From contig CAYZJA010000001.1 of the NCBI GenBank assembly GCA_964479005.1, forward strand, positions 80,642 to 144,641: a stretch of 64,000 nt of DNA, given 5' to 3'. Within the stretch, counting starts at the first letter, position 1, and each line of letters begins with the position of its first letter. Below the pieces are notes generated by a model. That model was not told the origin of the DNA, made no database searches, and was given only the letters and a program-made list of their open reading frames with translations. Source of the stretch: an uncultured Candidatus Saccharibacteria bacterium. GTDB taxonomy: Bacteria > Patescibacteriota > Minisyncoccia > UBA6257. Made by a program: the position numbers and the translations under genes. This document shows positions 1 to 64,000 of the stretch, in pieces.

Positions 1-1
1 G

Positions 2-844
2 GCTCCAACAGAGAGCCCAGAATTAAAAGAGCCTTCTTTTATAGTTTTATTTTCAGCTACTGAGCTTCAGCAAGGAAATACATTAATTATTATGGCAGAG
101 AATATTCCTGAGGGGGAAAAAATTACGGGAAAATTTAACGGTAAATCATTTGATTTTTTTCCAGTTAAACCAGAAGGAAAATGGAGAGCTCTTTTGGGAA
201 TTGATGCAAAAAAAGCTCCTGGAGAATATTCTTTATCAGTTTTTCTTTCTGATGAATCAGAAATCAAAGAAACAATAACAGTAAAAAAGAGCAACTTTCC
301 TGTAACCAAAATTGTAATAACGCCAGAACTGGAAGAAAAGGGTTTTACTGCATCAAATATAGCAGGAAATATTGCTACTAAAGACGGGGTTATTATTTAT
401 GGGGTTTTAGAAAAATATAGTTCTATGGCATATTTTAACCAGAGTTTTATTTATCCGTTTGAGGAAATAATAAACGTGGGCGCTTTTGGAAACATTAGAA
501 AAGACGGAAAGATTACAATTCAGCATTTGGGAGTGGATTTAGATGCTGTTGAGGGGACATCAGTTTATGCGATTAATAATGGTAGAGTAGTTTTTGTTGA
601 AGAATTAACAGTTTTTGGTAATACAATTATTATAGATCATGGCTTAGGAATTTATTCTTTATATTTACATCTTTCTGAATTTAAAGTTTTGGAAGGAGAA
701 ATACTGGAAAGGGGAGAATTAATTGGACTTTCTGGAAACACTGGTTGGTCAGTAGGGCCTCATTTACATCTTTCCATAAAAGTAAATGGAGCAAGCGTTG
801 ATCCTTTGGAGTTTATTAGAACGGTTGATGAATTTTTGAAATAG
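2..844 (+). CDS. M23/LytM-family metallopeptidase; reading frame is open back to position 2, so the 5' end is probably outside the window (first in-window ATG at 92)
   Basis: C-terminal IIDHGLGIYSLYLHLS...GNTGWSVGPHLHLSI matches the HxxxD / HxH zinc site of peptidase M23. Confidence 0.8.
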   Translation, partial: APTESPELKEPSFIVLFSATELQQGNTLIIMAENIPEGEKITGKFNGKSFDFFPVKPEGKWRALLGIDAKKAPGEYSLSVFLSDESEIKETITVKKSNFPVTKIVITPELEEKGFTASNIAGNIATKDGVIIYGVLEKYSSMAYFNQSFIYPFEEIINVGAFGNIRKDGKITIQHLGVDLDAVEGTSVYAINNGRVVFVEELTVFGNTIIIDHGLGIYSLYLHLSEFKVLEGEILERGELIGLSGNTGWSVGPHLHLSIKVNGASVDPLEFIRTVDEFLK

Positions 845-933
845 CGAAACAAAAGGTCGAAAATTAATCGAAAATGAAATCTGTTTGGAGGTTGGGCCTC
901 GCATTATTCTTTTTAAAATGATAATCTTAATAT

Positions 934-1545
934 ATGAGATTAGTTTTAAAAAATAAATACTTCTTACTAAGGCACGGAAAAACTATTCATCAAGCAGAGA
1001 AGGAGGATATTGTTTATTACCATCCTGATGATAATCCTGCTTGTGCTTTATTAGAGAAAGGAATAAAGGAAGCTCAGCTAGCTGGGGAAGCACTAAAAGA
1101 AAAAAACATCGATTTAATATTTTCATCAGATATTTTAAGAACAAAACAGACAGTTAAAATTGTTGCTGAATTAATTAACTATGATCTAGAGAAAGTAGTT
1201 TATGATGTAAGGTTAAGAGATGTTAATTGGGGAATATTTGGAGGAAAGAGTGAAGAAGAAGCTTGGTCATACTATAACAATGATATGATGAACAAGTTTG
1301 AATCAAGTGTTCCTCAAGGAGAGAGCTGGAATCAGTGCAGAGAAAGGATGGTTGAAGTTTTAAAGGAAATTGAAAATAATTTTGCAAATAAGAATATTTT
1401 AATAGTTTCTCATGGAGATCCTTTATGGCTTTTAGAAGGATATATTAAAGGAAAAAGTAATGAAGAATTGGTTTTTGGAAAGAATAGAAAAAAAGATATT
1501 AAAACCGGGGAAATAAGAGAAATTAATAATCAAACCAAAAAGTAA
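934..1545 (+). CDS. histidine phosphatase (phosphoglycerate-mutase-like) family protein
   Basis: N-terminal LLRHGKT catalytic RHG motif; SSDILRTKQT; VSHGDP near the C-terminus. Confidence 0.65.
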   Translation: MRLVLKNKYFLLRHGKTIHQAEKEDIVYYHPDDNPACALLEKGIKEAQLAGEALKEKNIDLIFSSDILRTKQTVKIVAELINYDLEKVVYDVRLRDVNWGIFGGKSEEEAWSYYNNDMMNKFESSVPQGESWNQCRERMVEVLKEIENNFANKNILIVSHGDPLWLLEGYIKGKSNEELVFGKNRKKDIKTGEIREINNQTKK

Positions 1546-1552
1546 GAATTAA

Positions 1553-1903
1553 TTGGGAAATAAAAATATGTCGAAAATGACTATAAAAGAAGCTCAAGAA
1601 ATTGTTGATAAATGGATTAACACAACCGGGGTGCGATATTTTTCTGAACTTACAAATTTAGCTCAATTGGTTGAGGAAGTAGGTGAGGTTGCTCGAGTTA
1701 TGTCCAGAACTTATGGTGATCAGAGTTTTAAGAAATCAGAAGAGGGTAAAAAATTAGCCGATGAATTGGCGGATGTACTTTTTGTACTTATATGTCTTGC
1801 CAACCAAACGGGTGTTGATTTGACAGAAGCACTTCAGGGGAATATTGAGAAAAAGACAAAAAGAGACAAAGATCGGCATCGAAATAATCCAAAATTAAAA
1901 TAA
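1553..1903 (+). CDS. MazG-like nucleoside triphosphate pyrophosphohydrolase domain protein
   Basis: EVGEVARVM...ELADVLFVLICLANQTGVDL resembles the EExxE / ExxD helices of the MazG fold. Confidence 0.55.
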   Translation: MGNKNMSKMTIKEAQEIVDKWINTTGVRYFSELTNLAQLVEEVGEVARVMSRTYGDQSFKKSEEGKKLADELADVLFVLICLANQTGVDLTEALQGNIEKKTKRDKDRHRNNPKLK

Positions 1904-1977
1904 AAAACGTCAAAAATTAATTGAAAATTAAAATGCCCAAGGATAAGCTTATCCTTGGGCGGTGATAGTGGGATTTA

Positions 1978-2214
1978 TTATTTCTTTTCATGATAAACTA
2001 CCATAAAGATTGCAAATATTGCTACGAGCAAATAAATAGTAAAATCCGAGCTCATTATACCAATATTTTTGACCGTTAATCTTTCTATTGAAGAAAACAT
2101 AATGATAATACAACAGACAAGAGATGTTACAATAGAAATTATAAGCAGAATTGTCAAAGACGCTAACACACGAGAGAAAATCTTCTCAATTTTAAAAGGA
2201 AAAAATTCTTTCAT
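1978..2214 (-). CDS. small hydrophobic membrane protein, unknown function
   Basis: 78 aa with two predicted TM helices; AAGGAGG RBS upstream on the minus strand; shares its upstream module with the gene at 2357-2560. Confidence 0.4.
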   Translation of the reverse strand: MKEFFPFKIEKIFSRVLASLTILLIISIVTSLVCCIIIMFSSIERLTVKNIGIMSSDFTIYLLVAIFAIFMVVYHEKK

Positions 2215-2356
2215 TGATCCCTTCCTCCTTCTTATTTATTAAATCTTTTATCAAAGATTTTAATATACTATTTGTACAAAATAATACCATAAACTATTGG
2301 TTAGAAAACTTAAAAGATTATGAAAGTAGGGACAAGGAGAGCTAGAGAACTGGCTA

Positions 2357-2560
2357 TTAGCCTCCTTGTCGCCCGTGAGTTATTAAAAGAATTTTTTGTT
2401 TTTCGATTTCTATTTCAATCGTATTTAGTCCACCGTGGGTACTATCTGAGTAACCCTTGCCAGATCCGCAAACTGGACACGCTCCATCTTTCCAAAGTTT
2501 ATGATGGGTTTTGTATAAGCAATGGCTGCATCTCCAGATCCTTTTAGGTACATTTTGCAT
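2357..2560 (-). CDS. small zinc-ribbon protein, unknown function
   Basis: CSHC...CPVC; two CxxC pairs about 15 aa apart. Preferred over the overlapping plus-strand ORF 2320-2547, which has no motif. Confidence 0.4.
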   Translation of the reverse strand: MQNVPKRIWRCSHCLYKTHHKLWKDGACPVCGSGKGYSDSTHGGLNTIEIEIEKQKILLITHGRQGG

Positions 2561-2781
2561 TTGCTTTCACTCCTTCTTTTTTCTCTTTTTATTAGATTTT
2601 AAGATGTCAATATGCTATTTGTATAAGATGATACCATTAATTATAATAAAGGTCAAGTTCGTAAAAGGTAAAAATTAATGGAATATAAAATAATAGTTAG
2701 ACTTTCTAATGTATTAGATTTTTGAAAAATCTGGTATAATTGAAAAGGTCGTTAACATTAATAAATAATTCTTAATAAATT

Positions 2782-3060
2782 ATGGCAGAAGTTATTAAAA
2801 AAAATGGAATGAAAGAACCATTTGATCCTGAAAAAATTAAAAAATCAATTGCTGGTGCTGCTCAACAGGCTGATGTCCCAGAAGAGAGAAAAGACGAAGT
2901 AGTATATGAAGTGGCAGGAACAGTAATCCCTATGTTTGAAGGTAAAGAGGAAATTGATACAAGTGATATTAAGAAAGCTATTCTTAGTGAGTTGGATAGG
3001 GTTGAACCGGCTGTAGCTAGTGCTTGGAGAAAATATGAGGAAGGTAAAAGGAAAGTTTAA
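2782..3060 (+). CDS. stand-alone ATP-cone domain protein
   Basis: VIKKNGMKEPFDPEKIKKSI... is the canonical start of ATP-cone domains (NrdR / RNR regulatory domain). Confidence 0.5.
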   Translation: MAEVIKKNGMKEPFDPEKIKKSIAGAAQQADVPEERKDEVVYEVAGTVIPMFEGKEEIDTSDIKKAILSELDRVEPAVASAWRKYEEGKRKV

Positions 3061-3257
3061 TAAAGAAGGATGAAAGGCGTCCCAATGGGGCGCTTTTCAA
3101 TTTAGGTAAAAAAGAAATTAAAGTAATCTTTATTATCTATTACTTTTTCTACTTTTTAATTCCTTTATTAGCTAAGATATTAATTATATTATATACTTAT
3201 ATATAATTTTAATAAACTAATCTTTATAAAAAGCTAAAAATTAAGGGAGAATTTATT

Positions 3258-3464
3258 ATGGAATGTCAAAAAGAAGAAAATTTAAAAAGTTGTCCTTGTA
3301 CTTATCCTGATTGTCCAAGAAAAGGCATTTGTTGTGAGTGTATAAAATATCATTTGGCGCGCAATGAATTGCCAGCTTGTTGTTTTTCAAAGGAAGCAGA
3401 AAAGACTTTTGATCGTTCCTTTGAAATGTTTATTAAAAATCAAAAAGGCAAATTGAAAGAATAG
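3258..3464 (+). CDS. Cys-rich small protein, putative metal-binding
   Basis: 10 Cys in 68 aa: CPCTYPDCPRKGICCECIKYH...ACC. Confidence 0.45.
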   Translation: MECQKEENLKSCPCTYPDCPRKGICCECIKYHLARNELPACCFSKEAEKTFDRSFEMFIKNQKGKLKE

Positions 3465-3533
3465 AGAAGATAATAAGCATTTTATGTTAAAATATATTAA
3501 AAGGTCGGAAATTAATTAAAGAAATTAAATACT

Positions 3534-3698
3534 ATGAAAAAAGAATTTCCTTATCAAATTCATATGGCCCTTGGACTCATTTGGCTTTTTGTTGGGGTAG
3601 TTTTTCATTCAGGAATTGAGTTAGCTATTTGGGTCGCTGGAGGATTAGTGATGGTAACAATTGGTTTTTTAAACAAAAAAGGCAAAGAAAATCATTAG
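3534..3698 (+). CDS. small membrane protein (54 aa), not in the supplied ORF track
   Basis: ATG at 3534 sits 33 nt downstream of an AAAAGGTCGG motif. Encodes MKKEFPYQIHMALGLIWLFVGVVFHSGIELAIWVAGGLVMVTIGF, two TM helices, stop TAG at 3696. Confidence 0.35.
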   Translation: MKKEFPYQIHMALGLIWLFVGVVFHSGIELAIWVAGGLVMVTIGFLNKKGKENH

Positions 3699-3721
3699 TA
3701 GGTAAAAATAGTAAAAATAAT

Positions 3722-3943
3722 ATGAATAATAAAATCTTAAAAGCCCTAAGAGAAGATTTAATTGGGGAATTAGGGGCTATTAATCAATATCAGGAGCATA
3801 TTGATGAAATTGATGATGAAGAGGCCAAAAAAGTATTAAGTCATATTAGAGATGATGAAAAAGAGCATGTCGCTGAGTTAATTAAGATAATTAGAAAATT
3901 AGATACTACACAGGAAGAAAAGTTCCAGAAAGAAGAGCTCTAA
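3722..3943 (+). CDS. ferritin-like / rubrerythrin-like four-helix-bundle small protein; start moved to internal ATG 3722
   Basis: ELGAINQYQEHID...DDEKEHVAELI gives paired E...ExxH helices typical of ferritin-like diiron folds. The upstream part of ORF 3629 overlaps the small membrane ORF. Confidence 0.35.
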   Translation: MNNKILKALREDLIGELGAINQYQEHIDEIDDEEAKKVLSHIRDDEKEHVAELIKIIRKLDTTQEEKFQKEEL

Positions 3944-3948
3944 ATCAT

Positions 3949-4239
3949 ATGGTAGGAAAATCTGAAAAATATTGGTCTAAAGAAGTTACTTTAAAGAGTC
4001 GCGCTTTAGTCTTAGAAGAGGGTGTTTTTACTTGGCAAGATCCAAAACATATTGCTCAATCGCTGAAAAAATCAGCTGAAGAAAGTACTGAGCGAAAGGG
4101 AACACCGCTTCAATCAGCGATGTCAATGCTTAATTTTTATATTAACCGCGCTGGTAAAAACCTTGATTCAAAGCAACGCAAGATTTTGGAACAAGCCAAA
4201 AAAGAATTGAGAATAGTTTTTGGAAAAAATAAAGAATAA
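3949..4239 (+). CDS. DUF3175-like small protein
   Basis: SAMSMLNFYINRAGKNLDSKQRKILEQAK resembles the conserved core of DUF3175, from memory. Confidence 0.4.
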   Translation: MVGKSEKYWSKEVTLKSRALVLEEGVFTWQDPKHIAQSLKKSAEESTERKGTPLQSAMSMLNFYINRAGKNLDSKQRKILEQAKKELRIVFGKNKE

Positions 4240-4251
4240 TTAATAAAAAAG

Positions 4252-5253
4252 ATGAAGAAAGGAAGTAATATTAATAAAGGCGAGATTGTTATTTATCGTC
4301 CCAAAAGTGGTGAAGTTGAAGTAAAAGTTAAATTGGAGAAAGAAACAATTTGGTTAACGCAAGCGCAAATTGCTTCACTTTTTGGTACAAAAAGACCAGC
4401 AATTACCAAGCACCTTAGTAATATTTTTAAAAGCGGGGAATTAGATAAAAATTCAGTATGTTCCATTTTGGAACATACTGCCGCTGATGGAAAAACGTAT
4501 AAAACCAAGTTTTATAATTTAGACATAATTATTTCTGTTGGCTATAGAGTGAATTCTAAAAGAGCGACACAGTTTAGGGTTTGGGCAACAAGAGTTTTAA
4601 AACAGCATATTCTTCAGGGTTACACCATTAATCAAAGGCGTTTATTAGAAACCAGGTCCAAGTTTAAAGAATTGCAGAATGCCATTGCTTTTTTACGGGA
4701 AAAATCAAGCAAGAAAACACTTAAAGGACAGGAAAAAGAGATATTAGATTTATTAGGTAATTATGCTAAAACACTGACTATTTTAAGGCAGTATGATAAA
4801 GGAAGAGTGCGGAAGTCAAAGGGTATGGAGGCTAAGTTTGTTTTAAGATATGATAATTGCAAGAATATTATCGTTGTATTAAAGAAAAATTTAATAGCAG
4901 AAAAAAAGGCTAGTGGTTTTTTTGGCGTTGAGACTGAAAGTAAATTTGAAGGTATAGCTAAAAATTTATACCAGACATTTGATAGAAAAATATTGTATAA
5001 AACTATTGAGGAAAAAGCAGCGCATTTACTTTACTTTACTATTAAAGATCATCCATTTGTAGATGGTAACAAGCGAATTGCTTCGTTTTTGTTTGTTTAT
5101 TTCTTAGATAAAAATGATTATCTTTATCGTAAGAATGGTGAGAAGAAAATAAATGATAATGCTTTAGTTGCTTTAGCTCTCTTGGTTGCAGTAAGTGATT
5201 CTAAAGAAAAAGATATTTTGATTAAAATAATCATAAATCTTATAAATACTTAA
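4252..5253 (+). CDS. RhuM-family virulence protein fused to a Fic/Doc domain
   Basis: N-terminus (IWLTQAQIASLFGTKRPAITKHL...YNLDIIISVGYRVNSKRATQFRVWATRVL) is RhuM-like. C-terminal HPFVDGNKRIASFL matches the Fic motif HPFx(D/E)GNGR. Confidence 0.75.
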   Translation: MKKGSNINKGEIVIYRPKSGEVEVKVKLEKETIWLTQAQIASLFGTKRPAITKHLSNIFKSGELDKNSVCSILEHTAADGKTYKTKFYNLDIIISVGYRVNSKRATQFRVWATRVLKQHILQGYTINQRRLLETRSKFKELQNAIAFLREKSSKKTLKGQEKEILDLLGNYAKTLTILRQYDKGRVRKSKGMEAKFVLRYDNCKNIIVVLKKNLIAEKKASGFFGVETESKFEGIAKNLYQTFDRKILYKTIEEKAAHLLYFTIKDHPFVDGNKRIASFLFVYFLDKNDYLYRKNGEKKINDNALVALALLVAVSDSKEKDILIKIIINLINT

Positions 5254-5285
5254 TTTTTAAATTTAAAAAGATAATTAATAAAAAT

Positions 5286-5999
5286 ATGAAATTAGATAAA
5301 AAAGTAGCTTTAGTAACAGGCGGTTCAAATGGCATTGGAAAAGCTATTGCCCAGAGATTTTTAGATGAAGGAGCAAAGGTTATAATCTTTGATATTGTAA
5401 AACCAGATTATGATGTGAATTTTTATAAAGTTGATATAAGTAAAGAGGAACAAATCAGAAAAGCGTTTGAGAAAATTGAAGAATTAGATATTGTTGTTAA
5501 TAACGCTGGAATTTATTTTCAAGCATCTGTTGAAGAAACATCAGGCGAACAATTAGACAAAATGATGGATGTAAACTTTAAAGGAGCATATTTGATTTCT
5601 AAATACGCGCTTCCTTTGGTTAGAAAAAACAAAGGAAATATTATCAATATTTCTTCTGCCATTGGAATTGCACCTGAGCCAGGATCTCCAGCTTATTGTT
5701 CATCTAAAGCAGCGATAATAATGCTTACTAAATGTATGGCTCAGGAATATGCTGCAGAAGGAATAAGAGTAAATGTGATATTACCAGGACCTATAGATAC
5801 TCCATTATTGAGAAGAGTTCTTTCTTCTGATGAAGCGATTCATAAGTATGCTGAGTTAAATCCCATGAGAAGAATTGGAAAACCTCAAGATGTTGCAAAT
5901 GTGGCAGTCTTTTTGGCTTCAGATGAAGCAGGTTATGTAACTGGTGGAATATATTCAGTGGATGGCGGAGAATCCAGTTCTAGCCGATATTCAAAATAA
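5286..5999 (+). CDS. short-chain dehydrogenase/reductase (SDR) family oxidoreductase
   Basis: TGGSNGIGKAIA Rossmann motif, NNAG, catalytic S...YCSSK. Confidence 0.85.
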   Translation: MKLDKKVALVTGGSNGIGKAIAQRFLDEGAKVIIFDIVKPDYDVNFYKVDISKEEQIRKAFEKIEELDIVVNNAGIYFQASVEETSGEQLDKMMDVNFKGAYLISKYALPLVRKNKGNIINISSAIGIAPEPGSPAYCSSKAAIIMLTKCMAQEYAAEGIRVNVILPGPIDTPLLRRVLSSDEAIHKYAELNPMRRIGKPQDVANVAVFLASDEAGYVTGGIYSVDGGESSSSRYSK

Positions 6000-6046
6000 G
6001 AACCTGCTTCGCAGAACCTTGTTTTTCATTTCATTCAAAATAACAA

Positions 6047-6424
6047 TTGAAAAATATTATGCTTAAATTAACAATTTTTGAAGCATTATTGATTACCCAC
6101 GTTCTAGTAGATTGGATATTTCAATGGAAGTGGGAGGCGATGAATAAATCTAAAAAATGGTTGCCTTTATTTTTTCATTGCGCAGTTTATACAATAGGTT
6201 TTATTCCAGTGTTTTTGATATATAAAATTAATTTAATTTGGTTAATTTTATTGTTTGTTTCTCATGTTGTTTTTGACAGACGGAAATTTGAGGTATGGTT
6301 GTTAGAAAGTTTTAAGGGAATCACCAAAAAAGACACACCCGAATCTCTTTGGAGGATATTGTTGATTGGAACTGACCAAATTTTACATATTGTAATTTTA
6401 ACATTGGTAGTTATATTTAATTAA
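6047..6424 (+). CDS. integral membrane protein (DUF3307-like)
   Basis: Four hydrophobic segments with conserved His/Asp (HVLVDWIFQ, FHCAVY, SHVVFD). Confidence 0.35.
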   Translation: MKNIMLKLTIFEALLITHVLVDWIFQWKWEAMNKSKKWLPLFFHCAVYTIGFIPVFLIYKINLIWLILLFVSHVVFDRRKFEVWLLESFKGITKKDTPESLWRILLIGTDQILHIVILTLVVIFN

Positions 6425-6577
6425 CAAAAAAATATGAAAAATGATTTTATAAAATATTTATTCTTGTTTATTATTGGAATGTTAGGAGTTTTTGTTGGTA
6501 GAAGGATGGCGATTAAAAGAATGATAAAAAAATCTTCGTCAGATAAGGAAGATATGGTATAGTAATAAAAGAAAGAT

Positions 6578-7363
6578 TTGTATATGTCCCAATATTACAA
6601 TTCACAAAGAACGCATGGATTATATGATTCTGCTTCAAAAGAGCCGTTTAAAATTTCGCGGTCAAAAATTGATTTGTTTTTGCAATGTCCGCGATGTTTT
6701 TATTTGGACAGAAAATTGGGAGTCGCGCGGCCGCCAGGATTTCCATTTGCTTTAAATAGCGCTGTTGATACTTTACTAAAACAGGAATTTGATATTTATC
6801 GCGCTAAAGGCGCAAAACATCCTTTTATGGAAACTTATAAGGTTGATGCTGTTCCTTTTAAACATGAAAAGCTTGAAGAATGGCGTGATGCAAGAACAAG
6901 GGGAATAACTTATCTCCACAAACCAACAGATTTATTAATTACTGGTGGCATTGATGATATTTGGGTAAATTCTAAAGGAGAATTAATTATTGTTGATTAC
7001 AAGGCAACATCAAAGAACGGAGAAGTGAGTTTAGACGCTGATTGGCAGATTAGCTATAAAAGACAAATGGAAATATATCAGTGGTTGTTTAGAAAAAACG
7101 GATTTAAAGTTTCTGATACTGGATATTTTGTTTATTGTAACGGTAAAACAGATGTAAAAGTTTTTGATAATAAATTGGAATTTGATGTCACTTTAATAGC
7201 ATATAAAGGTGATGATTCTTGGATAGAAAAAACTATTTCTGATATTCATAAATGTTTGAATAATGATAAAATTCCAAAAGCAGACGCTGATTGTGATTAT
7301 TGTAACTATGTTGAATCAGTAAAATCTAAAACAATAGAATCTAAAAACGGAACATTGTTTTAG
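6578..7363 (+). CDS. stand-alone Cas4/RecB-like PD-(D/E)XK nuclease with Fe-S cysteines
   Basis: N-terminal QCPRCFY plus C-terminal CDYCNY give four Cys. Motif II GGIDDIW, motif III IVDYKAT, Q-h-x-x-Y RQMEIYQW. No CRISPR array in the window. Confidence 0.6.
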   Translation: MYMSQYYNSQRTHGLYDSASKEPFKISRSKIDLFLQCPRCFYLDRKLGVARPPGFPFALNSAVDTLLKQEFDIYRAKGAKHPFMETYKVDAVPFKHEKLEEWRDARTRGITYLHKPTDLLITGGIDDIWVNSKGELIIVDYKATSKNGEVSLDADWQISYKRQMEIYQWLFRKNGFKVSDTGYFVYCNGKTDVKVFDNKLEFDVTLIAYKGDDSWIEKTISDIHKCLNNDKIPKADADCDYCNYVESVKSKTIESKNGTLF

Positions 7364-7368
7364 AAAAT

Positions 7369-7848
7369 ATGAAAAAACAAAATCTTTTAATTGGTTCAAT
7401 AGTTATTCTGATATTGGTCTTAGTAGGAGTTATTGGGTATTTTATTATTGGACAAGAAAAAACCATGACAGTAAAGATATTTTTTGGAAATATTAAAGAA
7501 GATCCAGAAGTTCTAAATTGCGAGAAAGTTTATTCTGTAGAAAGGCAGGTTCTTAAAAGCAAAGCAATAATTCAAGCATTAGAAGAACTTTTAAAAGGTC
7601 CAACTGTAGAGGAACAAGAAAAAGGATATTTAACTAATATTAATTCTGGCGTGAATATTAATAATTTGATTGTAAAAAATAATGTAGCTAGAGTTGATTT
7701 TGATGAACAATTAGAATTTCAAGTAGGAGGGTCTTGTCGGGTAATGGCTATTCGTTCTCAAATTACTGGAACTCTAGTACAATCTTCTGAAATTAATGAT
7801 GTTATAATTTCTATTAATGGTCGTATTGAAGATATTTTACAACCTTAA
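7369..7848 (+). CDS. GerMN-domain lipoprotein/membrane-anchored protein
   Basis: N-terminal TM segment then VKIFFGNIKEDPEVLNC...ALEELLKGPTVEEQEKGY, typical GerMN. Confidence 0.55.
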   Translation: MKKQNLLIGSIVILILVLVGVIGYFIIGQEKTMTVKIFFGNIKEDPEVLNCEKVYSVERQVLKSKAIIQALEELLKGPTVEEQEKGYLTNINSGVNINNLIVKNNVARVDFDEQLEFQVGGSCRVMAIRSQITGTLVQSSEINDVIISINGRIEDILQP

Positions 7849-7857
7849 ATATATCAA

Positions 7858-8085
7858 ATGCTAATTAAAGTTAAAGTTTTCTCGCATTCAAAGAAGCGAG
7901 GAATAATTAAAAAAACTGAAGATAGTTTTGAAGTAAGAGTAAAAGTAAAGCCATTGCAAGGTCAGGCAAATAAAGAAGCAATTAAAGTTCTGGCAGAATA
8001 TTTTGAAATTCCAGAATCAGATATAAGATTGATTAAAGGATTTAGGCACACAAATAAAGTTTTTACAATATCAGAAATTAAATAA
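7858..8085 (+). CDS. DUF167 / YggU-family protein
   Basis: 75 aa; VKVKPLQGQANKEAIKVLAEYF matches the UPF0235 core. Confidence 0.55.
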   Translation: MLIKVKVFSHSKKRGIIKKTEDSFEVRVKVKPLQGQANKEAIKVLAEYFEIPESDIRLIKGFRHTNKVFTISEIK

Positions 8086-8225
8086 ATTTATGAAAAAGGA
8101 GATTAAAATTAGAAGAAAAGTGCATACGCCGTTGCGCCGTCCGCCTCGTTTAAGTGGGAAAAGGCATAAATTTGGAATAAAGCCAATTAAGAAAAAAGCA
8201 AAAGGTCGGAAATAACAATTAAAAT

Positions 8226-9434
8226 ATGGATTTTGTAGATAAAAACAAGCCATTGGCTGATAGAATGAGACCAGACTCTCTGGGTGATTTTTTAGGTCAG
8301 GAAGAACTTGTTGGGGAAGGAAAACTATTAAGGCAGGCAATTGAATCTGATAAAGTCCCTTCAATGATTTTTTGGGGACCTCCAGGAAGTGGTAAAACCA
8401 CCTTGGCTTATATTATTGTCAAACAAACTAAATCTGAATTTAGACGGATGAGCGCTGTTTCCAGCGGAATAAAAGATTTAAGAGAAACTGTAAAACAGGC
8501 AGAAGAAAACAAAAAATTAGGAAAAAGGACAATTTTATTTATTGATGAAATTCATCGTTGGAATAAAGCTCAGCAGGACGCATTGCTTCCTCATATTGAA
8601 CAAGGATTGATAATACTTATTGGGGCTACAACAGAAAATCCCAGTTTTGAAGTTATAGGGGCATTACTTTCCCGTTGTAGGGTTTTTGTTTTAAAACAGC
8701 TCAATAAATCTCAGATTTCAGAGATTATTAAAAGAGCGCTGAAAGATAAGAAAAAAGGATTAGGCAAATTAGGCATAAAAATAGATAATGAAATAATTGA
8801 TACTATTTCAGAGATGAGCAATGGGGATGCTAGAATTGCTCTTAATGTTCTTGAATATGCGTCTTCTATTTCAAATGAAATCACATTAGATCTTGTAAAA
8901 GACGCTTTTCAGAAATCCAATTTGTTTTATGATAAAAATGGTGAAGAACATTATAATATAATTTCAGCATTACACAAATCAATGCGTGGATCTGATGCTA
9001 ATGCCGCTTTGTATTGGTTAGCAAGAATGTTGGAAGCAGGTGAGGACCCTTTGTATGTAGCTAGAAGAATTGTACGGTTTGCTTCAGAAGATATAGGTTT
9101 ATCTAATTCTCAGGCATTACAACAAGCTGTTACTGCTTATCAGGCTTGTCATTTTATAGGAATGCCAGAATGTAATGTTATATTAGCCCAGGCAGTTGTT
9201 TATATGGCTAAATGTAAAAAATCAAATGATTTATACGTTGCTTATAAAAAGGCCGCTGAAGATGTGAGGAAATATGGAAATTTGCCAGTGCCTTTGCATA
9301 TTCGTAATGCCCCGACAAAATTAATGGAGGATTTAAAATATGGTAAAGGATATAAATATAGCCCTGATTATGATTACAAAGAAAATCAAGAATATTTACC
9401 AAAAGAATTAAAAGATAAAAAGTATTTAAAATAA
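8226..9434 (+). CDS. rarA: replication-associated recombination protein A (AAA+ ATPase)
   Basis: MRPDSLGDFLGQEEL...MIFWGPPGSGKTTLA Walker A; DEIHRWNKAQQD; C-terminal MgsA domain. Confidence 0.9.
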   Translation: MDFVDKNKPLADRMRPDSLGDFLGQEELVGEGKLLRQAIESDKVPSMIFWGPPGSGKTTLAYIIVKQTKSEFRRMSAVSSGIKDLRETVKQAEENKKLGKRTILFIDEIHRWNKAQQDALLPHIEQGLIILIGATTENPSFEVIGALLSRCRVFVLKQLNKSQISEIIKRALKDKKKGLGKLGIKIDNEIIDTISEMSNGDARIALNVLEYASSISNEITLDLVKDAFQKSNLFYDKNGEEHYNIISALHKSMRGSDANAALYWLARMLEAGEDPLYVARRIVRFASEDIGLSNSQALQQAVTAYQACHFIGMPECNVILAQAVVYMAKCKKSNDLYVAYKKAAEDVRKYGNLPVPLHIRNAPTKLMEDLKYGKGYKYSPDYDYKENQEYLPKELKDKKYLK

Positions 9435-9472
9435 AAATCCTCTCATTCCTTTTTTGTAGAAATAAGAGGATT

Positions 9473-10189
9473 TTAAATTTTGTCTGCCATGTTTAAGAGT
9501 TCTTCAATTATGGCTTCTCTTGTTTCCTTTTTGCTTTCTTTATTATCAAGCATTTTTTCCAAATCCTCAAGAGAAATATGGTCACCAATTTTTACTTTAA
9601 TTCTTACTTTTCGGAGTAAGTAACCAATCCAATCCCCATCTGGTTTTCCATAAGGACCTTCCGCTTCAATTCTGAGAGGGAAAACAGCGATTTTTTGATT
9701 AGTTGTTTTTTCTGTTTGTTCGATAACCAGACTAACTAATCCCCCGACTCTTTTGTCTTTTGGGACTACTGTTCCCTCAGGGAAGATAACTATACTGACA
9801 CCCTGCTTTATAAGACTGATCATTTCTCTAATAGTGTCCCTTTTTGTATTTTTTTGATTGATAAAGATAATATAAGGGCTTAAACAAAGGCATTTGAAAA
9901 GCGTTCTTAAGTTATCTTTAGCAACATATCTTGTTGTGCTATACAGAAAGATATGTCGAAACTGAAGTTTCCAAAAAGCAGCTGCCAGAAAAACCGGATC
10001 CCAACAACCGAAGTGGCGAGCTACAAAAATAGAACCGAGATTATTCCGTTTTTGCCAGAGAGAGATTTTCTTTTGACCATATACCCGCACTCCGAAGAAA
10101 ATTAGAGAAAGTAAAAAGCACAATAATCCGTAGACTTGATAAATCCAAGCATAAACAATTTTCAAAGAGCTTGATTTCATTTCTATCAC
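9473..10189 (-). CDS. plsC: 1-acyl-sn-glycerol-3-phosphate acyltransferase (lysophospholipid acyltransferase)
   Basis: HFGCWD (HxxxxD) and FPEGT motifs; N-terminal TM segment. Confidence 0.75.
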   Translation of the reverse strand: MIEMKSSSLKIVYAWIYQVYGLLCFLLSLIFFGVRVYGQKKISLWQKRNNLGSIFVARHFGCWDPVFLAAAFWKLQFRHIFLYSTTRYVAKDNLRTLFKCLCLSPYIIFINQKNTKRDTIREMISLIKQGVSIVIFPEGTVVPKDKRVGGLVSLVIEQTEKTTNQKIAVFPLRIEAEGPYGKPDGDWIGYLLRKVRIKVKIGDHISLEDLEKMLDNKESKKETREAIIEELLNMADKI

Positions 10190-10344
10190 CTCCTAAAGTG
10201 ATTATTAATTATTTATAAAACTATACAATTAACCAAGATAGATGTCAACTGGCATGCTTTAGGAAAAATATCCTGAGATTCCAGTAATAACCGTTAGCCT
10301 AAAAGAAACTAAAAATTCAATAGAGAGGGGAATCTTAGAACTAC

Positions 10345-10373
10345 TTGACAAGAGCAAGGAACTATGCTAACAT
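10345..10373 (+). promoter_or_regulatory. sigma70-like promoter TTGACA-N17-TAACAT
   Basis: cttgacaagagcaaggaactatgctaacat. Confidence 0.4.
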
Positions 10374-10379
10374 AAATGT

Positions 10380-10629
10380 AGTACATTTTGAGAATAAATT
10401 GAGAATACAGAGAGTCCTTGGTTTTATTAAAAGCTCTAAGATAGAGTTTTATGAGATAATAGGGTTATCCAGATAACCTAAAGAAATATCTCAATATTGA
10501 TAAACTAGCTAGAATGTAGCAATTACCGCAACAATTAAATAAGTTGTAATTGAAGAAGCGAGGACTCTTAATTAATCGGCGGTGTCAGGTTAGTCAGGAA
10601 AAAGGAACTAATCTGATACCGCCTTTTTT
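10380..10629 (+). ncRNA. candidate ~250-nt structured non-coding RNA of unknown class, between the divergent plsC and CaCA genes
   Basis: Bounded by a promoter and a strong intrinsic terminator. No ORF. Long-range complementarity agagagtcct (10411-10420) / aggactctt (10561-10569). Internal hairpin gggttatccagataacc. Confidence 0.3.
10578..10629 (+). terminator. intrinsic terminator
   Basis: ggcggtgtcagg...cctgataccgcc followed by tttttt. Confidence 0.6.
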
Positions 10630-10676
10630 CTTTGTCAAAAAATTGATAAGATATAATAGATCTGAAAATATTAAAT

Positions 10677-11645
10677 ATGTTTATAATATATAGCTTAATT
10701 TTTATAACCTCTTGCGTTGCACTTTATTTTTCAGGCAATTGGCTCATTGATGGGTTAAAAAGAATTGGTAGATTTTTACGTTGGAGGGAATTTATCATTG
10801 CTTTTTTCGTTATGGCTTTTGCAGGGTCTTTGCCAAATCTTTTTGTAGGAATCAGTTCAGCTCTTCATAAAGTTCCGCAACTCTCTTTTGGTGATATTGT
10901 TGGAGGTAATTTAATTGATTTAACATTGGCTGTGGCTTTAGCTGTTTTAATTGGTGGCAATGCTATTCCTACCAAGGGCAAGATTTTAGAGAGAAGCGCT
11001 CTTTTTACGACTTTTGTCGCCATTTTACCCCTGCTTTTAATATGGGACGGCGTATTGGCAAGAGGTGATGGATTAATACTACTTTTCGTTTTTGTTTTTT
11101 ATATCTTTTGGCTCGTTTTAAATAAAGAAAGATTCAGAGAATTTTCCGGAGATGAAGAAAAACAAATGCCAAGTATTTTAAAAGAATTCAAGGTTTTTAT
11201 AAAAGATATTGGGTTAATTCTTTTGTCTTTTATTTTGCTTTTATTAGCAGCAGAGGGCATGGTACAAAGCGCTAAATTTTTTGCTGTGGCTTTGAATATT
11301 TCCTTGCCTATTATTGGGATTTTAATTGTAGGATTAGGTAATACTTTGCCGGAAATTCGTTTTGCTGTTGCGTCGGCTAAAGCTGGGAAAACAGAAATGA
11401 TTTTAGGAAATTTAATGGGCGCTGTTATTATGCCTGCTACTTTGGTTTTAGGCACAGTCGCTTTGATTAGTCCGATTGTAATTCCCAGTTTTACGCCTTT
11501 TGCTGTTGCAAGAGTTTTTTTGATAATTTCAGCAGTAACTTTTTATATCTTTACAAGAAGATATAGAAAGATTACAAAGAAAGAGGCGATAATTCTGCTT
11601 TTACTTTATGTTGCTTTTGTCGTAATTGAAATTTTAATAAGATAG
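10677..11645 (+). CDS. Ca2+/cation antiporter (CaCA, YrbG-like) membrane protein
   Basis: Two alpha-repeat motifs GNLIDLTL and GNTLPE; about 10 TM segments. Confidence 0.75.
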   Translation: MFIIYSLIFITSCVALYFSGNWLIDGLKRIGRFLRWREFIIAFFVMAFAGSLPNLFVGISSALHKVPQLSFGDIVGGNLIDLTLAVALAVLIGGNAIPTKGKILERSALFTTFVAILPLLLIWDGVLARGDGLILLFVFVFYIFWLVLNKERFREFSGDEEKQMPSILKEFKVFIKDIGLILLSFILLLLAAEGMVQSAKFFAVALNISLPIIGILIVGLGNTLPEIRFAVASAKAGKTEMILGNLMGAVIMPATLVLGTVALISPIVIPSFTPFAVARVFLIISAVTFYIFTRRYRKITKKEAIILLLLYVAFVVIEILIR

Positions 11646-11646
11646 C

Positions 11647-11675
11647 TTGACAAAACAAGGAAAAGGATATATAAT
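11647..11675 (+). promoter_or_regulatory. sigma70-like promoter TTGACA-N17-TATAAT
   Basis: ttgacaaaacaaggaaaaggatatataat. Confidence 0.55.
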
Positions 11676-11770
11676 CGGGGTAGTTATGGAGAAGATTGAG
11701 TTGCACCTTTACATTTTAAAAGATAAAAAAGATTAAAATATAAGAAAGATTAGAATATAAAAAGGAGGTA

Positions 11771-12361
11771 TTGAAAATGAAAAAGTTATTATTAATACTA
11801 ATGATGATTGTTTTGGTGGCTTTTGCTTTAATGATCCTTGTTTTTCCTGTAGAGAGTATGTATACTGCCCTAGATTCTGAACACGAGATACCTGAAACTA
11901 TTTTGATAAGTAAATTAGGCATAGAGGTATCATACCAATATTGGTATGATACAAAAGAGGGTATAATGAAAGTAGAATTTGTAACCTATATAGATGAGGA
12001 TGATCAAACATCGTGTGCGCAGATTGTTGATGCTGAGGTAGGAGATACCTTCACTGGGATTTCCGGAAGAACCTATGTACTACAAGAACAAACAACGCTT
12101 ACTCAGGCACAAATACAATATCTGACTCATAAGGATATTGTAGTTGTAGGTGAGTGGGTGCCGGTAGATGAAGCTAGTGATAGTGGAGGAAGTGAAGGTA
12201 CTAGTAGTATAGGTATTTCTACTCTGGGGCCATATTATTTTATAGAAGGTGGCGTCACATATAAATATTATATAGGATACATTCCGCCTCCACCTCCTAT
12301 TACTGAAGTTGATGAAGCTGTCGATGGAGGATGGATTGTAACATACTTTCAGCAGAATTAA
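11771..12361 (+). CDS. secreted or membrane-anchored hypothetical protein with PPPPP stretch
   Basis: N-terminal signal/TM segment, AAGGAGG RBS, no recognisable domain. Confidence 0.5.
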   Translation: MKMKKLLLILMMIVLVAFALMILVFPVESMYTALDSEHEIPETILISKLGIEVSYQYWYDTKEGIMKVEFVTYIDEDDQTSCAQIVDAEVGDTFTGISGRTYVLQEQTTLTQAQIQYLTHKDIVVVGEWVPVDEASDSGGSEGTSSIGISTLGPYYFIEGGVTYKYYIGYIPPPPPITEVDEAVDGGWIVTYFQQN

Positions 12362-12407
12362 AATGAAGATGAATGAAGATAAAATTGTCAACTTTTCAAT
12401 ATATAAA

Positions 12408-12440
12408 GAGGCGTTTGGTTTAGAACTGAACGTCTTTTTC
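12408..12440 (+). terminator. intrinsic terminator after 11771-12361
   Basis: ggcgtttggtttagaactgaacgtc followed by tttttc. Confidence 0.45.
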
Positions 12441-12493
12441 ATTAACAAGGACTAGCTTTACTAAATTTATGCCTTTGGCATTTGTCCTTATTT

Positions 12494-12521
12494 GGTGTGG
12501 GGGTTGACAAATTATTTTTCT
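12494..12521 (+). promoter_or_regulatory. sigma70-like promoter TTGACA-N16-TATACT (sRNA copy 1)
   Basis: ggggttgacaaattatttttctttgctatact; paralogous to the promoters at 54247 and 57847. Confidence 0.6.
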
Positions 12522-12527
12522 TTGCTA

Positions 12528-12596
12528 TACTAAAGATGCCGTTGTTTTGAGATATGTAGCTTGCTATATATCAATGGGCAGCGGCATTTTTTTTTG
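12528..12596 (+). ncRNA. small RNA / structured leader, copy 1 of a two-member family
   Basis: AAGATGCCGTTGTTTTGAGATATGTAGCTTGCTATATATCAATGGGCAGCGGCAT then U9. The 5' ATGCCG pairs with the 3' CGGCAT. Homologous to 54281-54342 with a compensatory C-G to U-A change in that stem. Confidence 0.5.
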
Positions 12597-12656
12597 CGCT
12601 TTTTGATGGTATAATAAAATATAGAAATAATTAAAAAAGATAAAGTATTAATTAAT

Positions 12657-13319
12657 ATGATTAGTTTAAATCAAGTTAAAAAGAATCCGCAGATATTAGA
12701 ATTTATCAAACAGTCAGATGAAGCTTTAGCGGCAGTAGGTTATACAGAGCATAGTTTGTCTCATGCCAAGATTGTTGCTACTCGAGCGAGAACAATTGCT
12801 AAAGAACTTGGTTTTTCAAAACAAAAGCAAGAAATAGCAGCTATTGCCGGTTTTTGTCATGATATGGGGAATTTTTTAAGCAGAAGCCATCATCATTATT
12901 TTGGAGCTTTATTATTCCATCAGACTTTTAATCAGGATTTTACTCCAGAGGAATTAGCAATAATCATGAATGCAATTTCCAATCATGATAAAGACGAAAT
13001 GAATTTTTCCAACATTATTACTGCGATACTTGTTTTAGCTGATAAAACAGATGTGCGCCGTTCAAGGGTGGTTAATAAAAAACCTAAGAAAATAAAAAAG
13101 GATATACATGATAGGGTTAATTTTGCCACAAAAATATCAAGAGTAAGAATTAACAAAAAGAAAAAATTAATTACTTTAATTCTTAAAATTGATACTGGCT
13201 TTGTACCAATAATTGAATACTTTGAAATTTTTACAGATAGAATGGTTTATTGTCGAAAAGCGGCAAAGTTTTTAGGCTATAAATTTGGTTTAATAATTAA
13301 TAACTTTAAATTACTTTAA
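12657..13319 (+). CDS. HD-domain phosphohydrolase
   Basis: H...CHDMGN (HD motif)...NHDKDE. Confidence 0.65.
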   Translation: MISLNQVKKNPQILEFIKQSDEALAAVGYTEHSLSHAKIVATRARTIAKELGFSKQKQEIAAIAGFCHDMGNFLSRSHHHYFGALLFHQTFNQDFTPEELAIIMNAISNHDKDEMNFSNIITAILVLADKTDVRRSRVVNKKPKKIKKDIHDRVNFATKISRVRINKKKKLITLILKIDTGFVPIIEYFEIFTDRMVYCRKAAKFLGYKFGLIINNFKLL

Positions 13320-13331
13320 AATTAAAACAAA

Positions 13332-14009
13332 ATGGCAAATTTATTTATTGTTGCCACGCCGATAGGGAATTTAGAAGATATTTCTTTGCGAGCGCTTCGT
13401 ATCTTGAAAGAAGTTGATATAATATTATGCGAGGATACGAGAGTAACAAGGAAGTTATTATTGCGTTATGATATCAAAACTCCAGTTTTAAGTTATCATC
13501 AACATTCGCAATTAAAAAAAGTAAATCATATAGCAGATTTATTAGAAGAAGGAAAGAACTTAGCATTAGTTTCTGATTCTGGTACTCCTGGGATTTCTGA
13601 TCCGGGAAATAAATTAATAGATTTTCTTGTTAAGAAAAATATTAATTTAACAATTATTCCAATACCTGGCTGTTCAGCTTTAATAACTGCTGCCTCTATT
13701 TCCGGTTTTCCAATGGATAGATTCACTTTTTTAGGATTTCCTCCACATAAGAAAAAAAGAAATAAATTCTTTGAAGAATTATTAAAAATAAAACACCCAG
13801 TTGTTTTCTATGAATCACCTCATAGAATTATTAAAACATTAGAAGAGATTGGTAATAAATCTCAAAAACTTAATCTTAATTTACAAGTAATCGCTTGTCG
13901 GGAATTAACTAAAAAATTTGAGACGATTTACAGAGGAACGATTAATGAAGTGATAAAAAAGGTAAAAGATGATAAAATAAAAGGAGAATTTACAGTAATA
14001 ATAAATTAA
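13332..14009 (+). CDS. rsmI: 16S rRNA (cytidine1402-2'-O)-methyltransferase
   Basis: LFIVATPIGNLEDISLRALRILKEVDIILCEDTRVTRKLL, tetrapyrrole-methylase fold typical of RsmI. Confidence 0.85.
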   Translation: MANLFIVATPIGNLEDISLRALRILKEVDIILCEDTRVTRKLLLRYDIKTPVLSYHQHSQLKKVNHIADLLEEGKNLALVSDSGTPGISDPGNKLIDFLVKKNINLTIIPIPGCSALITAASISGFPMDRFTFLGFPPHKKKRNKFFEELLKIKHPVVFYESPHRIIKTLEEIGNKSQKLNLNLQVIACRELTKKFETIYRGTINEVIKKVKDDKIKGEFTVIIN

Positions 14010-14013
14010 AATC

Positions 14014-14334
14014 ATGTATAATTTGAAGCAATTATATAAACTTAAGCAAAAAGTAAGGACATTAGAGGATGAAAAAAACAGAGTAGAAAGAGATCTGAGA
14101 AAGATAACAGTAGGCTATATTATTGCAGCCTTTGGTTTTGTGGCTGGTTTAGCTTGGAGGGATTTATCCATAGCCTTGGTAGAATATTTATTCCCGATGA
14201 GTAAAGACACTATTTTAGCTAAGTTTATTTACGCAATTTTGGTAAGCGTTGCATTAGCTTTTGCTAGTATCTATGTGCTGAGATTTATAGGTAAAACAAA
14301 GAAGAAAAAAGGCCTTGAAGATATACAACGATAG
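14014..14334 (+). CDS. small membrane protein, unknown function
   Basis: Coiled-coil N-terminus and two TM helices. Confidence 0.4.
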   Translation: MYNLKQLYKLKQKVRTLEDEKNRVERDLRKITVGYIIAAFGFVAGLAWRDLSIALVEYLFPMSKDTILAKFIYAILVSVALAFASIYVLRFIGKTKKKKGLEDIQR

Positions 14335-14359
14335 ATTATTTAAATAGAATTCTATATTT

Positions 14360-15247
14360 ATGGAAAATTTGGTAATAGGAGATGAGTTAGCTAAAAAATT
14401 AGCCAGGCAACTGAACTTAGATTTCATTTTAATAGAAGACAGGGTTTTTCCTGATGGTGAAGTACAGCCCCGTTTAGAAAAAGAGAAAAAAGCTAATAAA
14501 GCTATTTTAATTTTTCAGAAAAAACAAAACGAAGACATTAATACTTATTTAATTAAGTATTTTTTATTATTAAGAAAGCTAAAAGATCTTGCGCAAGAAA
14601 TAATATGTATCATGCCTTATTTTCCTTATGCTCGCCAAGATTCTATTTTCCAAGAAGGTGAATCTCTTTCCTCTTTGTACATTTCTGAATTAATAGAAAA
14701 AAATGCAGATGTTTTTATTACATGTAATATGCATGAACATAGAAAAAAAATTGGAGATTTATTTAAAATTTCAAGCCACAACGTCTTTCTTTTTCAGGAT
14801 TTGGCAGAAGAATTTGAAGATTTTTCCCCTTCTAATTCAGTGGTTATAGGCCCAGATAAAGAGTCTGAAGCATTTGTTAATGATTTCTGTAAAAGATTTT
14901 CCGCGCAAAAAGTGATTTTTCAGAAAACAAGAGATATTAAGACAGGAAAGATAGATTTTTCTTATGATAAAAATTGTGACTTCACAAATAAAGATGTTAT
15001 TATCGTAGACGATATTGTTTCAACTGGCAGAACTATTTTACAAGCGGCCGAGATAGCGAAAGAACTTAAAGCCAAAACAATTAGCTTTGCCTTTATTCAT
15101 TCCATATTTGGGGACAAAGCAATAGAACAATTGAGTAAAATAAATCCTAAGAAGATTGTATTTACAAATACTTTAGAAAACTCTTGTTTTTCAGTTGATA
15201 TTACCAAGCCGATAGCAAAATATATTTTAGAAAATAAATTAGTTTAA
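14360..15247 (+). CDS. prs: ribose-phosphate pyrophosphokinase (PRPP synthetase)
   Basis: FPDGEV in the N-terminal domain; PRPP-binding loop VIIVDDIVSTGRT. Confidence 0.7.
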   Translation: MENLVIGDELAKKLARQLNLDFILIEDRVFPDGEVQPRLEKEKKANKAILIFQKKQNEDINTYLIKYFLLLRKLKDLAQEIICIMPYFPYARQDSIFQEGESLSSLYISELIEKNADVFITCNMHEHRKKIGDLFKISSHNVFLFQDLAEEFEDFSPSNSVVIGPDKESEAFVNDFCKRFSAQKVIFQKTRDIKTGKIDFSYDKNCDFTNKDVIIVDDIVSTGRTILQAAEIAKELKAKTISFAFIHSIFGDKAIEQLSKINPKKIVFTNTLENSCFSVDITKPIAKYILENKLV

Positions 15248-15252
15248 AAAAG

Positions 15253-16788
15253 ATGAAAAAGAAAAACAATTCTAAAAATTCAAAAACAAACGGTATTTTT
15301 TTTCTCAAAGTTAAATATTTAGATATTAAAACAGGGCATCCTTGGATTGTTATTATTAATGAAAAAGATGGTCGGCGTTTTGGCATTAGGCCAGGCGATG
15401 AATTAGTTGTTAAATGGGAAGAAAAGCAAACAGAAATCGCAGTAGATACTACAGAATCTTTGGTAAAAAAGGGAGAAATTGGAGTTTTTCGAGATATAAC
15501 AAACAGGTACAAAATTAAACAAGGGGAATTTTTGGAATTAAAACTCGCAGGCCATGCGCCTTCTCTTAAAATTATTCACAAAAAGCTAAATAGAAAGAAA
15601 TTGTCTTATAAGGAAATGCATTCCTTGGTTTCAGATATAGCTAAGCATAGAATTAATGATTTAGAATTATCTTTTTTTATTGCTTCTGCTTTTGATGAAA
15701 AAAACTTTTCAAAAGAGGAGATTTATTATTTAACCAAAGCTATTAGTGAAACAGGGGAAATGATGAAATTTGGAAAAGTTGCGGCTGATAAACATTCTAT
15801 CGGAGGAATTCCAGGTAATCGCGTAAGCCCCATAATAGTTGCCATTGTGGCAAGTCATGGAATTACAATCCCAAAGACTTCTTCCAGAGCAATAACTTCC
15901 GCAGCAGGGACGGCAGATACAATGGAAGTGTTGGCGCCAGTGAGTTTTTCTTTAGATAAAATAAAAAAGATTGTTAAAAAAACGAATGCTTGTTTAATTT
16001 GGGGAGGGGCTTTAAAATTAGCTCCTGCTGATGATAGGTTTATTAAAATTACTCGTCGATTAGGATTAGAACCTTATTCTAAAATGGTTGCTAGTATTAT
16101 GTCTAAACAAGTAGCCACTGGAATTAATCATTTGGTTATAGATATGCCGATTGGCCCCACCGCAAAAATTTCAAGTGTAAAAGATATTCAGTTTGTTAAA
16201 AATTTATTCTTGTATTTAGCAAAAAGATTTAATATTAAAATTAAAATTGTTTCTCAAAAAACGATGGGCCCTATAGGAAAAGGTGTTGGTCCTTGTTTGG
16301 AAGCAAGAGATGTATTGAGAGTTTTGCAACAAAAAGAAAACAGGCCAAAAGATTTAGAGAAAAAGGCCATATTATTATCAGGATATTTATTAGAATTAGT
16401 TGGGAAAGCAAAAAAAAGAAATGGGAAAAAATTAGCCGAGGAGAGTTTGCGATCAAAGAATGCTTTTAAAAAAATGCAAGAGATTATAAAAGAACAGGGA
16501 GGGAATTCAAATATTGATTCTGAAGAGCTTCCTTTGGGTAAAGTCACTTATGAATTGAAATCTTCTCAAAATGGTTTAGTTAAGTCTATTCATAATAAAA
16601 ATCTGAACAAGATTTGTGGATTATTAGGTACGCCTTTGACTCAAGAGGCAGGGATTTATTTAAATAAATCTATTGGAGAAAAAGTAAAAAAGAAAGATAC
16701 TCTTTGTATTTTTTATACTGATAGCGAACAAAGGTTAATTTTAGCTAAGCACGCTTTGCAAAAATTGGAATTGTATAACATATCATAA
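15253..16788 (+). CDS. AMP phosphorylase (archaeal-type thymidine-phosphorylase-family enzyme with N-terminal extension)
   Basis: 511 aa. Glycosyltransferase family 3 core (SIGGIPGNRVSPIIVAIVASHGITIPKTSSRAITSAAGTADTMEVL) preceded by ~90-aa N-terminal domain (LKVKYLDIKTGHPWIVIINEKD...GIRPGDELVV) as in AMPpase. Confidence 0.65.
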   Translation: MKKKNNSKNSKTNGIFFLKVKYLDIKTGHPWIVIINEKDGRRFGIRPGDELVVKWEEKQTEIAVDTTESLVKKGEIGVFRDITNRYKIKQGEFLELKLAGHAPSLKIIHKKLNRKKLSYKEMHSLVSDIAKHRINDLELSFFIASAFDEKNFSKEEIYYLTKAISETGEMMKFGKVAADKHSIGGIPGNRVSPIIVAIVASHGITIPKTSSRAITSAAGTADTMEVLAPVSFSLDKIKKIVKKTNACLIWGGALKLAPADDRFIKITRRLGLEPYSKMVASIMSKQVATGINHLVIDMPIGPTAKISSVKDIQFVKNLFLYLAKRFNIKIKIVSQKTMGPIGKGVGPCLEARDVLRVLQQKENRPKDLEKKAILLSGYLLELVGKAKKRNGKKLAEESLRSKNAFKKMQEIIKEQGGNSNIDSEELPLGKVTYELKSSQNGLVKSIHNKNLNKICGLLGTPLTQEAGIYLNKSIGEKVKKKDTLCIFYTDSEQRLILAKHALQKLELYNIS

Positions 16789-16837
16789 GGTAGTATAATA
16801 ATATATAGAAGGTCGATAATTTTAAAAAAATAAAAAT

Positions 16838-17203
16838 ATGATTTGGATACTTTATTTTCTTGTGGCTGTATGGGGAATTTTTGGGATTCTTATGCTTTTT
16901 GCTCCTAGAAAAGCAATAGGTTTAGCCTTAAAGTTTACTCATAGCGGTCCTTATTGGGTATGGGGAATAATAGCTCTAATAATTGCTGTTTTGCTTTGGC
17001 AGTCTGCGAATTCACTAAGCACTCCTTTACCTATTCAGATTTTAGCAGTTTGGGCAGGTATTAAAGGATTATTTACGTTACTTTTGCCAAAAAGCAAAAT
17101 GAATCGCATGTTAAATTATTTCACTAGTATCTCAGATGTTTTTTTAAGAGTATTTGGTGTAGTTTTGTTGGTTTTAACTTACTACATCTTCATGCTGATT
17201 TAG
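16838..17203 (+). CDS. membrane protein, unknown function
   Basis: 121 aa, four TM helices; AAGGTCG motif 28 nt upstream. Confidence 0.45.
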   Translation: MIWILYFLVAVWGIFGILMLFAPRKAIGLALKFTHSGPYWVWGIIALIIAVLLWQSANSLSTPLPIQILAVWAGIKGLFTLLLPKSKMNRMLNYFTSISDVFLRVFGVVLLVLTYYIFMLI

Positions 17204-17230
17204 GAAATTAATCATTAATAGAAATAAAGA

Positions 17231-17265
17231 TAGCAGGTATGTTTATCATGCCTGCTATTGTTTTT
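17231..17265 (+). terminator. intrinsic terminator
   Basis: agcaggtatgtttatcatgcctgct followed by attgttttt. Confidence 0.55.
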
Positions 17266-17319
17266 AAAAAAGATAAAAGAATGATACAATAAAATAAGTA
17301 TATTTTAATTATTAAATTT

Positions 17320-17940
17320 ATGTTTGCAGAAGTTCCTTTGATTTTTCAGCTTATAATTCTTTTATTTTCTGTTGTTGTTCATGAAGTTTCTCATGGATTG
17401 GCTGCTTTACGTTTGGGCGACGACACAGCAGAAAAAATGGGACGTTTAACATTAAACCCATTAAAACATTTAGATCCGATTGGGTCTGTTCTTGTTCCTT
17501 TGATGCTAGTTTTAATGAAATCAGGATTTATATTTGGTTGGGCTAAACCTGTTCCTTATAATCCATTGAATCTTAAAATGCCGCGTCGTGATTCAGCTAT
17601 ATTGGCTTTTGCCGGACCAATGTCCAATTTTTGCTTGGCTCTTATTTTTGGATTGATTATTAGAATAATAATTATAACTTCTTCGTTTGTATCGCTTTTG
17701 CCGTTTTTGATAGTTATAGTAAAGATTAATTTAATTTTAGGTATATTTAATTTACTACCGATCCCTCCATTAGATGGTTCAAAAATATTATTTTATTTTT
17801 TTCCATCCCGTGAATTAGAAATCTTTCTTCACCGATATGGCATCATTGTTTTGTTTCTTTTTATTATGTTTGCAGGGGCGATTATCTTTCCCATTATTAA
17901 GTTATTATTCTTGATTTTAACTGGAATCCCATTGGGCTGA
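17320..17940 (+). CDS. site-2 protease family (M50) membrane metalloprotease
   Basis: HEVSHG (HExxH) in a TM helix; LLPIPPLDGSKI second zinc ligand motif. Confidence 0.75.
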   Translation: MFAEVPLIFQLIILLFSVVVHEVSHGLAALRLGDDTAEKMGRLTLNPLKHLDPIGSVLVPLMLVLMKSGFIFGWAKPVPYNPLNLKMPRRDSAILAFAGPMSNFCLALIFGLIIRIIIITSSFVSLLPFLIVIVKINLILGIFNLLPIPPLDGSKILFYFFPSRELEIFLHRYGIIVLFLFIMFAGAIIFPIIKLLFLILTGIPLG

Positions 17941-17969
17941 TTGACATAAAATGCCTTATTTGCTAAACT
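17941..17969 (+). promoter_or_regulatory. sigma70-like promoter TTGACA-N17-TAAACT upstream of rpsL
   Basis: ttgacataaaatgccttatttgctaaact. Confidence 0.5.
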
Positions 17970-17979
17970 ATTTTTTGTT

Positions 17980-18393
17980 ATGCCTACTTTACATCAATTA
18001 ATTAAAAAAGGGAGAAAATCAATTGTGAAGAAGAGCAAATCAGTTGCTCTGTCTTTTTCTTTTGATACTATAAAAAATAGGCCAAGCAATCATCCATCTT
18101 CTTTTAAAAAAGGTGTTTGCTTAAAAGTTTTTACAGCAACTCCAAAAAAGCCAAACTCCGCTTTACGAAAAGTAGCTAGAGTGAAATTAAGCAATGGCAT
18201 GGAAGTTACCGCATATATTCCAGGAATAGGGCATAATTTACAGGAGCACTCAATAGTCTTAGTAAGAGGTGGAAGAGTAAAAGATTTGCCAGGAGTTCGT
18301 TATCATGTAGTTCGTGGCAAACATGATATTTCTGGAGTAGATGGAAGAAAACAGCAAAGAAGTAAATATGGAACAAAAAAAGCAAAAGAATAA
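17980..18393 (+). CDS. rpsL: 30S ribosomal protein S12, with ~13-aa internal insertion
   Basis: [12 protein letters not shown]...[60 protein letters not shown]. Confidence 0.97.
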
Positions 18394-18402
18394 GCATCTA
18401 TT

Positions 18403-18870
18403 ATGAGGAGAAAACATAGACAAGAAAAAGAATATGAACCAGATTTAATTTATAAAAGCGCTTTAGCGACGCGTTTTATTAATTATTTAATGAAAGATGG
18501 AAAAAAGTCAGTGGCGCAGAGAGTTCTTTATAACACAATGGAAAATATTAAAAAACAAACTAAGCAAGATCCATTGAGTATTTTTGATTTAGCTATTAAA
18601 AATGTTTCACCAGAATTAGAAGTTAAAAGCAGAAGAATAGGAGGCGCTAATTATCAAGTTCCTCAAGCGGTTCCTGAATATAGAAAAACCACATTAGCTT
18701 GCCGTTGGATTATTAATATGGCCCGGGCTAAAAAAGGAAAAACAATGGCAGAAAGATTAGCAGAAGAATTAATTCTGGCTTCGAAAAACGAGGGAGCAGC
18801 TATAAAGAAAAAATTAGATATTCATCGTATGGCTGAGGCAAATCGCGCTTTTGCTCGTTTTCGTTTCTAA
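18403..18870 (+). CDS. rpsG: 30S ribosomal protein S7
   Basis: [27 protein letters not shown]...[17 protein letters not shown]. Confidence 0.95.
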
Positions 18871-18880
18871 ATTTAATATC

Positions 18881-20989
18881 ATGACTAAAATATATCCTAT
18901 AGATAAAATAAGGGACATTGGTTTTATAGCTCACATTGACGCTGGTAAGACTACCACTACTGAGCGCGTTTTATTTTATACTGGAATATCCCATAAAATA
19001 GGAAATATAGATGACGGAGATACTGTGATGGATTGGATGGACCAAGAGAGAGAAAGAGGCATTACCATTACTTCTGCCGCCACTACTTGTTTTTGGATTC
19101 CTTCATATAGAAATCAAGATTCTAATTATGAACATCGAATAAATATTATTGATACTCCAGGGCATATTGATTTTACTGCTGAAGTGCAGCGATCTTTAAG
19201 GGTGCTTGATGGCGCAGTAGTCATTTTTGATGGAGTAGCTGGTGTGGAATCTCAATCTGAAACAGTTTGGCATCAAGCTGATAAATATAATGTTCCGAGG
19301 ATGTGTTTTATTAATAAAATGGATAGAATAGGCGCTGATTTTTATAAAGGACTAAAATCTATTTATGAAAGATTAACTCCAAATGCCCAACCAATTAATA
19401 TACCTATTGGAGCTGAAGATAAATTTGAAGGGATTGCTGATTTAATTACAATGAAAGCTGTGTATTTTGAAGGTGAAAAAGGTGAGAATATAATCACAAA
19501 AGAAATCCCTTCAGATTTACTGGATAAAGCCAAAGAATATAGAAAATTATTGATAGAAAAAGTAGTGGAGCAGGACGAAAAATTATTAGGCGAATATTTA
19601 GAAGGCAAAGAGCCAACAGAGGAAAAGATAAGAGAGATATTGAGAAAGATTACTATTAAAGGGGATATAGTTCCTGTTCTTTGCGGCGCTTCTTTTAAAA
19701 ACAAAGGAGTGCAGCTTCTTATTGACGCGATTGTAGAATATTTGCCTTCTCCTAAAGATGTTCCAGCTGTTGAAGGAATTCATCCTAAAACCGGAGAAAA
19801 AGTCATTTGTCCTCCAGATGATAAAAAACCTTTTGCTGCTTTGGTATTTAAGGTAGCGAATGATCCTTATGTTGGTACATTAAGTTTTTTCCGGGTTTAT
19901 TCTGGAGTGTTTAAAAAAGGCAATTATGTTCTTAATGCCACTAAATCAAGCCAAGAAAGGATTGGAAGATTATTGCAAATGCATTCTAATCGCCGTGAAG
20001 AATTAGATGTGATACGAGCAGGTGACATAGCGGCTACAGTTGGATTAAAAGATACAGGAACAGGTGACACTTTGTGTGATATTAATTCACCTGTCATTTT
20101 AGAAAAGATTTTTTTCCCAGAACCTGTTATTTCAATAAAAGTAGAGCCACAGACAAAATCTGACCAGGAAAAAATGTCTTTGGTATTAAAAAAATTAGCT
20201 GAAGAAGATCCAACTTTTCAAGTAAAAACTGATGAAGAAACTTCAGAAACAATCATATCGGGAATGGGTGAACTTCATTTGGAAATCTTGGTAGATAGAA
20301 TGAAAAGAGAGTTTAATCTTAAAGTGGACACTGGAAAGCCTCAAGTGGCTTATAGAGAAACAATTAAGAAAATTGTTGAAAGTGAAGGTAAGTATATTCG
20401 GCAATCTGGGGGACGCGGCCAATATGGCCATGTTGTATTGAGATTAGAGCCATTAGAAAGAGGAAAGGGGTTTGAATTTGTTGATAGTATTAAAGGTGGA
20501 GATATTCCTAAAGAATTTATTCCTGCAGTACGAAAGGGAATAGAACAAGCTTTGGAAAAAGGTATTTTAGCGGGTTATCCAATGTCTGATGTAAGAGTTG
20601 CGCTTTATGATGGATCTTTCCATGATGTGGATTCTTCAGATTTTGCTTTCAAGATTGCTGGTTCTATGGCTTTTCAAGATGGAGCAAAAAGAGCTAATCC
20701 CGTTCTTTTAGAGCCAATAATGAAATTAGAAGTTGTGGTGCCTGAAAAATTCTTAGGTGATGTTGTGGGTGATTTGAGTTCTAAAAGAGGCCTTGTAGAA
20801 AGCATGCATGATAGAGGGGTCATGAAAGTAATTGACGCTAAAGTTCCTTTAGCTGAAATGTTTGGTTTTGCTACAAAATTACGTTCTATGACTGAAGGCA
20901 GAGGTACGTTTACCATGGAGTTCTTCTGCTATAAAGAAGTTCCTTCTAATATAACCGAGGAGATAATGGGTAAACAGTCTGCGGCTTGA
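18881..20989 (+). CDS. fusA: elongation factor G; start placed at ATG 18881 because ORF 18851 overlaps rpsG
   Basis: [26 protein letters not shown]...[12 protein letters not shown]...NKMDR. Confidence 0.97.
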
Positions 20990-21108
20990 CAATGAATTAG
21001 TTATGCCTTAATATTGTAGATACAAAGGTAATCCGCCATTTACCAGTCAGTGAAGGCGGAGAAAAATAAAAAAAACAATAAAAATAATAAAAATTAAAAT
21101 TAAAAAAC

Positions 21109-22308
21109 ATGGCAGAAAAAGAGAAATTTGTTCGTGGAAAAACACATATGAATGTAGGAACCATTGGTCATATTGATCATGGTAAAACTACCTTAACAGC
21201 AGCTATTTCACATGCGCTTCACCTGAAAGGTTTAGCGAAGAAGGCCCTTAATGTTGCTGAAATTGATAAGGCTCCTGAAGAAAAAGCCCGTGGTATTACC
21301 ATTAACGTTCATCATTCCGAGTATGAAACTGAAAAAAGGCATTATGCTCATATCGATTGTCCAGGACATATTGATTATATTAAAAATATGGTCACTGGAT
21401 CAGCGCAAATGGATGGCGCCATCCTAGTAGTTTCTGCTCCTGATGGCCCTATGCCGCAAACATTTGAGCATATTCTTTTAGCTCGTCAAGTTGGAGTTCC
21501 TGCAATGGTAGTCTTTTTGAATAAAACAGACATGGTTCAGGATAAAGAATTATTGGAATTAGTGGAAACTGAGATAAGGGAACTTTTAACTAAGAATGGT
21601 TATCCTGGAAATGATGTTCCTATAATAAAGGGATCATCTTTAAAAGCATTGGATGCTAAATCTGTTGATGATACTGAAATAAAGCCAATATTTGAATTAA
21701 TAGATGCGCTTGATTCTTATTTCCCTGATCCAGTAAGGGATACAGATAAACCATTTCTTATGCCTATTGAAGATATATTCTCTATAGAAGGACGTGGTAC
21801 TGTAGCTACTGGAAGAGTTGAAAGAGGAAGAATTAATATCAATGATGAAGTAGAAATTATAGGATATCATCCAACAGTAAAAACTGTTGTGACTGGCCTT
21901 GAAATGTTTAATAAATCTCTTGATGAAAGCCAAGCTGGAGATAACGTAGGCGTTCTATTAAGAGGAACTAAGAAAGAAGAAATAAGGAGAGGCCAAGTAT
22001 TAGCTAAGCCAGGTTCTATTACTCCTCATACAGAGTTTGAAGCAGAGGTTTATATCTTAGCCAAAGAAGAAGGCGGAAGGCATACGCCGTTCTTTAGTGG
22101 CTATAAGCCCCAATTCTTTATTCGCACAGCTGATGTTACAGGAGAAGTTACTCTTCCTGAAGGAGTAGAAATGGTTATGCCTGGCGATAATGTAAAGTTT
22201 AAAGTTAAATTAATTGCTCCAGTTGCGTTAGACGATACTTCTCGTTTTGCCATTAGAGAAGGTGGACGAACTGTAGGTGCTGGAGTTGTTACAAAAATTA
22301 TAAAGTAA
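21109..22308 (+). CDS. tuf: elongation factor Tu
   Basis: [17 protein letters not shown]...[12 protein letters not shown]...NKTDM. Confidence 0.98.
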
Positions 22309-22318
22309 AGAATTTATC

Positions 22319-22645
22319 GTGCCTACTTCTAAGACCGAGATTCAACAGAAGATTAGAATTAAAATAAAGGGCTATGATCATCGGATCCTTGACAACTCTT
22401 GTCAGCAAATTATTGAGACTGTAATGAGATATGGCAGCGAAGCTATTGGTCCAATCCCTTTGCCAACCGAAATTCATCGTTATACAGTGAATAGGGCTAC
22501 TTTTGTTAAAAAGGATGCCAGGGAGCAGTTTGAAATCAGGATTCATAAAAGATTGATAGAAATTCCTAATCCTAATCAGAAAATTATTGAAGCCCTTACA
22601 AGTTTAGATTTGCCGGCAGGAGTAGATATAGAAATAAAGATGTAA
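22319..22645 (+). CDS. rpsJ: 30S ribosomal protein S10 (GTG start)
   Basis: [73 protein letters not shown]. Confidence 0.95.
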
Positions 22646-22682
22646 AATCAGCACAGCTAGTCTATAGCGGTAACCTTGAGGA

Positions 22683-22707
22683 AAACTGGGCTAGTGCCCA
22701 GTTTTTC
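22683..22707 (+). terminator. terminator-like hairpin (possible attenuator) between rpsJ and rplC
   Basis: aaactgggc-tagt-gcccagttttt: 9-bp perfect stem running into a U-tract. Confidence 0.4.
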
Positions 22708-22719
22708 AATGTCAAATTT

Positions 22720-23319
22720 ATGAAATTTATATTAGCTAAAAAATTGAAAATGTCGCAGGTTTTTGATAGCGAAGAAAAAGTTATTCCAGTAACTATTTTA
22801 GAGGCTGGTCCTGTTAAAATTACACAAATAAAAACCGAAGATAAAGATGGTTATGAAGCTATTCAGATTGGCTATGGGCATAAAAAAAATCAAACAAAAG
22901 CTTTGGCCGGGCACTTAAAGGATTTAGGAAAGTTTTCTTGGCTAGCAGAAATTCATGGAAAGGTTTCTGATTACAAAGTTGGTGATGAAATTAAGGTAGA
23001 TATTTTTAAAGAAGGGGATAAAGTAATAGTAATAGGAAAAAGTAAGGGAAAGGGCTTTCAGGGCGTGGTTAAAAGACATGGATTTAGAGGTTCTCCTGCA
23101 AGCCACGGAACAAAAGATAGATTGAGAGCGCCTGGATCAATTGGCGCTACTGGGCTTCATCGTGTAGTAAAGGGCAAAAAAATGGCGGGCAGAATGGGCC
23201 AGGATCAGTTGACATTAAAAAAAATAGAGGTTATAAAAGTTGATTCAGAAAAAGGTCTTCTTTATTTGAAAGGAGCTATTCCCGGCAGAAGAGGTTCATT
23301 AATAAAAGTTATGGGATAA
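22720..23319 (+). CDS. rplC: 50S ribosomal protein L3
   Basis: KKLKMSQVFDSEEKVIPVTILEAGPVKITQIKT...GKGFQGVVKRHGF. Confidence 0.95.
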   Translation: MKFILAKKLKMSQVFDSEEKVIPVTILEAGPVKITQIKTEDKDGYEAIQIGYGHKKNQTKALAGHLKDLGKFSWLAEIHGKVSDYKVGDEIKVDIFKEGDKVIVIGKSKGKGFQGVVKRHGFRGSPASHGTKDRLRAPGSIGATGLHRVVKGKKMAGRMGQDQLTLKKIEVIKVDSEKGLLYLKGAIPGRRGSLIKVMG

Positions 23320-23324
23320 AAGAT

Positions 23325-23957
23325 ATGAAAGCGCCTATTTACAATTTAAAAGGAAAGACATTAAAAAAGATTGAGTTATCTGAGGATATTTTTGGTAAGA
23401 AGATTAATAATAATCTTGTTCACCAGGTTTATACAAGCCTTTTAAGCAATCGACGAAAACCATTAGCTTTTAGTAAAGACAGGTCAGAAGTGAGAGGTGG
23501 AGGAAAAAAGCCATGGAGGCAAAAAGGGACAGGAAGGGCCAGGCATGGCTCTATTCGTTCTCCTTTATGGAAAGGAGGTGGGGTGACATTTGGTCCGAGA
23601 GCAAAAGAAAGAGATTTTAAAAAGAAGATAAATAAAAAGATAAAAAAGGACGCTATTAAAATGGTTCTTTCCCAGAAGTTTAGAGATGGGGAGATTAAAA
23701 TAATTGAGGATATCGATTTAAAGGAACATAAAACCAGCCAAATGGATAAATTTTTTAGAAGCCTTTTAAAAATAGAAAAGAAATTTCCAAAAGTTTTGTT
23801 TTTAATTGACTCAAAAAATGAGGTATTACGAAAGAGTGCGAAAAATCTACCCTATATTAAAATTATGAATGCTGAGAATATTGATTTGATAGAAATATTA
23901 AATAATAAATATTTGGTGATATCAAAAAATATTTTGCCAATGATAGAGATTAAGTAA
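23325..23957 (+). CDS. rplD: 50S ribosomal protein L4
   Basis: VRGGGKKPWRQKGTGRARHGSIRSPLWKGGGVTFGP. Confidence 0.95.
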   Translation: MKAPIYNLKGKTLKKIELSEDIFGKKINNNLVHQVYTSLLSNRRKPLAFSKDRSEVRGGGKKPWRQKGTGRARHGSIRSPLWKGGGVTFGPRAKERDFKKKINKKIKKDAIKMVLSQKFRDGEIKIIEDIDLKEHKTSQMDKFFRSLLKIEKKFPKVLFLIDSKNEVLRKSAKNLPYIKIMNAENIDLIEILNNKYLVISKNILPMIEIK

Positions 23958-23965
23958 ATAAATTT

Positions 23966-24424
23966 ATGGGTATTTTGAATATTTTTAAAAATAAGAACCT
24001 TTTTCGTTCTACTCAAAAGAACCTTGTTTCTCGTGATGCTCGAAATAAGAAAATCGAAGAAAAAAAGGTTGAGAAAGAGAAAACCAAAAAGCCAGTAGCA
24101 GAAGAAAAGAAAGTTGAAATAAAAGGGAAGATTGTTTTAGAAGGATCCTCTTCGGCATTGTTGATTAATCCTTATTTGAGCGAAAAGTCTACTAGTTTAA
24201 GAGAGCAAGAAAATAAATATATTTTTAAAGTTAGCCCTAGAGCGACAAAAAACGAAATAAAAAAACTTTTAGAAAATATTTACAATGTGGAGGTAACCAA
24301 GATTAATGTAATAAATACCCCTGCTAAGCCTAAAAGATGGAGACAGAAAAAAAGATATTTTAACAGGAGTAAAAAAATGATGGTTACCATAAAGAAAGGC
24401 CAAAAAATAGAATTAGGAATATGA
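23966..24424 (+). CDS. rplW: 50S ribosomal protein L23 with ~60-aa K/E-rich N-terminal extension that contains AAGAACCTT repeat copies
   Basis: C-terminal YIFKVSPRATKNEIKKLLENIYNVEVTKINVINTP is L23. Confidence 0.85.
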   Translation: MGILNIFKNKNLFRSTQKNLVSRDARNKKIEEKKVEKEKTKKPVAEEKKVEIKGKIVLEGSSSALLINPYLSEKSTSLREQENKYIFKVSPRATKNEIKKLLENIYNVEVTKINVINTPAKPKRWRQKKRYFNRSKKMMVTIKKGQKIELGI

Positions 24425-25257
24425 TAAAAAGATATAAACCAACAACACCATCTCGTCGCCACTATACTGTTTCTGATTATTCAGTTTTAACTAGTGAAAA
24501 GCCTTTTAAAAGACTAACTTCTTCTAAAAAAAGAAGCGTTGGGAGATCTAAAGGAAGAATAACGGTTCGGCATAAAGGTGGCGGCAACAAGAAACTGCAT
24601 AGAGAGATTGTTTTTGGCGAGCAAAAAAAAGGAGTTCCGGGAATAATAAAGACCATAGAATATGATCCTTACCGCTCTGCATTTATCTCATTGGTATCTT
24701 ATAAAGACGGCGATTGGCGCTATATTTTATCTCCACATAATTTGAAAGTTGGGGATGAAATTATTTGTGATGAAAAAACGCCTTTTAAGAAAGGAAATAG
24801 ATTGCAATTAAAAAATATTCCAGTCGGAAGCTTGATACATAATATAGAAATTAGAGTAGGCGCTGGAGGAAGACTAGCTAAGTCAGCAGGATCTTCTGCG
24901 CAAGTTATAACCCAAGATGGAAAACATACCCATCTTAAAATGCCTTCATCAGAAATAAGGAAGATATTGGATGTTTGCTATGCGTCAATTGGGCAACTTT
25001 CTAATGTTGAACATGGAATGGTAAGCATTGGAAAAGCAGGAAGGGCGCGTCATATGGGAAGAAGGCCCAAAGTAAGAGGAACGGCAATGAATCCTGTAGA
25101 TCATCCATATGGTGGCGGAGAAGGAAAAACGCAAAGAGGAACAAAAAGGCCAAAAAGCATTTATGGTAAAGTTACTGGTGGCGTAAAAACAAGAAAGAAG
25201 AAAAAATATTCTAATAAGTTTATTATAAAAAAGCGAAAGAAAAAACGTAAAAAATAA
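24421..25257 (+). CDS. rplB: 50S ribosomal protein L2 with lysine-rich C-terminal tail
   Basis: [18 protein letters not shown]...[29 protein letters not shown]. Confidence 0.97.
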
Positions 25258-25261
25258 TATT

Positions 25262-25591
25262 ATGTCTCGTTCACTAAAAAAAGGCCCATACGTTCATCCA
25301 AAATTGTTAAAGAAACTCTCCAAGATAAAGATAGGAGATAAAACTCCTATTAAAACTTGGTCTAGAGATTCAATAATTACACCAGAAATGGTTGGTTTTG
25401 TTTTCGCCGTGCATAATGGTAAAGATTTTATTGAGGTAGAAACAAGAGAAGAAATGGTTGGGCATCATTTAGGGGAATTTTCTTTAACAAGAAAGTTTTT
25501 TAAACATGGTGGAAAAATGCAAAAAGAATTGGAAGCAAAAGCAAGGGTTTCAGAAAAAACATCAGCGTCTGCGCAAAGTGAAAAAAAATAA
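25262..25591 (+). CDS. rpsS: 30S ribosomal protein S19
   Basis: [18 protein letters not shown]...[26 protein letters not shown]. Confidence 0.95.
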
Positions 25592-25610
25592 ATATTTAGC
25601 AGAATAAATT

Positions 25611-26123
25611 ATGGAAGTTAAAGCCTCTTTAAAATATTTAAGAATTAGTCCTCGGAAAGTCCGATTACTCACAAATTTAATAAAAGGGCTATCTGTTAAA
25701 AGCGCAGAAGCTAATTTGCTTCATATTTCTAAGAAAAGCAGCAAGCCTTTGTTAAAATTATTAAGATCTGCTATAGCTAATGCTAAACATAATTTTGATT
25801 TAGATAAAGACAATCTTTTTATTAGGGCTATTAGAGTAGATGAAGGGCCGGCTTTTAAGAGGTTCCGTCCTAGAGCGCGTGGAGCAGCTTATCCAATAAG
25901 AAAAAGAACCTCACATATCTTTCTTACCTTAAAGGAAATAAAAGAAAAGGAAACTAAAACAAAAAAAGAAGTTAAAGATGTTAAACATGAGAAGGAGATA
26001 AAAGAGAAAAAAGCTCGAGTAAAAAGTTCCGCTTTTGTAAAAAAACCAGAGTTTAAAAAAGAAGAAAAAATAATAAAGAGATCTGCTCAAAAACAAAGAA
26101 TATTTCGTCGTAAAGCAATTTAA
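25611..26123 (+). CDS. rplV: 50S ribosomal protein L22 with K/E-rich C-terminal extension
   Basis: KASLKYLRISPRKVRLLTNLIKG...IRAIRVDEGPAFKRFRPRARGAAYPIRKRTSHI. Confidence 0.9.
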   Translation: MEVKASLKYLRISPRKVRLLTNLIKGLSVKSAEANLLHISKKSSKPLLKLLRSAIANAKHNFDLDKDNLFIRAIRVDEGPAFKRFRPRARGAAYPIRKRTSHIFLTLKEIKEKETKTKKEVKDVKHEKEIKEKKARVKSSAFVKKPEFKKEEKIIKRSAQKQRIFRRKAI

Positions 26124-26131
26124 ATATTGAT

Positions 26132-26779
26132 ATGGGTCAAAAAATTAATCCAAAATCTTTTAGGATAGGTATTAACAAGGGATGGCATTCCCGTTGGTTT
26201 AATTTAAAAGAATCCCCAAAATTATTGGAACAGGATTATAAAATTCGTGAATTTATTTATAAAAAAGCTAAAACATGCAGGATAGAAAGCGTGGATATTG
26301 AAAGAAAAGCCGGTGATATTAAAATTATTATTAAAACTGCTCGTCCCGGATTATTGATTGGCCGTCAGGGTAAAGGCATAGAAGATATTCAAAAAGGATT
26401 AGCAAAGTTATTAAAGATCAAATCGCGTATTGATATTTCAATTGAAGAAGTTAAACATCCGGAAATATCTGGGGAGATTGTAGCTCAAAGCATTGCTGAA
26501 GATATAGAAAAGAGAATGCCATACAGAAGAGTCCTAAAGCAATATATAACCAAAGTAATACAGCGTAAAGAGGTCTTGGGTGTGAAAATTATGCTTTCAG
26601 GCAGGTTAGACGGAACAGAGATTGCACGTAATGAATGGCTAAAAGAAGGAAAATTGCCCTTATCAACTATTAGGGCAGATATTGATTATGGTTTTACTGA
26701 AGCGCGTTGTACTTATGGAACAATAGGAATAAAAGTATGGATTTATAAAGGAGAAAAGTTTTCAGATATTAATAAATAG
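26132..26779 (+). CDS. rpsC: 30S ribosomal protein S3
   Basis: MGQKINPKSFRIGINKGWHSRWF...PGLLIGRQGKGIEDI (KH domain). Confidence 0.97.
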   Translation: MGQKINPKSFRIGINKGWHSRWFNLKESPKLLEQDYKIREFIYKKAKTCRIESVDIERKAGDIKIIIKTARPGLLIGRQGKGIEDIQKGLAKLLKIKSRIDISIEEVKHPEISGEIVAQSIAEDIEKRMPYRRVLKQYITKVIQRKEVLGVKIMLSGRLDGTEIARNEWLKEGKLPLSTIRADIDYGFTEARCTYGTIGIKVWIYKGEKFSDINK

Positions 26780-26787
26780 TAATTCTT

Positions 26788-27201
26788 ATGTTATTGCCAA
26801 AAAAAGTAAAACATAGAAAAATGCATAAAGGTCGGAAGAGATTTCGCCAAGTAGAAACCAGGGGAATTGAACTTTCTTTTGGTAGTTTTGGATTAAAGGC
26901 CATGGAAGAATCCTGGTTAACATCCCAACAGATTGAATCAGCTTATCGGGCAATAGCCCGTTCCTTGCGAAAAGAAGGAAAAATCTGGATGAGGGTATTT
27001 CCTGATAAACCTATTACTAAAAAAGCGGCAGAAACTAAAATGGGCAAAGGAAAGGGTTCTGTGGATCATTACGTTTTTCCAGTAAGGCCCGGAAGAATTC
27101 TTTTTGAATTAGACGGAATCTCTTATGAAAAAGTGAAAGAAGCTTTTCGTTTGGCTAATTCAAAATTACCAATTAAAACTTTAATTATTAGAAAACAATA
27201 A
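26788..27201 (+). CDS. rplP: 50S ribosomal protein L16
   Basis: MLLPKKVKHRKMHKGR...AIARSLRKEGKIWMRVFPDKPITKKAAETKMGKGKG. Confidence 0.97.
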   Translation: MLLPKKVKHRKMHKGRKRFRQVETRGIELSFGSFGLKAMEESWLTSQQIESAYRAIARSLRKEGKIWMRVFPDKPITKKAAETKMGKGKGSVDHYVFPVRPGRILFELDGISYEKVKEAFRLANSKLPIKTLIIRKQ

Positions 27202-27203
27202 TT

Positions 27204-27404
27204 ATGGTAAAAGCAAAAGAATTACGATTAAAACCCGAAGAGGAATTAAATCAATTACTGTCTGAATCCCAAAAGAAATTACGGGAATTGAGGTTTAATT
27301 TGGCTAGCGGAAAAGTTAAAAACGTACGCACCATTCGTGTTTTGAAAAAGAACATTGCGAGAATTTTAACTATTTTAAATGAAGAAAATGAAAATCAACT
27401 CTAA
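27204..27404 (+). CDS. rpmC: 50S ribosomal protein L29
   Basis: MVKAKELRLKPEEELNQLL...LRFNLASGKVKNVRTIRVLKKNIARI. Confidence 0.9.
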   Translation: MVKAKELRLKPEEELNQLLSESQKKLRELRFNLASGKVKNVRTIRVLKKNIARILTILNEENENQL

Positions 27405-27528
27405 TTATGAGCCAAAGGCGAATAACAAGGTTCTTATTATGAGCAAAGCAAATAACAAGGTTCTTATTATGAGCCAAAGGCGAATAACAAGGTTCTTATT
27501 ATGAGCAAAGCAAATAACAAGGTTCTTA
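27405..27528. repeat. 2 x 62-bp tandem repeat filling the rpmC-rpsQ spacer; member of the AAGAACCTTG repeat family in inverted orientation
   Basis: ttatgagccaaaggcgaataacaaggttctta + ttatgagcaaagcaaataacaaggttctta, duplicated. Each half carries a micro-ORF (atgagccaaaggcgaataacaaggttcttattatga = [11 protein letters not shown]). Confidence 0.9.
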
Positions 27529-27529
27529 T

Positions 27530-27838
27530 ATGGAAAAACAAATTAAAAAACAAAAAAGGATATTAAAAGGAGAAGTTATATCAGACAAGATGGATAAAAC
27601 TGTTGTAGTTAAGGTTTCCAGATTGAAAGTGCATCCGAAATATAAGAAGCGCTATAAAATTACCAAGCGTTTTAAAGCCCATGATGAGAAGAATGAGTGT
27701 CGTGTAGGCGATAAAGTAATGATTGAAGAAACAAGGCCTCTATCTAAAGGGAAAAGATGGAAAGTGAAACATAAAGAACAAATAACAAATAATAAGAAAG
27801 AAGATGATTCAACCGCAGACAATATTAAAAGTAATTGA
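27530..27838 (+). CDS. rpsQ: 30S ribosomal protein S17 with C-terminal extension overlapping rplN
   Basis: [64 protein letters not shown]. Confidence 0.9.
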
Positions 27839-28172
27839 TAATAGTGGCGCGAAAGTAATCCGTTGTTTTCGAGTATTAGGCGGAACGAAAAGAAGATATG
27901 CTGAGATTGGCGATATTGTTGTTGCTTCTGTTCAAATAGCTGAGCCTCGTAGAGAAGTGAAGAAAAAAGCGGTAGTAAAAGCCATAATCGTGCGTCAGAA
28001 AAAGGCTTTTAGGAGAAAAGACGGAAGCTATATTCGTTTTAATGAAAACGCTGCGGTTCTTGTTAATGATAAAAAAGAACCTTTGGGTAATCGTATTTTT
28101 GGTCCTGTGCCGCGCGAAATAAAAGAAAGAGGGTATAGTAAAATAGCGGGTTTAGCCCCAGAATTAGTATAA
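27804..28172 (+). CDS. rplN: 50S ribosomal protein L14
   Basis: [27 protein letters not shown]...[26 protein letters not shown]. Confidence 0.97.
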
Positions 28173-28181
28173 TTTATATTT

Positions 28182-28490
28182 ATGAATATTAAAAAAGGCG
28201 ATACAGTTTTAATGAAAAAAGGCAAAGATAAAGGAAAGACAGGTAAAGTGATAAAGGTTTTGCCAAAAGATGGCAAGGTGGTTGTTGAAGCTTTAAATTT
28301 AATAAAAAAGATTCAAAAAGCCAAAAAGGCAGGTGAAAAAGGGCAAATGATTTCAGTTCCGAGACCTGTTTATAGAGCTAATGTTATGCTAATTTGTCCT
28401 AATTGTAAGCGACCTACAAGAATTAGTTATACTAAAGATGATGGCGCTAAATACAGAGTTTGTAAAAAATGCGGTTCAAAGATTTCCTAA
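28182..28490 (+). CDS. rplX: 50S ribosomal protein L24 with C4 zinc-ribbon C-terminus
   Basis: IKKGDTVLMKKGKDKGKTGKVIKVLPKDGKVVVEALNL (KOW); C-terminal CPNCKRP...CKKCGS. Confidence 0.9.
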   Translation: MNIKKGDTVLMKKGKDKGKTGKVIKVLPKDGKVVVEALNLIKKIQKAKKAGEKGQMISVPRPVYRANVMLICPNCKRPTRISYTKDDGAKYRVCKKCGSKIS

Positions 28491-28496
28491 GTATTA

Positions 28497-29069
28497 ATGA
28501 CGTTTATGAAATTTTCTTACAAAGAACAATTTAAAAAAATAGTAATTCCAGAAATGAAAAAAGAATATCATATTGATAATGATTTGAGAGTACCAAGAAT
28601 TATAAAGGTGGTGGTTAATATAGGCATAGGTCGATTAACTACTGGTTCTAAGAATAACAAAGAATTAATTAAAAGGGTTTCAGATGCTTTGGCAATAATT
28701 ACCGGCCAAAAACCATCTGTAAGGGCGGCAAAAAAATCTATTGCAAGCTTTAAAACAAGAGAAGGAATGCCGATTGGTTTGAAAGTTACTTTAAGAGGCA
28801 AGAGGATGGAGGATTTTATTTATAAATTTGTTAGTTTGACCATTCCAAGGATTAGAGATTTTTGGGGAATCCCTTTAAAGAATATTGACGAGACTGGAAA
28901 TTTAAATTATGGTATTAAAGAATGTAATGTTTTTCCGGAGACAGAAAGCATACAAAATATTCCTTCATTTGGCTTGGAAATTACCTTTGTTACAAGCACA
29001 AAAAATAGAGAGCAGTCAATGAAATTATATAAACTATTAGGTTTTCCTTTATGGCAAAAAAATCAGTAA
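28497..29069 (+). CDS. rplE: 50S ribosomal protein L5
   Basis: [38 protein letters not shown]...[26 protein letters not shown]. Confidence 0.95.
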
Positions 29070-29236
29070 TAGCAAGATCTAAAAAGAAACCCAAGTTCTC
29101 TTCACGAATAGTGCGGCGTTGTTGGCGTTGCGGAAGAAAAAAAGGCTATATTAGAGATTTTGGCCTTTGCCGTATATGTTTTAGGGAGTTAGCTTCAGAA
29201 GGAAAAATACCTGGAATAAAAAAAGCAAGCTGGTAA
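29051..29236 (+). CDS. rpsN: 30S ribosomal protein S14, zinc-binding type Z
   Basis: 61 aa; [38 protein letters not shown]. Confidence 0.95.
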
Positions 29237-29290
29237 AAGGTAAATAACAAATAACAATAAACAATAGAACAATTTAGTAATTTATATCTT

Positions 29291-29683
29291 ATGACCGATC
29301 CTATAGCAGACATGTTAACAAGAATACGTAATGCTCAAGCAGTTAAAAAAGAAACCGTTGTTTTCCCTTATTCAAAAATAAAATGGGAGATTTTAAATGT
29401 TTTATCAAAAAGTGATTATATCAAGGGGTTAGATAAAACAAACAAAAAAAATAAAAAGTTTATTGAAATAATTCTAAAATATGATGAAGAGAAAACTCCA
29501 AAGATTTCTGAATTAAAGAGAGTTTCTAAGCCATCAAGACGCGTATATGTTCACGCAAAAGATATTTGGTTTTTTAAAAAAGGTTTAGGCATAAAAGTTT
29601 TGTCAACTCCAAAAGGAGTTCTTTCTGATAAAGAATCAAAGAAATTAAATGTCGGCGGGGAGATTTTATTAGAAATATGGTAA
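29291..29683 (+). CDS. rpsH: 30S ribosomal protein S8
   Basis: MTDPIADMLTRIRNAQAVKKETV...PSRRVYVHAKDI...GGEILLEIW. Confidence 0.95.
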   Translation: MTDPIADMLTRIRNAQAVKKETVVFPYSKIKWEILNVLSKSDYIKGLDKTNKKNKKFIEIILKYDEEKTPKISELKRVSKPSRRVYVHAKDIWFFKKGLGIKVLSTPKGVLSDKESKKLNVGGEILLEIW

Positions 29684-29693
29684 TTTATATATT

Positions 29694-30236
29694 ATGTCTC
29701 GTATAGGTAAAAAAGAAATTAATATTCCAGATTCAGTTGAAGTAGTATTGGAAGAAAACAAATTAAAAGCCAAGGGTCCTAAGGGTGAGGATTTTTTAAT
29801 TATCAAAAATGGTTTTAAAATTAATATTAAAGATAATGCCTTATTAGTTATTCCTTTAGAGCAAAAAAAAGATACTTCTGCCCAATGGGGGACTTTAAGA
29901 GCATTAATTAATAATCTTATAATAGGGGTAGATAAAGGATTTGAAAAACAATTGGAGATTAATGGAGTAGGTTATCGCGCTGATATGGATGGAGCTAATT
30001 TGAATCTTAAATTAGGATATAGTCATCCAATTATACTTTCTGTTCCCGAAGGACTGGATGTAAAAGTGGAAAAAAATATAATCACTATTAATGGTATTTC
30101 AAAAGAAAAAGTTGGACAATTTGCCGCGCTAATAAAGTTTCAAAGGCCTGTGGAACCTTATAAAGGAAAAGGTGTTCGTTATGTTGGGGAAAAAGTTTTA
30201 CGAAAAGCGGGTAAGAAGGTGGTAACCACTGCTTAA
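29694..30236 (+). CDS. rplF: 50S ribosomal protein L6
   Basis: MSRIGKKEINIPDSVEV...GVGYRADMDGANLNLKLGYSHPI...PYKGKGVRYVGEKV. Confidence 0.95.
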   Translation: MSRIGKKEINIPDSVEVVLEENKLKAKGPKGEDFLIIKNGFKINIKDNALLVIPLEQKKDTSAQWGTLRALINNLIIGVDKGFEKQLEINGVGYRADMDGANLNLKLGYSHPIILSVPEGLDVKVEKNIITINGISKEKVGQFAALIKFQRPVEPYKGKGVRYVGEKVLRKAGKKVVTTA

Positions 30237-30253
30237 ATTAATTAAAAGAGTAA

Positions 30254-30658
30254 ATGAATAAAAATAGCAAAAGAGAGCAAAGAGAAAAAAGGCATAGAAG
30301 AGTAAGGGCAAAGATCCATGGAACAAAAGATAGGCCCCGTCTTTGTATTTTTAAATCCAATAAGCATATTTACGCTCAAATTATTAATGATGATAAGGGA
30401 TTTACACTCGTTTTTGCTTCAGATTTAGAAATCAAAGATTCAAAAAAAGATAAGAACCTTGCTTCGCAAGAACCTTGTTATTCGCCTTTGGCTCATAATA
30501 AAAAAATTAATTTAGCTCAAAAAGTTGGGGAATTAATAGCTAAGAGGGCAAAAGATAAAAAAATAACGAAAATTCTTTTTGACAGAGGTGGATTTAAATA
30601 TCACGGTCAAGTGAAAACTTTAGCTGATGAAGCCAGAAAACACGGATTACAGTTTTAA
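30254..30658 (+). CDS. rplR: 50S ribosomal protein L18 carrying a ~15-aa in-frame insertion encoded by an AAGAACCTTG-family repeat copy
   Basis: [21 protein letters not shown]...[45 protein letters not shown]. The insert [14 protein letters not shown] is encoded by 30452-30497. Confidence 0.9.
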
Positions 30659-30671
30659 TTTTTAAACCATT

Positions 30672-31226
30672 ATGGCTTTTAATAGAAGATCGAAGGTAAA
30701 TAAAAGTGAATTTGAAGAGAGTCTTTTAGATATTGCGCGTGTAACTCGAGTAGTAGCAGGAGGAAAACGTTTAAGTTTTCGAGCTACGTTGGTAATTGGC
30801 AATAAATCCAAGCATCAAGTTGGTGTCGGGATAAGTAAAGGAAAAGATGTGGCTCAGGCGATTCAAAAAGCAAATAATAATGCAAAAAAGAATCTCATTA
30901 TTGTTCCAATTATTAATGAAACAATTCCACATGAAGTAAAAGCGAAATATAAAGCCTCAAGAGTAATCATAAAGCCAGCCAAAAAAGGAAGAGGAATAAG
31001 AGCTGGCGGAGCAGTGCGAACTGTATTAAAATTAGCTAATGTCCCAAATGCTAATGCTAAAATTTTAAGTTCCAGCACTAATGCTATTAATAATGCCAGA
31101 GTAACTATTCTTGCTCTTTCTAAATTAAAGAGTTTTGTCAGTAAAGAAAAATCTAATGAAGAAAAATCCATTGATAAAAAACAACAAACAAAGAATTATG
31201 CAAATTCATCAGATAAGATCAAATAA
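30672..31226 (+). CDS. rpsE: 30S ribosomal protein S5 with C-terminal extension. No rpmD (L30) gene lies between rpsE and rplO
   Basis: LLDIARVTRVVAGGKRLSFRATLVIGNKSKHQVGVGISKGKDVAQAIQKA. Confidence 0.93.
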   Translation: MAFNRRSKVNKSEFEESLLDIARVTRVVAGGKRLSFRATLVIGNKSKHQVGVGISKGKDVAQAIQKANNNAKKNLIIVPIINETIPHEVKAKYKASRVIIKPAKKGRGIRAGGAVRTVLKLANVPNANAKILSSSTNAINNARVTILALSKLKSFVSKEKSNEEKSIDKKQQTKNYANSSDKIK

Positions 31227-31641
31227 TAAATCATCAAAAAAAAGGAAAGTCGGCAGAGGCGGTAAGAGAGGGACTTATTCTGGGCGAGGAATTAAAGGTC
31301 AGAAATCCCGGGCTGGATCAAAGATAAAACCTCAAATAAGAGAGATGATATTAAGGTTTCCTAAAAGACGCGGGGTGTCTTTTAATCCTTTAAAAAAGAA
31401 ATCTTTAGCCATAAAATTGAATGATATAGTAAAAGCTTTTCCTGAAGGTGGCGTTATTAACCTTAATAAATTAAAGAAAGCAGGCTTGATAAAAAAAATA
31501 AAAGGTGAAATTCGTCCAATTAAAATTTTAGGTGCAATACCTTTATCCAAAAAATATATTATTAAAAATTGTTTAGTTTCTGAAAAAGTAAAGGAGGTAA
31601 TTATAAAAGCCGGAGGAAAAATAGATTTTAAAATTAAATAA
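31198..31641 (+). CDS. rplO: 50S ribosomal protein L15; start moved to ATG 31198 because ORF 31135 overlaps rpsE
   Basis: KRKVGRGGKRGTYSGRGIKGQKSRAGSK. Confidence 0.9.
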   Translation: MQIHQIRSNNKSSKKRKVGRGGKRGTYSGRGIKGQKSRAGSKIKPQIREMILRFPKRRGVSFNPLKKKSLAIKLNDIVKAFPEGGVINLNKLKKAGLIKKIKGEIRPIKILGAIPLSKKYIIKNCLVSEKVKEVIIKAGGKIDFKIK

Positions 31642-31648
31642 ATTTAAT

Positions 31649-32920
31649 ATGTTCAAAAATCTTTTAGCTCTATTACGAACGCCTGATTTAAGAAAAAAAG
31701 TAATTATAATTTTACTGCTCTTGGTGATTTTTCGGATAATGGCTACCATTCCATTGCCTAATGTTGACAGAGAGCAATTACAGGTTTTCCTCAGCGCTAA
31801 TCAGATATTCGGGCTTTTTAACGTTTTTACAGGAGGCGCTTTTAAAAATATTTCAATTGCTTTACTCGGTGTCGGGCCTTTTATTACAGCTTCTATTATA
31901 ATGCAGCTTCTTACCATGGTTTTTCCTGCCTTAAAAGAGATGCTTAGCCAAGGTACTGATAAAGAAAGAGCAAAATTTATGCAATATTCCCGTTTATTGA
32001 CGATTCCTTTAGCTGCTTTGCAGGGATTTGGTTTTTTAAATTTATTAAGCAGGCAGGGTGTTATTGTTTTTGCTAATCCTATTGATTTGATAAGAAGTGT
32101 TATTATAGTTACTACGGCTTCAATATTTTTGATGTGGATTGGTGAATTGATAACAGAACAAAAATTGGGAAATGGAATTTCTTTAATAATTTTTACAGGT
32201 ATTGTTATAGGTTTTCCACGTGAAATTATGCAAACAATAATAAGCACAGACCCAACAAGGCTTCCTAATATGATAGCGTTTTTTGCTATTGCGCTTTTGA
32301 TGATTGTAGGAGTGGTATTTATTTCAAGGGGAGAAAGAAGGATTCCTGTGAGTTATGCAAAGCAAGTGCGTGGAACAAAAATTTATGGGGGGGCTTCTAC
32401 ATATTTACCATTGAAAATCAATCAAGCTGGCGTAATTCCTATTATTTTTGCTCTTTCTATTTTAATGTTTCCTCAAATGATTAGTCAGTTTTTAGCAAAT
32501 TCACAAAGTCCGTTTATGCTTAAAATGGCTCTCTTTTTGCAAGGATTTAATCAACAATCATTAATTTATCTTGCTTGTTATTTTGGTTTGGTTGTTCTAT
32601 TTACGTTTTTTTATACAACCATTACTTTTAATCCTGAAACTATTGCTGAAAACTTACAAAAAAGAGGCGGTTTTGTTCCTGGTTATCGGCCTGGCAAAAT
32701 AACTTCACAATACCTTGTCAACACCAGCCATAAGGTTACTTTTTTTGGAGCTATATTCTTGGGCATGATCGCTATTCTTCCAATAATTATGCAGCAGACT
32801 ACCGGTGTTACCACTTTTGCTATTGGAGGTACTTCAATCTTAATTATGGTAAGTGTAGCTATAGAAGTCATGGATACAATAGAAGCTCAATTAATAATGC
32901 GTGAATATGAAATCTCATAA
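31649..32920 (+). CDS. secY: preprotein translocase subunit SecY
   Basis: 10-TM protein; ALLGVGPFITASIIMQLL, IFTGIVIGFP, plug/hinge regions. Confidence 0.97.
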   Translation: MFKNLLALLRTPDLRKKVIIILLLLVIFRIMATIPLPNVDREQLQVFLSANQIFGLFNVFTGGAFKNISIALLGVGPFITASIIMQLLTMVFPALKEMLSQGTDKERAKFMQYSRLLTIPLAALQGFGFLNLLSRQGVIVFANPIDLIRSVIIVTTASIFLMWIGELITEQKLGNGISLIIFTGIVIGFPREIMQTIISTDPTRLPNMIAFFAIALLMIVGVVFISRGERRIPVSYAKQVRGTKIYGGASTYLPLKINQAGVIPIIFALSILMFPQMISQFLANSQSPFMLKMALFLQGFNQQSLIYLACYFGLVVLFTFFYTTITFNPETIAENLQKRGGFVPGYRPGKITSQYLVNTSHKVTFFGAIFLGMIAILPIIMQQTTGVTTFAIGGTSILIMVSVAIEVMDTIEAQLIMREYEIS

Positions 32921-33551
32921 TATCATTTTTTTAGGACGCTCTGGTTCGGGAAAAGGCACACAGGCAGAATTATTAATGAAAAAATTCGCCTTAGTGAATA
33001 TAGATACAGGTGATATTTTAAGAAAGTTGGCAAGAAGAAAAGATAAATTTGGAAAAACGATTTTAGAAATCATGGACCAGGGGAAATTAGTTCCAATTTG
33101 GTTAGTACTTTATTGTTGGGTGGATAAACTTCTTAAAATTTCTTCCAAAAAAGGAATAATGATGGAAGGAAATCCTCGTCAGCTGGAAGAGGCAAAGATT
33201 TTAGAGGAAGTCTTTTCCTGGCTTGGGCGTGAAAATTTTAAAGTAGTTTATTTACGAACATCAGCAAAAGAAGTGATGCAGAGATTATTAATGAGGCGAA
33301 TTTGTTCTAAATGCGGCAGAGAATTTTCTTTGAATTTCACTCCAAATTTAAAAGAATGTTCTCATTGTAAAGGAAAATTGATTCGGCGATCTGATGATTA
33401 TCCAAAAGCTATCAAAAATAGAATGTTATTTTTTCAAAAAAAGATTTTACCTGTAATTAATTATTTTCGAAAGAAAAAAATTGTAATTGAGGTTAATGGA
33501 GAGGGTTCTATTGAAGAAATCCATAAAGGGATTCTTAAAAAATTATTGTGA
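32901..33551 (+). CDS. adk: adenylate kinase with Zn-binding LID (CxxC...CxxC)
   Basis: IIFLGRSGSGKGTQAELL P-loop; CSKCGREF...CSHCKGKLIRRSDD. Confidence 0.9.
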   Translation: MNMKSHNIIFLGRSGSGKGTQAELLMKKFALVNIDTGDILRKLARRKDKFGKTILEIMDQGKLVPIWLVLYCWVDKLLKISSKKGIMMEGNPRQLEEAKILEEVFSWLGRENFKVVYLRTSAKEVMQRLLMRRICSKCGREFSLNFTPNLKECSHCKGKLIRRSDDYPKAIKNRMLFFQKKILPVINYFRKKKIVIEVNGEGSIEEIHKGILKKLL

Positions 33552-34309
33552 TATATTTTAAAACTTCTCAAGATATCAGTATTCTACGTGAAGGCGGAAA
33601 AAAATTGGCATTAGTTTTAAAAAAAGTAACGCAGGCTGTTCAGCCAGGAATATCTACTGCTGATTTGGATAAATTGGCTTTTAATCTTATTTGTGAATAC
33701 GGGGGTAAACCCTCGTTTTTAAATTATCAACCAAGTTTTGCTAATAAGCCATTTCCATCAAGTTTATGTACTTCAATAAATGAAACTGTGGTTCATGGCC
33801 TTCCTTCAGAGAAAAAGATCTTAAAGCAAGGTGATGTGATTTCATTAGATTTAGGAATGGAGTATAAAGGATTATTTACTGATATGGCAGCAACAGTAGG
33901 CGTAGGAGAAATAAAGCCAATATATGAAAAATTGATAAAAATAACGAATGAGTCTTTATTACAAGCAATAAAAACGTCAAAGGTAGATAATACTTTGGGT
34001 GATATAGGTTATGCTATTCAAAAATGTGTAGAAAAAGAGGGATTTGTTGTTGTAAAAGGTTTAGTGGGGCATGGAGTTGGTTATTCTCCGCATGAAGATC
34101 CTGTTGTTTTTAATTATGGAACCCCGCATCAGGGGTTAAAATTGGAAGAGGGTATGGTTATAGCAATAGAGCCAATGGTGACTTTTGATGATGGAACTGT
34201 AAAAGAAGAAAAAGATGGCAGTTTTGTGACTCTCAATGGAAGAGTATCGGGTCATTTTGAACATACAGTGGCTATTACAAAAAAGGGACCAATAGTAATT
34301 ACGGAGTAA
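33548..34309 (+). CDS. map: type I methionine aminopeptidase
   Basis: Pita-bread fold metal ligands (D...D...HGVGYSPHEDP...E...E), typical MetAP. Confidence 0.93.
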   Translation: MIYFKTSQDISILREGGKKLALVLKKVTQAVQPGISTADLDKLAFNLICEYGGKPSFLNYQPSFANKPFPSSLCTSINETVVHGLPSEKKILKQGDVISLDLGMEYKGLFTDMAATVGVGEIKPIYEKLIKITNESLLQAIKTSKVDNTLGDIGYAIQKCVEKEGFVVVKGLVGHGVGYSPHEDPVVFNYGTPHQGLKLEEGMVIAIEPMVTFDDGTVKEEKDGSFVTLNGRVSGHFEHTVAITKKGPIVITE

Positions 34310-34330
34310 CAAAGGCGAGGAGATATATAA

Positions 34331-34525
34331 GCAAGTATTTCTCTTTCACTCCTACATTCCAGCAGAGACAAACAATACTCACTCACTCGGGAACACCTTC
34401 CGAAATTCCGCTTCGCCACGTTAAACGTGGCTTCGCTCCAGTTTCGGCTTTCCTTTTCGTTCGTTTCATTTGTTTGTATCTCTGCTTCCATTAATGTCGT
34501 TCAGGAGCAAATACTTGCTTTAATA
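34331..34525. repeat. ~195-bp imperfect palindromic element with 11-bp terminal inverted repeats (MITE-like, or a long RNA hairpin)
   Basis: agcaagtattt (34331-34341) vs aaatacttgct (34515-34525). Arms share agcagaga-caaacaa. Centre cgccacgttaaacgtggc. GC content is higher than the surrounding sequence. Confidence 0.5.
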
Positions 34526-34681
34526 TTTTTTCAACAGCCTCTTCTTGCATTAAACTTTTATACATTCACACTTTGTTAATTGTTATTTGTTTTTTGTTTA
34601 TATCCTGGAGGTTGACCTTCGAGCAATAATGTGGTAGCATATAAATGTCCAAAAATGGACATTGTTTTTTTGACAAAAGAA

Positions 34682-34808
34682 TAAAAATATAGAAAATAAA
34701 AATATAGAAATTATAGAAAAGGAGATTAAGAAATGAAAAAAAAGAAAGGAAAAAAGGAAAAAAGAATCAAAGAATCAAAGAATCAAAGAATCAAAGAAAA
34801 TGATACCG
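34682..34808. repeat. low-complexity tandem repeats
   Basis: (ataaaaatatagaaa) x2, then (gaatcaaa) x4.5 inside an A/G-rich stretch. Confidence 0.7.
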
Positions 34809-34964
34809 TCTGATGAGGAGATTGGAAAAATGCTGGATATGTCTGAGTTTGTACAAGTAATGTATATCGATTGGGGAAATCCACTGGGCACAAAGCCCAT
34901 CAAATCAAAGTCAAAATAAAAGCCAGAGGAGATAAAAAAATATAGAAAAAGGAGGTGAAATGTA

Positions 34965-35225
34965 ATGTTAAAAGTTGTAATAAAGGTTTTGTCTTTATTT
35001 GTTTTTATAGTTTTATGTTCATTATTTGCTGATAAAGCTTTATCTCAAATGATAAGTCTTTATGATAAATTTGGAACGAGATATATCATTGCAATTAATG
35101 GATTTGAATTTCTGAGTTTTATCTTTTGGACGGGGTTTATAGTCATGACTTTAATTATATTAAAGATAATTATATTGGTTGCTACAGAAAAGAAAGAAGA
35201 AAAGCAAGAAGAAGTAGAAGAATAA
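34965..35225 (+). CDS. small membrane protein, unknown function
   Basis: GGAGGTG RBS; two TM helices; K/E-rich C-terminus. Confidence 0.5.
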   Translation: MLKVVIKVLSLFVFIVLCSLFADKALSQMISLYDKFGTRYIIAINGFEFLSFIFWTGFIVMTLIILKIIILVATEKKEEKQEEVEE

Positions 35226-35230
35226 AAAAT

Positions 35231-35270
35231 GACCCTCGCATCTATGGAGAGATAGGTGTGAGGGTTTTTT
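35231..35270 (+). terminator. intrinsic terminator
   Basis: accctcgcatctatggagagataggtgtgagggt followed by tttttt. Confidence 0.55.
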
Positions 35271-35310
35271 ATTTTCTTAAATTTTTGGTATACTACAGTA
35301 TATATAGAAG

Positions 35311-35769
35311 ATGAATGAACTTTGGACTATTATTATTGCTGGTTCTCCGATAGTTGAATTGCGAGGGGCGATTCCTGTGGCTATGGGAATTTTTAATTTT
35401 GCTTGGCCTAAAGCGTTAATTTTAAGTTTAATTGGGAATATTTTACCAATTATTCCTATAATTTGGTTTTTAGACAAATTATCTGATTATTTGAGTAAAC
35501 AATTTGATATTTTTAATCGTTTTTTTAATTGGCTTTTTGAAAGAACTAGGAAAAAGACAGAAAACAGCTTTAATAAATGGGGAAAATGGGCCTTAGTGGC
35601 ATTTGTTGCGATTCCTTTGCCTTTTACAGGGGTTTGGACTGGTTCAATAGCGGCATTTTTGTTTGGTGTTAAGTACAGAAACGCTTTTTGGCTTATTAGT
35701 TTGGGAGCGCTTTTTGCCGGGATATTAGTTACGATTTTAACTCTTTTAGGCACAAATATATTTTCATGA
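35311..35769 (+). CDS. small membrane protein, COG2426 / Sm_multidrug_ex-like
   Basis: PIVELRGAIPVAMG motif and four TM helices. Confidence 0.4.
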   Translation: MNELWTIIIAGSPIVELRGAIPVAMGIFNFAWPKALILSLIGNILPIIPIIWFLDKLSDYLSKQFDIFNRFFNWLFERTRKKTENSFNKWGKWALVAFVAIPLPFTGVWTGSIAAFLFGVKYRNAFWLISLGALFAGILVTILTLLGTNIFS

Positions 35770-36542
35770 ATAAATTTATTGTTTTTAATTTTAAAATGGC
35801 CCCAGCATCTCTTGTAGAAGCAAAAGAAATTTTTCAAATTTTTAAAAAGTTTGCGCAAAAAACTAAGCCGAACAAAATAATTATAGCGCCGCCTTCTATC
35901 TATTTAGCAGAAGCGTCAGATGTTTTTCAAAAAGAATGCATCTTAGGGGCTCAAGATGTTTTTTGGTTTAATCGTAATTCTGCTACGGGAGAGATTTCAC
36001 CTAAGATGTTAAAATCATTGGGTGTAGAATATATTATTGTTGGGCATTCTGAAAGACGAGAATATTTTAATGAAACTAACGAAATAATTAATTCTAAAAT
36101 AAAAGCCTGTCTAAGTAATGATTTAACTCCGATTCTCTGTATTGGAGAAAAAGAGAGAAAAAAAGGGGATTGTTCTTTATCTTTCCGGATAAAAAAGATT
36201 CTTTTTGAACAATTAAATTATGCTCTAAGAGGCATTATTCTCGAGAAATCCACAGATTTAGTCATTACTTATGAGCCAGTTTGGGCTATTAGCGCTAATC
36301 AACCAAAAGAATTGGAAGATCCAGAAGAAATTGAAAAAACAATTAGTCTTATTCGTTTTTGGCTTGCCAGACGATTTTCAGAAAATATAGCAAAAAATAT
36401 ACATATTCTTTATGGCGGTTCAGTAGACTCACAGAATATTTCTTCTTTTTTGTCTTTGAAAGAAATTAACGGAGTTTTAGTTGGTCGAATGAGTACAAAT
36501 AAAATAGGCCTTAAAAAACTTTTTAAAAAAATAATAAAATAA
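35766..36542 (+). CDS. tpiA: triosephosphate isomerase
   Basis: IIAPPSIYL...GAQDV...GEISPKMLKSLGVEYIIVGHSERR...YEPVWAI...GGSV. Confidence 0.9.
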   Translation: MNKFIVFNFKMAPASLVEAKEIFQIFKKFAQKTKPNKIIIAPPSIYLAEASDVFQKECILGAQDVFWFNRNSATGEISPKMLKSLGVEYIIVGHSERREYFNETNEIINSKIKACLSNDLTPILCIGEKERKKGDCSLSFRIKKILFEQLNYALRGIILEKSTDLVITYEPVWAISANQPKELEDPEEIEKTISLIRFWLARRFSENIAKNIHILYGGSVDSQNISSFLSLKEINGVLVGRMSTNKIGLKKLFKKIIK

Positions 36543-36550
36543 ATAAAATT

Positions 36551-37120
36551 ATGGATAAGAAGTATATTATAATTATAGCTATCTTAATTATTGTTAGTGG
36601 AATTTTTGCTTCGCTTATGATTTATGAAAAATTGACAGGAGTAAACAAAATTGAACCATTAGGGATAGCATCGGAAAATATTATAGTGGCAGGAGATGAA
36701 GAAGAAATAGTTCAGGTTATTACGCCAGCGACTGTAGATCAGGAGATAGAATTAGCAGCTAATTGTGATGCTTTTCCTGATATGTTAACATCTTGTACAA
36801 AATATAAATGTCAATTTATTCATCCATTTACTGGCGAGGATATGAAGAGAGAAATTTTGGGAATAATTGATGGAAAATGTAATTATATTGAGCAGATGCC
36901 TAATAGTGGGCAAATGGAATGTAAATATACAGAAAGTTTTAGAAAAGTTGTCGCTCAATATTATAGGGATATTGAATATGCAGAATCTATTGGATTTGAA
37001 ATAGATATAGATTTAGGAAGTGAAGAGCAAGTAACAAAATATACTATAGACGGCAAAGAGGTAGCAAATCCTCTGCAAGAAGCGACAGACACTGGAATTT
37101 GTATTATCTCAGGCTATTAA
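36551..37120 (+). CDS. membrane-anchored extracytoplasmic hypothetical protein
   Basis: N-terminal TM anchor; Cys-containing, acidic. Confidence 0.45.
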   Translation: MDKKYIIIIAILIIVSGIFASLMIYEKLTGVNKIEPLGIASENIIVAGDEEEIVQVITPATVDQEIELAANCDAFPDMLTSCTKYKCQFIHPFTGEDMKREILGIIDGKCNYIEQMPNSGQMECKYTESFRKVVAQYYRDIEYAESIGFEIDIDLGSEEQVTKYTIDGKEVANPLQEATDTGICIISGY

Positions 37121-37222
37121 AGGATAAATTTTGACCAGATATATTTTGAGAGCAAGTGATATTAATAAAATCCATAGAAGTTAAAAATAATAAAACAAAA
37201 ATATAATAAAATAAATAAAATT

Positions 37223-38005
37223 ATGAATGAAAAAAAACAAAAACAGTTAATTGATACTTTAATAGTCTTCTTGGTAATTTTAGGTTTAGGTGTTTTGAGC
37301 TGGGGTTATTATAATTATCATCAAGCGCAAAGTATTATCAATGAAGGCGAGCATACGATTTCTTTTACTGCCGAGGGAAAAGTTTTGGCTAAACCTGATA
37401 TTGCGAAAATTACTTTTTATGTAATAAATCAAGGAGAAAAAGCTGAAACAGTGCAGAAAGAGAATAATGAAAGGATGCAAGAAGCTGTTACTTTTGTTAA
37501 AAATCAAGGAGTTGAAGATGACGATATTAGAACAGTTAGGTATAATTTAAACCCTGAATATGATTATACCTGGTGTAAAAAACCTGGTGAAAAACCTTAT
37601 CCCTCTTGTCCTCCAAAAATTATTGGTTATAAATTAGATCAGGGTGTAGAAGTTAAAATTAGAGATTTTGATAAAATTGATACAATTGTAGGAGGATTGT
37701 CTGAAAAAGGAGTGAATCAGATTTCCAATGTGAGTTTTGTTATTGATGATACTGAAAACTACAAAAATGAGGCTCGTATTTTGGCATTGGACAAGGTAGA
37801 AAAAAGAGCTAAATTATTAGCGCAAAAAAGCTCAATTAAATTAGGAAAGATTATTGATATTTCAGAAGGACAGGGCATTTACCCTGTTTATAGGGCTGCA
37901 ACAATGGAAGCAGTGCCTGGTTCTTCCGATGAAATAACAGCTCCAATTGAACCTGGCACAGAGGAAATTACTGTAACATTGACTGTTACCTACAAACTAC
38001 GTTAA
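37223..38005 (+). CDS. SIMPL-domain (DUF541, BP26/OMP28-like) protein
   Basis: TM anchor then ISFTAEGKVLAKPDIAKITFYV...KENNERMQEAVTFVKNQGVEDDDIRT. Confidence 0.55.
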   Translation: MNEKKQKQLIDTLIVFLVILGLGVLSWGYYNYHQAQSIINEGEHTISFTAEGKVLAKPDIAKITFYVINQGEKAETVQKENNERMQEAVTFVKNQGVEDDDIRTVRYNLNPEYDYTWCKKPGEKPYPSCPPKIIGYKLDQGVEVKIRDFDKIDTIVGGLSEKGVNQISNVSFVIDDTENYKNEARILALDKVEKRAKLLAQKSSIKLGKIIDISEGQGIYPVYRAATMEAVPGSSDEITAPIEPGTEEITVTLTVTYKLR

Positions 38006-38010
38006 GGGCA

Positions 38011-39195
38011 TTGAAGATATTTATGAAGTCCATTAGATCTGCAAATATTTTGGGTCAGCTTGTTTTAATGAGAGTGGATTTTAATATTCCTGTTAAAAAT
38101 GGCAAGGTTTTAGATGATTTTCGTATTCAGCGCGTTTTACCGACCATTCAATTCTTAAGAGATAAAAAAGCGAAAAAGATTATCTTAATTTCTCATTTAG
38201 GTCAGCCAGATGCTAAAGACAGAGATAAACCAGAATTTAGTTTAGCTCCAATCGCGAGTCATTTAGAAAAATTAATTGGGGAAAGTGTATATTTTACAGC
38301 AATGTTAATTGGAAAAGGTCTAAAACAAGAAATTGAAAATCTACCAGATGGTTCCATAATTCTTTTAGAGAACATTCGCTTTTATAAAGAAGAGAATCAG
38401 AATAATAAAAATTTTGCTAAACAATTAGCAAAAATAGCTGATATTTTTATTAATGAAGCTTTTTCAGTTTGTCATCGCAAGATAGCTTCTTTATGCGCAA
38501 TAACAGAGTTCCTGCCTTCTTATGCAGGAATTTTGCTTGGAGAAGAGTTGGTTAATTTAAATAAACTTATTCAAAAACCGCAACATCCTTTAGTTGTAAT
38601 TTTGGGCGGAGTTAAAATAAAAGACAAAATATCTGTTATAGAGAAATTTAAGAATAAAGCTGATTTCATTTTATTAGGCGGAGTTATGGCTAATACGTTT
38701 TTAAAGGCAAATGATTTTTCTATTGGTAAGTCACTTCATGATGAAGAATCTTTTACACAAGTGAAAGATTTAAACATTGGAAAAACAGAGTTGATTTTAC
38801 CTGGTGACTTTGTGGTTTTAGATAAAAATAATCAAAAACAAATAAGAGAATTGGGGAAAATAGCTGAAAATGATAAAATTCTTGATATTGGGCCAATAGC
38901 TTGTGATACTTTTTCTAAAATTATTTCTAAAGCAAAAACAGTATTTTTTAATGGTCCTATGGGGAAATTTGAAGATAAAAGATTTTCTGATGGAACCAAT
39001 AAGATTATTAATGCAGTTATTGAAAATAAATTAGCTTTTTCAGCAATAGGCGGAGGAGAAACTATTGCCTGTTTTAGATTTTTTAATTCCAAATTCCAAA
39101 TTCCAAATTCTATATTCTTATCAACGGGCGGTGGGGCAATGCTTAAATATCTTGCTGGCGAATCTTTACCCGGCTTAGTAGCACTAAATAAATAA
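38011..39195 (+). CDS. pgk: phosphoglycerate kinase
   Basis: LMRVDFNIPVKNGKVLDDFRIQ...LENIRFY...VMANTFL...GGGA. Confidence 0.9.
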   Translation: MKIFMKSIRSANILGQLVLMRVDFNIPVKNGKVLDDFRIQRVLPTIQFLRDKKAKKIILISHLGQPDAKDRDKPEFSLAPIASHLEKLIGESVYFTAMLIGKGLKQEIENLPDGSIILLENIRFYKEENQNNKNFAKQLAKIADIFINEAFSVCHRKIASLCAITEFLPSYAGILLGEELVNLNKLIQKPQHPLVVILGGVKIKDKISVIEKFKNKADFILLGGVMANTFLKANDFSIGKSLHDEESFTQVKDLNIGKTELILPGDFVVLDKNNQKQIRELGKIAENDKILDIGPIACDTFSKIISKAKTVFFNGPMGKFEDKRFSDGTNKIINAVIENKLAFSAIGGGETIACFRFFNSKFQIPNSIFLSTGGGAMLKYLAGESLPGLVALNK

Positions 39196-39203
39196 CAATA
39201 AAA

Positions 39204-40043
39204 ATGTCTGATATTATAGTTTTTTATCATAAAAATTGTCAAGATGGACTTGCTTCTGCTTGGGTGGCTTGGAAAAAATTTAAAAATAAAGCAGAATACA
39301 TAGCATTAAATTATCAAGATCCTTTTGATTATAATGTTAAAGGAAAAAAGATTTATTTTCTGGATGTAATTCCGAATAGAAAGATTTTAGAAAAACTGAA
39401 AAAAAGTGGTTGTGAAATTGTTATTATAGATCATCATTTAAGCGCTAAAAAGAACTTAGATTTAGCATCTCCTGGTTCGTTTATTATTAGGCTTGATATG
39501 AGGCGTTCGGCAGCGGTTTTAACTTGGAAATACTTCTTTCCAAGGAAGAAAATTCCGAAGATATTGCTTTATGTAGAAGATATGGATTTATGGAACAATA
39601 AAAAGCGATTTAGCCGTGAAATTGTAGCATCTATAAGTTTATCAGACTTTGATTCTAAAAAGTGGGATAAATTAGTTGATGATATTGAGGATAATAAAAA
39701 AAGAAAAAAATACATATTAAGAGGAAAAGAGATTGTTAAACATGAAGATGAAATGATAAAAGAGATTGTGCAAAAGGCAAAAAAGATTAAAATGGGGAAA
39801 ATAAAAACCTTAGTCGTTAATTCTTCAGTCTTAATTTCTCAGATAGGGGGTGTTTTAATAAAACAATTGCCTCCAATGGCAATAATATGGTTTGAGGCAG
39901 GAGATTTTAAAAGAATATCTTTGCGCTCTAATGGGGAGGTCGATGTTTCAAAAATAGCAGAAAAATATGGCGGCGGAGGGCATAAACGTGCAGCAGGTTT
40001 TGCTATTAAATCAAAAGATCCTTTTCCGTGGGAAAAGAATTAA
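39204..40043 (+). CDS. DHH-family phosphoesterase (NrnA-like oligoribonuclease / pAp phosphatase)
   Basis: DHH motif VIIDHH; DHHA1 GGGHKRAAGF. Confidence 0.7.
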   Translation: MSDIIVFYHKNCQDGLASAWVAWKKFKNKAEYIALNYQDPFDYNVKGKKIYFLDVIPNRKILEKLKKSGCEIVIIDHHLSAKKNLDLASPGSFIIRLDMRRSAAVLTWKYFFPRKKIPKILLYVEDMDLWNNKKRFSREIVASISLSDFDSKKWDKLVDDIEDNKKRKKYILRGKEIVKHEDEMIKEIVQKAKKIKMGKIKTLVVNSSVLISQIGGVLIKQLPPMAIIWFEAGDFKRISLRSNGEVDVSKIAEKYGGGGHKRAAGFAIKSKDPFPWEKN

Positions 40044-40047
40044 TTTT

Positions 40048-40485
40048 ATGAAAGAAAAAATAGATAATAAATTGGAAGTTTATACTGATGGAGGAGCAAG
40101 AAATAATCCCGGACCAGCAGGAATCGGGGTTGTTATTGGTGATAAAGAATACGCTGAATATATAGGCAAAGCGACTAATAATATAGCTGAGTATAAGGCG
40201 GTTATTTTTGCTTTAAAAAAAACCAAACATTTATTAGGAAAATCAAAGCTTAAAAACACCGAGGTAATTGTTAATATTGATTCGTTATTAGTAGTAAACC
40301 AACTAAATGGGGAATATAAGATTTTAGAAAAAGAACTTCAACTGCTTTTTATGGAAATATGGAATTTAAAATTTAATTTCCCCTATTTAAGATTCAATTA
40401 TATACCAAGAGAAGAAAACAAAAAGGCTGATCATTTAGTTAATCAGGCTATTGATACACGCAGCCAAAACACATTAAATTTGTAA
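40048..40485 (+). CDS. rnhA: ribonuclease HI; start moved to ATG 40048 because ORF 39967 overlaps the DHH gene
   Basis: LEVYTDGGARNNPGPAGIGVVI...E...D...HLVNQ catalytic DEDD pattern. Confidence 0.8.
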   Translation: MKEKIDNKLEVYTDGGARNNPGPAGIGVVIGDKEYAEYIGKATNNIAEYKAVIFALKKTKHLLGKSKLKNTEVIVNIDSLLVVNQLNGEYKILEKELQLLFMEIWNLKFNFPYLRFNYIPREENKKADHLVNQAIDTRSQNTLNL

Positions 40486-40489
40486 AAAA

Positions 40490-40518
40490 AATCGTCCCGT
40501 TTAGCGAGACGATTTTTA
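40490..40518 (+). terminator. intrinsic terminator after rnhA
   Basis: aatcgtcccgtttagcgagacgattttt. Confidence 0.55.
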
Positions 40519-40526
40519 TCTATTGA

Positions 40527-40943
40527 CGATTGAACCTATAAGCCGAATTCTGTATCCTGTTAAACAGGACGATAGTCATTTATCTAGCCCTGAAATTACT
40601 CTCAGGGTCAAGCGGCCACTTTCTGACAAATGTCAGAACACGAGCCTTGCACCCAGTAAGGATTTAGCCGTTTCATTCTTGAAATTGCTTTCAAGACTCA
40701 CCCTAATTAAAAAATAATTAGGGTGTTTTGAACTTTTCAGTTCAAAACGTCTCTGTTCGCACCTCTATTCCAGTTGTAAATCCGTCATTAGCGTTACCGC
40801 TAAGAGGCAAAAACTGGAGCGATAGCTGTTAGCTATTACCTTTTACCAACTTTGTTTTAGGCAAAATTGGTGGTGTTCGGACTTTCCTCCCCGCCTAAGT
40901 TTTGCGAACAAAATTTTGGCGGGGTAACTACCCAGTTCAATCG
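40527..40943 (-). ncRNA. rnpB: RNase P RNA (bacterial type A-like)
   Basis: Minus strand reads CGAUUGAAC (P1)...UUACCCCGCC-loop-GGCGGGG (P3)...AGGAAAGUCCGAACACC (P4 5' strand)...AGGGUGA...ACAGAAUUCGGCUUAUAGG (P4 3' strand)...GUUCAAUCG (P1). Confidence 0.85.
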
Positions 40944-41011
40944 AGAATTATTATACACCTTTTTTTTGATTAATTCAAGGATTTATAGTAAGATAAAAAA
41001 AACAAGGAATA

Positions 41012-42703
41012 ATGATGAAAAATAAAAAAGTTCTGTTTATTTTTATATTAAGCTTATCACTTGTAGGTTTAATTTTTTTTGCCGGGCAGAAAATAGTTAA
41101 ATATAACAATACCAGTAAACAAATTATCAGTTTTTTAAGAGAAAATAATCTAGAAAAAGCAGTTAATTTAATTAACAATAAACCAGTTCTTAATGAAAAC
41201 TTTTCTTTTTTGCCTGTAATTGGGCAGGGGATTGAATTAAGACGATGCTTAGAAAGGATTGATAATAATTTAAAAGAAATAAATAGCGGATTTTTACTTG
41301 CTTCAATGTTCCAACAAGATAAAGATTCATTGTTTTTTCTGCAAGGAATCTATAAAGATTTAGATTATTTGAATAGATACAATATAGATTATATAAACAA
41401 CCAAAAACACTATTTAGAAAATTGGCTTTTGTTTTTTGGAGATAATAAGCCAAAGAATTATCTTGTTTTATTTCAGGAAACAGCGATACCAAGGCCTACA
41501 GGTGGTTTCATTGGGGCTTATGTGATTTTATCTTTTAATGAAGGAAAGATAGAATTTTCAGGAAATAATATTTTTGCTTTGGAGGAAACTTTTTTAGAGA
41601 AGATTATTCCGCCTGACCCCTTGCAATCTATTAGTGATAAATGGTTTTTTCATGACAGCAATTGGTTTTTTGATTATCCTTCCAGCGGACAAAAAATATT
41701 AAATTTTTATTCAAATACAGGAAATAAGCCCTTATTGGACGGAGTGATAGTTGTTAATTCTTCTGTCTTAAACAATCTTTTAGAAGTTATTGGACCAATA
41801 AGAGTTGATAATTACGATTCAATTATTGATCAAAGTAATTTTTATTCTTTTTTTAAAGACCAAATTCAAGAAGGAGCTAAACCTGCTCCTATGCGCGAAC
41901 AATCGGAGTTTTTTTCAGTATTTTTTCAAGCTTTGCAAACAAAATTGAGAAAGGTTTCTCCTCAAGTGCTTTCCCAGATTCCAGATATTTTAACAAATAA
42001 TTTTACAAAAAAGGAGATTCAACTTTATGTTATTGATGACAAATTGGAATATTTTTTCGATTCTTTAAATTGGACGGGGAAAATAGAAGAAAGCAAAGAT
42101 GATTACCTGGGAGTTTCTTTTAATCTTCTTAATCAGAATTTTTCTGAGGATATAAGAGGCAAAACAATAGAGTTAAAAACCGAGTTTGTTTCTAATGGGC
42201 AAATAATAAATACTTTAATAATCGATGTTCCTTCCCATTATTCTATGGATAGAACTCAGGAAACTTATCTAAAAATTTATCTTCCTAAAGGAATAATAAT
42301 TGAAAAGGCAGAAAACGGTTATTTAAAAAATAATAAAGATATTTCCTCGTATTATAAAAAATTAGGATACAAAGAGGACGATGATTTGTTTTTAATAGAG
42401 AAAACGAAAATAAGAAATGATAGTCTCGGAATTGAAATTTATGAGGAAGGAGGAAAAACAGTGGTTGGTACTTGGACAAAATTATCAATAAAACCTTTTA
42501 GGCTGGTTTATAAATTGCCTTTTGATTGGACTGATTTTTCGTCATGGGAATTAAAAATCCAAAAACAAAGTGGGCAGAATGTAAAATTTTCTTATCAATT
42601 TGCTATGCCTGATAATGTGAAAATTATTCCCACCCTTTTCCCTTTTAATAAATTTGTTTCATTGGAAAAAGATATGGTTCTTGAATTTGAAAGAGAATAT
42701 TAA
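41012..42703 (+). CDS. membrane-anchored extracytoplasmic protein (DUF4012-like), unknown function
   Basis: N-terminal TM; 563 aa; weak recollection of the DUF4012 RPTGGF region. Confidence 0.35.
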   Translation: MMKNKKVLFIFILSLSLVGLIFFAGQKIVKYNNTSKQIISFLRENNLEKAVNLINNKPVLNENFSFLPVIGQGIELRRCLERIDNNLKEINSGFLLASMFQQDKDSLFFLQGIYKDLDYLNRYNIDYINNQKHYLENWLLFFGDNKPKNYLVLFQETAIPRPTGGFIGAYVILSFNEGKIEFSGNNIFALEETFLEKIIPPDPLQSISDKWFFHDSNWFFDYPSSGQKILNFYSNTGNKPLLDGVIVVNSSVLNNLLEVIGPIRVDNYDSIIDQSNFYSFFKDQIQEGAKPAPMREQSEFFSVFFQALQTKLRKVSPQVLSQIPDILTNNFTKKEIQLYVIDDKLEYFFDSLNWTGKIEESKDDYLGVSFNLLNQNFSEDIRGKTIELKTEFVSNGQIINTLIIDVPSHYSMDRTQETYLKIYLPKGIIIEKAENGYLKNNKDISSYYKKLGYKEDDDLFLIEKTKIRNDSLGIEIYEEGGKTVVGTWTKLSIKPFRLVYKLPFDWTDFSSWELKIQKQSGQNVKFSYQFAMPDNVKIIPTLFPFNKFVSLEKDMVLEFEREY

Positions 42704-42714
42704 TTAAATTTACA

Positions 42715-44310
42715 ATGGCTAGTTTTAGAAAAATATTAAACCATAAATCTGAAACAATTTTTGGTGCTGCAATGCTAATGAGCAGTTTGACATTGTTTGG
42801 CGCTTTTTTGGGTATTTTGAGAAACGCACTTTTGGCTAGCCGCTTTGGAGCTTCTGGAAATTTAGATATCTATTATGCTTCTTTCCGTTTGCCTGATATG
42901 ATCTATAATATTTTTATTATGGGCGCTATTTCTGCTGCTTTCATTCCTGTTTTTAGCCAGTACTGGGCAAAAGATGAAAAAAAAGCATGGCAATTTTCTA
43001 ATGCCATCCTTTTAATTATTGGTTCTTTTGTTGGGACATTAGCTCTATTAGTCGCGATATTTACAAAGCCTCTTTTATCCCGCCTTTTAGTGGGCTTTAG
43101 TCCTGATCAATTAGCAATAGCTGTTACCTTGACAAGAATTATGATGATTCAGCCTATCTTAATGGGAATTTCTTCTGTTGCTGCGAGTATTTTAAAAATA
43201 TTTAAATTATTTTTAGCCAGCGCCTTGGCGCCCTTAGTTTATAATTTAGGAATAATAATCGGCATTCTTTTTTTAGTTCCATCAATGGGCTTAAAAGGAT
43301 TAGCATGGGGAGTGGTTTTAGGGGCTTTATTGCATGTTTTAGTCCAAATTCCAGTCCTTTTTGGAACAGGTTATAAATTTACTTTTAATTTCTCTATTTT
43401 TAGGGAGTTAGATAATGGTCTAAAAAAAGTGGTTTTAATGATGGTTCCTCGTTCCTTAGGGATTATTGCTTATCAGGTTTTTCTTTTGGGTATTACTGCC
43501 ATAGCCAGTATGTTAAGAGAGGGAAGTATTGCTGTATTTAATTTTGCTAACGATATTCAGAATTTGCCTCAAACAGTTTTTGCATTGTCTTTTGCTGTTG
43601 CCGCTTTTCCAAGTTTATCAAAGTTAAACGTTGAAAAAAGATATAAAGATTTTGTTAAAACTTCTTTTGATACTCTTCTACAAATTTTCTTTTTCCTTAT
43701 CCCTATAGCTGTTTGGTTTTTCATTTTCCGCGAACCTATTATTCGATTTTTATTGGGGTATGGAAAATTTGATTGGACTTCTACGGTGAAAACGATACAA
43801 GTTTTTTCGGTTCTTTCTTTTGGAATGATTTTTCAAGGTGTTAACGCTTTTCTCTTGAGAGTATTTTTTGCAAAAGGAGATGCTTTAAAGCCATTTATTG
43901 CCAGTGTGATTTCTTATTCAACAGGATTCTTTTTGTGCTATAAATTAGGAATATCTTTTGGAGTAGTTGGTCTAGCCATTGCAGTAGCAATTACCTATCT
44001 TTTTTATTTTCTTATTCTTTTTCTTTTATTAAAAGCATATGTTCCTATTTCTTTATTGAAAAAGTTTTATTATTCTTTAGGGAAAATAACCATTGTTTCT
44101 CTATCAAGCGGAATAGTGGCTTATTTATTCTTTGCTTTTCTTAAGGGAATCTTTTCTATAGATAAAGTAATCAATTTGGCATTGTGCGCTTGCGTCGCTT
44201 TTATAATTTCTTTTGCCGTGTTTGTAGTTCTTTGTAATTGGTTTAAGATTAAAGAAATAGATGAATTAAAAAGAGTTGTTCTTCAAAAAATATATGGAGC
44301 AAAAGAATAA
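42715..44310 (+). CDS. murJ: lipid II flippase MurJ (MviN)
   Basis: LGILRNALLASRFGASGNLDIYYASFRLPDMIYNIF; 14 TM. Confidence 0.9.
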   Translation: MASFRKILNHKSETIFGAAMLMSSLTLFGAFLGILRNALLASRFGASGNLDIYYASFRLPDMIYNIFIMGAISAAFIPVFSQYWAKDEKKAWQFSNAILLIIGSFVGTLALLVAIFTKPLLSRLLVGFSPDQLAIAVTLTRIMMIQPILMGISSVAASILKIFKLFLASALAPLVYNLGIIIGILFLVPSMGLKGLAWGVVLGALLHVLVQIPVLFGTGYKFTFNFSIFRELDNGLKKVVLMMVPRSLGIIAYQVFLLGITAIASMLREGSIAVFNFANDIQNLPQTVFALSFAVAAFPSLSKLNVEKRYKDFVKTSFDTLLQIFFFLIPIAVWFFIFREPIIRFLLGYGKFDWTSTVKTIQVFSVLSFGMIFQGVNAFLLRVFFAKGDALKPFIASVISYSTGFFLCYKLGISFGVVGLAIAVAITYLFYFLILFLLLKAYVPISLLKKFYYSLGKITIVSLSSGIVAYLFFAFLKGIFSIDKVINLALCACVAFIISFAVFVVLCNWFKIKEIDELKRVVLQKIYGAKE

Positions 44311-46081
44311 GAATATTAGAAATTTTGTTATAATTGCGCATATAGATCATGGTAAGTCTACTTTGGCTGATAGATTTTTGGAAATAACAAATACTATTTC
44401 CCAGAATAAACTAACACCACAATACTTGGATGGGATGGCTTTAGAAAAAGAACACGGGATTACTATTAAAATGCATCCTGTTCAGATGAATTATAATGGT
44501 TTTATTTTAAATCTTATCGATACTCCCGGTCATGTAGATTTTACTTATGAAGTTTCCCGCGCTTTAGCTGCTGTAGAAGGGGCTATATTATTAGTTGATG
44601 GTATTCAAGGGATTCAAGCGCAGACACTTTCTAATCTCCAATTAGCTAAGGAGCAAAAATTGAAAATTATTGGCGCTATTAATAAGATTGATTTAGATAT
44701 TCATGATTTAGAAAACAGGAAAAAAGAACTAGCAGATTTATTAAATATAACAAGTGATGATATTATTCTTGTTTCTGCTAAGACAGGTGAAAATGTGGAT
44801 TTATTATTGAAAAAAATCATTTCTGAGATTCCTGAACCAGTTATTAATGAAAAATTACCTTTTCGCGCTTTAATTTTTGATTCCCATTATGATTATTATA
44901 AAGGAGTAATAGCTTATGTTCGCGTTGTAGAAGGTGAAATTAAAAAAAGGGAAAAGATTATTTTTGCTGCAAGTAAAACAAAAGGTGATATTGTAGATTT
45001 GGGTTATTTTGCTCCAGAATTAAGACCAAAGGAAAGCTTGAAATCTGGAGAAATAGGATGGATAGCCACTGGTTTAAAAAATCCAGGATTAGTGAGAGTG
45101 GGTGATACAATAACCAAAAAACTGCCAATAGAGATTTTGCCAGGATATAAAGAACCAAAACCAATGGTATTTGCCGGTTTCTATTTGGCTAAAGGTGGTC
45201 AGGATTTTGAGAATTTTCGTTATTCTTTATCCCAATTAAAATTAAATGATTCTGCTATCTATTTTATTCCCGAAAATTCGGAAGTATTGGGAAGAGGTTA
45301 TCGTTTAGGATTTTTAGGAATGTTGCACTTAAAAATTACACAAGAGCGGCTTAAAGATGAATATGGGTTAGATTTGATTATTACTCATCCCACTGTACCG
45401 TACAAAGTTTTGTTAAAAGGCGATAAGGCGCCAAAGATTATTACTAATCCAAGTAAATGGCCACTTTCAGATGAAATTCTTTATTGTGAAGAACCTTGGG
45501 CAAAAATGGAAATTATCACACCTTTAGAATATTTATCAGTAATTTTGAAACTTATTAACGACTCTCGTGGTCAGGATATAAATACGCTTAGTCTTTCAGA
45601 TAGGCTGATAATTACTTGCCAGATTCCTTTAGAAGAGGTCATCAAAGATTTTTATGATAATTTAAAATCTATCTCTTCGGGATATGCTTCTTTAAATTAT
45701 GAAATATCTGGATATAAAAAGACTCAATTAGAAAAATTGGAAGTAATTTTAGCGGGAAAAACATTCCAAAGTTTGTCTAGAATAATTTTTGAAAAAAAGG
45801 CAGAAAAGGAAGCTAGGAGTTTGGCCTTAAAACTTAAAAAGATTCTATTACGCCAGAATTATCCAGTTTCTATTCAGGTAAGAGCGTTTGGGAGAATTGT
45901 TGCCAGGGAAACTTTATCAGCGTTAAAAAAGGATGTGACGGCAGGCCTTTATGGAGGCGATAGAACAAGAAAGATAAAAGTTTTGAAAAGACAACAAAAA
46001 GGAAAAAAAAGATTGTTGGATAAAGCTAATCTTCAGGTTCCCCCAGAAGTTTTTCTTAAGATTTTTTCTAAATCCGATTAA
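44294..46081 (+). CDS. lepA: elongation factor 4 (LepA)
   Basis: IRNFVIIAHIDHGKSTLADRFLEIT...DTPGHVDFTYEV...NKIDL; LepA C-terminal domain. Confidence 0.95.
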   Translation: MEQKNKNIRNFVIIAHIDHGKSTLADRFLEITNTISQNKLTPQYLDGMALEKEHGITIKMHPVQMNYNGFILNLIDTPGHVDFTYEVSRALAAVEGAILLVDGIQGIQAQTLSNLQLAKEQKLKIIGAINKIDLDIHDLENRKKELADLLNITSDDIILVSAKTGENVDLLLKKIISEIPEPVINEKLPFRALIFDSHYDYYKGVIAYVRVVEGEIKKREKIIFAASKTKGDIVDLGYFAPELRPKESLKSGEIGWIATGLKNPGLVRVGDTITKKLPIEILPGYKEPKPMVFAGFYLAKGGQDFENFRYSLSQLKLNDSAIYFIPENSEVLGRGYRLGFLGMLHLKITQERLKDEYGLDLIITHPTVPYKVLLKGDKAPKIITNPSKWPLSDEILYCEEPWAKMEIITPLEYLSVILKLINDSRGQDINTLSLSDRLIITCQIPLEEVIKDFYDNLKSISSGYASLNYEISGYKKTQLEKLEVILAGKTFQSLSRIIFEKKAEKEARSLALKLKKILLRQNYPVSIQVRAFGRIVARETLSALKKDVTAGLYGGDRTRKIKVLKRQQKGKKRLLDKANLQVPPEVFLKIFSKSD

Positions 46082-46090
46082 AATTAAAAT

Positions 46091-46483
46091 ATGAAAAAAT
46101 TATTATTGATTATAATTAGTTTAGCTCTTATTCTTCTCTTTTCATCAAGGATTAGGGAGGATTTGCAGACATATCGATTATTAACTGATGAAGTAAAAAG
46201 CCTAGAGCAAACAAAAGGCAATATTGAAAAAGAGAGGGAAAAGACTGAGCAACTTTTGGAAAAGGAAAAGCAAGAAGAGACACTTGAGCAGGCAGCGCGT
46301 TTAATGTTAGGACTTAAAAAAAGCGGGGAAGAAGTTATAATGATTTTACCTCCTAAAAATTCTTCTGATTCCGAACTTCAAATTAGTACTTCTTCTGATG
46401 TTTTACCTGAAAAATCTTTTAATTCCTTTTTTTCCAAAATTTCTCAAATTTGGTATAATTTAATAAGAAAATTAAAAAAATAG
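46091..46483 (+). CDS. FtsB/DivIC-like septum formation initiator (TM + coiled coil)
   Basis: TM anchor, coiled coil, then EQAARLMLGLKKSGEEVIMI like the FtsB C-terminal motif. Confidence 0.4.
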   Translation: MKKLLLIIISLALILLFSSRIREDLQTYRLLTDEVKSLEQTKGNIEKEREKTEQLLEKEKQEETLEQAARLMLGLKKSGEEVIMILPPKNSSDSELQISTSSDVLPEKSFNSFFSKISQIWYNLIRKLKK

Positions 46484-46488
46484 ACGTT

Positions 46489-46695
46489 GCGGGCATCGTA
46501 TAGTGGCAGTACGTAACCTTCCCAAGCCCCCACACCAAACGAGTATCATTGCGAGATTAGTATAGTGGTAGTACATCACCTTCCCAAGGTGAAGGTGCCG
46601 GTCCGATTCCGGTATCTCGCTCCGTTTAAAATTTAAAATACTCGTTGTGGTGTGGGGGCAAGGTTAAAGTGTGGGTTCGATTCCCATTGTCCGCT
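46489..46695 (+). tRNA. tRNA-Gly(CCC) gene interrupted in the anticodon loop by a 136-nt insert (5' half 46489-46525, 3' half 46662-46695)
   Basis: GCGGGCA-TC-GTAT-AGTGGCA-GTAC-G-TAACC-TTCCCAA // GGTTA-AAGT-GTGGG-TTCGATT-CCCAT-TGTCCGC-T. All stems pair. The junction is ambiguous across a 3-nt AAG direct repeat. Confidence 0.6.
46551..46621 (+). tRNA. second tRNA-Gly(CCC)-like gene nested inside the insert; atypical T-loop TCCGATT
   Basis: GCGAGAT-TA-GTAT-AGTGGTA-GTAC-A-TCACC-TTCCCAA-GGTGA-AGGT-GCCGG-TCCGATT-CCGGT-ATCTCGC-T. Flanked by 20-bp inverted repeats at 46527-46546 and 46638-46658. Confidence 0.6.
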
Positions 46696-46778
46696 CAAAT
46701 TATTTTTTCGTTACTATCCAAAAAGATTGACGAAGTTTCAAGTGCAATATGGTTTTGTATAATCTTTTTACATTGCTC

Positions 46779-46807
46779 TTGACAAATAGTTTTACATCGC
46801 ATATACT
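46779..46807 (+). promoter_or_regulatory. sigma70-like promoter TTGACA-N17-TATACT, with a second TGTATAAT -10 at 46757-46764, for the accessory operon
   Basis: cttgacaaatagttttacatcgcatatact. Confidence 0.55.
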
Positions 46808-46848
46808 GGAGTTAGGTCGTAATAATTAACTATTTCATCACCAAAGCT

Positions 46849-47136
46849 ATGGCTACAAAAAAATTTAGTCCAACAAGAACAATAACGCAAAAAAACCTCG
46901 AAAATGTACCTGGCGACAAGCCAGGTGTCTATCGCATCAAAAACGCGTCAAATGATATTCTTTACATAGGTAAAGCAAAAGGAGGTAGATTAGATGACAG
47001 AATCGCTGAACATAAAGGACAATTCCAAGGTGGAACGAAATTCCAGTATAGATTAACTCACAGCAAAGATGCCGCCGAGCGATTAGAGCGTAAAGAAATT
47101 CGTGAATGGAAACCGCCTAGAAATAAAGATAAATAA
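46849..47136 (+). CDS. small stand-alone GIY-YIG nuclease-domain protein
   Basis: KPGVYRIKNASNDILYIGKAKGGRLDDRIAEH...ERKEIREWKPPRN has GIY/YIG, Arg and Glu positions. Confidence 0.6.
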   Translation: MATKKFSPTRTITQKNLENVPGDKPGVYRIKNASNDILYIGKAKGGRLDDRIAEHKGQFQGGTKFQYRLTHSKDAAERLERKEIREWKPPRNKDK

Positions 47137-47139
47137 TTT

Positions 47140-47625
47140 ATGCCCTCTTCGTTAAAAACATACGCGAGCATAGAAGACATCAATAGAATTTATATGAGGG
47201 CTAATGCGCATAGTCTTACCGAAAGAATTAATAAGGATAGTGGTCTTGAACAAGATGTTTTATACATAGAAGCCTTTTTATTGCAAGCAACGTTATTGGA
47301 AGGCGTTCTTGTTAATCTTGGTCTAAGATTATTAGAAAGCAAAAAAGAATTAACTGGGCTTAAAGGTAAAAGATACGTTAAATATGGTTATGATAATGCG
47401 ATCAATGATTTATATTTAATGAATGCGATAAAAACAAAAGAGTTTAATTTATTAGAGAAATATAAATCAAAAAGAAATAAGTATATTCATAATCTATTGT
47501 CAAAAAATACGGAGTGTATAGAAAATGAGGTTTTGGATATTCATAATCAGTATAAAGATTTTGTTTGGAAAATGATAAAAAAATTGGGGAGATTAGAGAA
47601 AAAAAGATTAAGTAAAAAAAAATAA
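47140..47625 (+). CDS. HEPN-like hypothetical protein (RNxxxH motif)
   Basis: KRNKYIHNLL matches Rx4H in a helical context; no other homology recognised. Confidence 0.3.
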   Translation: MPSSLKTYASIEDINRIYMRANAHSLTERINKDSGLEQDVLYIEAFLLQATLLEGVLVNLGLRLLESKKELTGLKGKRYVKYGYDNAINDLYLMNAIKTKEFNLLEKYKSKRNKYIHNLLSKNTECIENEVLDIHNQYKDFVWKMIKKLGRLEKKRLSKKK

Positions 47626-47629
47626 AACT

Positions 47630-48406
47630 GTGCTTACAAAATTTATTCAAAAATTGCGAAAAAAGAATAATATGACGCAGGAATTTTTGGCGTCCGAGTT
47701 GAATATCTCTCGTCCTACTTATGTTCAAATAGAACAAGGCGAACGGGATTTAACTATCACCGAAGCGGAAAAACTAGCTTCTATTTTTGGAATTTCTTTT
47801 GAAGATTTTAGACATGGAAAAGATTCTTCAATTACCGCAAAAATTGAAAAGAATAAAATCAAACCAAAAATAGGAAAACAAGAGATAAGAATTAACGTCC
47901 CGCAAAAAAATCTTAAAAAATTTAAGGAAGTTTTACTTTATGTTTTGTCAAAAGTCGGCGGTAAATCAAATGTCGGCGAAGCGGTATTATATAAACTGCT
48001 TTATTTTATTGATTTTGATTTTTACGAAAAATTTGAGGAACAATTGATTGGCGCGACATATATTAAAAATCATTATGGGCCAACTCCTGTTGAGTTTAAA
48101 GCTATTATTGGCAATATGATTCAAAACGATGAAGTCGTAAAAGTTGAGGGAAAATATTTTAATTATCCACAAAGAAAATATCTGCCAGTTAGACGGCCAG
48201 ATCTTAATGTTTTATCTGGACGAGAGATAGAACATATTGATGATGTTTTGGCGCGTCTTGCTGATAAAAATGCTAAAGAAATGGAAAATTACTCCCATGA
48301 AGATATTCCGTGGAAAACGGCGGAAAATGGCAAACCACTTTCCTACGAAAGTGTTTTTTATCGTGACGAACGTTATTCTGTAAGAAATTATGAAGACGAA
48401 CTTTAA
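47630..48406 (+). CDS. XRE-family HTH fused to a Panacea (DUF4065) domain; putative antitoxin
   Basis: N-terminal MTQEFLASELNISRPTYVQIEQGERDLTITEAEKLASIFG (HTH_XRE). C-terminal AVLYKLLYFIDFDFYEKFEEQLIGATYIKNHYGPTPVEF matches the Panacea core. Confidence 0.55.
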   Translation: MLTKFIQKLRKKNNMTQEFLASELNISRPTYVQIEQGERDLTITEAEKLASIFGISFEDFRHGKDSSITAKIEKNKIKPKIGKQEIRINVPQKNLKKFKEVLLYVLSKVGGKSNVGEAVLYKLLYFIDFDFYEKFEEQLIGATYIKNHYGPTPVEFKAIIGNMIQNDEVVKVEGKYFNYPQRKYLPVRRPDLNVLSGREIEHIDDVLARLADKNAKEMENYSHEDIPWKTAENGKPLSYESVFYRDERYSVRNYEDEL

Positions 48407-48725
48407 TGAACTATCTGAATTTTCTAAGGAATTTAAGCGGTTTTCAAAAAAATATAAATCGTTATATGATGACTTAGAAGAGTTTAAGCGCATCGTTGAT
48501 GTTGTACCATTAGGAAATAGCAAGCATTTTAATATTATTACACAAAACGAGCAATGCACCGTTATTAAGGCTCGTTTCTTTTGTCGTTATTTAAAACACT
48601 CTTCTTTAAGGATTATCTACGCTTTTTACAGCCAAAATTGTAAAATTGAGTTTATTGAGATATATTTTAAAGGCGAAAAAAATAATGAGGATCGCGAGAG
48701 AATCAAAGATTACTTGAAAGATTAA
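48390..48725 (+). CDS. RelE/ParE-superfamily type II toxin-like protein
   Basis: 111 aa, overlaps the upstream gene by 17 nt. ...RIIYAFYSQNCKIEFIEIYFKGEK resembles the RelE/YafQ C-terminal beta-strands. Confidence 0.45.
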   Translation: MKTNFNELSEFSKEFKRFSKKYKSLYDDLEEFKRIVDVVPLGNSKHFNIITQNEQCTVIKARFFCRYLKHSSLRIIYAFYSQNCKIEFIEIYFKGEKNNEDRERIKDYLKD

Positions 48726-48734
48726 AAATAGATT

Positions 48735-49202
48735 TTGTTATTCTCTCACAGAAAATTTATGGATAAAAGAATAATCAGGGAAAAATTGGATTTAATCAGA
48801 GGAGAAGTTATCTCATCCGCCACAAGAGTTGAGTTCGTTCTCGGCTATCGCTTAAGAAGGTATTTTTTTCCTAAAAGTAATAATAAAGCAACAATTCTTT
48901 TTTGGAATGTTATGAATACTCCTTACCTTACTTTTGATAATAAAATTAGTATTTATGAATCAATACCTTATTTTAAAAAATTGAAAGGTTATCCTACTAT
49001 TAAAAAATCTTTGAGATTTGTTCAGAGGTTGAGAAATACAATGGCTCATTGGGATTTAGATGAAAAGAAAAGCGATCTTAAAAATATTTTTATGTTCACA
49101 TTAGTTGGGAAATATAGAAAAATAACAATTAACGATAACTTGATTGAAAATTATAGAAAACAGATTACTTTTCTTCTAAAAAAATTTGGTTATAGTAGAT
49201 GA
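48735..49202 (+). CDS. short Abi_2 (AbiD/AbiF)-like HEPN protein
   Basis: VQRLRNTMAHWD matches the RNxxAH HEPN motif of Abi_2 family proteins. Confidence 0.4.
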   Translation: MLFSHRKFMDKRIIREKLDLIRGEVISSATRVEFVLGYRLRRYFFPKSNNKATILFWNVMNTPYLTFDNKISIYESIPYFKKLKGYPTIKKSLRFVQRLRNTMAHWDLDEKKSDLKNIFMFTLVGKYRKITINDNLIENYRKQITFLLKKFGYSR

Positions 49203-49276
49203 AGCTTGACGAGGGATTATCTATTTAGATGAAATCTTTTTTGTTTTCTCACTCTTATCTTAAAAAGATAATATAC

Positions 49277-50359
49277 TCAAATTATTCTTCCGCCGCCTAA
49301 GCATTTATCCTTTTGATAAAATACAGCAAATTGACCTGGGCAGGGAGCAAAGACGCCTTTTTTAAAGATAATCTTTAATTTTCTTTTTTCTGGAATTAAA
49401 CAAGCTTGCGATAGTTTTTGTTGATAGCGGGTTTTAACTTGCGCATGAATAGATTTTATCATTCTTTTTCCTGAAATCAAATGATATGGAAAAACAAACA
49501 GCTCTTTTTTATAAAGAGTTTTCTTATTTTTAGTAACAAAAAGTGTGTTTTTATTCTTATCCCAGCCTGCTACAAAATATGGACCCCCAGATAATTTTAT
49601 ACCTTTTCGTTGGCCTAAAGTAAAAAAATGTAGCCCTTGATGTTTAGTCAGTATATTTCCTTTTAAATCTAAAACTGGTCCTTGTTTTTCACCAACCTTT
49701 TCTTTAAGAAAGGGACAAACTGATTGGCCAGCAACAAAGCAGAAATCTTGGCTTTGTTTTTTCTTAATAAAAAATTTGAAACCTTGCTTTTTAGCAATTT
49801 TATATATGTCTTTTTTTATATAATTTGCTAATGGAAAAATAATATGAGCAAGATATTTTTGTGGTAATAAGCATAAATTATATGATTGGTCTTTATTTTT
49901 ATCTCGCGCTTTTAAAAGCTCATATTTTTTGGTTCTATTGTTTAATCTGAGTCGCGCATAGTGGCCAGTGGCGATATATTGAATCTTGTGTTTTCTTGCC
50001 CATTGCAATAACTGTTTAAATTTAAAATTAGGGTTACAAATAACGCAGGGGTTTGGAGTTCTTAGATTTTTCCATTCGGAAATAAAATAATCAACAACTT
50101 CTTTTTGAAAATCTTTTCTGGCATCTATAATATAGTAGGGGACATCTAGTTTTTTGCAAATGTTCTTGGCGATTTTCAAAGACTCCTTAGTGCAAAAAGG
50201 GTTTTCTTTAAAAGGATTTAATTTGTTTTGCCAGATAGGTAGTTTTAAAGAAACGCCAATTGGGTTCCACCCTTGCTTTTTTAATAATATTAAAGCCATG
50301 GAAGAATCTATTCCACCTGACATTCCAACAACAATTTTTTTACCCTTACCTAATTCCAT
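49277..50359 (-). CDS. mnmA: tRNA-specific 2-thiouridylase
   Basis: KKIVVGMSGGIDSSMA PP-loop; catalytic Cys region. Confidence 0.9.
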   Translation of the reverse strand: MELGKGKKIVVGMSGGIDSSMALILLKKQGWNPIGVSLKLPIWQNKLNPFKENPFCTKESLKIAKNICKKLDVPYYIIDARKDFQKEVVDYFISEWKNLRTPNPCVICNPNFKFKQLLQWARKHKIQYIATGHYARLRLNNRTKKYELLKARDKNKDQSYNLCLLPQKYLAHIIFPLANYIKKDIYKIAKKQGFKFFIKKKQSQDFCFVAGQSVCPFLKEKVGEKQGPVLDLKGNILTKHQGLHFFTLGQRKGIKLSGGPYFVAGWDKNKNTLFVTKNKKTLYKKELFVFPYHLISGKRMIKSIHAQVKTRYQQKLSQACLIPEKRKLKIIFKKGVFAPCPGQFAVFYQKDKCLGGGRII

Positions 50360-50829
50360 TCCTTATACTTTTCTTCAATTATCTTTTTTTCTTTTTCTAC
50401 TCTTTTATGATGTTTTTCCAATTCTTCTGATATTTCAATTTTGTTTTTTAAAAAATAATTATAAATCGCCTCTTTTAGGGAATCGGCAGCTAAAATCGAA
50501 CAATGGAGCTTAAAAGGTGGCAAAGGTTTACCCAATTTGTTTATTAAGTCTTCTTTTGCTATCTTTAATACTTTTTCAATTTTCTTGCCCTTTACTAAGG
50601 TAGTAAGTAAACTGGTATTGGCGATAGCAACAACGCAACCTAAGGTTTCGAATTTTATATCTTTGATAATCTTTCCGCCTTTTTTATTTTCTCCGATTTT
50701 CAAATAAATATTCATTATATCACCACAAAGAAAATTACCAGCACTACCTGCGCCGTCGGGATTTTTAATTTTACCCACATTCCTCGGTTTTTTAAAATGT
50801 TTAATTATTTCTTTTGAATAAATTGCCAT
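50350..50829 (-). CDS. iscU: Fe-S cluster assembly scaffold (IscU/NifU N-terminal domain)
   Basis: NPDGAGSAGNFLCGDIMNIY...ETLGCVVAIA...HCSILAADSLKEAI, three conserved Cys. Confidence 0.85.
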   Translation of the reverse strand: MAIYSKEIIKHFKKPRNVGKIKNPDGAGSAGNFLCGDIMNIYLKIGENKKGGKIIKDIKFETLGCVVAIANTSLLTTLVKGKKIEKVLKIAKEDLINKLGKPLPPFKLHCSILAADSLKEAIYNYFLKNKIEISEELEKHHKRVEKEKKIIEEKYKEWN

Positions 50830-50833
50830 GAAT

Positions 50834-52000
50834 TTATTTTTTAAATGGAGATATTTTTCTTAATTTTTTTATGGCTTTTGACAGTATTTTAAGCAGATAA
50901 TTAATATCTTGTTCTGTAGTCCATCTTCCTATTGTTAATCTCAAAGAACTATGTGCTTGTTCTGGTCGTAATCCGCATGCCAAAAGAATATGGCTAGGTT
51001 CTAATTTTTCAGAAGAACAGGCAGAACCAGTAGAAGCGGCAATTCCATAGGAGTTTAAATTCATTACAATAGATTCACCTTCAACATAAGAAAACCAAAA
51101 ATTAGCATTATTAGGCAATCGTTTTTTGCCATGGCCATTAAGATGAGAATCTGGTATTTTCTTCAAAACTTCATTAATTAGCTTATCTCTTAACTTGATT
51201 TGTCTTTTTGATTCTTTTTTCATTTCTTTTTCACAGATTTCTATTGCTTTTCCAAACCCTACAATTGCCGGAACATTAACAGTTGATGCTCTTAATCCAA
51301 ATTCATGGCCTCCGCCGTGAATTAATGGTTCTATTTTTGTTCCTTTTTTAACATATAACAAAGCCGCGCCTTTTGGCCCATAGATTTTATGTGAAGAAGC
51401 AGTTAATAAATTAACTTTCATTTTCTGTACATCAAGAGGCATTTTTCCAAAACTTTGGACTGCGTCAGTATGAAAATATACTTTTTTCTTTTCACAGATT
51501 TTTCCTATTTTTTCAATTGGTTCAATAGTTCCTATCTCATTGCTCCCATGAATAATTGATACTAATATTGTATCTTTTCTTATGGCTTTTTCTATTTCTT
51601 TTGGATCGATCATGCCATATTTATTGACTTTTATTTTTGTAAGCTCAAAACCTTGTTTTTCTAACCATTCAGCGCTGTTTAAAACGCAGCTATGTTCAAT
51701 AGAGGAAATAATAATGTGTTTGCCCTTGTTTTGGTTAGCAAAAGCTATTCCCTTAATAGCAAGATTATTACTTTCTGTTGCTGAGCTTGTAAAGATTATT
51801 TCATTTTTATTTTTCGCATTAAGGACTTTTGACATTATTGAGCGGCTTTTTTCCAGAGCTTTTTTTGCTTCTTCACCAAAACTATGCAAAGAAACAGAAT
51901 TCCCAAATTTTTCTGTAAAATAAGGAAGCATCGCCTTTAATACGCGAGAATCAACAGGAGTAGTAGCAGCATAATCCAAATATGTTTTTGTAATTTTCAT
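50834..52000 (-). CDS. iscS: cysteine desulfurase (class V aminotransferase)
   Basis: YLDYAATTP...SSHKIYGPKGAALLYV...SACSS. Confidence 0.9.
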   Translation of the reverse strand: MKITKTYLDYAATTPVDSRVLKAMLPYFTEKFGNSVSLHSFGEEAKKALEKSRSIMSKVLNAKNKNEIIFTSSATESNNLAIKGIAFANQNKGKHIIISSIEHSCVLNSAEWLEKQGFELTKIKVNKYGMIDPKEIEKAIRKDTILVSIIHGSNEIGTIEPIEKIGKICEKKKVYFHTDAVQSFGKMPLDVQKMKVNLLTASSHKIYGPKGAALLYVKKGTKIEPLIHGGGHEFGLRASTVNVPAIVGFGKAIEICEKEMKKESKRQIKLRDKLINEVLKKIPDSHLNGHGKKRLPNNANFWFSYVEGESIVMNLNSYGIAASTGSACSSEKLEPSHILLACGLRPEQAHSSLRLTIGRWTTEQDINYLLKILSKAIKKLRKISPFKK

Positions 52001-52070
52001 AATTCAATCAATTTTAGCACAAAGAAAATGAGTTTACAATTCTTATAATTTCTGTTAATTTATATAAAGA

Positions 52071-52144
52071 ACGCCGGGGTAACTCAGTGGTAGAGTAGCT
52101 GTTTCGTAAACAGCAAGTCGCGAGTTCGAATCTCGCCTCCGGCT
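52071..52144 (+). tRNA. tRNA-Thr(CGT)
   Basis: GCCGGGG-TA-ACTC-AGTGGTA-GAGT-A-GCTGT-TTCGTAA-ACAGC-AAGTC-GCGAG-TTCGAAT-CTCGC-CTCCGGC-T-CA. Confidence 0.9.
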
Positions 52145-52163
52145 CAGTAATTTTTATTCCTTG

Positions 52164-52192
52164 ACTTGATTTTACTTTGCTCTATAATTATG
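52164..52192 (+). promoter_or_regulatory. sigma70-like promoter TTGACT-N17-TATAAT
   Basis: ccttgacttgattttactttgctctataat. Confidence 0.5.
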
Positions 52193-52229
52193 CATTAGGG
52201 TAATGGCAGGAAAAAAGGAGGTGTTTGTT

Positions 52230-52571
52230 ATGAGAATTAAAAGAACAATCTCTGGACCAAAAAGAAACACCCCCTCTACTTATGGACAGGAACTTTCTAT
52301 GGCCAAAAACGTTGTGGAAAGTACATTAAGTAGTAAAAATAAGCAACTGATAGAATATATTTTATCAGTTGCTAAATTGAAAATTAGAGGCGATAATTTT
52401 TTCGCTACTAAGATAAAAAAACTTTCAGATAGGGTAATGATAAACGGGGGTGTTTTAATGAAAAAAACCAGGAGAATCAATCTTTACATTTACAACATGG
52501 ATTTAAGGTCAACGCAAGAATTGATTGATAAAGCCCGAAGTATTTTAGAGGTAAATAAAAATGCAGCTTAA
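52230..52571 (+). CDS. hypothetical protein; start moved to ATG 52230, which follows a strong AAAAGGAGGTG RBS
   Basis: Basic, no recognisable motif. Confidence 0.4.
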   Translation: MRIKRTISGPKRNTPSTYGQELSMAKNVVESTLSSKNKQLIEYILSVAKLKIRGDNFFATKIKKLSDRVMINGGVLMKKTRRINLYIYNMDLRSTQELIDKARSILEVNKNAA

Positions 52572-52626
52572 TAAATTAACAAACAAAGTAAAACAATACA
52601 TCCTGCCATTGCCTTACCCTACTTAC

Positions 52627-52654
52627 TTGACAAAAAAATTAGATTCTATATACT
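52627..52654 (+). promoter_or_regulatory. sigma70-like promoter TTGACA-N16-TATACT, followed by a ~110-nt leader upstream of rplJ (possible L10 autoregulatory leader)
   Basis: cttgacaaaaaaattagattctatatact; leader gtttcccaagacatcaggcagcgattaagcataaggcctggtaagg. Confidence 0.45.
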
Positions 52655-52769
52655 TAAGTAAAGTTTCCCAAGACATCAGGCAGCGATTAAGCATAAGGCC
52701 TGGTAAGGAATAAATTTAATGTTTTTATATTCTATCTGTGGGAAACCACAGATTTTTAATTATTTTTTT

Positions 52770-53288
52770 ATGATTTCTAAAGAAAAAAAGGAACAAATTA
52801 TTAAAGAATTATCAGAACAGATAAAAAAAGCCAAGGCAATTTATTTTGCCAAATTTTTAGGACTAAAAGTTTCTGAAATGAATGAATTACGCCAAGAATT
52901 GAAAAAAGATAATGCTAAAGCGAGAGTAGTAAAAAAGAACCTGGCTAAAATTGTTTTTTCTCAGAAAGGTTATAAAGACGAGATTTCTAATGATGAAGCA
53001 AATTCTTTTATGGTTAATTTTGCTTTTGATGATCCGATTAGCACAGCTAAAGTACTTTGGAATTTTTCCAAAAAGAATGATAAATTTCAAATTTTGGGAG
53101 GAGTAACAGACGGAGTGTTCTTAGACGCAGAAAAAGTAATAAGATTAGCAAAGATACCATCAAAAGATATACTTTTAGGTCGATTAGTTGGTTCAATAGC
53201 TTCTCCAATACAACGATTATTATATGTCTTAAATGGAAATATTCAGAAATTAGTTGTGGTATTGGAAGGCATAAAAGCAACAAAATAA
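52770..53288 (+). CDS. rplJ: 50S ribosomal protein L10; start at ATG 52770
   Basis: MISKEKKEQIIKELSEQIKKAKAIYFAKFLGLKVSEMNELRQELKKDNAKARVVKKNLAKI. Confidence 0.9.
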   Translation: MISKEKKEQIIKELSEQIKKAKAIYFAKFLGLKVSEMNELRQELKKDNAKARVVKKNLAKIVFSQKGYKDEISNDEANSFMVNFAFDDPISTAKVLWNFSKKNDKFQILGGVTDGVFLDAEKVIRLAKIPSKDILLGRLVGSIASPIQRLLYVLNGNIQKLVVVLEGIKATK

Positions 53289-53318
53289 TTCATTTAATAA
53301 TTTAGTAATATAATTATC

Positions 53319-53753
53319 ATGGCAGAAAAAAAAGAAGAAAAAAAAGAGGAAAAGAAAGAAAAAAAAGTTTCTGAAAAATTACAGGAAATAATGAAAAAAG
53401 TTGAGGAATTGACCGTTATAGAATTGGCAGATTTAGTTAAGGCATTAGAAGATAAATTCGGTGTTTCTGCTGCTCCTCAAGCAGTAGCCTCAGCTGGCGC
53501 AGCTGGCGTTGGCGAAGGTGAAGAGAGAGCTGAAGAAAAAAAAGAAACAGTTTCTGTAATTCTTAAAGATGCTGGTCAGGCAAAAGTGCAAATAATCAAG
53601 GAAATAAAGGAAATTATGGGTTTGGGGCTGAAAGAAGCAAAAGATTTAGTAGATGCTGCTCCAAAAGCGTTAAAAGAGAATATTTCTGTGTCTGAAGCAG
53701 AAGAAATTAAGAAAAAATTAGAAGAAGCTGGCGCTACAGTAGAGATAAAATAA
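53319..53753 (+). CDS. rplL: 50S ribosomal protein L7/L12 with K/E-rich N-terminal extension
   Basis: [24 protein letters not shown]...[64 protein letters not shown]. Confidence 0.95.
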
Positions 53754-53777
53754 TACGAAAGTGTAAAAGCGAAAAGT

Positions 53778-53851
53778 GCGCGTGTAGCTCAGTTGGTTAG
53801 AGCGTACGATTCACATTCGTAAGGTCTCTGGTTCGAATCCAGACACGCGCA
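53778..53851 (+). tRNA. tRNA-Val(CAC)
   Basis: GCGCGTG-TA-GCTC-AGTTGGTTA-GAGC-G-TACGA-TTCACAT-TCGTA-AGGTC-TCTGG-TTCGAAT-CCAGA-CACGCGC-A. Confidence 0.9.
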
Positions 53852-53969
53852 CTGGTAATTTCAAGTTCTTGACTAATAGTTAAAGGTTGTTATACTTTAA
53901 ATGTAGAAGAAAATTAAATAAAAAAGGTCGATAAAACTTTAAAATAATTATAATTGGAATTTTAAAAAT

Positions 53970-54170
53970 ATGAATAAAACCTGGTTAATCATAGCACTTG
54001 CAGTATTAGTAGTGGTTATTATTATGATCGTTCGTAGTGCAGGAGCGCCAACTGATGTTCCTGAAACAACAACTACTACTGAGGCAGTTGTAGATGAAGT
54101 TTTGCCTTTAGAAGGTGAAACAGTCGAAGATGAAGTTTCAGAAGATGAAGCAGTGGTTCCTGTTGAATAG
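53970..54170 (+). CDS. small membrane-anchored protein with acidic T/E/V-rich tail
   Basis: N-terminal TM helix; AAAAAAGGTCGAT motif 43 nt upstream. Confidence 0.45.
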   Translation: MNKTWLIIALAVLVVVIIMIVRSAGAPTDVPETTTTTEAVVDEVLPLEGETVEDEVSEDEAVVPVE

Positions 54171-54192
54171 ACGATTTTTAAAAAGACCTGTT

Positions 54193-54227
54193 ATATTTGA
54201 TATAGCAGGTCTTTTTCTTTATACATA
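54193..54227 (+). terminator. intrinsic terminator
   Basis: aagacctgttatatttgatatagcaggtctttttc. Confidence 0.65.
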
Positions 54228-54246
54228 AAGTTATCCACAATGGGAC

Positions 54247-54274
54247 TTGACAAGATTTAAATGTTTGCTATACT
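54247..54274 (+). promoter_or_regulatory. sigma70-like promoter TTGACA-N16-TATACT (sRNA copy 2)
   Basis: gggacttgacaagatttaaatgtttgctatact. Confidence 0.6.
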
Positions 54275-54280
54275 ACGGAT

Positions 54281-54342
54281 GCTGTCGTTTGGAAGTATTT
54301 GTTAGCTTGCTAATGGATATGGAAGAGTGGCAGCATTTTTTT
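54281..54342 (+). ncRNA. small RNA / structured leader, copy 2
   Basis: ACGGATGCTGTCGTTTGGAAGTATTTGTTAGCTTGCTAATGGATATGGAAGAGTGGCAGCAT then U7. Conserved core GTAGCTTGCTA; terminal stem ATGCTG / CAGCAT. Confidence 0.5.
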
Positions 54343-54366
54343 ATACTTACATAATAACAAAAGATA

Positions 54367-54427
54367 CGAAGAATTGTCCTTCATATTTTTGATTGACTTT
54401 ATTAATAAGACGTGATATAGTAAAAAT
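54367..54427 (+). promoter_or_regulatory. TTGACT-N17-TATAGT promoter followed immediately by a hairpin and U-tract
   Basis: ttgactttattaataagacgtgatatagt then aaaaatgctcttaattgagcattttttt. Confidence 0.3.
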
Positions 54428-54571
54428 GCTCTTAATTGAGCATTTTTTTGTACTTTGACATTTAAAATATATAGCCGTAACAGGGAAAATTCTTTGTTAT
54501 TGGAGATAAAAGATAGATTATTAAATGATTTGATTAGTAAAAAATAAATTTAAATAAAGGAGGAAAGAAAG

Positions 54572-55285
54572 ATGAAAAGGAAGTTAGTTATAGTTTTTGT
54601 TTTGTTTATTTTAGTGCTGAGTTTTACTCCAATTTTGAAACACTGGTCTTCAGAATGGGAATTGAATGCCCCAGTGTTATTGGATAGCGTTCAATTATCG
54701 AATGATTGCCGTATATTGTTGGGATCGTATTATTCAAGCGGGGTGATTTATCAGGATAATTCTTTTGAATTTATTACTCATTCATCTGATGTGTTTTCTG
54801 ATGTAAATGGTTTTAGGCCCTATCCTTGGGGAGGAGAAGTGTTTTCAGGAGAAATATCTTTTTTATGTTCCCTTGATAATTATACAGGATTCAGATCATT
54901 TATGATCCAGGGGAAACAGAAAGATGATCATGGCGCCATTGCTGTTCCTGGTTTACTGTCAAAACCAAATGTAGAATCAGGAGAATTATATTATCTATCG
55001 TTTTGGGTGAAATATGATATTCAAGAAGGAGGATTTAGGCTTACACAACAATTCTTTCGTAAGCAAGACAGCGAATATCCTCATTATGCTTGCTATGGTT
55101 CTTTGATTAAAGGTAATAGTAATAAACGCTGGGAGTATGTAGGTTTAATTGTTCAGGCACCAATTGATGCTTGGAAAGGAGATCCAGTATTAGAATTGAA
55201 AGGCAAGGGATTTGTTTTAGTTGATGATGTTTATTTCGGAAAGATAGAAATAATAAAGGAGGTGAATAAAGGTGAGATTCTTTAG
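54572..55285 (+). CDS. secreted hypothetical protein
   Basis: GGAGG RBS; signal peptide / TM anchor; aromatic-rich. Confidence 0.5.
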   Translation: MKRKLVIVFVLFILVLSFTPILKHWSSEWELNAPVLLDSVQLSNDCRILLGSYYSSGVIYQDNSFEFITHSSDVFSDVNGFRPYPWGGEVFSGEISFLCSLDNYTGFRSFMIQGKQKDDHGAIAVPGLLSKPNVESGELYYLSFWVKYDIQEGGFRLTQQFFRKQDSEYPHYACYGSLIKGNSNKRWEYVGLIVQAPIDAWKGDPVLELKGKGFVLVDDVYFGKIEIIKEVNKGEIL

Positions 55286-56555
55286 AAAATTAGGTATTTT
55301 TTCTTTTGAGGATTTTGTCTATGCCGGTTCTACTTTTGTGCTCGCGATGTATGTCATTTGTATTCTTGTAATTACTCTTTTCCAAATAACAGGGCAATCA
55401 GTAATTTTTAGCAGCCGTTTTTCACTCTGTTCTTTGGACATTCAATTTCCTTTTTTCTTAATTATTTGCATCATCCTGATGTATTTGAGTATGTTTATCT
55501 GGATTTTTATGGGATTTGCAGGTATATTTTATAGAAAAAAGGTAGATTTGAAGCAAGAAGATGATTCTACTCTAATATCAGTTCTTATCCCTGCGCATAA
55601 TGAAGAAGATGTTATAGAAGGTATTTTGGGAGATTTAGTAGCGCAAGAATATAAGAACTTAGAGATTATCGTATTAGCTCATAATTGTACTGATTCCACA
55701 ATATCCAGAGCGCAATCAGTAGATGATTCAAGGATTCAAATATTGGATATAAGAACTCGTAAGTCAGGAAAAGCATTAGCCCTTAACAGAGGATTAGAAG
55801 AAGTAAAAGGAGAAATTATTGCTCTATTTGATACTGACAACAGGATAAAAGATAAAAAATTCTTTAATCGAGCAATAGTATATTTCAGAGACGAAACCAT
55901 TGATGCTATCCAAACCGAACTTGCTACAAGTAACAGATCTGCTTCTTTGTTGACTTTTCTTCAGGAAGTAGAATATGATACTTTCTCTTCAATATCCTGG
56001 CGTGGTAGGGATGTTCTAGGTCTTCCTTGTTTTTTAGCAGGAACAGGTATTTTTATCCGAACAAAAACCTTAAGAGAGATGGGTGGATGGAAAAATTCCT
56101 TGGTGGAAGATTTTGAACTTTTTACTAGATTGACTTTGGAAAAGAAGAAGATAGTTTTTGCTGATAATCTTGTTGTTTATGATGAAAAACCGCCATCTTG
56201 GAGTGGAATAATGAAACAAAGATCACGTTGGATAAAAGGTCATTTGAAGGTTACTTGGGATAATCTAGATAAGTTTGGAAATTGGTTGGACTATATTTAT
56301 CGCTTGACTCCTTTAGCTGTTTTTGCATGGTGGGCATCAAATTTCCTATACTGGTTTTACTATCTAACTGGCCAAATTTCTATTTTTAATGTAACAGGAT
56401 GGATTTGGTTAAGTTGGACTTTTGCCTTCTTTGCTCTTCCTACTTATAATAGTATAAAAAAACGCAGTTGGAAAGGGGTTTTATTTTTGCCTGTTTATTG
56501 GTTCTTTGTTTTTCACTTGCTGTGGGCAAGTTTATACAGTTTAGGAGTGAAATGA
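55272..56555 (+). CDS. membrane-embedded family-2 glycosyltransferase (processive synthase type, PgaC/CelA-like)
   Basis: N-terminal TM region; VLIPAHNEE; FDTDN (DxD); VEDFELF; QRSRW (QxxRW); C-terminal TM helices. Confidence 0.7.
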   Translation: MRFFRKLGIFSFEDFVYAGSTFVLAMYVICILVITLFQITGQSVIFSSRFSLCSLDIQFPFFLIICIILMYLSMFIWIFMGFAGIFYRKKVDLKQEDDSTLISVLIPAHNEEDVIEGILGDLVAQEYKNLEIIVLAHNCTDSTISRAQSVDDSRIQILDIRTRKSGKALALNRGLEEVKGEIIALFDTDNRIKDKKFFNRAIVYFRDETIDAIQTELATSNRSASLLTFLQEVEYDTFSSISWRGRDVLGLPCFLAGTGIFIRTKTLREMGGWKNSLVEDFELFTRLTLEKKKIVFADNLVVYDEKPPSWSGIMKQRSRWIKGHLKVTWDNLDKFGNWLDYIYRLTPLAVFAWWASNFLYWFYYLTGQISIFNVTGWIWLSWTFAFFALPTYNSIKKRSWKGVLFLPVYWFFVFHLLWASLYSLGVK

Positions 56556-57712
56556 AACTTAGTAGGGAAATTGTAATAACGATTATAATTTTAATCTTTT
56601 TATTGGTATCTTTATCCGAATTTGGAGCAACTTTTTATTCTTCTATATCTCAAAAGCAGAAAAGTAGTAATTATATTTACGATGAGAAAATTATAGTTAT
56701 AGATGAGAAAGTTATAGAAGATGAAAGACAGGAGATAGAGAATATTCAAATCAGTTTTAGAGGAATAGATTTCTATCCTGATCCTTATCCTTATTCTACT
56801 TCAGAAGCTTTTGATGCCTTAGAACAGCTCCTTAATTTTCAGGGAATGAATTATGTCCAATTACGTTTTTTCCTAACTCAAGATTCTCTTACTTCCAACA
56901 AAGTGGTTTATGATGAAAAACAAGATATTACTCTAGAAAGCATGATTGTTATGATTCATCAAGCAGGAAAGAGAGTATCATTACTGCCTGATATTATCAT
57001 TAAAACAGGGGATTATGTAGCTAGTCTTAGTCCTGAAGATATTGAACAATGGTTTGCTTCTTATTATGATGCTTTAATGCACTATGCTATTTTGGCGCAG
57101 ACATATGATGTAGAATTATACTGTATCGGTAATGAGCTTCATTCTTTATGGATAGAGGATCAAAAATGGAGATACATTATTGATAAACTGAGAGAGCAAT
57201 ACAAAGGTTTAGTCACTACTAAACTTAACTGTTGGTGGCAGGAAAAAACATTCCAAAAAGTATTAACTTATGGTTGGCTGGAAAAACTTGATTATATTGC
57301 CATTGCTCCATATTTTGATCTAACGTGGGAAAATGATCTTTCTTTAGAAGAAATAAAGAGCAGCTGGCAGAATAGTCGTCATGGACTTAATATAGTAGCA
57401 GAATTGGAAGAAATCGCTAAAAAATATAAAAAAAAGATGATTTTTTCAGAGATTGGTTATAGAAGCATTGATGGAACTACTATTGAACCTTGGAATAGTG
57501 ATTCTATAGTACCTCGTTCAGGAGGAAGTGGTAAGATTGATTTAGAAGAACAATCCTTAGCTACTCAAGCTTTATTTGATGTTTTCAAAGATAAAGATTG
57601 GTGGGGAGGAGTATTCTGGTTCTATTGGCCGACTGTTAAACCAAATGAACAAGATAAAACATGGGCTATATGGAATAAACCAGTACAGCTGGTTATTCAA
57701 AATAATTTTTGA
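56552..57712 (+). CDS. putative clan GH-A (TIM-barrel) glycoside hydrolase; start at ATG 56552 overlapping the GT2 stop
   Basis: TM anchor; IGNELH (NE acid/base) and FSEIGY (nucleophile Glu) spaced like GH5/GH26-type enzymes. Confidence 0.4.
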   Translation: MKLSREIVITIIILIFLLVSLSEFGATFYSSISQKQKSSNYIYDEKIIVIDEKVIEDERQEIENIQISFRGIDFYPDPYPYSTSEAFDALEQLLNFQGMNYVQLRFFLTQDSLTSNKVVYDEKQDITLESMIVMIHQAGKRVSLLPDIIIKTGDYVASLSPEDIEQWFASYYDALMHYAILAQTYDVELYCIGNELHSLWIEDQKWRYIIDKLREQYKGLVTTKLNCWWQEKTFQKVLTYGWLEKLDYIAIAPYFDLTWENDLSLEEIKSSWQNSRHGLNIVAELEEIAKKYKKKMIFSEIGYRSIDGTTIEPWNSDSIVPRSGGSGKIDLEEQSLATQALFDVFKDKDWWGGVFWFYWPTVKPNEQDKTWAIWNKPVQLVIQNNF

Positions 57713-57846
57713 AACAAAGGGGAAGATTAATCTTCCCCTTTTATTTTTTATAAATATAAAATATTTTTATCATTTAATTTATAAAGCCAATGAAAGAGTT
57801 GGCAAATCATTATTAATATCATATTTTACTTAATTAAGAGTGGACT

Positions 57847-57875
57847 TGACAAGAAAAAAAAAGTTTGCTATTGTG
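57847..57875 (+). promoter_or_regulatory. sigma70-like promoter TTGACA-N17-TATTGT, paralogous to the sRNA promoters
   Basis: gtggacttgacaagaaaaaaaaagtttgctattgt vs gggacttgacaagatttaaatgtttgctatact. Confidence 0.5.
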
Positions 57876-57877
57876 TT

Positions 57878-58036
57878 TTCACGGTGGGGCTTTTATTTTA
57901 GCCCCGCAGTGGGGCTTATGAATAATATTCAAAAAAGGGGATTTCATAATTTAAACAAAATTTCTTTTCGATTTCTTGCGTTTAGTAAAATTGAAAAAGA
58001 AGTTTTTTGAGGTTGGCGTTTTTGCGCCAACTTTTT
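57878..58036 (+). ncRNA. candidate ~155-nt short transcript (sRNA, or mRNA for a 30-aa peptide) bounded by a promoter and a terminator
   Basis: Hairpin ggggcttttattttagcccc; possible micro-ORF MNNIQKRGFHNLNKISFRFLAFSKIEKEVF; terminator gttggcgtttttgcgccaac followed by ttttt at 58012-58036. Confidence 0.3.
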
Positions 58037-58094
58037 AATATTAAAATTAATAAAAAAAATAAATAAAAAAATAAAAATTAATAAAATAAAAAAA

Positions 58095-59357
58095 ATGAAA
58101 AAAATAATAACAATTTTAAGTACTTCCCTTTTGATGTTTGCTTTTGTAACTTCAGTTTCCGCAGCAGCTCCGAATTGGAATGTCAGTGGAACATGGATGG
58201 CAGAGCATGAGTTCGGGGGGAATACTTACTCTCATGTAAACAACATTGTTCAAGCACTAGACGGTTCCCTGACGGGGACCGGAGGATGGGATGGTACGCA
58301 AAACGGCATCCCCGTTGGTACTCCTAATACATGGGAGATAACCAACGGTTCGGTTTCTGGTAACAACATTCAATTTAACTACCAATACAATACCGTCGAG
58401 TTATGCGCCAAGGATGGAGGTATTGATGCAGTAATTAATGCTGACGGTTCTATGACTGGAACATGGCATGATGATTGTGGTACTGGACGAACTGGCGCAT
58501 GGACAGTCCCAGCAGGTTCCGCAGTCTATTTAAGAACTGCAGAAATTACTTCTCCAACATCAGGAGAAGAAGTTTCGGGAATGGTTTCATTTGATGCAAT
58601 ACTAACTGACAAAGATGGTGATGATAGTGTTCAATGGGCAGTTCGTCAGGGTACTTGCACTGCAGGAATAGGAACAGTGTTTGGTAATGTAGATGGTAAA
58701 TCAGATATCTACACTTGGGATCATGTCAATTTCCATGCATCAGCCGATACTTCTTCCTGGGCTCCTGGAAATTACTGTTTTGTCTTTAATCCCACAGAGA
58801 GTGCTGGAGATATAGCTATTAGAGAGACACGAGAGTTTATCCTAAAAGACACTGTAGCACCATTGGTAACGATAGAAAGTCCTAGTGAGGGTGATGTTGT
58901 TTCTGGTACAGTTGAAATTTATGGAACTGTTGTAGAATACTATATGCTAAGTCACTACAATATCTCGGTTTATCCAGGTGATGCCGACTTTAATGATTTC
59001 AGCAAAAGAATAGCTCAAGCAACTATTTATCGCACTACGGGTTTTAGTAATGAATTAATTTTCGCATGGGATTCAACTGGATTTGAAGATGGCGAGTATC
59101 TAATTAGATTAGCTGCTAGAGACGCTGCTGGTAATCGTAGTTATGATGGCGATGCATATCTAGGTGGTGATGATTCACAGCATGTGATTAGAGTAACTGT
59201 GAATAATATACCAGACCTAATTGGTCCACCGATTAATAAAGATCAATGTAAAAAAGATGGTTGGAAGATATTTGATAATCCAAGTTTTAAGAATCAGGGA
59301 GATTGTGTAAGTTATGTCCAGAGTAATGAAAATGCAAAAGGAAATAAAAATAAATAA
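58095..59357 (+). CDS. secreted hypothetical protein
   Basis: Signal peptide ...VSAAAP; G/T/D-rich; no known motif. Confidence 0.5.
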   Translation: MKKIITILSTSLLMFAFVTSVSAAAPNWNVSGTWMAEHEFGGNTYSHVNNIVQALDGSLTGTGGWDGTQNGIPVGTPNTWEITNGSVSGNNIQFNYQYNTVELCAKDGGIDAVINADGSMTGTWHDDCGTGRTGAWTVPAGSAVYLRTAEITSPTSGEEVSGMVSFDAILTDKDGDDSVQWAVRQGTCTAGIGTVFGNVDGKSDIYTWDHVNFHASADTSSWAPGNYCFVFNPTESAGDIAIRETREFILKDTVAPLVTIESPSEGDVVSGTVEIYGTVVEYYMLSHYNISVYPGDADFNDFSKRIAQATIYRTTGFSNELIFAWDSTGFEDGEYLIRLAARDAAGNRSYDGDAYLGGDDSQHVIRVTVNNIPDLIGPPINKDQCKKDGWKIFDNPSFKNQGDCVSYVQSNENAKGNKNK

Positions 59358-59382
59358 AAAATAAATAAAAAAAATAAAAAAT

Positions 59383-61131
59383 ATGAATAAACAATTATTC
59401 TCTAAAACGATTTCACTTTTCTTAGTTTTTTCTTTGGTGTTCGTAGGTGTTTCAATATTTTCACCAAATAATATTGAAGCTAAAGGACAGAAACCAAATA
59501 ACAAAATATCAATTTGTCATAGAACTAGTTCTGCTACTAATCCTTGGAATGTAATTAATGTTAGTGTTAATGCTCAAGATGCTCACTTAGCTCATGGAGA
59601 TTTTCTTTATGAAGGTAGTTATCCAGTGAATTCTAAAGAAGCAGAGGAATGGTGTGGCATGACTAGATATACTTGTAATGAAAGTACTTGGCAATGTGTA
59701 ATTGATAACCAAGGTCAATATTCAAGTTATGATGATTGTTCAACTGTTTGTCAGGAACCAATGGCAACTGTAACAATTTGTAAATATGACGAAGAAAGGA
59801 ATCCTTTAAGTGGATGGAAAATGATTTTGAAAGGGGATTTGCAAGACCAAGTAACTGTTTTTCCTGATGGGTCAGCATATTTGTCAGGAGATTTACCATT
59901 AGAAGATTATTTATTAATGGCTTCTGGTCAATATGTTTATAGGCCTGGAACTTTAGGGGCTGAATATTCTGATGCTGGCTATACTAAGAGGAATTGTCCA
60001 GGAGATGCTACTTATTTATGTAGTGGTCCCTATACCCCATGGTTTAATGTTTTTGATATTATAGGTATTCATAAAGGATGGTTGGGGATTATGGTTAATG
60101 ACGCCGCAACTAATTGGGGTTCTTACTTTAACTCTGCTCATACTTATGCTCTGGGATATCCTAATTATAGTGGTTCATTATCTTTTACAATTAAAGATGA
60201 TGTGTATAGTGATAATTCAGGACAATTAAATGTTGATATTTATAAAGGATATACTGGGGAGACAGATGAAAATGGTTGTATAACCTTTAATGATGTTCCT
60301 TTGGAAACTTATTCTCTTGAGGAAATTCTTAAAGATGGATGGCAAAATGTTAGTGGTTTAGGACAGATTGTTATTGATGAATCTCAAGAAACTTTTGATG
60401 TGATTAATAGTGAAATTAAAAGCGAAAAAGAACTAGCATGCATAAATTCAGGTGGCACAGTTGGAACAGGTATATGCTGCAAAAGTGTAGAAGGTTTTCC
60501 AAATGATTGTGCTACAGGAGCCTGCGGTTGTTCTGCAGGAGATAGCCATGAAGTTCAGGTTTGTAATTGTCCAGCAGGCAAATGTTTTGATGGAAATTCC
60601 TGCGTAACAAAATGTGAAGAAGGAATTAATCTTCTTAAAAACGGTAGTTTCGAATATCCGGAAGTAACTAATACAAGCAAATGGCAGTTATTTCCATCAG
60701 GGACAGCTCTACTTGAATGGGTAGTTGGATGGGTTAGCGCTGCTCCATCAGACCCTCCAACAATTGAAATACAGAAAGGCGTAGTAGTTTCTCCTAGTAA
60801 TGGACTTCAAAGCATTGAATTAGATTCAGAAGCTCCAACCTATATTTCTCAAGCAGTTAATACAGAATCTGGCTATGGATATAAATTAAGCTTTGATTTT
60901 GCAGCCAGGCCTAATACTTCAGAAGAAGATAATAAATTAGAGGTTTGGGCTGATAGTATTCTTAAAGATAGTATTAGCAGCAATACATCTTGGCAAACAA
61001 AAACATATAATTTTAATGCTACTTCTAACCTTACGGAAATCAAATTCGTGGATATAGGAATTCCTAATACCGATTCAATGGGTACATTATTAGATAATGT
61101 TAAATTAGAATGTGTTCCGCCGGTTCTGTAA
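59383..61131 (+). CDS. secreted Cys-rich surface protein with a C-terminal jelly-roll-like module (NGSFE...LDNV), paralogous to the next gene
   Basis: Signal peptide; 30+ Cys; segments ICKYDEERNPLSGWKMILKGD and EYSDAGYTKRNCPGDA recur in the downstream ORF. C-terminal NGSFEYPEV...IELDSE...YKLSFDFAARP...LLDNVKLECV. Confidence 0.55.
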   Translation: MNKQLFSKTISLFLVFSLVFVGVSIFSPNNIEAKGQKPNNKISICHRTSSATNPWNVINVSVNAQDAHLAHGDFLYEGSYPVNSKEAEEWCGMTRYTCNESTWQCVIDNQGQYSSYDDCSTVCQEPMATVTICKYDEERNPLSGWKMILKGDLQDQVTVFPDGSAYLSGDLPLEDYLLMASGQYVYRPGTLGAEYSDAGYTKRNCPGDATYLCSGPYTPWFNVFDIIGIHKGWLGIMVNDAATNWGSYFNSAHTYALGYPNYSGSLSFTIKDDVYSDNSGQLNVDIYKGYTGETDENGCITFNDVPLETYSLEEILKDGWQNVSGLGQIVIDESQETFDVINSEIKSEKELACINSGGTVGTGICCKSVEGFPNDCATGACGCSAGDSHEVQVCNCPAGKCFDGNSCVTKCEEGINLLKNGSFEYPEVTNTSKWQLFPSGTALLEWVVGWVSAAPSDPPTIEIQKGVVVSPSNGLQSIELDSEAPTYISQAVNTESGYGYKLSFDFAARPNTSEEDNKLEVWADSILKDSISSNTSWQTKTYNFNATSNLTEIKFVDIGIPNTDSMGTLLDNVKLECVPPVL

Positions 61132-61237
61132 GTTATAAATAATATCCGGCAATTACAAAAGAAAAAGTTGATAGGATTTAATGGCGAATTAACCGTTCAT
61201 TTTAAATAAAAGATTAAAAAGTTAAATATATAAAAAA

Positions 61238-64000
61238 ATGAAAAAACAATTTTTCTCTAAAACATTTTCAATTTTCTTGGCACTTTCTTTTGTACTTTCT
61301 AATAGCGCAATGTTAGTGCCATTACAAGCTGAAGCTTGTGAGGAAGAAATATGCGAAGACGTTATTGTGGTAAGTAATATAGAAGATAAGGTTTTTGATA
61401 TTGCAGAAACTCTTCCCGGTGAAGCAGCTGTTCTTGCTTGGGATGATCATCCGGCATGGACAGCGTATATTGAAGGCGCAAATTGGATTTGGAAGACAGA
61501 ATATGTAGAAAATCCTGATCAAGACGAAACATATATATTTAAAAAAGATTTTGATATTGTTGGCATTCCAGATTCTGCAACATTAAAAGTTGCAACTGAT
61601 AATTCGTATAGTGTTTGGGTTAACAATGTTTTGATTGGAGAAGTTATAACTGAAGATAATCACAGTTCAACAACCCAAGATCAATATAATAATATCGTTG
61701 ACTTTCATACCGGTTCAAATGAAATTAAATTTGAAGTTAAAAACTGGGCAGGAAATGCGTCACCGAAATTAAATCCTGCAGGTCTTTTGTATAGACTTGA
61801 GATTGTAAGATCTTCTTGTGAACCTCAATGTATACCTCAATCTTCTATAGAAACAGACTGTACTAATGGTTTAGATGATGACTGCGATGGTTTTATTGAT
61901 AGTGAAGATTCTGATTGTCAGATGTTAATAATGGCTTCTAAAGTAATTTGTGATAATGAATCAGATTTACCTAATTGGGGGACAGGATCTGGAGTTGACT
62001 ATCCTTCATATAACATTGATCAAAACACAGCTTCGGATTATGTAGCTGAACATTCTGGTTGTTATTTAGCTTCTAATTGGTTTTTTCAATGGGGACAACA
62101 AGGTTCTGATGATTTTGGAAAAGACTTTTATGGAGAAGCTGGCAATGGCTACACTACTTTTGGGCCAACAAATGAAAATGGAGTAGCTAGTACAACAGTG
62201 GATTCTGTTACCGGTAGTTATTTGGAATTAAGGGAAGTTCTGCAGCAAGGTTATATTCCTTTTACGTATGACCAATCACATAAATCTAATGATAATAATA
62301 TTTCTGCAGAATTTTATTGCCACAATGATATTCTCAATTATGATAACTGGGATTATATAAAAAATCCTCAATTAGGAATTACTCATTATTGCGTTGGATT
62401 TAATGCATTAATCGAACAAGAAGAACCAGAACCTGTTTGTGGAAATGAAATTATAGAAACTGGTGAACAATGTGATCCACCTTCAACCACTGCTCCTAAT
62501 TCTACTGATGAATATTTCTGTGACCAAAATTGTAATTTAGTTCCTATCTATCATTCTCTGGATGGTTGTCCAAAAAATCAAATCCTAGAATTTATTCAGT
62601 CTTATCAAATTCATTCAACTAGTACGACAGAAGTTATTATTCCTGTGAGTGGTAGCGATACATATAAGTTTGAAGTTAAAGGAACTTTTTATCCTACTCA
62701 AAATGGAAAAAATGAGAATTTCCTATCAGATGCCGCCTATACGACTGAAGATGGCTGGGTTTCAACTTCTACAAAATACGGAATTAAAGGCATACCACCT
62801 GATTATGCTGCCCATGCTTTATTAGGTGATTTAGGATTAGGGGCTGGAGTAATTAATTGGGGAGATTATGATTCTTCTCATGAATATGATTTCTCTTACA
62901 CAATTCCTTCAGGCGCTACTTCTACTCAATTTGTGATAGGTGATAGATGGGATAATTGGTTTATACCAGATGATATTAGTTGGAATAATCAAGGCGGAAT
63001 GAAAGATAATCTTGGAAATTTGACTTTAGATGTTTATGAGTGTAAGCCAATCCAAGCTAGATGTGATCCTAAGTTAGAATTAGTTATGAATGGCGATTTT
63101 GAGAGTCCTGAAGTGACTGATCTAGTAAAAAAATGGGGTATTTTTCCATCAGGGACAACCGATTTAGAATGGTTAATTAATTGGAGAGAAATTTGGCCTT
63201 CAGCACCAAAAATAGCAAATCTTGAAATTCAGAAAAGTTATTATACTCCAGTAATAGCTCCTGTAGTTCCTGGAGATCCAGATCAATATGCTGAGTTAGA
63301 TACTGATTGGCATGGTCCAGGTGGACCTTCTGGTGAACCAGCCTCAGTAGCTATTTCTCAAGATATTCCAACAATTATAGGGGAAACTTATAGATTAAGT
63401 TTTGATTTTTCACCACGACCATATACTGATTTAGAACAGAATCATTTAAAGGGTTTTGTTGATAGCGCTGAATTATTTGATATTTCTGCTGATGGTTCTG
63501 GTTTAACAGATACTTTATGGAATCAATATTCTGATAATTTTGTTGCTACAAGTTCAATAACAAACATTAAATTTACTGATTATGGTACACCAGACTCTTT
63601 AGGCACTTTCTTAGATAATGTTAGCGTAAGATGTGTTCCTCAGGACGAACCTACTATGTATCATTGTAATGAGGAATGGCAATGTATAGCAGATCCTGAA
63701 GGTGAATATAATACTGATAATTGTGACAATCAATGTATTAAACCTGGAACATCCACAGTTACTATTTGTAAATATAATGAACAAGAAGAACCTTTAAGAG
63801 GTTGGAAGATGATACTTAAAGGTGATAGGTATGATACAGTGCCTGTTTTTCCAGATGGGCAAAATTATTCTTCAAATCCTTTGCTATTAGGTGATTACTT
63901 AATTCAGGCTTCTGGTCAATATTTATATAGACCAGGAACACCTGGCGCTGAGTATTCTGATGCTGGCTATACTAAGAGGAATTGTCCAGGAGATGCTGAT
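61238..64000 (+). CDS. giant secreted Cys-rich surface protein, 3' partial (runs off the window), with at least two NG(D/S)FE...LDNV modules
   Basis: Open frame from ATG 61238 to the window end. Signal peptide. Repeats the ICKYNEQEEPLRGWKMILKGD and AEYSDAGYTKRNCPGDA blocks; the latter is nucleotide-identical to 59960-60010. Confidence 0.55.
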   Translation, partial: MKKQFFSKTFSIFLALSFVLSNSAMLVPLQAEACEEEICEDVIVVSNIEDKVFDIAETLPGEAAVLAWDDHPAWTAYIEGANWIWKTEYVENPDQDETYIFKKDFDIVGIPDSATLKVATDNSYSVWVNNVLIGEVITEDNHSSTTQDQYNNIVDFHTGSNEIKFEVKNWAGNASPKLNPAGLLYRLEIVRSSCEPQCIPQSSIETDCTNGLDDDCDGFIDSEDSDCQMLIMASKVICDNESDLPNWGTGSGVDYPSYNIDQNTASDYVAEHSGCYLASNWFFQWGQQGSDDFGKDFYGEAGNGYTTFGPTNENGVASTTVDSVTGSYLELREVLQQGYIPFTYDQSHKSNDNNISAEFYCHNDILNYDNWDYIKNPQLGITHYCVGFNALIEQEEPEPVCGNEIIETGEQCDPPSTTAPNSTDEYFCDQNCNLVPIYHSLDGCPKNQILEFIQSYQIHSTSTTEVIIPVSGSDTYKFEVKGTFYPTQNGKNENFLSDAAYTTEDGWVSTSTKYGIKGIPPDYAAHALLGDLGLGAGVINWGDYDSSHEYDFSYTIPSGATSTQFVIGDRWDNWFIPDDISWNNQGGMKDNLGNLTLDVYECKPIQARCDPKLELVMNGDFESPEVTDLVKKWGIFPSGTTDLEWLINWREIWPSAPKIANLEIQKSYYTPVIAPVVPGDPDQYAELDTDWHGPGGPSGEPASVAISQDIPTIIGETYRLSFDFSPRPYTDLEQNHLKGFVDSAELFDISADGSGLTDTLWNQYSDNFVATSSITNIKFTDYGTPDSLGTFLDNVSVRCVPQDEPTMYHCNEEWQCIADPEGEYNTDNCDNQCIKPGTSTVTICKYNEQEEPLRGWKMILKGDRYDTVPVFPDGQNYSSNPLLLGDYLIQASGQYLYRPGTPGAEYSDAGYTKRNCPGDAD

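What the first reader, a model, noticed from the sequence alone, without database searches (positions are those of the whole stretch)
851..870. Recurrent AAAAGGTCG(R)AAAT upstream motif 23-45 nt before start codons
The motif aaaaGGTCG(a/g)(a/t)aa(t/a) occurs in at least seven intergenic regions, always on the coding strand and at a fixed short distance upstream of an ATG:
- 851 (before 934)
- 2743 (before 2782)
- 3499 (before the 3534 micro-ORF)
- 8201 (before rarA 8226)
- 16808 (before 16838)
- 46813 (before the GIY-YIG gene 46849)
- 53921 (before 53970)
- a degenerate aaaaCGTCAaaaattaat at 1905

This motif is distinct from the canonical TTGACA-N17-TATAAT promoters also present in the window. 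It may be a binding site for a global regulator, or a -35-like element of an alternative sigma factor driving leaderless or very short-leader transcripts.
Basis: seen in the sequence. Interest (0 to 1): 0.5.

Follow-up and report, generated by a model that had tools for sequence, protein, structure and literature searches.

The report
Conserved leader before accessory gene cassettes
The short AAAAGGTCG motif is real, but it is the variable left edge of a roughly 30-base, almost invariant leader that sits directly in front of the start codon of many accessory and defence genes in an uncultivated, tiny-genome (CPR/Patescibacteria) bacterium, and it is also the point at which those genes are swapped, gained and lost between related genomes.

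Summary
The motif is present at the stated coordinates and is far above chance: 4 exact matches against 0.04 expected.

It is one end of a longer element: aaCCAAAA-GGTCA-AAAATTAATTGA(A/G)AAATAAAAtt-ATG. The most invariant part is AAAAATTAATT, not GGTCR.

In 296 kb of related low-GC CPR contigs I found 186 copies:
- All are co-oriented with the downstream gene.
- The start codon lies 28 nt (mode) after the first G.
- Only one copy lies inside a long open frame.

In the window:
- 855, 1540, 1908 and 3503 are true family members.
- 2747, 8204, 16811, 46815 and 53926 share only AAAGGTCG plus an AT-rich tract.

Where a sigma-70-type -10 box is recognisable, it lies 6-17 nt upstream of GGTCR. The block is therefore predicted to be transcribed as a leader, not a -35 element. 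Its spacing is conserved relative to the ATG, not relative to the promoter. As RNA it is unstructured.

The genes behind it are unrelated accessory or defence genes in co-directional arrays. Their order is scrambled between relatives, and the homology breakpoints fall inside the block.

I found no attC-like hairpin and no integrase.

Best reading: a portable Shine-Dalgarno-less leader (an expression module) whose repetition also makes it the cassette junction. TSS positions and function are inferred, not shown.

The parts
851..880 (+). Leader copy, GGTCG variant (AAAAGGTCGAAAATTAATCGAAAATGAAATC). It sits directly after the stop of the M23 peptidase ORF (ends 844). The His_Phos gene does not start until 934; a hairpin (888-900) and a -10-like GATAAT lie between them.
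Evidence: PWM score 29.6. The same leader + hairpin + ATG arrangement occurs before His_Phos homologues in L128, L181 and L212, while L174 and L215 keep the hairpin but lack the leader.
1536..1565 (+). Degenerate leader copy (CAAAAAGTAAGAATTAATTGGGAAATAAAAA). It overlaps the last codons and the stop (1543-1545) of the His_Phos ORF, and lies 28 nt before ATG 1568 of the MazG-like gene.
   Evidence: PWM score 21.1. The sequence is shown. The equivalent copy in L128 scores 20.2 with d = 28.
1904..1933 (+). Leader copy, CGTCA variant (AAAACGTCAAAAATTAATTGAAAATTAAAAT), immediately after the MazG stop codon. It is an orphan: only a 9-codon ORF follows, inside a strong hairpin at 1935-1960 where the co-directional array meets minus-strand genes.
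   Evidence: PWM score 33.8. The hairpin folds at -19.6 kcal/mol with z = -4.3 and is terminator-like.
3499..3533 (+). Leader copy, GGTCG variant (AAAAGGTCGGAAATTAATTAAAGAAATTAAATACT), running up to ATG 3534 of a 54-aa ORF. It is preceded by an extended -10 box, TGTTAAAAT, at 3485-3493.
   Evidence: PWM score 24.2. The 54-aa gene is called in the source metagenome (L109 12601-12765).
2743..2781 (+). AAAAGGTCG-type 5' UTR of the ATP-cone gene (ATG 2782). The -10 box TGGTATAAT at 2732-2740 ends 6 nt upstream.
   Evidence: PWM score below 0. Nevertheless AAAGGTCG(N)TAACATTAATAAATAATTCTTAATAAATT-ATG is conserved in 4 of 4 orthologous upstream regions (ext, L142, L152, L190). The -10 to GGTCG spacing varies between 6 and 16-17 nt.
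8200..8225 (+). AAAAGGTCGGAAATAACAATTAAAAT directly before the rarA ATG at 8226. It shares only the left arm and an AT-rich tract with the family.
   Evidence: Exact pattern match. PWM score -3.9. A 41-aa ORF called by the source (window 8090-8215) overlaps it.
16807..16837 (+). AGAAGGTCGATAATTTTAAAAAAATAAAAAT before ATG 16838 (a 121-aa protein with no Pfam match). A -10 box, TAGTATAAT, lies at 16791-16799.
   Evidence: PWM score -0.8. The spacing to the ATG is 27 nt, as in the main family.
46811..46848 (+). TTAGGTCGTAATAATTAAC... 5' UTR of the GIY-YIG gene (ATG 46849). The canonical promoter TTGACA (46779-46784)-N17-TATACT (46802-46807) ends 7 nt upstream.
   Evidence: PWM score -41.7. This is the weakest resemblance to the family.
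53922..53969 (+). AAAAGGTCGATAAAAC...ATAATTGGAATTTTAAAAAT before ATG 53970 (a 66-aa ORF). It lies downstream of tRNA-Val and of TTGACT (53869)-N16-TATACT (53891-53896).
   Evidence: Exact pattern match. Coordinates. PWM score -8.3. The 66-aa gene is called in the source (L111 4588-4788).
1..3700 (+). The window's share of a co-directional array of unrelated accessory genes. In order they are M23 peptidase, His phosphatase, MazG-like, ATP-cone, DUF6485 and a 54-aa ORF. The array continues at least 9 kb upstream of the window, through Mrr, MFS, MazG-like, radical SAM, ClpP-like, serpin, hydrolase and aminotransferase IV. All strong leader copies lie in this array.
   Evidence: Of the 13 PWM hits in the 80-kb extended region, all are on the + strand and all lie between -7312 and +3503. 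There are none in 3.5-71 kb.

Best explanation
The element is a transcribed, unstructured, A/U-rich 5' leader or intercistronic spacer of about 30 nt. Its consensus is AAAAGGUCAAAAAUUAAUUGARAAAUAAAAuu-AUG. It acts as a portable expression module, that is, a Shine-Dalgarno-less translation-initiation region, possibly also bound by a common factor. It serves accessory and defence genes in this CPR lineage.

Some copies have their own sigma-70-type -10 box just upstream, so the mRNA would begin at the first As of the block. Other copies have no recognisable promoter and would be read as spacers inside polycistronic transcripts.

Dozens of co-directional copies share an identical 11-20 nt core. 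Recombination between copies therefore deletes, inserts and reorders single genes, so the block is also the cassette junction.

Shown:
- sequence conservation;
- orientation;
- spacing to the ATG;
- position relative to promoter-like boxes;
- lack of secondary structure;
- homology breakpoints inside the block.

Inferred:
- that the block is transcribed from the predicted start sites;
- that it acts in translation;
- that the shuffling arises from homology rather than from a dedicated enzyme.
For: 1. Placement.
- There are 186 copies in 296 kb of non-redundant related contigs.
- 173 of 186 have a co-directional ORF start within 150 nt.
- The distance from the first G to the ATG has a mode of 28 nt and quartiles of 27-39.
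- Only 1 of 186 lies inside a long open frame.

2. Boundaries. Conservation starts abruptly at -4 and fades at +25, 2-3 nt before the ATG. There is nothing conserved upstream at -35-like distances.

3. Promoters.
- -10-like hexamers are enriched about 3-fold, starting at -16/-15.
- They include clear extended -10 boxes (TGGTAGAAT, TGTTAAAAT), some directly after terminator hairpins.
- This predicts a TSS at about -3 to 0.
- Window examples are at 2732-2740, 3485-3493 and 46779-46807.

4. Spacing logic. In four orthologous ATP-cone upstream regions the element keeps its distance to the ATG (35-39 nt). Its distance to the -10 changes from 6 to 16-17 nt.

5. Context.
- Many copies fill 30-60 nt gaps between co-directional ORFs.
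- 48 of 231 upstream ORFs terminate at stop codons inside the block.
- This fits an intercistronic role and not a promoter-bound operator.

6. Structure. The consensus RNA folds at only -1.6 kcal/mol, no better than shuffles. Candidate stem positions show no covariation.

7. Translation signals in this genome. Most genes in the window lack a Shine-Dalgarno sequence and have A-rich upstream regions. A few have perfect GGAGG.

8. Junction role.
- 141 of 148 instance pairs that share a downstream gene family have different upstream families.
- The switch in sequence identity lies within -4 to +25.
- 44 of 62 blastn HSPs start within -20 to +30 of a copy, against 6% expected.
- L128 carries a 1165-bp two-gene insertion between two direct copies relative to the window's genome. 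The crossover lies inside the shared AAAAGGTCAAAAATTAATTG.
Against: - Information content is about 30 bits, and the core AAAAATTAATT is almost invariant. That is far more than any known Shine-Dalgarno-independent initiation signal needs. It argues for recognition by a specific factor, or for copies related by recent descent.
- Housekeeping genes of the same genome, such as the ribosomal protein operons, are translated without the element. There are no PWM hits in 3.5-71 kb.
- In the His_Phos cassette the leader is separated from the ATG by a hairpin and a promoter-like box. In two relatives it is absent altogether, so that gene does not need it.
- All TSS positions are predictions from consensus matches. 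About 60% of copies have no recognisable -10 box.
- The related loci were fetched with the motif itself. Copy density per genome therefore cannot be inferred.
Confidence: 0.5

Rival explanations
1. The block is a dedicated site-specific recombination site of an integron-like gene-cassette system, the functional equivalent of attC. Its left part would belong to the 3' end of one cassette and its right part (TTGARAAATAAAA-ATG) to the 5' end of the next. A recombinase encoded elsewhere in the genome would cut inside the invariant core.
For: - The arrays are co-directional and hold unrelated accessory and defence ORFs. These include Mrr, GmrSD, AbiU2, NYN, Shedu, serpin, HD, NUDIX and methyltransferases.
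- Neighbours are scrambled between relatives, with breakpoints inside the block.
- There is a clean cassette indel between direct copies.
- The central 11 nt are invariant, as expected of a crossover region.
- Inserts of 7-52 nt recur at one position, between +13 and +14. Tandem 'empty' copies about 31 nt apart also occur.
- The block supplies the stop codon for 21% of upstream ORFs, in all three frames.
- Flanks loosely resemble integron core sites. An RYYYAAC-like sequence lies at -12 to -6 in about half the copies, and TTRRR lies at +13 to +17.
Against: - There is no attC-like imperfect palindrome. The best stems between the left flank and the right arm are no better than when flanks are swapped among copies, and there is no covariation. 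The consensus MFE is -1.6 kcal/mol.
- At 30 nt the block is about half the minimum attC length.
- No XerD-like tyrosine recombinase or serine recombinase was found in about 400 kb of array-bearing loci. None appears among the 25 most frequent Pfam families of 133 representative proteins. Sensitivity was limited and array ends were mostly not sampled.
- Gene order is identical in six samples of the same population, so the arrays are not highly dynamic.
- The tight spacing to the ATG is not expected of a pure recombination site. Nor is the conserved AAAGGTCG inside the ATP-cone cassette, which lies downstream of that cassette's own promoter.
Confidence: 0.17
2. The block is the binding site of a global regulator that co-ordinately controls the accessory and defence gene set. 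The regulator would be a DNA-binding repressor sitting at +1 to +30, or more plausibly an RNA-binding protein or small RNA acting on the leader.
For: - High information content and an invariant core point to recognition by a specific macromolecule.
- There is a weak dyad, TCAA-N7-TTGA.
- The element is restricted to accessory genes and absent from housekeeping operons.
- It is conserved in orthologous 5' UTRs.
Against: - As a DNA operator it is poorly placed. Many copies have no promoter nearby, and its distance to the -10 is variable while its distance to the ATG is conserved.
- The dyad is only 4+4 bp and shows no symmetric conservation.
- No antisense or trans-encoded complement was seen. 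All copies in the extended region are on the coding strand.
- No candidate regulator was identified.
Confidence: 0.15
3. The block is a mini-upstream-ORF coupling device. AAAGG would act as a weak Shine-Dalgarno sequence 6-8 nt before an AUU start. A 2-4 codon ORF (AUU AAU UGA/UAA) would load ribosomes, which then reinitiate at the Shine-Dalgarno-less AUG 11-12 nt downstream.
For: - GG-N6-ATT AAT T(G/A)A is present in the consensus. Position +15 is G or A in 96% of copies, both of which keep a stop codon.
- The same GG-N6-8-ATT...stop arrangement occurs in the divergent window sites. Examples: 855 (ATT AAT CGA AAA TGA), 2747 (ATT AAT AAA TAA), 3503 (ATT AAT TAA) and 16811 (ATT TTA AAA AAA TAA), read.
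- One copy, at ext -7312, has ATG AAT TGA.
Against: - About 35% of copies have no GG: CGTCA, CATCA, TATCA and AGTCA variants.
- The sense codon AAT is invariant, which coding alone does not explain.
- AUU is a poor start codon.
- Positions +15 to +18 are all purine, so retention of the stop codon may be incidental.
Confidence: 0.08
4. The block is itself a promoter. It would be recognised by an alternative sigma factor or by another polymerase with a long specific promoter, and would drive leaderless or very short-leader transcripts.
For: - It occurs gene by gene, is oriented, and sits at a fixed distance from the ATG.
- GTCAAA resembles ECF-type -10 elements, and GGTCGATAA loosely resembles the sigma-28 -10 GCCGATAA. 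Both comparisons are from my own knowledge.
- ARAAAT at +16 to +21 lies 6 nt before the ATG, which is the geometry expected for leaderless transcription.
Against: - No conserved partner block exists 15-19 nt away on either side.
- The -11-equivalent position is G in about 40% of copies.
- Canonical -10 and -35 boxes lie upstream of the block in the clearest cases.
- Inserts of 7-52 nt at +13/+14 would break any two-block promoter.
Confidence: 0.05

Closest known systems
Integron cassette arrays and attC sites, including sedentary chromosomal integrons with near-identical repeats such as Vibrio VCRs, and CALINs (attC clusters lacking an integrase)
   Same: - Long co-directional arrays of small, unrelated accessory or defence ORFs, many without a recognisable promoter.
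- A conserved repeat at every gene boundary.
- Cassette content and order differ between relatives, with breakpoints in the repeat.
- The repeat can supply the stop codon of the upstream ORF.
   Different: - The repeat is 30 nt, not 57-141 nt.
- It has no imperfect-palindrome hairpin and no R''/R' pairing (both tested).
- No integrase was found.
- It sits at a fixed 28 nt from the start codon and is predicted to be the 5' UTR.
Putative mobile promoters, that is, propagated 5' regulatory sequences found upstream of non-homologous genes
   Same: Near-identical upstream sequence in front of many unrelated genes within one genome and across relatives. This implies spread by descent rather than convergence.
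   Different: Here the conserved part lies downstream of the predicted transcription start and runs to the ATG, so it is a leader and not a promoter. It is organised in arrays and coincides with gene-order breakpoints.
Shine-Dalgarno-independent translation initiation regions, such as the A-rich unstructured upstream regions of Bacteroidota, S1-dependent A/U-rich leaders, and enhancers such as the T7 gene 10 epsilon sequence
   Same: - A/U-rich and unstructured.
- Immediately upstream of the AUG.
- Found in a genome where most genes lack a Shine-Dalgarno sequence.
   Different: Those signals are degenerate compositional biases of a few bits. This element is a specific sequence of about 30 bits, restricted to accessory genes.
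ops / RfaH-type and other NusG-paralogue leader elements of horizontally acquired operons
   Same: A specific, oriented element in the transcribed leader of accessory genes that lack good Shine-Dalgarno sequences.
   Different: ops is 12 nt, GC-rich and occurs once per operon. Here the element precedes individual genes. No NusG paralogue was examined.
Alternative sigma-factor promoters, such as sigma-28 TAAA-N15-GCCGATAA and ECF AAC-N16-CGTC
   Same: Short resemblance of GGTCGATAA and (C)GTCAAA to their -10 elements.
   Different: There is no -35 partner at the right spacing. The motif lies downstream of sigma-70-type -10 boxes, and its spacing is tied to the ATG.
Gene-by-gene AT-rich viral promoters, such as the Mimivirus AAAATTGA octamer and the poxvirus early promoter core
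   Same: A highly conserved AT-rich motif, here containing AAATTAATTGA, in front of a large fraction of genes and at a constrained distance.
   Different: Those motifs lie upstream of the transcription start in eukaryotic viruses that carry their own transcription factors. Here the host is a bacterium with canonical sigma-70 promoters. IMG/VR held only single, apparently coding, chance matches.

Membership tests
Integron attC site | Inverse core R'' (RYYYAAC) and core R' (GTTRRRY) that pair with each other in a folded single strand | tested here: not met
   An RYYYAAC-like sequence occurs at -12 to -6 in about half the copies, and TTRRR occurs at +13 to +17. However, the base before TT is A rather than G. 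Stems between the two regions are no longer than in controls with swapped flanks, and no covariation is seen.
Integron attC site | An imperfect palindrome of 57-141 nt with L''/L' boxes and extrahelical bases | tested here: not met
   The conserved block is 30 nt. The consensus MFE is -1.6 kcal/mol with z = +0.6. The only internal dyad, TCAA-N7-TTGA, shows no covariation; for example, C3 is paired with A15 in 35 of 143 copies.
Integron | An intI tyrosine recombinase adjacent to the array | tested here: inconclusive
A Pfam scan of 133 representative proteins shows no integrase among its 25 most frequent families, and families matched by a single member are not listed. Most loci are internal array fragments, and the upstream end of the window's own array could not be reached.
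Integron / cassette array | A co-directional array of unrelated ORFs separated by the repeat, with cassette content varying between relatives | tested here: met
Sigma-70-family promoter (alternative sigma) | Two conserved blocks separated by about 15-19 nt, lying upstream of the transcription start | tested here: not met
   There is a single contiguous block from -4 to +25, and information content is about 0 at -40 to -17. Recognisable -10 and -35 boxes lie upstream of the block. TSS positions are predicted, not measured.
Shine-Dalgarno sequence | Complementarity to the 16S 3' tail, located 5-10 nt upstream of the start codon | tested here: not met
   AAAGG could pair with CCUUU, but it lies 27-29 nt before the main ATG, and GG is absent from about 35% of copies. 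The 16S rRNA of this organism is not in the window or in any fetched locus.
Transcription-factor operator | Dyad or direct-repeat symmetry, and a position fixed relative to the promoter | tested here: not met
   There is only a 4+4 bp dyad. The distance to the -10 varies from 6 to 17 nt in orthologues. Many copies have no promoter-like box.
MITE / REP-type intergenic repeat | Terminal inverted repeats or a stable hairpin, target-site duplication, and occurrence in both orientations | tested here: not met
   The element is unstructured. It is strictly co-oriented with the downstream gene: 13 of 13 on the + strand in the extended region, and 173 of 186 with a co-directional ORF.
Structured cis-regulatory RNA (riboswitch or leader in Rfam) | A match to a curated covariance model, or a conserved secondary structure | tested here: not met
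   An Rfam gathering-threshold scan of the window found only RNase P RNA and three tRNAs. No structure or covariation was found.

The most novel reading that the evidence does not exclude
The 30-nt block is the attachment and crossover site of a previously undescribed gene-cassette capture system in CPR/Patescibacteria. It would be functionally analogous to integrons but would have no attC hairpin and an unknown or non-IntI recombinase. Each cassette would carry a standardised leader, so that any captured ORF is expressed without a Shine-Dalgarno sequence.
Probability: 0.17. Interest if true: 0.9.

Novelty: new variant of a known kind. Interest (0 to 1): 0.62.

Why it matters
CPR/Patescibacteria are uncultivated, have tiny genomes, and offer almost no experimental data on gene expression.

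A specific signal of about 30 bits in front of a large share of their accessory and defence genes would be a concrete handle on two questions. The first is how these organisms express horizontally acquired genes without Shine-Dalgarno sequences. The second is how their variable gene islands are assembled.

If the block is only a leader, it is a ready-made, testable expression signal for a lineage where none is known. It would also serve as a marker for finding accessory islands in MAGs.

If it is also a recombination site, it would be a second, structurally different solution to the problem that integrons solve.

It has a practical use as well. It fixes start codons for gene callers, explains the artefactual C-terminal tails '...NQKVKN', and flags orphan leaders.

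Tried and rejected
1. RNA or DNA hairpin UCAA-N7-UUGA. The TCGA...TCGA version at 855 looked compensatory, but across 214 copies the paired positions vary independently. The consensus is unstructured.

2. attC-like pairing of the left flank with the right arm. It is no better than in flank-swapped controls.

3. Alternative-sigma geometries (sigma-28, sigma-H, sigma-54, ECF). The spacings do not fit, and there is no partner block (consensus sequences recalled from memory).

4. A leaderless -10 box at +16 to +21. Position -11 would be G in about 40% of copies.

5. A general translation signal for this genome. 6-mer enrichment upstream of 56 non-array genes shows nothing comparable: ATTAAT occurs 11 times against 6.7 expected. 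There is no PWM hit of 20 or more outside 855-3503; the best elsewhere is 14.0 at 58069, within the range reached by shuffles.

6. Viral origin. Scans of IMG/VR gave only single matches per contig. Only three viral loci reached a PWM score of 22 or more, each at a single site, and several isolated genome hits look coding, since GGTCAAAAATTAATTGA reads as GQKLIE.

7. Complementarity to 16S rRNA. This could not be tested, because no rRNA gene is in the window or in the fetched loci.

8. Recombinase hunt. Nothing was found. Walking upstream of the array failed because the exact flanking protein is not on record.

9. Recent mobility within the species. Six samples show the same gene order.

10. 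Literature. Three full-text searches on Patescibacteria with promoter motif, integron/gene cassette, and leaderless/Shine-Dalgarno found nothing describing this element.
Full report
**Source and setting**

The window is 31% GC. It carries a bacterial class-A RNase P RNA and three tRNAs, and a complete S10-spc-alpha ribosomal protein region. It is identical to part of a 551,616-bp contig of JGI metagenome 3300028837, at roughly positions 318,258-382,257.

Related contigs are labelled 'Candidatus Saccharibacteria' or 'Candidatus Parcubacteria' in public records. The organism is therefore a CPR/Patescibacteria bacterium; I did not resolve the class.

Most genes have A/T-rich upstream regions without a Shine-Dalgarno sequence. 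A few have perfect GGAGG.

**Checking the observation**

The looser sites are also present.
- The pentamer GGTCG alone is not enriched.
- All sites are in 5' regions on the coding strand.
- Distances to the called ATG range from 22 to 44 nt. For 855 the distance is 79 nt.

**The motif is the edge of a longer element**

I extended the window by 9 kb upstream and 7 kb downstream from the same population. The upstream flank holds many copies of AAAAGGTCAAAAATTAATTGAAAATAAAAA-ATG. In one case this is the entire 30-nt spacer between two genes.

Exact 20-mer scans of GTDB genomes and JGI metagenomes gave two kinds of result. Low-GC CPR-like contigs gave multi-copy hits. Unrelated organisms gave isolated single hits, several of which look like coding matches.

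From 28 non-redundant loci (296 kb) an iterated PWM collected 186 copies. The consensus is aaCCAAAA-GGTCA-AAAATTAATTGA(A/G)AAATAAAAtt-ATG.
- Positions +4 to +14 (AAAAATTAATT) are essentially invariant.
- The GGTCR core is the more variable part. Variants include GGTCA, GTCGA, CGTCA, AGTCA, CATCA, GATCA and TATCA.
- Conservation begins abruptly at -4 and fades at +25.

**Placement**

- 173 of 186 copies have a co-directional ATG-ORF start within 150 nt.
- The distance from the first G to the ATG has a mode of 28 nt, and two-thirds of copies fall within 23-31 nt.
- One copy lies inside a long open frame.
- In 55 array-bearing loci, 196 of 509 ORFs are directly preceded by a strong copy, at 60 nt or less.
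- These loci were retrieved with the motif itself, so the densities are biased upwards.

In the 80-kb extended region all 13 copies are on the + strand and lie between -7312 and +3503. The ribosomal, EF-Tu, RNase P and other housekeeping stretches have none.

PWM scores in the window:

| Site | PWM score |
|---|---|
| 855 | 29.6 |
| 1540 | 21.1 |
| 1908 | 33.8 |
| 3503 | 24.2 |
| 2747, 8204, 16811, 46815, 53926 | all below 0 |
| Maximum in shuffles of the window | 15.6 |

The last five sites still share AAAAGGTCG. Excluding the two family members, that 9-mer occurs three times on the + strand against my own composition-based estimate of about 0.36 for both strands together. They also share an AT-rich tract leading to the ATG. 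A more distant Parcubacteria MAG has the same kind of leader, AAAAGGTCGCGGGAATAATTAAAATTAAATAAAATT-ATG.

I therefore regard them as diverged relatives. The left arm and the A-rich end are the more widely shared parts. The AAAAATTAATTGA core marks a subfamily that has multiplied.

**Promoter or leader?**

-10-like hexamers are enriched about three-fold, starting 16-15 nt before the first G. The list includes unambiguous extended -10 boxes (TGGTAGAAT, TGTTAAAAT, TGGTAAAAT). Some follow a GC-rich hairpin plus T-run directly.

Window examples:
- TGGTATAAT at 2732-2740, 6 nt before GGTCG.
- TGTTAAAAT at 3485-3493, 9 nt before.
- TTGACA-N17-TATACT at 46779-46807, 7 nt before.

Predicted start sites thus coincide with the first As of the conserved block.

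Further points against a promoter reading:
- No conserved block exists at -35-like distance.
- The only -10-like register inside the block would have G at -11 in about 40% of copies.
- In the four orthologous ATP-cone upstream regions the element is conserved in all. Its distance to the -10 is 6 nt in one and 16-17 nt in three, whereas its distance to the ATG is 35-39 nt.
- About 60% of copies have no recognisable -10 box and sit in 30-60 nt gaps between co-directional ORFs.
- 48 of 231 upstream ORFs end at stop codons inside the block: TAA at +10 to +12, TGA/TAA at +14 to +16, and TAA at +21 to +23.

Together these place the block in the transcript, as a 5' UTR or an intercistronic spacer. 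They tie it to the start codon and not to the promoter.

**Structure**

- The consensus RNA folds at -1.6 kcal/mol, no better than shuffles.
- The TCAA-N7-TTGA dyad shows no covariation.
- Rfam has no match.

**Cassette behaviour**

The genes behind the block are unrelated accessory and defence functions. They include Mrr, GmrSD, AbiU2, NYN, Shedu, OLD/AbiE-like ATPases, serpin, HD and MazG-type hydrolases, NUDIX, methyltransferases, aminotransferase IV, peptidases and small unknowns.

Clustering 509 ORFs shows the same families recurring in many loci with different neighbours.
- Of 148 non-identical instance pairs that share the downstream family, 141 have a different upstream family.
- Pairs sharing the upstream gene are similar up to about -5.
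- Pairs sharing the downstream gene are similar from about +15 to +26 onward.

blastn of the island against the other loci gives single-gene blocks at 70-98% identity. For 44 of 62 HSPs the left end falls within -20 to +30 of a copy, against 6% expected, with a mode at -5/-4.

The cleanest case is L128, which is 95-98% identical in the flanks. It carries a 1165-bp two-gene segment between two direct copies, where the window's genome has one copy. The crossover lies inside the shared AAAAGGTCAAAAATTAATTG.

Tandem 'empty' copies about 31 nt apart also occur. So do inserts of 7-52 nt at one position, between +13 and +14. Within the source population, gene order is identical in six samples, so exchange is not rapid.

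**Is it an integron?**

The array logic is similar, but the defining features fail.
- There is no R''/R' pairing beyond controls and no palindrome.
- The length is half the attC minimum.
- No recombinase was found in about 400 kb. Sensitivity was limited, and the array ends were mostly unsampled.
- I could not reach the upstream end of the window's own array.

**Conclusion**

The best-supported reading is a portable, unstructured, Shine-Dalgarno-less leader for accessory genes, at about 0.5 confidence. Its many identical copies make it the junction at which single genes are exchanged. Whether exchange happens by homology or by a dedicated enzyme is open.

The very high information content, and the fact that housekeeping genes do without the block, argue that a specific factor recognises it. 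That could be a regulator, a ribosome-associated factor or a recombinase.

The alternatives, ranked in the report, are:
- a dedicated recombination site (0.17);
- a global regulator site (0.15);
- a Shine-Dalgarno-AUU mini-ORF reinitiation device (0.08);
- an alternative-sigma or leaderless promoter (0.05).

All transcription start sites are consensus predictions, ORFs were called mechanically, and no expression data were available.

Noticed in passing
window 27421-27529: There are four copies of AATAACAAGGTTCTTAT at 27421, 27451, 27483 and 27513, with a period of about 30-32 nt. They lie in the gap between the L29 and S17 genes of the ribosomal protein operon, just before ATG 27530. The related 9-mer AAATAACAA recurs upstream of other genes (8210, 27780, 29242, 29249, 39190). 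AATAAC and TAACAA were the most enriched 6-mers upstream of non-array genes.
   Followed up: no
L109 6686-6766 and 3446-3518 (window coordinates about -2381 and -5621); L123, L152, L177, L207: A GC-richer module, CCTTCGACAGGCTCAGGACAAG, interrupts the leader. Variants range from 7 to 52 nt. It always sits at the same point, between AAAAATTAAT and TTGAAAAAT. It may be a small insertion element, or the 5' end of a distinct cassette class.
   Followed up: partly
window 54231-54239 and 48163-48171; tails of several cassettes in L122, L142, L173, L174, L208: A perfect DnaA-box sequence, TTATCCACA, occurs next to promoter-like boxes. At 54231 it lies 7 nt before a TTGACA. In relatives it forms a recurrent module, TTGTCAAG-N-TTATCCACAAGCTAAAAT, about 22 nt upstream of the leader.
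   Followed up: no
window 1935-1960: A strong perfect hairpin, GCCCAAGGATAAGCTTATCCTTGGGC (-19.6 kcal/mol, z = -4.3), lies at the convergent junction between the co-directional array and two small minus-strand ORFs. It is probably a bidirectional terminator.
   Followed up: partly
related loci, e.g. L123 345-947, L192 3363-3923, L214 3600-3806: Unrelated proteins share the C-terminal tail ...NQKVKN (or QKVKN). Their ORFs run into the leader (AAC CAA AAG GTC AAA AAT TAA) and use its stop codon. This is an annotation artefact, or a real tail, that is diagnostic of the element.
   Followed up: partly
window 888-933 and homologues in L174, L181, L212, L215: The His_Phos cassette carries its own conserved 5' module: a hairpin followed by ATTCTTTTTAAAATGATAATCTTAATAT-ATG. 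The hairpin sequence differs between relatives (cgaggttaaatctcg, cgagattaaccctcg, ggaggttgggcctc) but the pairing is kept. The -10-like GATAAT ends 8 nt before the ATG, suggesting a near-leaderless transcript.
   Followed up: no
window 34965, 54572, 55272, 11771, 9473(-): Only a handful of genes have strong GGAGG Shine-Dalgarno sequences, whereas most have none. The anti-Shine-Dalgarno sequence is presumably intact but rarely used in this genome.
   Followed up: no
window 8090-8215: The 41-aa ORF called in the source metagenome overlaps the AAAAGGTCGGAAAT site before rarA. It may be a spurious call.
   Followed up: no
window 40523-40943 (-): There is a bacterial class-A RNase P RNA (110 bits, just above the family threshold of 100). 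It lies on the minus strand, in a window where almost all genes are on the plus strand.
   Followed up: no

What the first reader, a model, noticed from the sequence alone, without database searches (positions are those of the whole stretch)
12487..12597. Small structured RNA family (two copies, plus a third promoter paralogue) with a co-varying terminal stem
12494-12596 and 54247-54342 are clearly homologous non-coding units.
- Both have a near-identical extended promoter (gg(g/a)(g/c)TTGACAA...tttGCTATACT) and a transcribed core containing GTAGCTTGCTA.
- In both, the 5' end (A-U-G-C-C/U-G) pairs with the 3' end (C-G/A-G-C-A-U) just before a U7-9 tail.
- The two copies differ by a compensatory change (C-G in copy 1, U-A in copy 2). 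That is real covariation and argues for a conserved RNA structure rather than a random terminator.
- Neither copy contains an ORF.
- Copy 1 lies 60 nt upstream of an HD-domain phosphohydrolase gene. Copy 2 lies upstream of the secreted-protein / GT2 / hydrolase module.

They may therefore be trans-acting sRNAs or cis-acting attenuator / riboswitch-like leaders. A third locus (57847-58036) has the same promoter architecture (ggacTTGACAAGa-N-gtttGCTAT) but a diverged transcript ending in its own terminator.
Basis: seen in the sequence. Interest (0 to 1): 0.7.

Follow-up and report, generated by a model that had tools for sequence, protein, structure and literature searches.

The report
Multi-copy promoter-driven hairpin small RNA genes
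The two look-alike stretches are real copies of a previously undescribed family of tiny genes, found only in one narrow group of uncultivated Parcubacteria, in which a near-perfect promoter makes a 50-70-nt hairpin RNA that is also a transcription terminator; its cellular role is still unknown.

Summary

- **The unit.** Copy 1 (12504-12595) and copy 2 (54247-54342) each have a near-consensus sigma-70 promoter. The RNA that follows is one long G·U-rich hairpin with a CUUG tetraloop and a U7-9 tail.
- **Family size.** Covariance models found the same unit upstream of the HD gene in the closest GTDB species. They found 102 copies in all, 95 of them distinct. The copies sit at about ten or more syntenically conserved loci, with up to 5 copies in 11.5 kb.
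- **Structure.** 97% of cells form standard pairs. There are 172 double-sided changes, against 48 ± 11.5 in shuffles.
- **Known families.** Nothing in Rfam matches, and no copy was found in viral contigs.
- **Not a riboswitch or attenuator.** The transcript has essentially no sequence ahead of the hairpin. Downstream genes have their own promoters. About a quarter of copies face a convergent gene.
57846-58040 belongs to a different conserved RNA family. A possible miniature third copy lies at 54393-54449.

Best reading: an autonomous "sibling" small-RNA gene whose hairpin also terminates neighbouring genes. Its trans function is unknown, and protein binding seems more likely than seed pairing. 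It is a new member of a known kind, of moderate interest.

The parts
12504..12531 (+). Promoter of copy 1: -35 TTGACA (12504-12509), 16-nt T-rich spacer, TG (12523-12524), -10 TATACT (12526-12531)
   Evidence: Sequence. 11/12 consensus match with TG. The promoter, including its spacer, is nearly invariant in 11 orthologous loci whose upstream flanks cannot be aligned.
12536..12595 (+). Hairpin RNA copy 1. Lower stem of 12 pairs (12536-12547 with 12576-12587), internal loop UGA/AAU, upper stem of 9 pairs, CUUG loop at 12560-12563, U9 tail at 12587-12595
   Evidence: MFE -29.8 kcal/mol, z -6.7; minus strand -14.4. CM R1 85.7 bits, E 6e-19. Orthologues sit upstream of the HD gene in L008-L014.
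12607..12615 (+). Separate extended -10 promoter (TGgTATAAT) of the HD gene (12657-13319), downstream of the RNA's terminator
   Evidence: Sequence. TGGTATAAT or TGATATGAT is conserved at this position in all 11 HD-locus orthologues.
54231..54239 (+). TTATCCACA, a DnaA-box-like 9-mer 8 nt upstream of the -35 of copy 2. It marks a subfamily of the RNA genes
   Evidence: One of only 2 perfect matches in the window. TTATCC(A/C)CA is found at the same register in 14 of the first 76 copies. 20 of the 35 TTATCC[AC]CAA occurrences in 2.0 Mb of held sequence lie at this position. What binds it is unproven.
54247..54274 (+). Promoter of copy 2: -35 TTGACA (54247-54252), TG (54266-54267), -10 TATACT (54269-54274)
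   Evidence: Sequence. 11/12 consensus match with TG.
54279..54342 (+). Hairpin RNA copy 2. Lower stem of 12 pairs within the RNA (the fold adds two G·U pairs from 54277-54278), internal loop GGAA/GGAA, upper stem of 11 pairs, CUUG loop at 54306-54309, U7 tail at 54336-54342
   Evidence: MFE -23.5 kcal/mol, z -4.2; minus strand -5.9. CM R1 90.7 bits. The most similar copy is L189:3793-3863, at the same locus type after a 66-77-aa membrane protein.
54393..54449 (+). Possible miniature or degenerate third copy: TTGACT-N17-TATAGT, then aaaa-AUGCUC-UUAAUU-GAGCAU-U7
   Evidence: It has the same register from the -10 box to AUGC, and the same GCAU + U-run, as the full copies. The score is weak (R1 18.4 bits, R2 21.6 bits, E about 0.05-0.13). 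Low confidence.
57846..58040 (+). NOT a member.
   Evidence: Only the promoter aligns with the hairpin family. Apart from its terminator (58010-58040, 14.6 bits, E 0.42) the CM finds no match. Folds at -54.9 kcal/mol, z -6.1. Homologous promoter+ACGGUGGGG units occur in 8 other contigs. No Rfam match.

Best explanation
Each unit is a self-contained small-RNA gene.

**Inferred steps**
- A near-consensus, TG-extended sigma-70 promoter starts transcription about 5-7 nt after the -10 box, at the first nucleotides of the stem.
- RNA polymerase makes a 50-70-nt RNA that is essentially one long hairpin, and releases it at the hairpin's own U7-9 tract.
- Dozens of such 'sibling' genes are kept per genome. 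The count is extrapolated from local density.
- A subfamily carries an extra upstream TTATCCMCAA site, which suggests a regulated promoter.
- The RNA has no single-stranded seed: only a 4-nt loop, a small purine-rich internal loop and the U tail. I therefore think it acts in trans by binding or titrating a protein that recognises structured or double-stranded RNA. Examples would be an RNase III-type or terminator-hairpin-binding factor. Classical seed pairing seems less likely.

**Shown here**
- The hairpin has a G·U-rich lower stem of 12-14 pairs, an optional small purine-rich internal loop, and an upper stem of variable length.
- It is capped by a nearly invariant G-closed CUUG-C tetraloop.
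- The unit often sits directly after the stop codon of a co-directional gene, or tail-to-tail with a convergent gene. The same stem-loop therefore probably also serves as those genes' terminator and 3' end. In convergent cases the RNA would be antisense to the neighbour's 3' end.
- Also shown: family membership, structure conservation, promoter and terminator conservation, and independence from downstream genes.

**Not shown**
- Transcription of the units, and any trans function.
For: - **Promoter quality.** Both window copies match the sigma-70 consensus at 11/12 positions, with TG.
- **Strand-specific fold.** The hairpin folds much better on the + strand.
- **Family size.** 102 copies were found, 95 distinct. 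97.2% of cells are paired. There are 172 double-sided changes against 48 ± 11.5 in shuffles, and at most 26 in the slid controls.
- **Selection on the whole unit.** Promoter and RNA form an island of near-invariant sequence. At the HD locus the upstream flanks cannot be aligned, and at the pilB locus the downstream flanks cannot.
- **Many old loci.** There are about ten or more distinct syntenic positions, each recurring in several contigs. Examples: after a PilB-like ATPase, before the HD gene, after a 66-77-aa membrane protein, upstream of an apparent rRNA operon, and convergent with a gene read as argS.
- **Not a leader.** 25 of 95 downstream genes are convergent. At three loci (four contigs) the RNA's 3' end lies within -5 to +2 nt of the convergent gene's end. 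Downstream co-directional genes have their own promoters.
- **Shared terminator.** In many copies the RNA starts only 21-57 nt after the upstream stop codon. The promoter then abuts or overlaps the gene's end, and no other terminator fits in between.
- **Paralogue similarity.** Copies on one contig are as alike as orthologues across species: mean identity 0.79 against 0.69-0.78. This is consistent with homogenisation or a common partner.
- **Not mobile or viral.** There is no Rfam match, no viral copy and no target-site duplication.
Against: - **No expression data.** The transcription start, the RNA's size and its abundance are all inferred from sequence.
- **Covariation does not separate the models.** A hairpin selected only as a terminator would co-vary in the same way. 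The covariation proves structure, not a trans function.
- **No partner found.** No target or binding partner was identified. A duplex scan of the window found nothing beyond self and antisense matches.
- **Ascertainment bias.** The metagenome copies were fetched with a pattern that fixes TTTGCTAYAMT...RTGCYGT. The apparent invariance of the -10 region and of the 5' UGCYGU is therefore partly imposed by the search.
- **Narrow range.** The family is seen only where the HD protein is at least 77% identical. It is absent from the 72 more distant loci. It is therefore dispensable for Parcubacteria in general.
- **Alignment bias.** The alignment was fitted to the model, which inflates the pairing counts somewhat.
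Confidence: 0.5

Rival explanations
1. The unit is an intergenic 'punctuation' repeat. It would be a REP/BIME- or Correia-like element whose selected function is purely in cis. In this view it is a strong, structured intrinsic terminator and 3'-end stabiliser for the neighbouring genes, kept uniform by gene conversion. The short RNA made from its promoter would be a by-product with no trans role.
For: - Copies are placed right after stop codons, and tail-to-tail with convergent genes.
- Contexts are very diverse, with no functional theme.
- Copies on the same contig share idiosyncratic features.
- Up to 5 copies occur in 11.5 kb, separated by single small genes.
- The hairpin plus U-tract is a textbook terminator.
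Against: - The promoter is the best-conserved part of the unit across species, while the flanks are saturated. A passenger promoter should decay.
- A subfamily has an additional conserved upstream site.
- In the DnaA-box-like subfamily, most upstream genes already have their own terminator before the unit.
- There is no target-site duplication.
- The loci are syntenically stable rather than polymorphic.
- The stem is strongly asymmetric, with G·U on one strand only. It is a poor bidirectional terminator.
Confidence: 0.27
2. The unit is a factor-dependent attenuator. The strong promoter is the real promoter of the downstream gene(s), and the hairpin is a default terminator. A trans-acting antiterminator protein, or a physiological signal, overrides it, as phage lambda Q does for PR'-tR'. 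The result would be a co-regulated regulon.
For: - About 74% of copies (70 of 95) are co-oriented with the next gene, at 20-300 nt.
- Synteny with the HD gene is conserved in 11 loci.
- Copy 2, plus a possible mini-copy, lies in tandem ahead of the secreted-protein / GT2 / GH113 module.
- The promoter is identical at many loci, which would suit coordinated control.
Against: - 25 of 95 copies point into a convergent gene, some abutting its stop codon.
- Downstream genes carry their own conserved promoters between the terminator and the start codon.
- No RNA lies upstream of the hairpin to form an alternative structure, aptamer or nut/put-like site.
- Co-orientation is no higher than expected in genomes with long same-strand gene runs. 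The upstream gene is co-oriented in 85 of 99 cases.
Confidence: 0.1
3. The unit works at the DNA level. Candidates are a DNA uptake sequence pair, an integron attC-like recombination site, or a DnaA-titrating locus. RNA folding would be incidental.
For: - Cassette-like arrays of single small genes separated by the repeat occur in L141 and L151.
- A perfect TTATCCACA lies next to a subfamily of copies.
- The 5' arm ATGCCGT resembles the Neisseria DUS (ATGCCGTCTGAA). That comparison is from my own knowledge.
Against: - The two arms are not reverse complements at the DNA level. Pairing relies on G·U on the + strand only.
- The conserved triplets are in the order GTT...AAC, opposite to attC R''/R' (RYYYAAC...GTTRRRY). 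This rests on inspection and on my own knowledge of attC.
- Density is far below that of uptake sequences.
- Half of the boxes read TTATCCCCA, which departs from the DnaA consensus at position 7. The same motif also precedes ArsR-like and Fur-like genes in distant relatives.
- The promoter and the T-run are conserved in every copy, which a DNA site would not need.
Confidence: 0.04

Closest known systems
Sibling (multi-copy) bacterial sRNA families, e.g. Vibrio Qrr1-5, Listeria LhrC1-5, streptococcal csRNAs, Prochlorococcus Yfr2-5 (own knowledge; the topic appears hits such as PMC5362039)
   Same: - Several paralogous small genes per genome.
- Each has its own promoter of a shared type and its own intrinsic terminator.
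- They are conserved across related species.
- Promoter similarity implies common regulation.
   Different: - Those sRNAs expose single-stranded seed regions and have identified mRNA targets. This RNA is a single closed hairpin with no seed.
- Copy number here appears much higher, with about ten or more conserved loci and local clusters of 5.
- No target or chaperone is known.
Type I 3'UTR-derived sRNAs that share the upstream gene's terminator (DapZ, MicL), and phage lambda oop RNA, a 77-nt promoter-to-terminator transcript antisense to the 3' end of cII (own knowledge)
   Same: - The promoter lies at or inside the 3' end of an upstream gene.
- The terminator is shared with that gene.
- In convergent cases a short terminated transcript is antisense to the neighbour's 3' end, as with oop.
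   Different: - Those are single-locus RNAs with known targets.
- Here one conserved cassette is reused next to unrelated genes.
Promoter- or terminator-bearing intergenic repeats: Neisseria Correia elements, enterobacterial REP/BIME, pneumococcal BOX/RUP, Bacillus cereus bcr1 (own knowledge)
   Same: - Dispersed intergenic copies of about 100 nt.
- The transcripts fold into hairpins.
- They can provide promoters or terminators and can be RNase III substrates.
- Copies within a genome are similar to one another.
   Different: - No terminal inverted repeats enclose the unit. The promoter lies outside the hairpin.
- There is no target-site duplication.
- The loci are syntenically conserved rather than polymorphic.
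- Pairing is RNA-specific, with G·U on one strand only.
Ordinary Rho-independent terminators
   Same: A stem-loop followed directly by U7-9, with G-C pairs near the base, placed at gene ends.
   Different: - The hairpin is 2-3 times longer than a usual terminator, at 17-27 pairs.
- It has a near-invariant CUUG loop and a conserved sequence.
- It is always preceded, within 4-5 nt, by a consensus promoter.
- It is homologous across about ten or more loci and across many genomes.

Membership tests
Any described RNA family (Rfam 15) | Match to a family covariance model at or near its gathering score | tested here: not met
   The whole window at gathering thresholds gives only RNase P and 3 tRNAs. 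Permissive scans of both loci give only chance-level hits, at most 24 bits, all far below gathering and none covering the hairpin.
Intrinsic (Rho-independent) terminator | Stable stem-loop immediately followed by a U-tract on the transcribed strand | tested here: met
   Folds at -29.8 and -23.5 kcal/mol, followed by U9 and U7. The T-run is present in essentially all 102 copies. Termination activity itself was not tested.
Independent sRNA gene / sibling sRNA family | Own promoter and own terminator, conserved as a unit independently of the flanking genes | tested here: met
   Promoters match the consensus at 11/12 positions, with TG. The unit is an island of conservation in divergent flanks. 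It occurs in all orientations relative to its neighbours.
Independent sRNA gene / sibling sRNA family | Detected discrete transcript | not testable with these tools
   No transcriptome data are available here.
Independent sRNA gene / sibling sRNA family | Accessible seed and identifiable targets | tested here: inconclusive
   The only unpaired parts are the 4-nt loop, the small internal loop and the U tail. A duplex scan of the window shows no target beyond self and antisense matches.
Riboswitch / transcription attenuator leader | Sensor or alternative (antiterminator) structure upstream of, or overlapping, the terminator | tested here: not met
   The hairpin starts 4-5 nt after the -10 box, so there is essentially no leader. 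The MFE structure is a single hairpin and accounts for 37-56% of the ensemble.
Riboswitch / transcription attenuator leader | Consistently located 5' of, and co-oriented with, the regulated gene, which lacks another promoter | tested here: not met
   25 of 95 downstream genes are convergent. The HD gene and other downstream genes have their own promoters.
MITE / Correia-like mobile repeat | Target-site duplication and terminal inverted repeats bounding the element | tested here: not met
   The longest word shared by the two flanks averages 3.88 nt, against 3.89 ± 0.09 in permuted controls. The inverted repeat covers only the RNA part, not the promoter.
MITE / Correia-like mobile repeat | Presence/absence polymorphism at orthologous sites | tested here: inconclusive
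   The unit is present at the HD locus in all 11 close relatives, degenerate in L015, and absent from more distant genomes whose synteny also differs. No clean empty site was available.
Integron attC site | R''(RYYYAAC) ... R'(GTTRRRY) core sites in that order, with extrahelical bases | tested here: not met
   By inspection of the copies, the order is GTT...AAC on the + strand and neither core matches. The attC definition is from my own knowledge.
DnaA box (for the upstream 9-mer of the copy-2 subfamily) | TTATNCACA consensus, and association with DnaA-controlled genes or oriC | tested here: inconclusive
   The 9-mer is a perfect TTATCCACA in the window. About half of the subfamily reads TTATCCCCA instead. 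The same motif precedes ArsR-like and Fur-like genes in distant relatives. No dnaA or oriC link was found.

The most novel reading that the evidence does not exclude
The cassette could be a genome-wide system rather than a collection of genes. One conserved promoter-hairpin-terminator module, kept uniform by gene conversion, would end neighbouring transcription units. It would also flood the cell with a 5'-triphosphate hairpin RNA. That RNA would titrate a double-strand- or terminator-hairpin-binding factor such as RNase III, or would be handed to the host cell of this presumably episymbiotic bacterium. Part of the output would be tied to the replication initiator through the TTATCCACA site. 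The result would be a new class of global, structure-only regulatory RNA in reduced genomes that probably lack Hfq-type chaperones.
Probability: 0.08. Interest if true: 0.75.

Novelty: new member of a known kind. Interest (0 to 1): 0.42.

Why it matters
- **A first family of its type, as far as I can tell.** My literature searches found almost no described regulatory RNAs from Parcubacteria/CPR bacteria. These bacteria have tiny genomes, few transcription factors and no cultured representatives.
- **A ready-made test case.** This family has over 100 sequences, strong covariation, a defined promoter and a defined 3' end. It can be used directly to ask how such organisms use small RNAs, and to read metatranscriptomes.
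- **A practical use.** It also serves as a marker for annotating promoters and terminators in these genomes.
- **Two limits.** The family is confined to a narrow clade. Its architecture, a promoter plus a terminator hairpin, is not conceptually new.

Tried and rejected
1. **Known RNA families.** Rfam at gathering and permissive thresholds gave no hit on either copy or on the third locus.
2. **More copies in the window.** An unfiltered CM scan found only the two copies, their antisense echoes, generic terminators and the weak mini-copy.
3. **Distant homologues.** Models R1 and R2 found nothing in the 72 loci where the HD protein is 69% identical or less. The one exception was an ordinary terminator in L026.
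4. **Small peptide.** The stem begins AUG or GUG and would read MPLF*, MLSF* or MLLS*. I rejected this for three reasons. Substitutions follow base-pairing, not codon logic. The ORF length is not conserved. The A of AUG lies only 5 nt after the -10 box, so the start codon is probably not in the transcript.
5. **Mobile element.** There is no target-site duplication, and the loci are syntenic.
6. **Phage origin.** The eight pattern matches in IMG/VR are not family members.
7. **attC site or DNA uptake sequence.** Rejected on motif order, arm asymmetry and density. This rests on inspection and on my own knowledge.
8. **Target search.** RNAduplex over both strands of the window found only self and antisense matches.
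9. **DnaA-box identity.** The genes downstream of the same motif in distant relatives look ArsR-like and Fur-like, not dnaA. This is unresolved.
10. **Literature.** Three searches found no description of such an element in CPR/Patescibacteria.
Full report
**1. What is in the window**

| Feature | Copy 1 | Copy 2 |
|---|---|---|
| -35 TTGACA | 12504-12509 | 54247-54252 |
| TG | 12523-12524 | 54266-54267 |
| -10 TATACT | 12526-12531 | 54269-54274 |
| T-run | T9, 12587-12595 | T7, 54336-54342 |

- In copy 1, four bases follow the -10 box and then the RNA starts: AUGCCGUUGUUUUGAGAUAUGUAGCUUGCUAUAUAUCAAUGGGCAGCGGCAU.
- The consensus scan scores both promoters 11/12 with an extended-10 TG.
- TTGACA-N15-19-TATANT occurs 7 times in the window, against 0.36 expected. 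A consensus promoter alone is therefore common in this organism.

Each RNA folds into a single long hairpin.

- Copy 1: -29.8 kcal/mol, z = -6.7. Copy 2: -23.5 kcal/mol, z = -4.2.
- The lower stem has 12 pairs within the RNA. There is a small purine-rich internal loop (UGA/AAU or GGAA/GGAA).
- The upper stem has 9 or 11 pairs, capped by a CUUG tetraloop closed by G-C.
- The reverse strand folds far worse (-14.4 and -5.9 kcal/mol), because many pairs are G·U. This points to selection on the + strand RNA.
- RNAalifold on the two copies finds 22 pairs, 3 of them with compensatory double changes.

A model built from the two copies scores them at E of about 1e-19 to 1e-20. An unfiltered scan of the 64 kb finds nothing else comparable.

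**2. It is a real family, and much larger than two copies**

*Organism.* The HD protein downstream of copy 1 places the window in Patescibacteria/Parcubacteria (Paceibacterota). Its relatives are labelled Candidatus Staskawiczbacteria.

*Genome collection.*
- The RNA is found immediately upstream of the HD gene in the seven closest species genomes (HD 88-93% identical).
- It is found elsewhere on the contig in the next one (77%).
- It is absent from the 72 more distant loci.

*Metagenome scan.* I scanned metagenome contigs with the -10/5'-end junction pattern and then ran model R2.
- Over all held sequence this gives 102 copies at E ≤ 1e-5, of which 95 are distinct.
- Several contigs hold more than one copy: 5 in 11.5 kb (L141), 4 in 13 kb (L151), 3 in 8.7 kb (L119).

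*Pairing across the 95 distinct sequences.*
- 97.2% of cells form standard pairs.
- 9 of 18 modelled pairs show double-sided changes.
- 172 cells carry such changes, against 48 ± 11.5 in column shuffles and at most 26 when partners are slid.

*Caveats.*
- The alignment is model-fitted.
- The search pattern fixes TTTGCTAYAMT...RTGCYGT. The invariance of those positions is therefore partly an ascertainment effect.

*Size classes.* The upper stem comes in three sizes, all keeping the G(CUUG)C cap.

| Class | Length | Internal loop |
|---|---|---|
| Short | about 49 nt | none |
| Medium | about 55 nt | present |
| Long | 65-71 nt | present |

**3. The unit includes the promoter and is under selection as a whole**

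Every copy is preceded, at a fixed distance, by (g)gacTTGACAAAttaTTTTTcTTTGCTAtAmTa. Even the spacer is conserved.

- In the 11 HD-locus orthologues, the DNA upstream of the -35 cannot be aligned. Promoter and RNA are almost invariant.
- In 11 loci downstream of a PilB-like ATPase, the coding end and the unit are conserved, while everything after the T-run differs.

About ten or more different genomic positions recur across contigs. The gene names below come from my reading of the translated sequences, not from a profile search.

- after the PilB-like ATPase
- before the HD gene
- after a 66-77-aa membrane protein (the position of window copy 2)
- upstream of an apparent rRNA operon
- tail-to-tail with argS
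- next to Fic, GGDEF and radical-SAM genes

These are old, stable paralogous loci, not recent insertions.

- Flanks show no target-site duplication (3.88 against 3.89 ± 0.09).
- No copy was found in IMG/VR viral contigs.
- Copies on one contig are on average as similar as orthologues from different species (0.79 against 0.69-0.78). They often share idiosyncratic upper stems. This suggests homogenisation or a shared partner.

**4. What it is not**

*Not a known family.* Rfam gives nothing.

*Not a riboswitch or classical attenuator.*
- The stem starts 4-5 nt after the -10 box. The transcript has essentially no sequence outside the hairpin.
- The HD gene keeps its own extended -10 promoter after the T-run in all 11 orthologues aligned: TGgTATAAT at 12607-12615 in the window, TGATATGAT in several of the others.
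- Other downstream genes also have recognisable promoters.
- 25 of 95 copies with a callable downstream gene face a convergent gene. At three loci (four contigs) the RNA's 3' end lies within -5 to +2 nt of that gene's end.

*Not a peptide gene.* Substitutions follow pairing, not codons. ORF length varies. The AUG probably lies upstream of the start site.

*Not an attC site or an uptake sequence.* Motif order, arm asymmetry and density all argue against these.

**5. Most likely mechanism**

*Shown.* The unit is a conserved, autonomous promoter-hairpin-terminator cassette. It is structurally constrained at the RNA level and present at many loci.

*Inferred.*
- It is transcribed into an abundant hairpin RNA of about 50-70 nt.
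- In many copies the RNA begins only 21-57 nt after the upstream stop codon. The promoter then abuts the gene's end and no other terminator fits. The same hairpin must therefore also end the upstream mRNA. This is the layout of type I 3'UTR-derived sRNAs.
- In convergent layouts the RNA would be antisense to the neighbour's 3' end, as lambda oop RNA is to cII (own knowledge).
- The molecule exposes no seed, and a duplex scan found no targets. I therefore favour a protein-binding or titrating role over seed pairing, with low certainty.

*Rivals.*
- A purely cis 'punctuation' repeat. This is weakened by the strong conservation of the promoter. It is also weakened because, in the copy-2 subfamily, most upstream genes already have their own terminators.
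- A factor-dependent antitermination regulon. This is weakened by the convergent cases and the independent downstream promoters.
- A DNA-level site. This is weakened by the strand-specific G·U pairing.

**6. Extra features**

- *Upstream 9-mer.* A subfamily that includes window copy 2 carries TTATCC(A/C)CA 8-9 nt upstream of the -35 (54231-54239). It was seen in 14 of the first 76 copies. 20 of the 35 TTATCC[AC]CAA occurrences in 2.0 Mb of held sequence are at exactly this position. The window version is a perfect DnaA-box consensus. Half of the subfamily has C at position 7, however, and the motif also precedes ArsR-like and Fur-like genes in distant relatives. Its binding factor is unknown.
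- *Possible mini-copy.* A possible miniature copy lies at 54393-54449: TTGACT-N17-TATAGT-aaaa-AUGCUC-UUAAUU-GAGCAU-U7. It shares the register with the full copies but scores only about 18-22 bits.
Its transcript (ACGGUGGGGCUUU...) folds stably (z = -6.1) and has homologues in 8 other contigs. It is a different, also undescribed, RNA family.

**7. Comparison, novelty and score**

The closest known things are:

- sibling sRNA families
- type I 3'UTR sRNAs and lambda oop RNA
- promoter- or terminator-bearing intergenic repeats, such as Correia and REP elements
- ordinary intrinsic terminators

This family shares the gene architecture of the first two groups and the dispersed, hairpin-forming character of the third. 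It differs in three ways. It is a seedless single hairpin. It is reused at about ten or more stable loci. It has no transposition hallmarks.

I rate it a new member of a known kind, with moderate interest of 0.42.

- *For:* it is a well-supported, easily testable RNA family in a lineage where, as far as my searches show, almost no regulatory RNAs are described.
- *Against:* it is clade-restricted, architecturally simple and of unknown function.

Noticed in passing
window 46489-46696: A tRNA-Gly(CCC)-like gene appears to be split in its anticodon loop by an insert of about 136 nt. The insert has terminal inverted repeats of about 20 bp (CCCCCACACCAAACGAGTAT / ATACTCGTTGTGGTGTGGGGG) and carries a second, complete tRNA-Gly(CCC) at 46551-46623. 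Joining 46522 to 46659 gives an ARAGORN tRNA-Gly(ccc).
   Followed up: partly
window 12491-12503 (+), 46527-46539 (-), 46646-46658 (+): The motif TTTGGTGTGGGGG occurs directly upstream of the -35 of hairpin copy 1. It also forms the inverted repeats flanking the nested tRNA-Gly (3 matches against 0.75 expected). The same motif precedes promoters in L106 and L154.
   Followed up: partly
window 11647-11770: This is a second conserved non-coding family. It has the promoter TTGACAAAnnnnnGAAAAGGATATATAAT and the leader GGGGUAGUUAUGGAGAAGAUUGAGUUGCACCUUUA, upstream of the secreted hypothetical gene 11771-12361. Twelve similar units in other contigs all precede small signal-peptide proteins, often just downstream of a hairpin RNA gene.
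   Followed up: partly
It begins ACGGUGGGGCUUU and has a second GGUGG-like box and its own terminator. It folds at z = -6.1, occurs in 8 other contigs and has no Rfam match. It lies upstream of the Big_7-domain secreted protein gene 58095-59357.
   Followed up: partly
window 27400-27523: A tandem direct repeat of 62 nt (two copies, 98% identical) lies inside the ribosomal-protein gene region (family D8).
   Followed up: no
L089, L092 (8641), L094, L111, L112, L113, L119 (6244), just after the T-run: Several hairpin copies are followed by a shared sequence, ACCTTAAAATTATATTAATTAAAATTGATTATTTT. This suggests a further conserved module downstream of one subfamily.
   Followed up: no
L141 1-11530: This contig has a cassette-like array. 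Five hairpin RNA genes with the TTATCCMCAA site separate single small hypothetical genes, a GT2, a polysaccharide deacetylase and a peptidoglycan-binding protein. The gene content resembles the module downstream of window copy 2.
   Followed up: partly

Follow-up and report, generated by a model that had tools for sequence, protein, structure and literature searches.

A dispersed two-hairpin repeat in the ribosomal protein operon of a Candidatus Saccharibacteria genome, best read as a non-autonomous mini mobile element

The window analysed here, a 64,000-nt stretch of DNA from an uncultured Candidatus Saccharibacteria bacterium, contains a 124-nt gap between rpmC and rpsQ that is occupied by a short tandem repeat, and related sequence lies in frame within rplR and rplW. 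This raises the question of what kind of element could settle both in the spacers and in the genes of one ribosomal protein operon. Candidate-phyla-radiation (CPR) genomes measure about 0.5 Mb and are regarded as streamlined, with little mobile DNA. The best reading of the data is that the repeat is a non-autonomous mini mobile element like Rickettsia palindromic elements (RPE) or repetitive extragenic palindromes (REP). The operon itself is of the S10-spc type and has no L30 gene between S5 and L15; an RNase P RNA of bacterial class A is encoded in the window too.

The array and the dispersed copies in the window

The original prediction described the rpmC–rpsQ spacer as filled by a 2 x 62-bp tandem repeat, and Tandem Repeats Finder returned this period (27400-27529, period 62, 2.1 copies, 98% matches, score 253) together with a second, period-30 solution for the same array. 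Read directly between the rpmC stop codon (27402-27404) and the rpsQ ATG at 27530, the sequence consists of head-to-tail units of 32/30/32/30 nt, which on the minus strand are AAGAACCTTGTTATTCGCCTTTGGCTCATAAT and AAGAACCTTGTTATTTGCTTTGCTCATAAT (Table 1). The register of the array is ambiguous by 1-2 nt, and the interval 27405-27528 given earlier is the identical 124 nt. The two alternating variants of about 31 bp originally proposed are real as units of 32 and 30 nt, but they are not the complete element, which measures ~48-54 nt; the spacer units are truncated and comprise AAGAACCTTGTT, a second hairpin and AAT, without the first hairpin. The rpmC–rpsQ array is a truncated derivative that was amplified locally, and its unit number rests on short-read assemblies, in which collapse is possible.

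Table 1. Positions of the repeat copies, host genes and micro-ORFs in the window
Feature	Positions	Strand	Basis or remark
Degenerate 44-nt element adjoining SDR gene	5998..6041	+	covariance model
Model R1 match, SDR	5996-6044	+	56.7 bits
rplW (L23), 152 aa	23966..24424	+	134-144 aa in relatives; hosts in-frame copy
Complete, more diverged element in rplW, 54 nt, in frame, 18 aa	23993..24046	+	covariance model
Model R1 match, rplW	23991-24049	+	55.2 bits
rpmC (L29), 66 aa	27204..27404	+	stop codon adjoins array
Spacer array, four truncated units	27404..27527	-	direct reading, Tandem Repeats Finder, covariance model
Spacer array unit, 32 nt	27404-27435	-	
Spacer array unit, 30 nt	27436-27465	-	
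Spacer array unit, 32 nt	27466-27497	-	
Spacer array unit, 30 nt	27498-27527	-	
Model R1 match, spacer	27433-27499	-	59.0 bits
Chain of three micro-ORFs	27407..27566	+	from ATAA-type stem variant
Micro-ORF, 11 codons	27407-27442	+	
Micro-ORF, 21 codons	27439-27504	+	
Micro-ORF, 21 codons	27501-27566	+	overlaps rpsQ start
rpsQ (S17), 102 aa	27530..27838	+	start codon 2 nt past array
rplR (L18), 134 aa	30254..30658	+	118 aa in relatives; hosts in-frame copy
Complete element in rplR, 48 nt, in frame, 16 aa	30452..30499	+	covariance model, inverted match
Model R1 match, rplR	30450-30502	+	58.7 bits

A covariance model (R1), built from 14 foreign copies taken from unrelated metagenome contigs, recovered the repeat at all four sites named in the original prediction (55-59 bits, E ~1e-11) and otherwise reported only flanking partial units in the window. 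The decamer AAGAACCTTG occurred eight times exactly in the window against 0.21 expected from a shuffle control, and the 32-mer with at most one mismatch three times against none expected. A lone AAGAACCTTG at 45489 is a chance match, as model R1 has no match there. The spacer array and the L18 insert were identical in independent assemblies of other samples (JGI 3300005782, loci L002 and L007), and the copy at the SDR gene was identical in another sample (JGI 3300008516, locus L332).

The copy in rplR has CTTGC-TTC-GCAAG as its first hairpin, and the small hairpin singled out for checking at the outset is the first hairpin of the whole element family. With no more than one mismatch, the last 32 nt of this copy repeat the 32-nt spacer unit the other way round, within an inverted match of 37 nt at 97% identity (27461-27497 against 30468-30504), and the shared 32-nt identity argues for recent spread. 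That L18 holds an in-frame insertion missing from typical L18 agrees with the homologue alignment: L18 is 118 amino acids long in nearly all of the 120 homologues listed, and the insert peptide was absent from 13/13 aligned homologues, one of them 97% identical. The nearest named L18 relatives among the 120 listed were from Candidatus Pacebacteria and Patescibacteria, which places the organism among the AT-rich CPR bacteria with small genomes. Residues 63-82, which span the insert, have a pLDDT of <50 and no secondary structure in an AlphaFold model (mean pLDDT 64.5), so that the insert is predicted, with modest overall confidence, to be an unstructured loop ahead of a long helix. The copy in rplW likewise lies where it had been placed, in the Lys/Glu-rich N-terminal extension of L23, but the element did not create this extension, which is present in element-free relatives; the element adds 18 amino acids to it. 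The fourth copy was found 3' of the short-chain dehydrogenase (SDR) gene as originally proposed, and the SDR stop codon is the T|AA junction of this copy (5997-5999).

A two-hairpin family in Patescibacteria and Clostridia

A pattern taken from the spacer units gave at least 120 matches in a metagenome scan, and nearly all of those listed share features that were not part of the pattern, namely ATAAGAACCT upstream, a first hairpin whose sequence is free, then another hairpin, and a 3' AAT followed by AA. Among 100 metagenome loci model R1 had 144 matches; 80 genome loci yielded 85 and an additional set 68, giving a family of at least about 290 matches in the loci retrieved. The element reads AAGAACCT, hairpin 1, AGAACCTTGTT, hairpin 2 and then AAT, with a length of ~48-54 nt for full copies, 42-56 nt across the family and 48-56 nt for tandem units. 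Hairpin 1 (6 to ~70 nt) is variable in sequence, and GC, CG, UA and AU pairs interchange within it. In hairpin 2 an outer stem of TT[T/A][C/T] paired with [G/A][A/T]AA, with the variants TTTC/GAAA, TTAT/ATAA, TTAC/GTAA and TTTT/AAAA, encloses an invariant TC x TC mismatch (a tandem G.A on the opposite strand) and then GC-loop-GC; a final T follows. A looser pattern, AAGAACCTTG N3-25 AGAACCTTG, proved too unspecific on viral contigs, where it gave 67 unrelated matches.

Across the 144 metagenome matches 91% of cells were paired and 12 of 16 pairs showed double changes, values that none of 500 shuffles reached, and controls in which the structure was slid along the alignment were paired at just 31-58%. 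Thermodynamic folding of the window copies was no better than that of shuffled sequence (z = -1.3 to +0.5), and for this reason the structure is argued from the covariation of the family. The window copies are AT-rich and not significantly stable alone. In copies from Clostridia and viruses the apex of hairpin 1 holds a conserved AAATCAAAGATTT, which hints at a function or at very conserved recognising machinery. Rfam 15 had no match over any copy (window at the gathering score; related loci up to E = 1), no published description of the family was found in the literature searched, and a search with the sequence string returned primers only; the two-hairpin element of ~50 nt is apparently undescribed so far.

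Hosts among the matches listed include many Patescibacteria (Shapiro-, Wildermuth-, Parcu- and Saccharibacteria, Paceibacterota). Less expected were the many Clostridia of gut and rumen (Acutalibacteraceae, Ruminococcaceae, Oscillospiraceae), and the element also occurs on a few viral contigs. Nearly all of the genome-collection matches listed were confirmed by model R1. In Patescibacteria a locus often has several copies in a span of 10-15 kb; a Clostridial locus usually has one. The stem variants track host groups, which argues for long residence and not for one recent transfer. A mobile or expanding mini-repeat, dispersed both between genes and in frame within them, was what the original prediction envisaged; that much stands, but the repeat is not specific to one lineage, as Clostridia also carry it.

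Insertion sites, reading frame and alternative explanations

The closest relative (locus L008) is 95.7% identical to the window across the operon, and in a BLAST alignment of the two the match breaks only at the three operon copies, which are the sole large indels in 14 kb. The rplW, spacer and rplR sites are all empty in this relative, and the comparison of L18 and L23 orthologues suggested at the outset thus shows both insertions to be absent at the DNA level. The empty allele reads TTCAAAAAAAG AT AAAAAG at the L18 site, CTCTAATATGG at the L29/S17 site and AAAAAG AAAAAAG at the L23 site, against window inserts of 48, 124 and 54 nt respectively; at all three sites the insert is exactly a set of whole units. 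A second relative (L009) has the same empty L29/S17 allele, and a more distant one (L014) carries one complete related element at this junction, a pattern that calls for two precise losses or for two gains at the same site. The rplW element is absent from L008, L009 and L014. One Clostridial genome (L230) contains the same larger repeat twice, once with and once without the element, and here too the insert corresponds in length to whole units.

Non-tandem copies are flanked upstream by A (80/90) and T (88/90) and downstream by A (63/85) and A (67/85). Insertion followed AT at all six resolved sites (L18, L23, L29|S17, SDR, a tRNA-Arg-like gene and tRNA-Gln), and the target consensus is A-W-A-T^A-A, with A-W-A-T as its upstream part. 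Beyond an ambiguous 2 nt (AT or TA) no target duplication was seen at the resolved sites. The ends of the element, AAGAACC... and ...GAAAT, are not complementary, and there are no terminal inverted repeats. Since the element starts with AA and ends with AAT, AT|AA is remade at both junctions, which accounts for head-to-tail arrays, and the same junctions place copies exactly on TAA stop codons. Of 155 copies, 23, the SDR copy among them, have a junction TAA that terminates an ORF of at least 60 codons. A match between the target and the 3' end of the element itself reached significance when raw copies were counted, but the signal was lost (p ~0.06) after a de-duplication that removed tandem remnants and related loci.

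Lengths were divisible by three in 57 of 99 unique elements. When the element was deleted in silico and a restored ORF was required to have at least 40 codons on both sides, an ORF was restored at 25 of the 60 copies with a length divisible by three and at 7 of the 72 others (Fisher p = 3e-5). In related genomes the genes that harbour a copy include those for methionine aminopeptidase, for a reverse transcriptase and for membrane proteins. Judged from their sequences, gene-internal copies are almost always divisible by three in length and free of stops, and they would be translated and not spliced, as splicing would impose no frame constraint.

One explanation for these data is that the family is a functional RNA module with a defined structure, which might stabilise mRNA, mark a processing site, bind a protein or act as a small RNA; it would have been duplicated for its usefulness, and its coding copies would be by-products. 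The strong covariation of both hairpins, the retention of the sequence boxes across phyla and the conserved apical loop of hairpin 1 in Clostridia and viruses would fit such a module, as would a recurrent site upstream of Clostridial tRNA-Arg(CCT), sometimes behind promoter-like sequence, and the many copies that lie directly past stop codons. However, a single operon holds the element in both orientations relative to transcription, on the minus strand in the spacer and on the plus strand in rplR and rplW, and in these two genes the tandem G.A motif is on the strand opposite to the transcribed one. Around the copies examined no consistent neighbour gene was found, a test of the genes downstream of Clostridial copies found none in common, and copies have been gained or lost between 96%-identical genomes or sit within unrelated coding sequences and within tRNA genes that then decay. 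With no Rfam family matching as well, we regard a module of this kind as rather unlikely to explain the family.

Another possibility concerns translation. The micro-ORFs attributed to the spacer units were present as written, and are joined by ATGA stop/start overlaps into a chain of three; the array might exist because they pass ribosomes on from the stop of rpmC to the start of rpsQ, a role proposed for mycobacterial interspersed repetitive units (MIRUs). The chain sets in 2 nt past the stop codon of rpmC and extends beyond the start of rpsQ, the ATG of the element in L014 is in frame with rpsQ and is called as its start (119 aa), and both genomes with the element at L29/S17 carry the minority stem variant that bears an ATG. 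The micro-ORFs are nevertheless not a feature of the family, as their ATG is the TTAT/ATAA variant of the covarying stem; most copies have TTTC/GAAA, TTAC/GTAA or TTTT/AAAA at this position and hence no micro-ORF ATG. The relatives, moreover, have a stop–start spacer of 1 nt. Translational coupling is an improbable account that would explain at best a tolerated variant at L29/S17 and not the family, and the micro-ORFs appear to be incidental to one stem variant.

The precise boundaries at every resolved site, and an insertion at position 26/27 of an otherwise full-length tRNA-Arg(CCT) in Clostridia (L256), could also be taken to indicate a mini-intron, an intervening sequence removed from mRNAs and tRNAs at the RNA level. 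We disfavour this as very improbable: intragenic copies are overwhelmingly divisible by three and stop-free, most interrupted tRNA copies are truncated or decayed beside an intact copy, and no ribozyme family matched. Chance similarity, replication slippage alone or assembly artefact, which an AT-rich, repeat-prone genome and the capacity of short-read assemblers to mis-build tandem repeats might suggest, is refuted for everything except the unit count of the array by shuffle controls that gave none, by agreeing independent assemblies, by copies spread over 24 kb in both orientations and by hundreds of homologous copies in other genomes. CRISPR repeats are separated by unique spacers, but the units here adjoin each other and share one variable hairpin sequence throughout an array, and a CRISPR array was rejected. 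The anatomy also fits none of the other readings considered, which were type III antitoxin repeats, DNA-uptake sequences, integron attC sites and a tRNA-derived origin.

Relation to known repeats and the proposed mobility

According to the account of Ogata et al. (2000) given in PMC10969869, RPEs are dispersed short repeats of a reduced genome that lie in frame in unrelated, often essential genes and are translated. The family described here likewise has in-frame coding inserts that would be translated, occurs at non-coding sites as well, and is tolerated in surface segments. RPEs, however, are of ~100-150 bp and form one long palindrome, whereas the element here has ~50 nt, two short hairpins and direct-repeat boxes, forms head-to-tail arrays and is found in Patescibacteria and Clostridia, not in Rickettsia. 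REPs consist of a short imperfect hairpin after a conserved unpaired tag and are mostly intergenic or placed after stops, occasionally within genes (PMC3733652, PMC6006769). They resemble the present family in that the hairpin varies by lineage and the tag stays fixed. Yet the tag here is AGAACC(T), in AAGAACCT / AGAACCTTG, and GTAG and CGTC are absent from the consensus; units stand head to tail and not as inverted pairs, no gene for a RAYT (REP-associated tyrosine transposase, a Y1 HUH enzyme whose gene the repeats typically flank) was found in the ORFs of 100 loci or in the scanned window ORFs, and the boxes keep their sequence from phylum to phylum, while REPs are mostly confined to single species.

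In IS200/IS605 elements and REPs a guide lies 5' of the hairpin foot, a specific tetranucleotide flanks the element and the right end carries a cleavage site (PMC6006769, PMC3597680). Subterminal imperfect hairpins with internal mismatches, the lack of terminal inverted repeats, insertion beside a short specific sequence without duplication and an apparently clean gain and loss are shared with the present family. However, the element is ten times smaller than known transposase-less derivatives (palindrome-associated transposable elements), ends 1 nt past hairpin 2, unlike IS608, and has a hairpin 1 that is not conserved; the covariation of TT[T/A][C/T] with [G/A][A/T]AA could reflect either a stem or guide-site pairing. 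From classical MITEs it differs in having neither inverted termini nor a fixed-length target duplication. MIRUs are reportedly 40-100-bp tandem units in operon spacers whose small ORFs overlap neighbouring stop and start codons. In the window array such overlaps are seen with its stem variant, but most family members lack the ATG, and the family as a whole is dispersed, hairpin-based and often intragenic. Heterocystous cyanobacteria are said to carry mobile repeats of ~21-27 nt that nest in each other and in other repeats; these are similarly very small, but they differ from the family here in sequence, size and hosts, and the latter has two covarying hairpins and frequent in-frame coding insertions. 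The behaviour of the family is like that of RPE and its architecture is closer to that of a tagged REP, and it lacks the defining features of both and of MITEs.

We propose that the window probably holds four insertions of a strand-asymmetric, non-autonomous element of ~48-54 nt that is mobile in trans. Such an element would insert at A-W-A-T^A-A without duplication, with TAA stops and earlier copies as natural targets, would multiply locally into head-to-tail arrays and could be cleanly gained or lost between 96%-identical genomes. Insertions in genes would persist only when in frame and in permissive segments, such as the L18 surface loop and the low-complexity N-terminal tail of L23, and would be transcribed and translated as an additional peptide. 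The rplR copy would be a recent insertion of the same subfamily as the spacer array. We infer that a putative enzyme, encoded by the host or by a phage, acts in trans and recognises hairpin 2 together with the conserved boxes.

The likeliest candidate is an HUH/Y1 single-strand DNA transposase of the IS200/IS605 or RAYT kind, which we propose because of the mismatched hairpin with its fixed box, the site-specific insertion without duplication, the clean gain and loss, the self-targeting and the lack of inverted termini. Such enzymes work at subterminal hairpins, place the insert beside a short specific sequence and leave neither a duplication nor a footprint (PMC6006769, PMC3597680). We propose this step with reserve, as no transposase was found near the copies or in the window ORFs scanned, the geometry is unlike that of IS608 and the resemblance of the target to the 3' end was lost on de-duplication. 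ORFs called and clustered from 100 loci contained no transposase near the copies and no recurrent family, and a Pfam scan of the window ORFs, which covered all except 17980-18867, 35311-36539, 38011-39192 and 44276-46078, gave no transposase either. Pfam labels are S12/S7 for 17980-18867, Sm_multidrug_ex protein and TIM for 35311-36539, and PGK for 38011-39192. Two loci with a reverse transcriptase near the copies were judged coincidental, and in one of them the element is inside the gene. Two window nucleases, a small GIY-YIG protein (46849-47133) and a PD-(D/E)XK nuclease (6578-7360), have no evident link to the copies. One point against a REP-like origin is the conservation of the linear boxes, which agree between Patescibacteria and Clostridia far better than REP-type repeats usually do. 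It is conceivable, though we advance this only tentatively, that the family is a new class of ultra-small mobile element, whose AGAACC boxes and G.A-mismatch hairpin are recognised by putative conserved machinery (a novel HUH-type enzyme, or an RNA or single-stranded DNA route) common to Patescibacteria, gut Clostridia and some phages, with seamless insertion and excision at AT^AA. If so, the smallest bacterial genomes would have in it a general source of peptides inserted into essential proteins and of disrupted tRNA genes. The family's conservation from phylum to phylum points to a recognising enzyme yet to be discovered, in which developers of single-strand DNA insertion tools would take an interest.

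A tiny repeat reshapes the cell's most conserved operon by adding predicted peptides to L18 and L23, which is surprising in a CPR genome, and in relatives the element also touches S17, L29, methionine aminopeptidase and others. The family is a natural experiment on the sites of essential proteins that tolerate insertion. Ribosomal protein phylogenies and marker-gene alignments of the host lineages can be affected, and gene calling can be misled by false N-terminal extensions and new stops. Metagenome contigs break at the copies, which affects assembly; short-read Logan contigs stop within repeat copies, as expected of true repeats.

Inserts in ribosomal protein genes of relatives

In two relatives of the genome under study, L012 and L014, the L18 gene also holds an in-frame hairpin insert, unrelated to the element and positioned a few codons upstream of where the L18 insert of the window sits. 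One of these two inserts is 39 nt long with a perfect 12-bp inverted repeat (ACCCTGTTGAAT...ATTCAACAGGGT), and the second is 78 nt long with an inverted repeat longer than this. One and the same L18 loop is thus a repeated target of different small elements.

The L23 N-terminal extension that carries an element copy in the window contains a further type of repeat, in frame, in L014, and there is a 30-nt tandem duplication in the same extension of another relative, L009. In L008, the closest relative, L29 has a half-element variant inserted at its end. This insert brings a new stop codon (71 aa versus 66 aa), and a duplicated remnant of the original 3' end comes after it. L008 and L014 each also carry, in a spacer, a MITE-like insert that is different from the element and has the terminal inverted repeats CCCCGTTAGAAATT...AATTTCTAACAGGG; the window lacks it at the corresponding sites.

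Features in the window and in compared loci (L with three digits)
Feature	Locus	Position	Detail
L18 gene with unrelated hairpin insert	L014	9381-9776	
L18 gene with unrelated hairpin insert	L012	994-1428	
Further repeat type, L23 extension	L014	2960-3040	AAACCCTCC[G/T]TCGCTAAAG... and CCCTCC/GGAGGG hairpin
Half-element variant, rpmC 3' end	L008	7190-7275	AACAACGTTCTTGAGCGATAGCGAAAGGTTGTTAT
MITE-like insert	L008	about 700-860	EF-G/EF-Tu spacer
MITE-like insert	L014	7073-7303	L14-L24 spacer
Element in tRNA-Arg(CCT)-like genes	L256	about 620-760 and 830-960	
Element in tRNA-Arg(CCT)-like gene	L142	5975-6080	
Element in tRNA-Arg(CCT)-like genes	L153, L212, L217, L221, L226, L250, L278, L281		
Repeated modules downstream of tRNA-Gln	L147	2250-2560	same locus in L096, L117, L128, L148, L160, L166
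D17 repeat family, two copies	window	12498-12555 and 54241-54298	58 nt, 72% identical
Adjacent paralogous large secreted-type proteins	window	59383-61128 and 61238-64000	DUF642 domains
Small GIY-YIG domain protein	window	46849-47133	95 aa
PD-(D/E)XK / Cas4-like nuclease	window	6578-7360	

tRNA-associated and nested copies

Gut and rumen Clostridia have tRNA-Arg(CCT)-like genes that the element interrupts after the D arm and before the anticodon stem (GGATAT^AATAAACC), usually with an intact tRNA-Arg(CCT) 80-130 nt downstream of the element. The two interrupted copies in L256 are full-length apart from the element and most others are truncated; neither ARAGORN nor Rfam made a call on the interrupted copies. 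The modules downstream of tRNA-Gln come from human-gut contigs. Each combines four parts: a T-arm-like hairpin, the element, the 3' strand of the tRNA-Gln acceptor including CCA, and a hairpin resembling a terminator.

In Clostridial and viral contigs (L206, L216, L230, L235, L252 and L324-L331), the first hairpin of the element is long, at 40-70 nt, and its apex carries a conserved AAATCAAAGATTT. Several genomes have the element nested in a larger palindromic repeat of ~230 nt, close to the tip; in L230 this larger repeat is present in both a filled and an empty version.

Other features of the window

About 540 nt separate the element copy at the SDR gene from the PD-(D/E)XK / Cas4-like nuclease downstream of it. 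A protein similar to the small GIY-YIG protein is encoded in 4 of 100 element-family loci, distant from the element copies. In both D17 copies there is a promoter close to consensus (TTGACA, 17 nt, TATACT), and the leader downstream of it is common to the two. Several repeats of 50-240 nt are common to the DNA sequences of both DUF642 paralogues.
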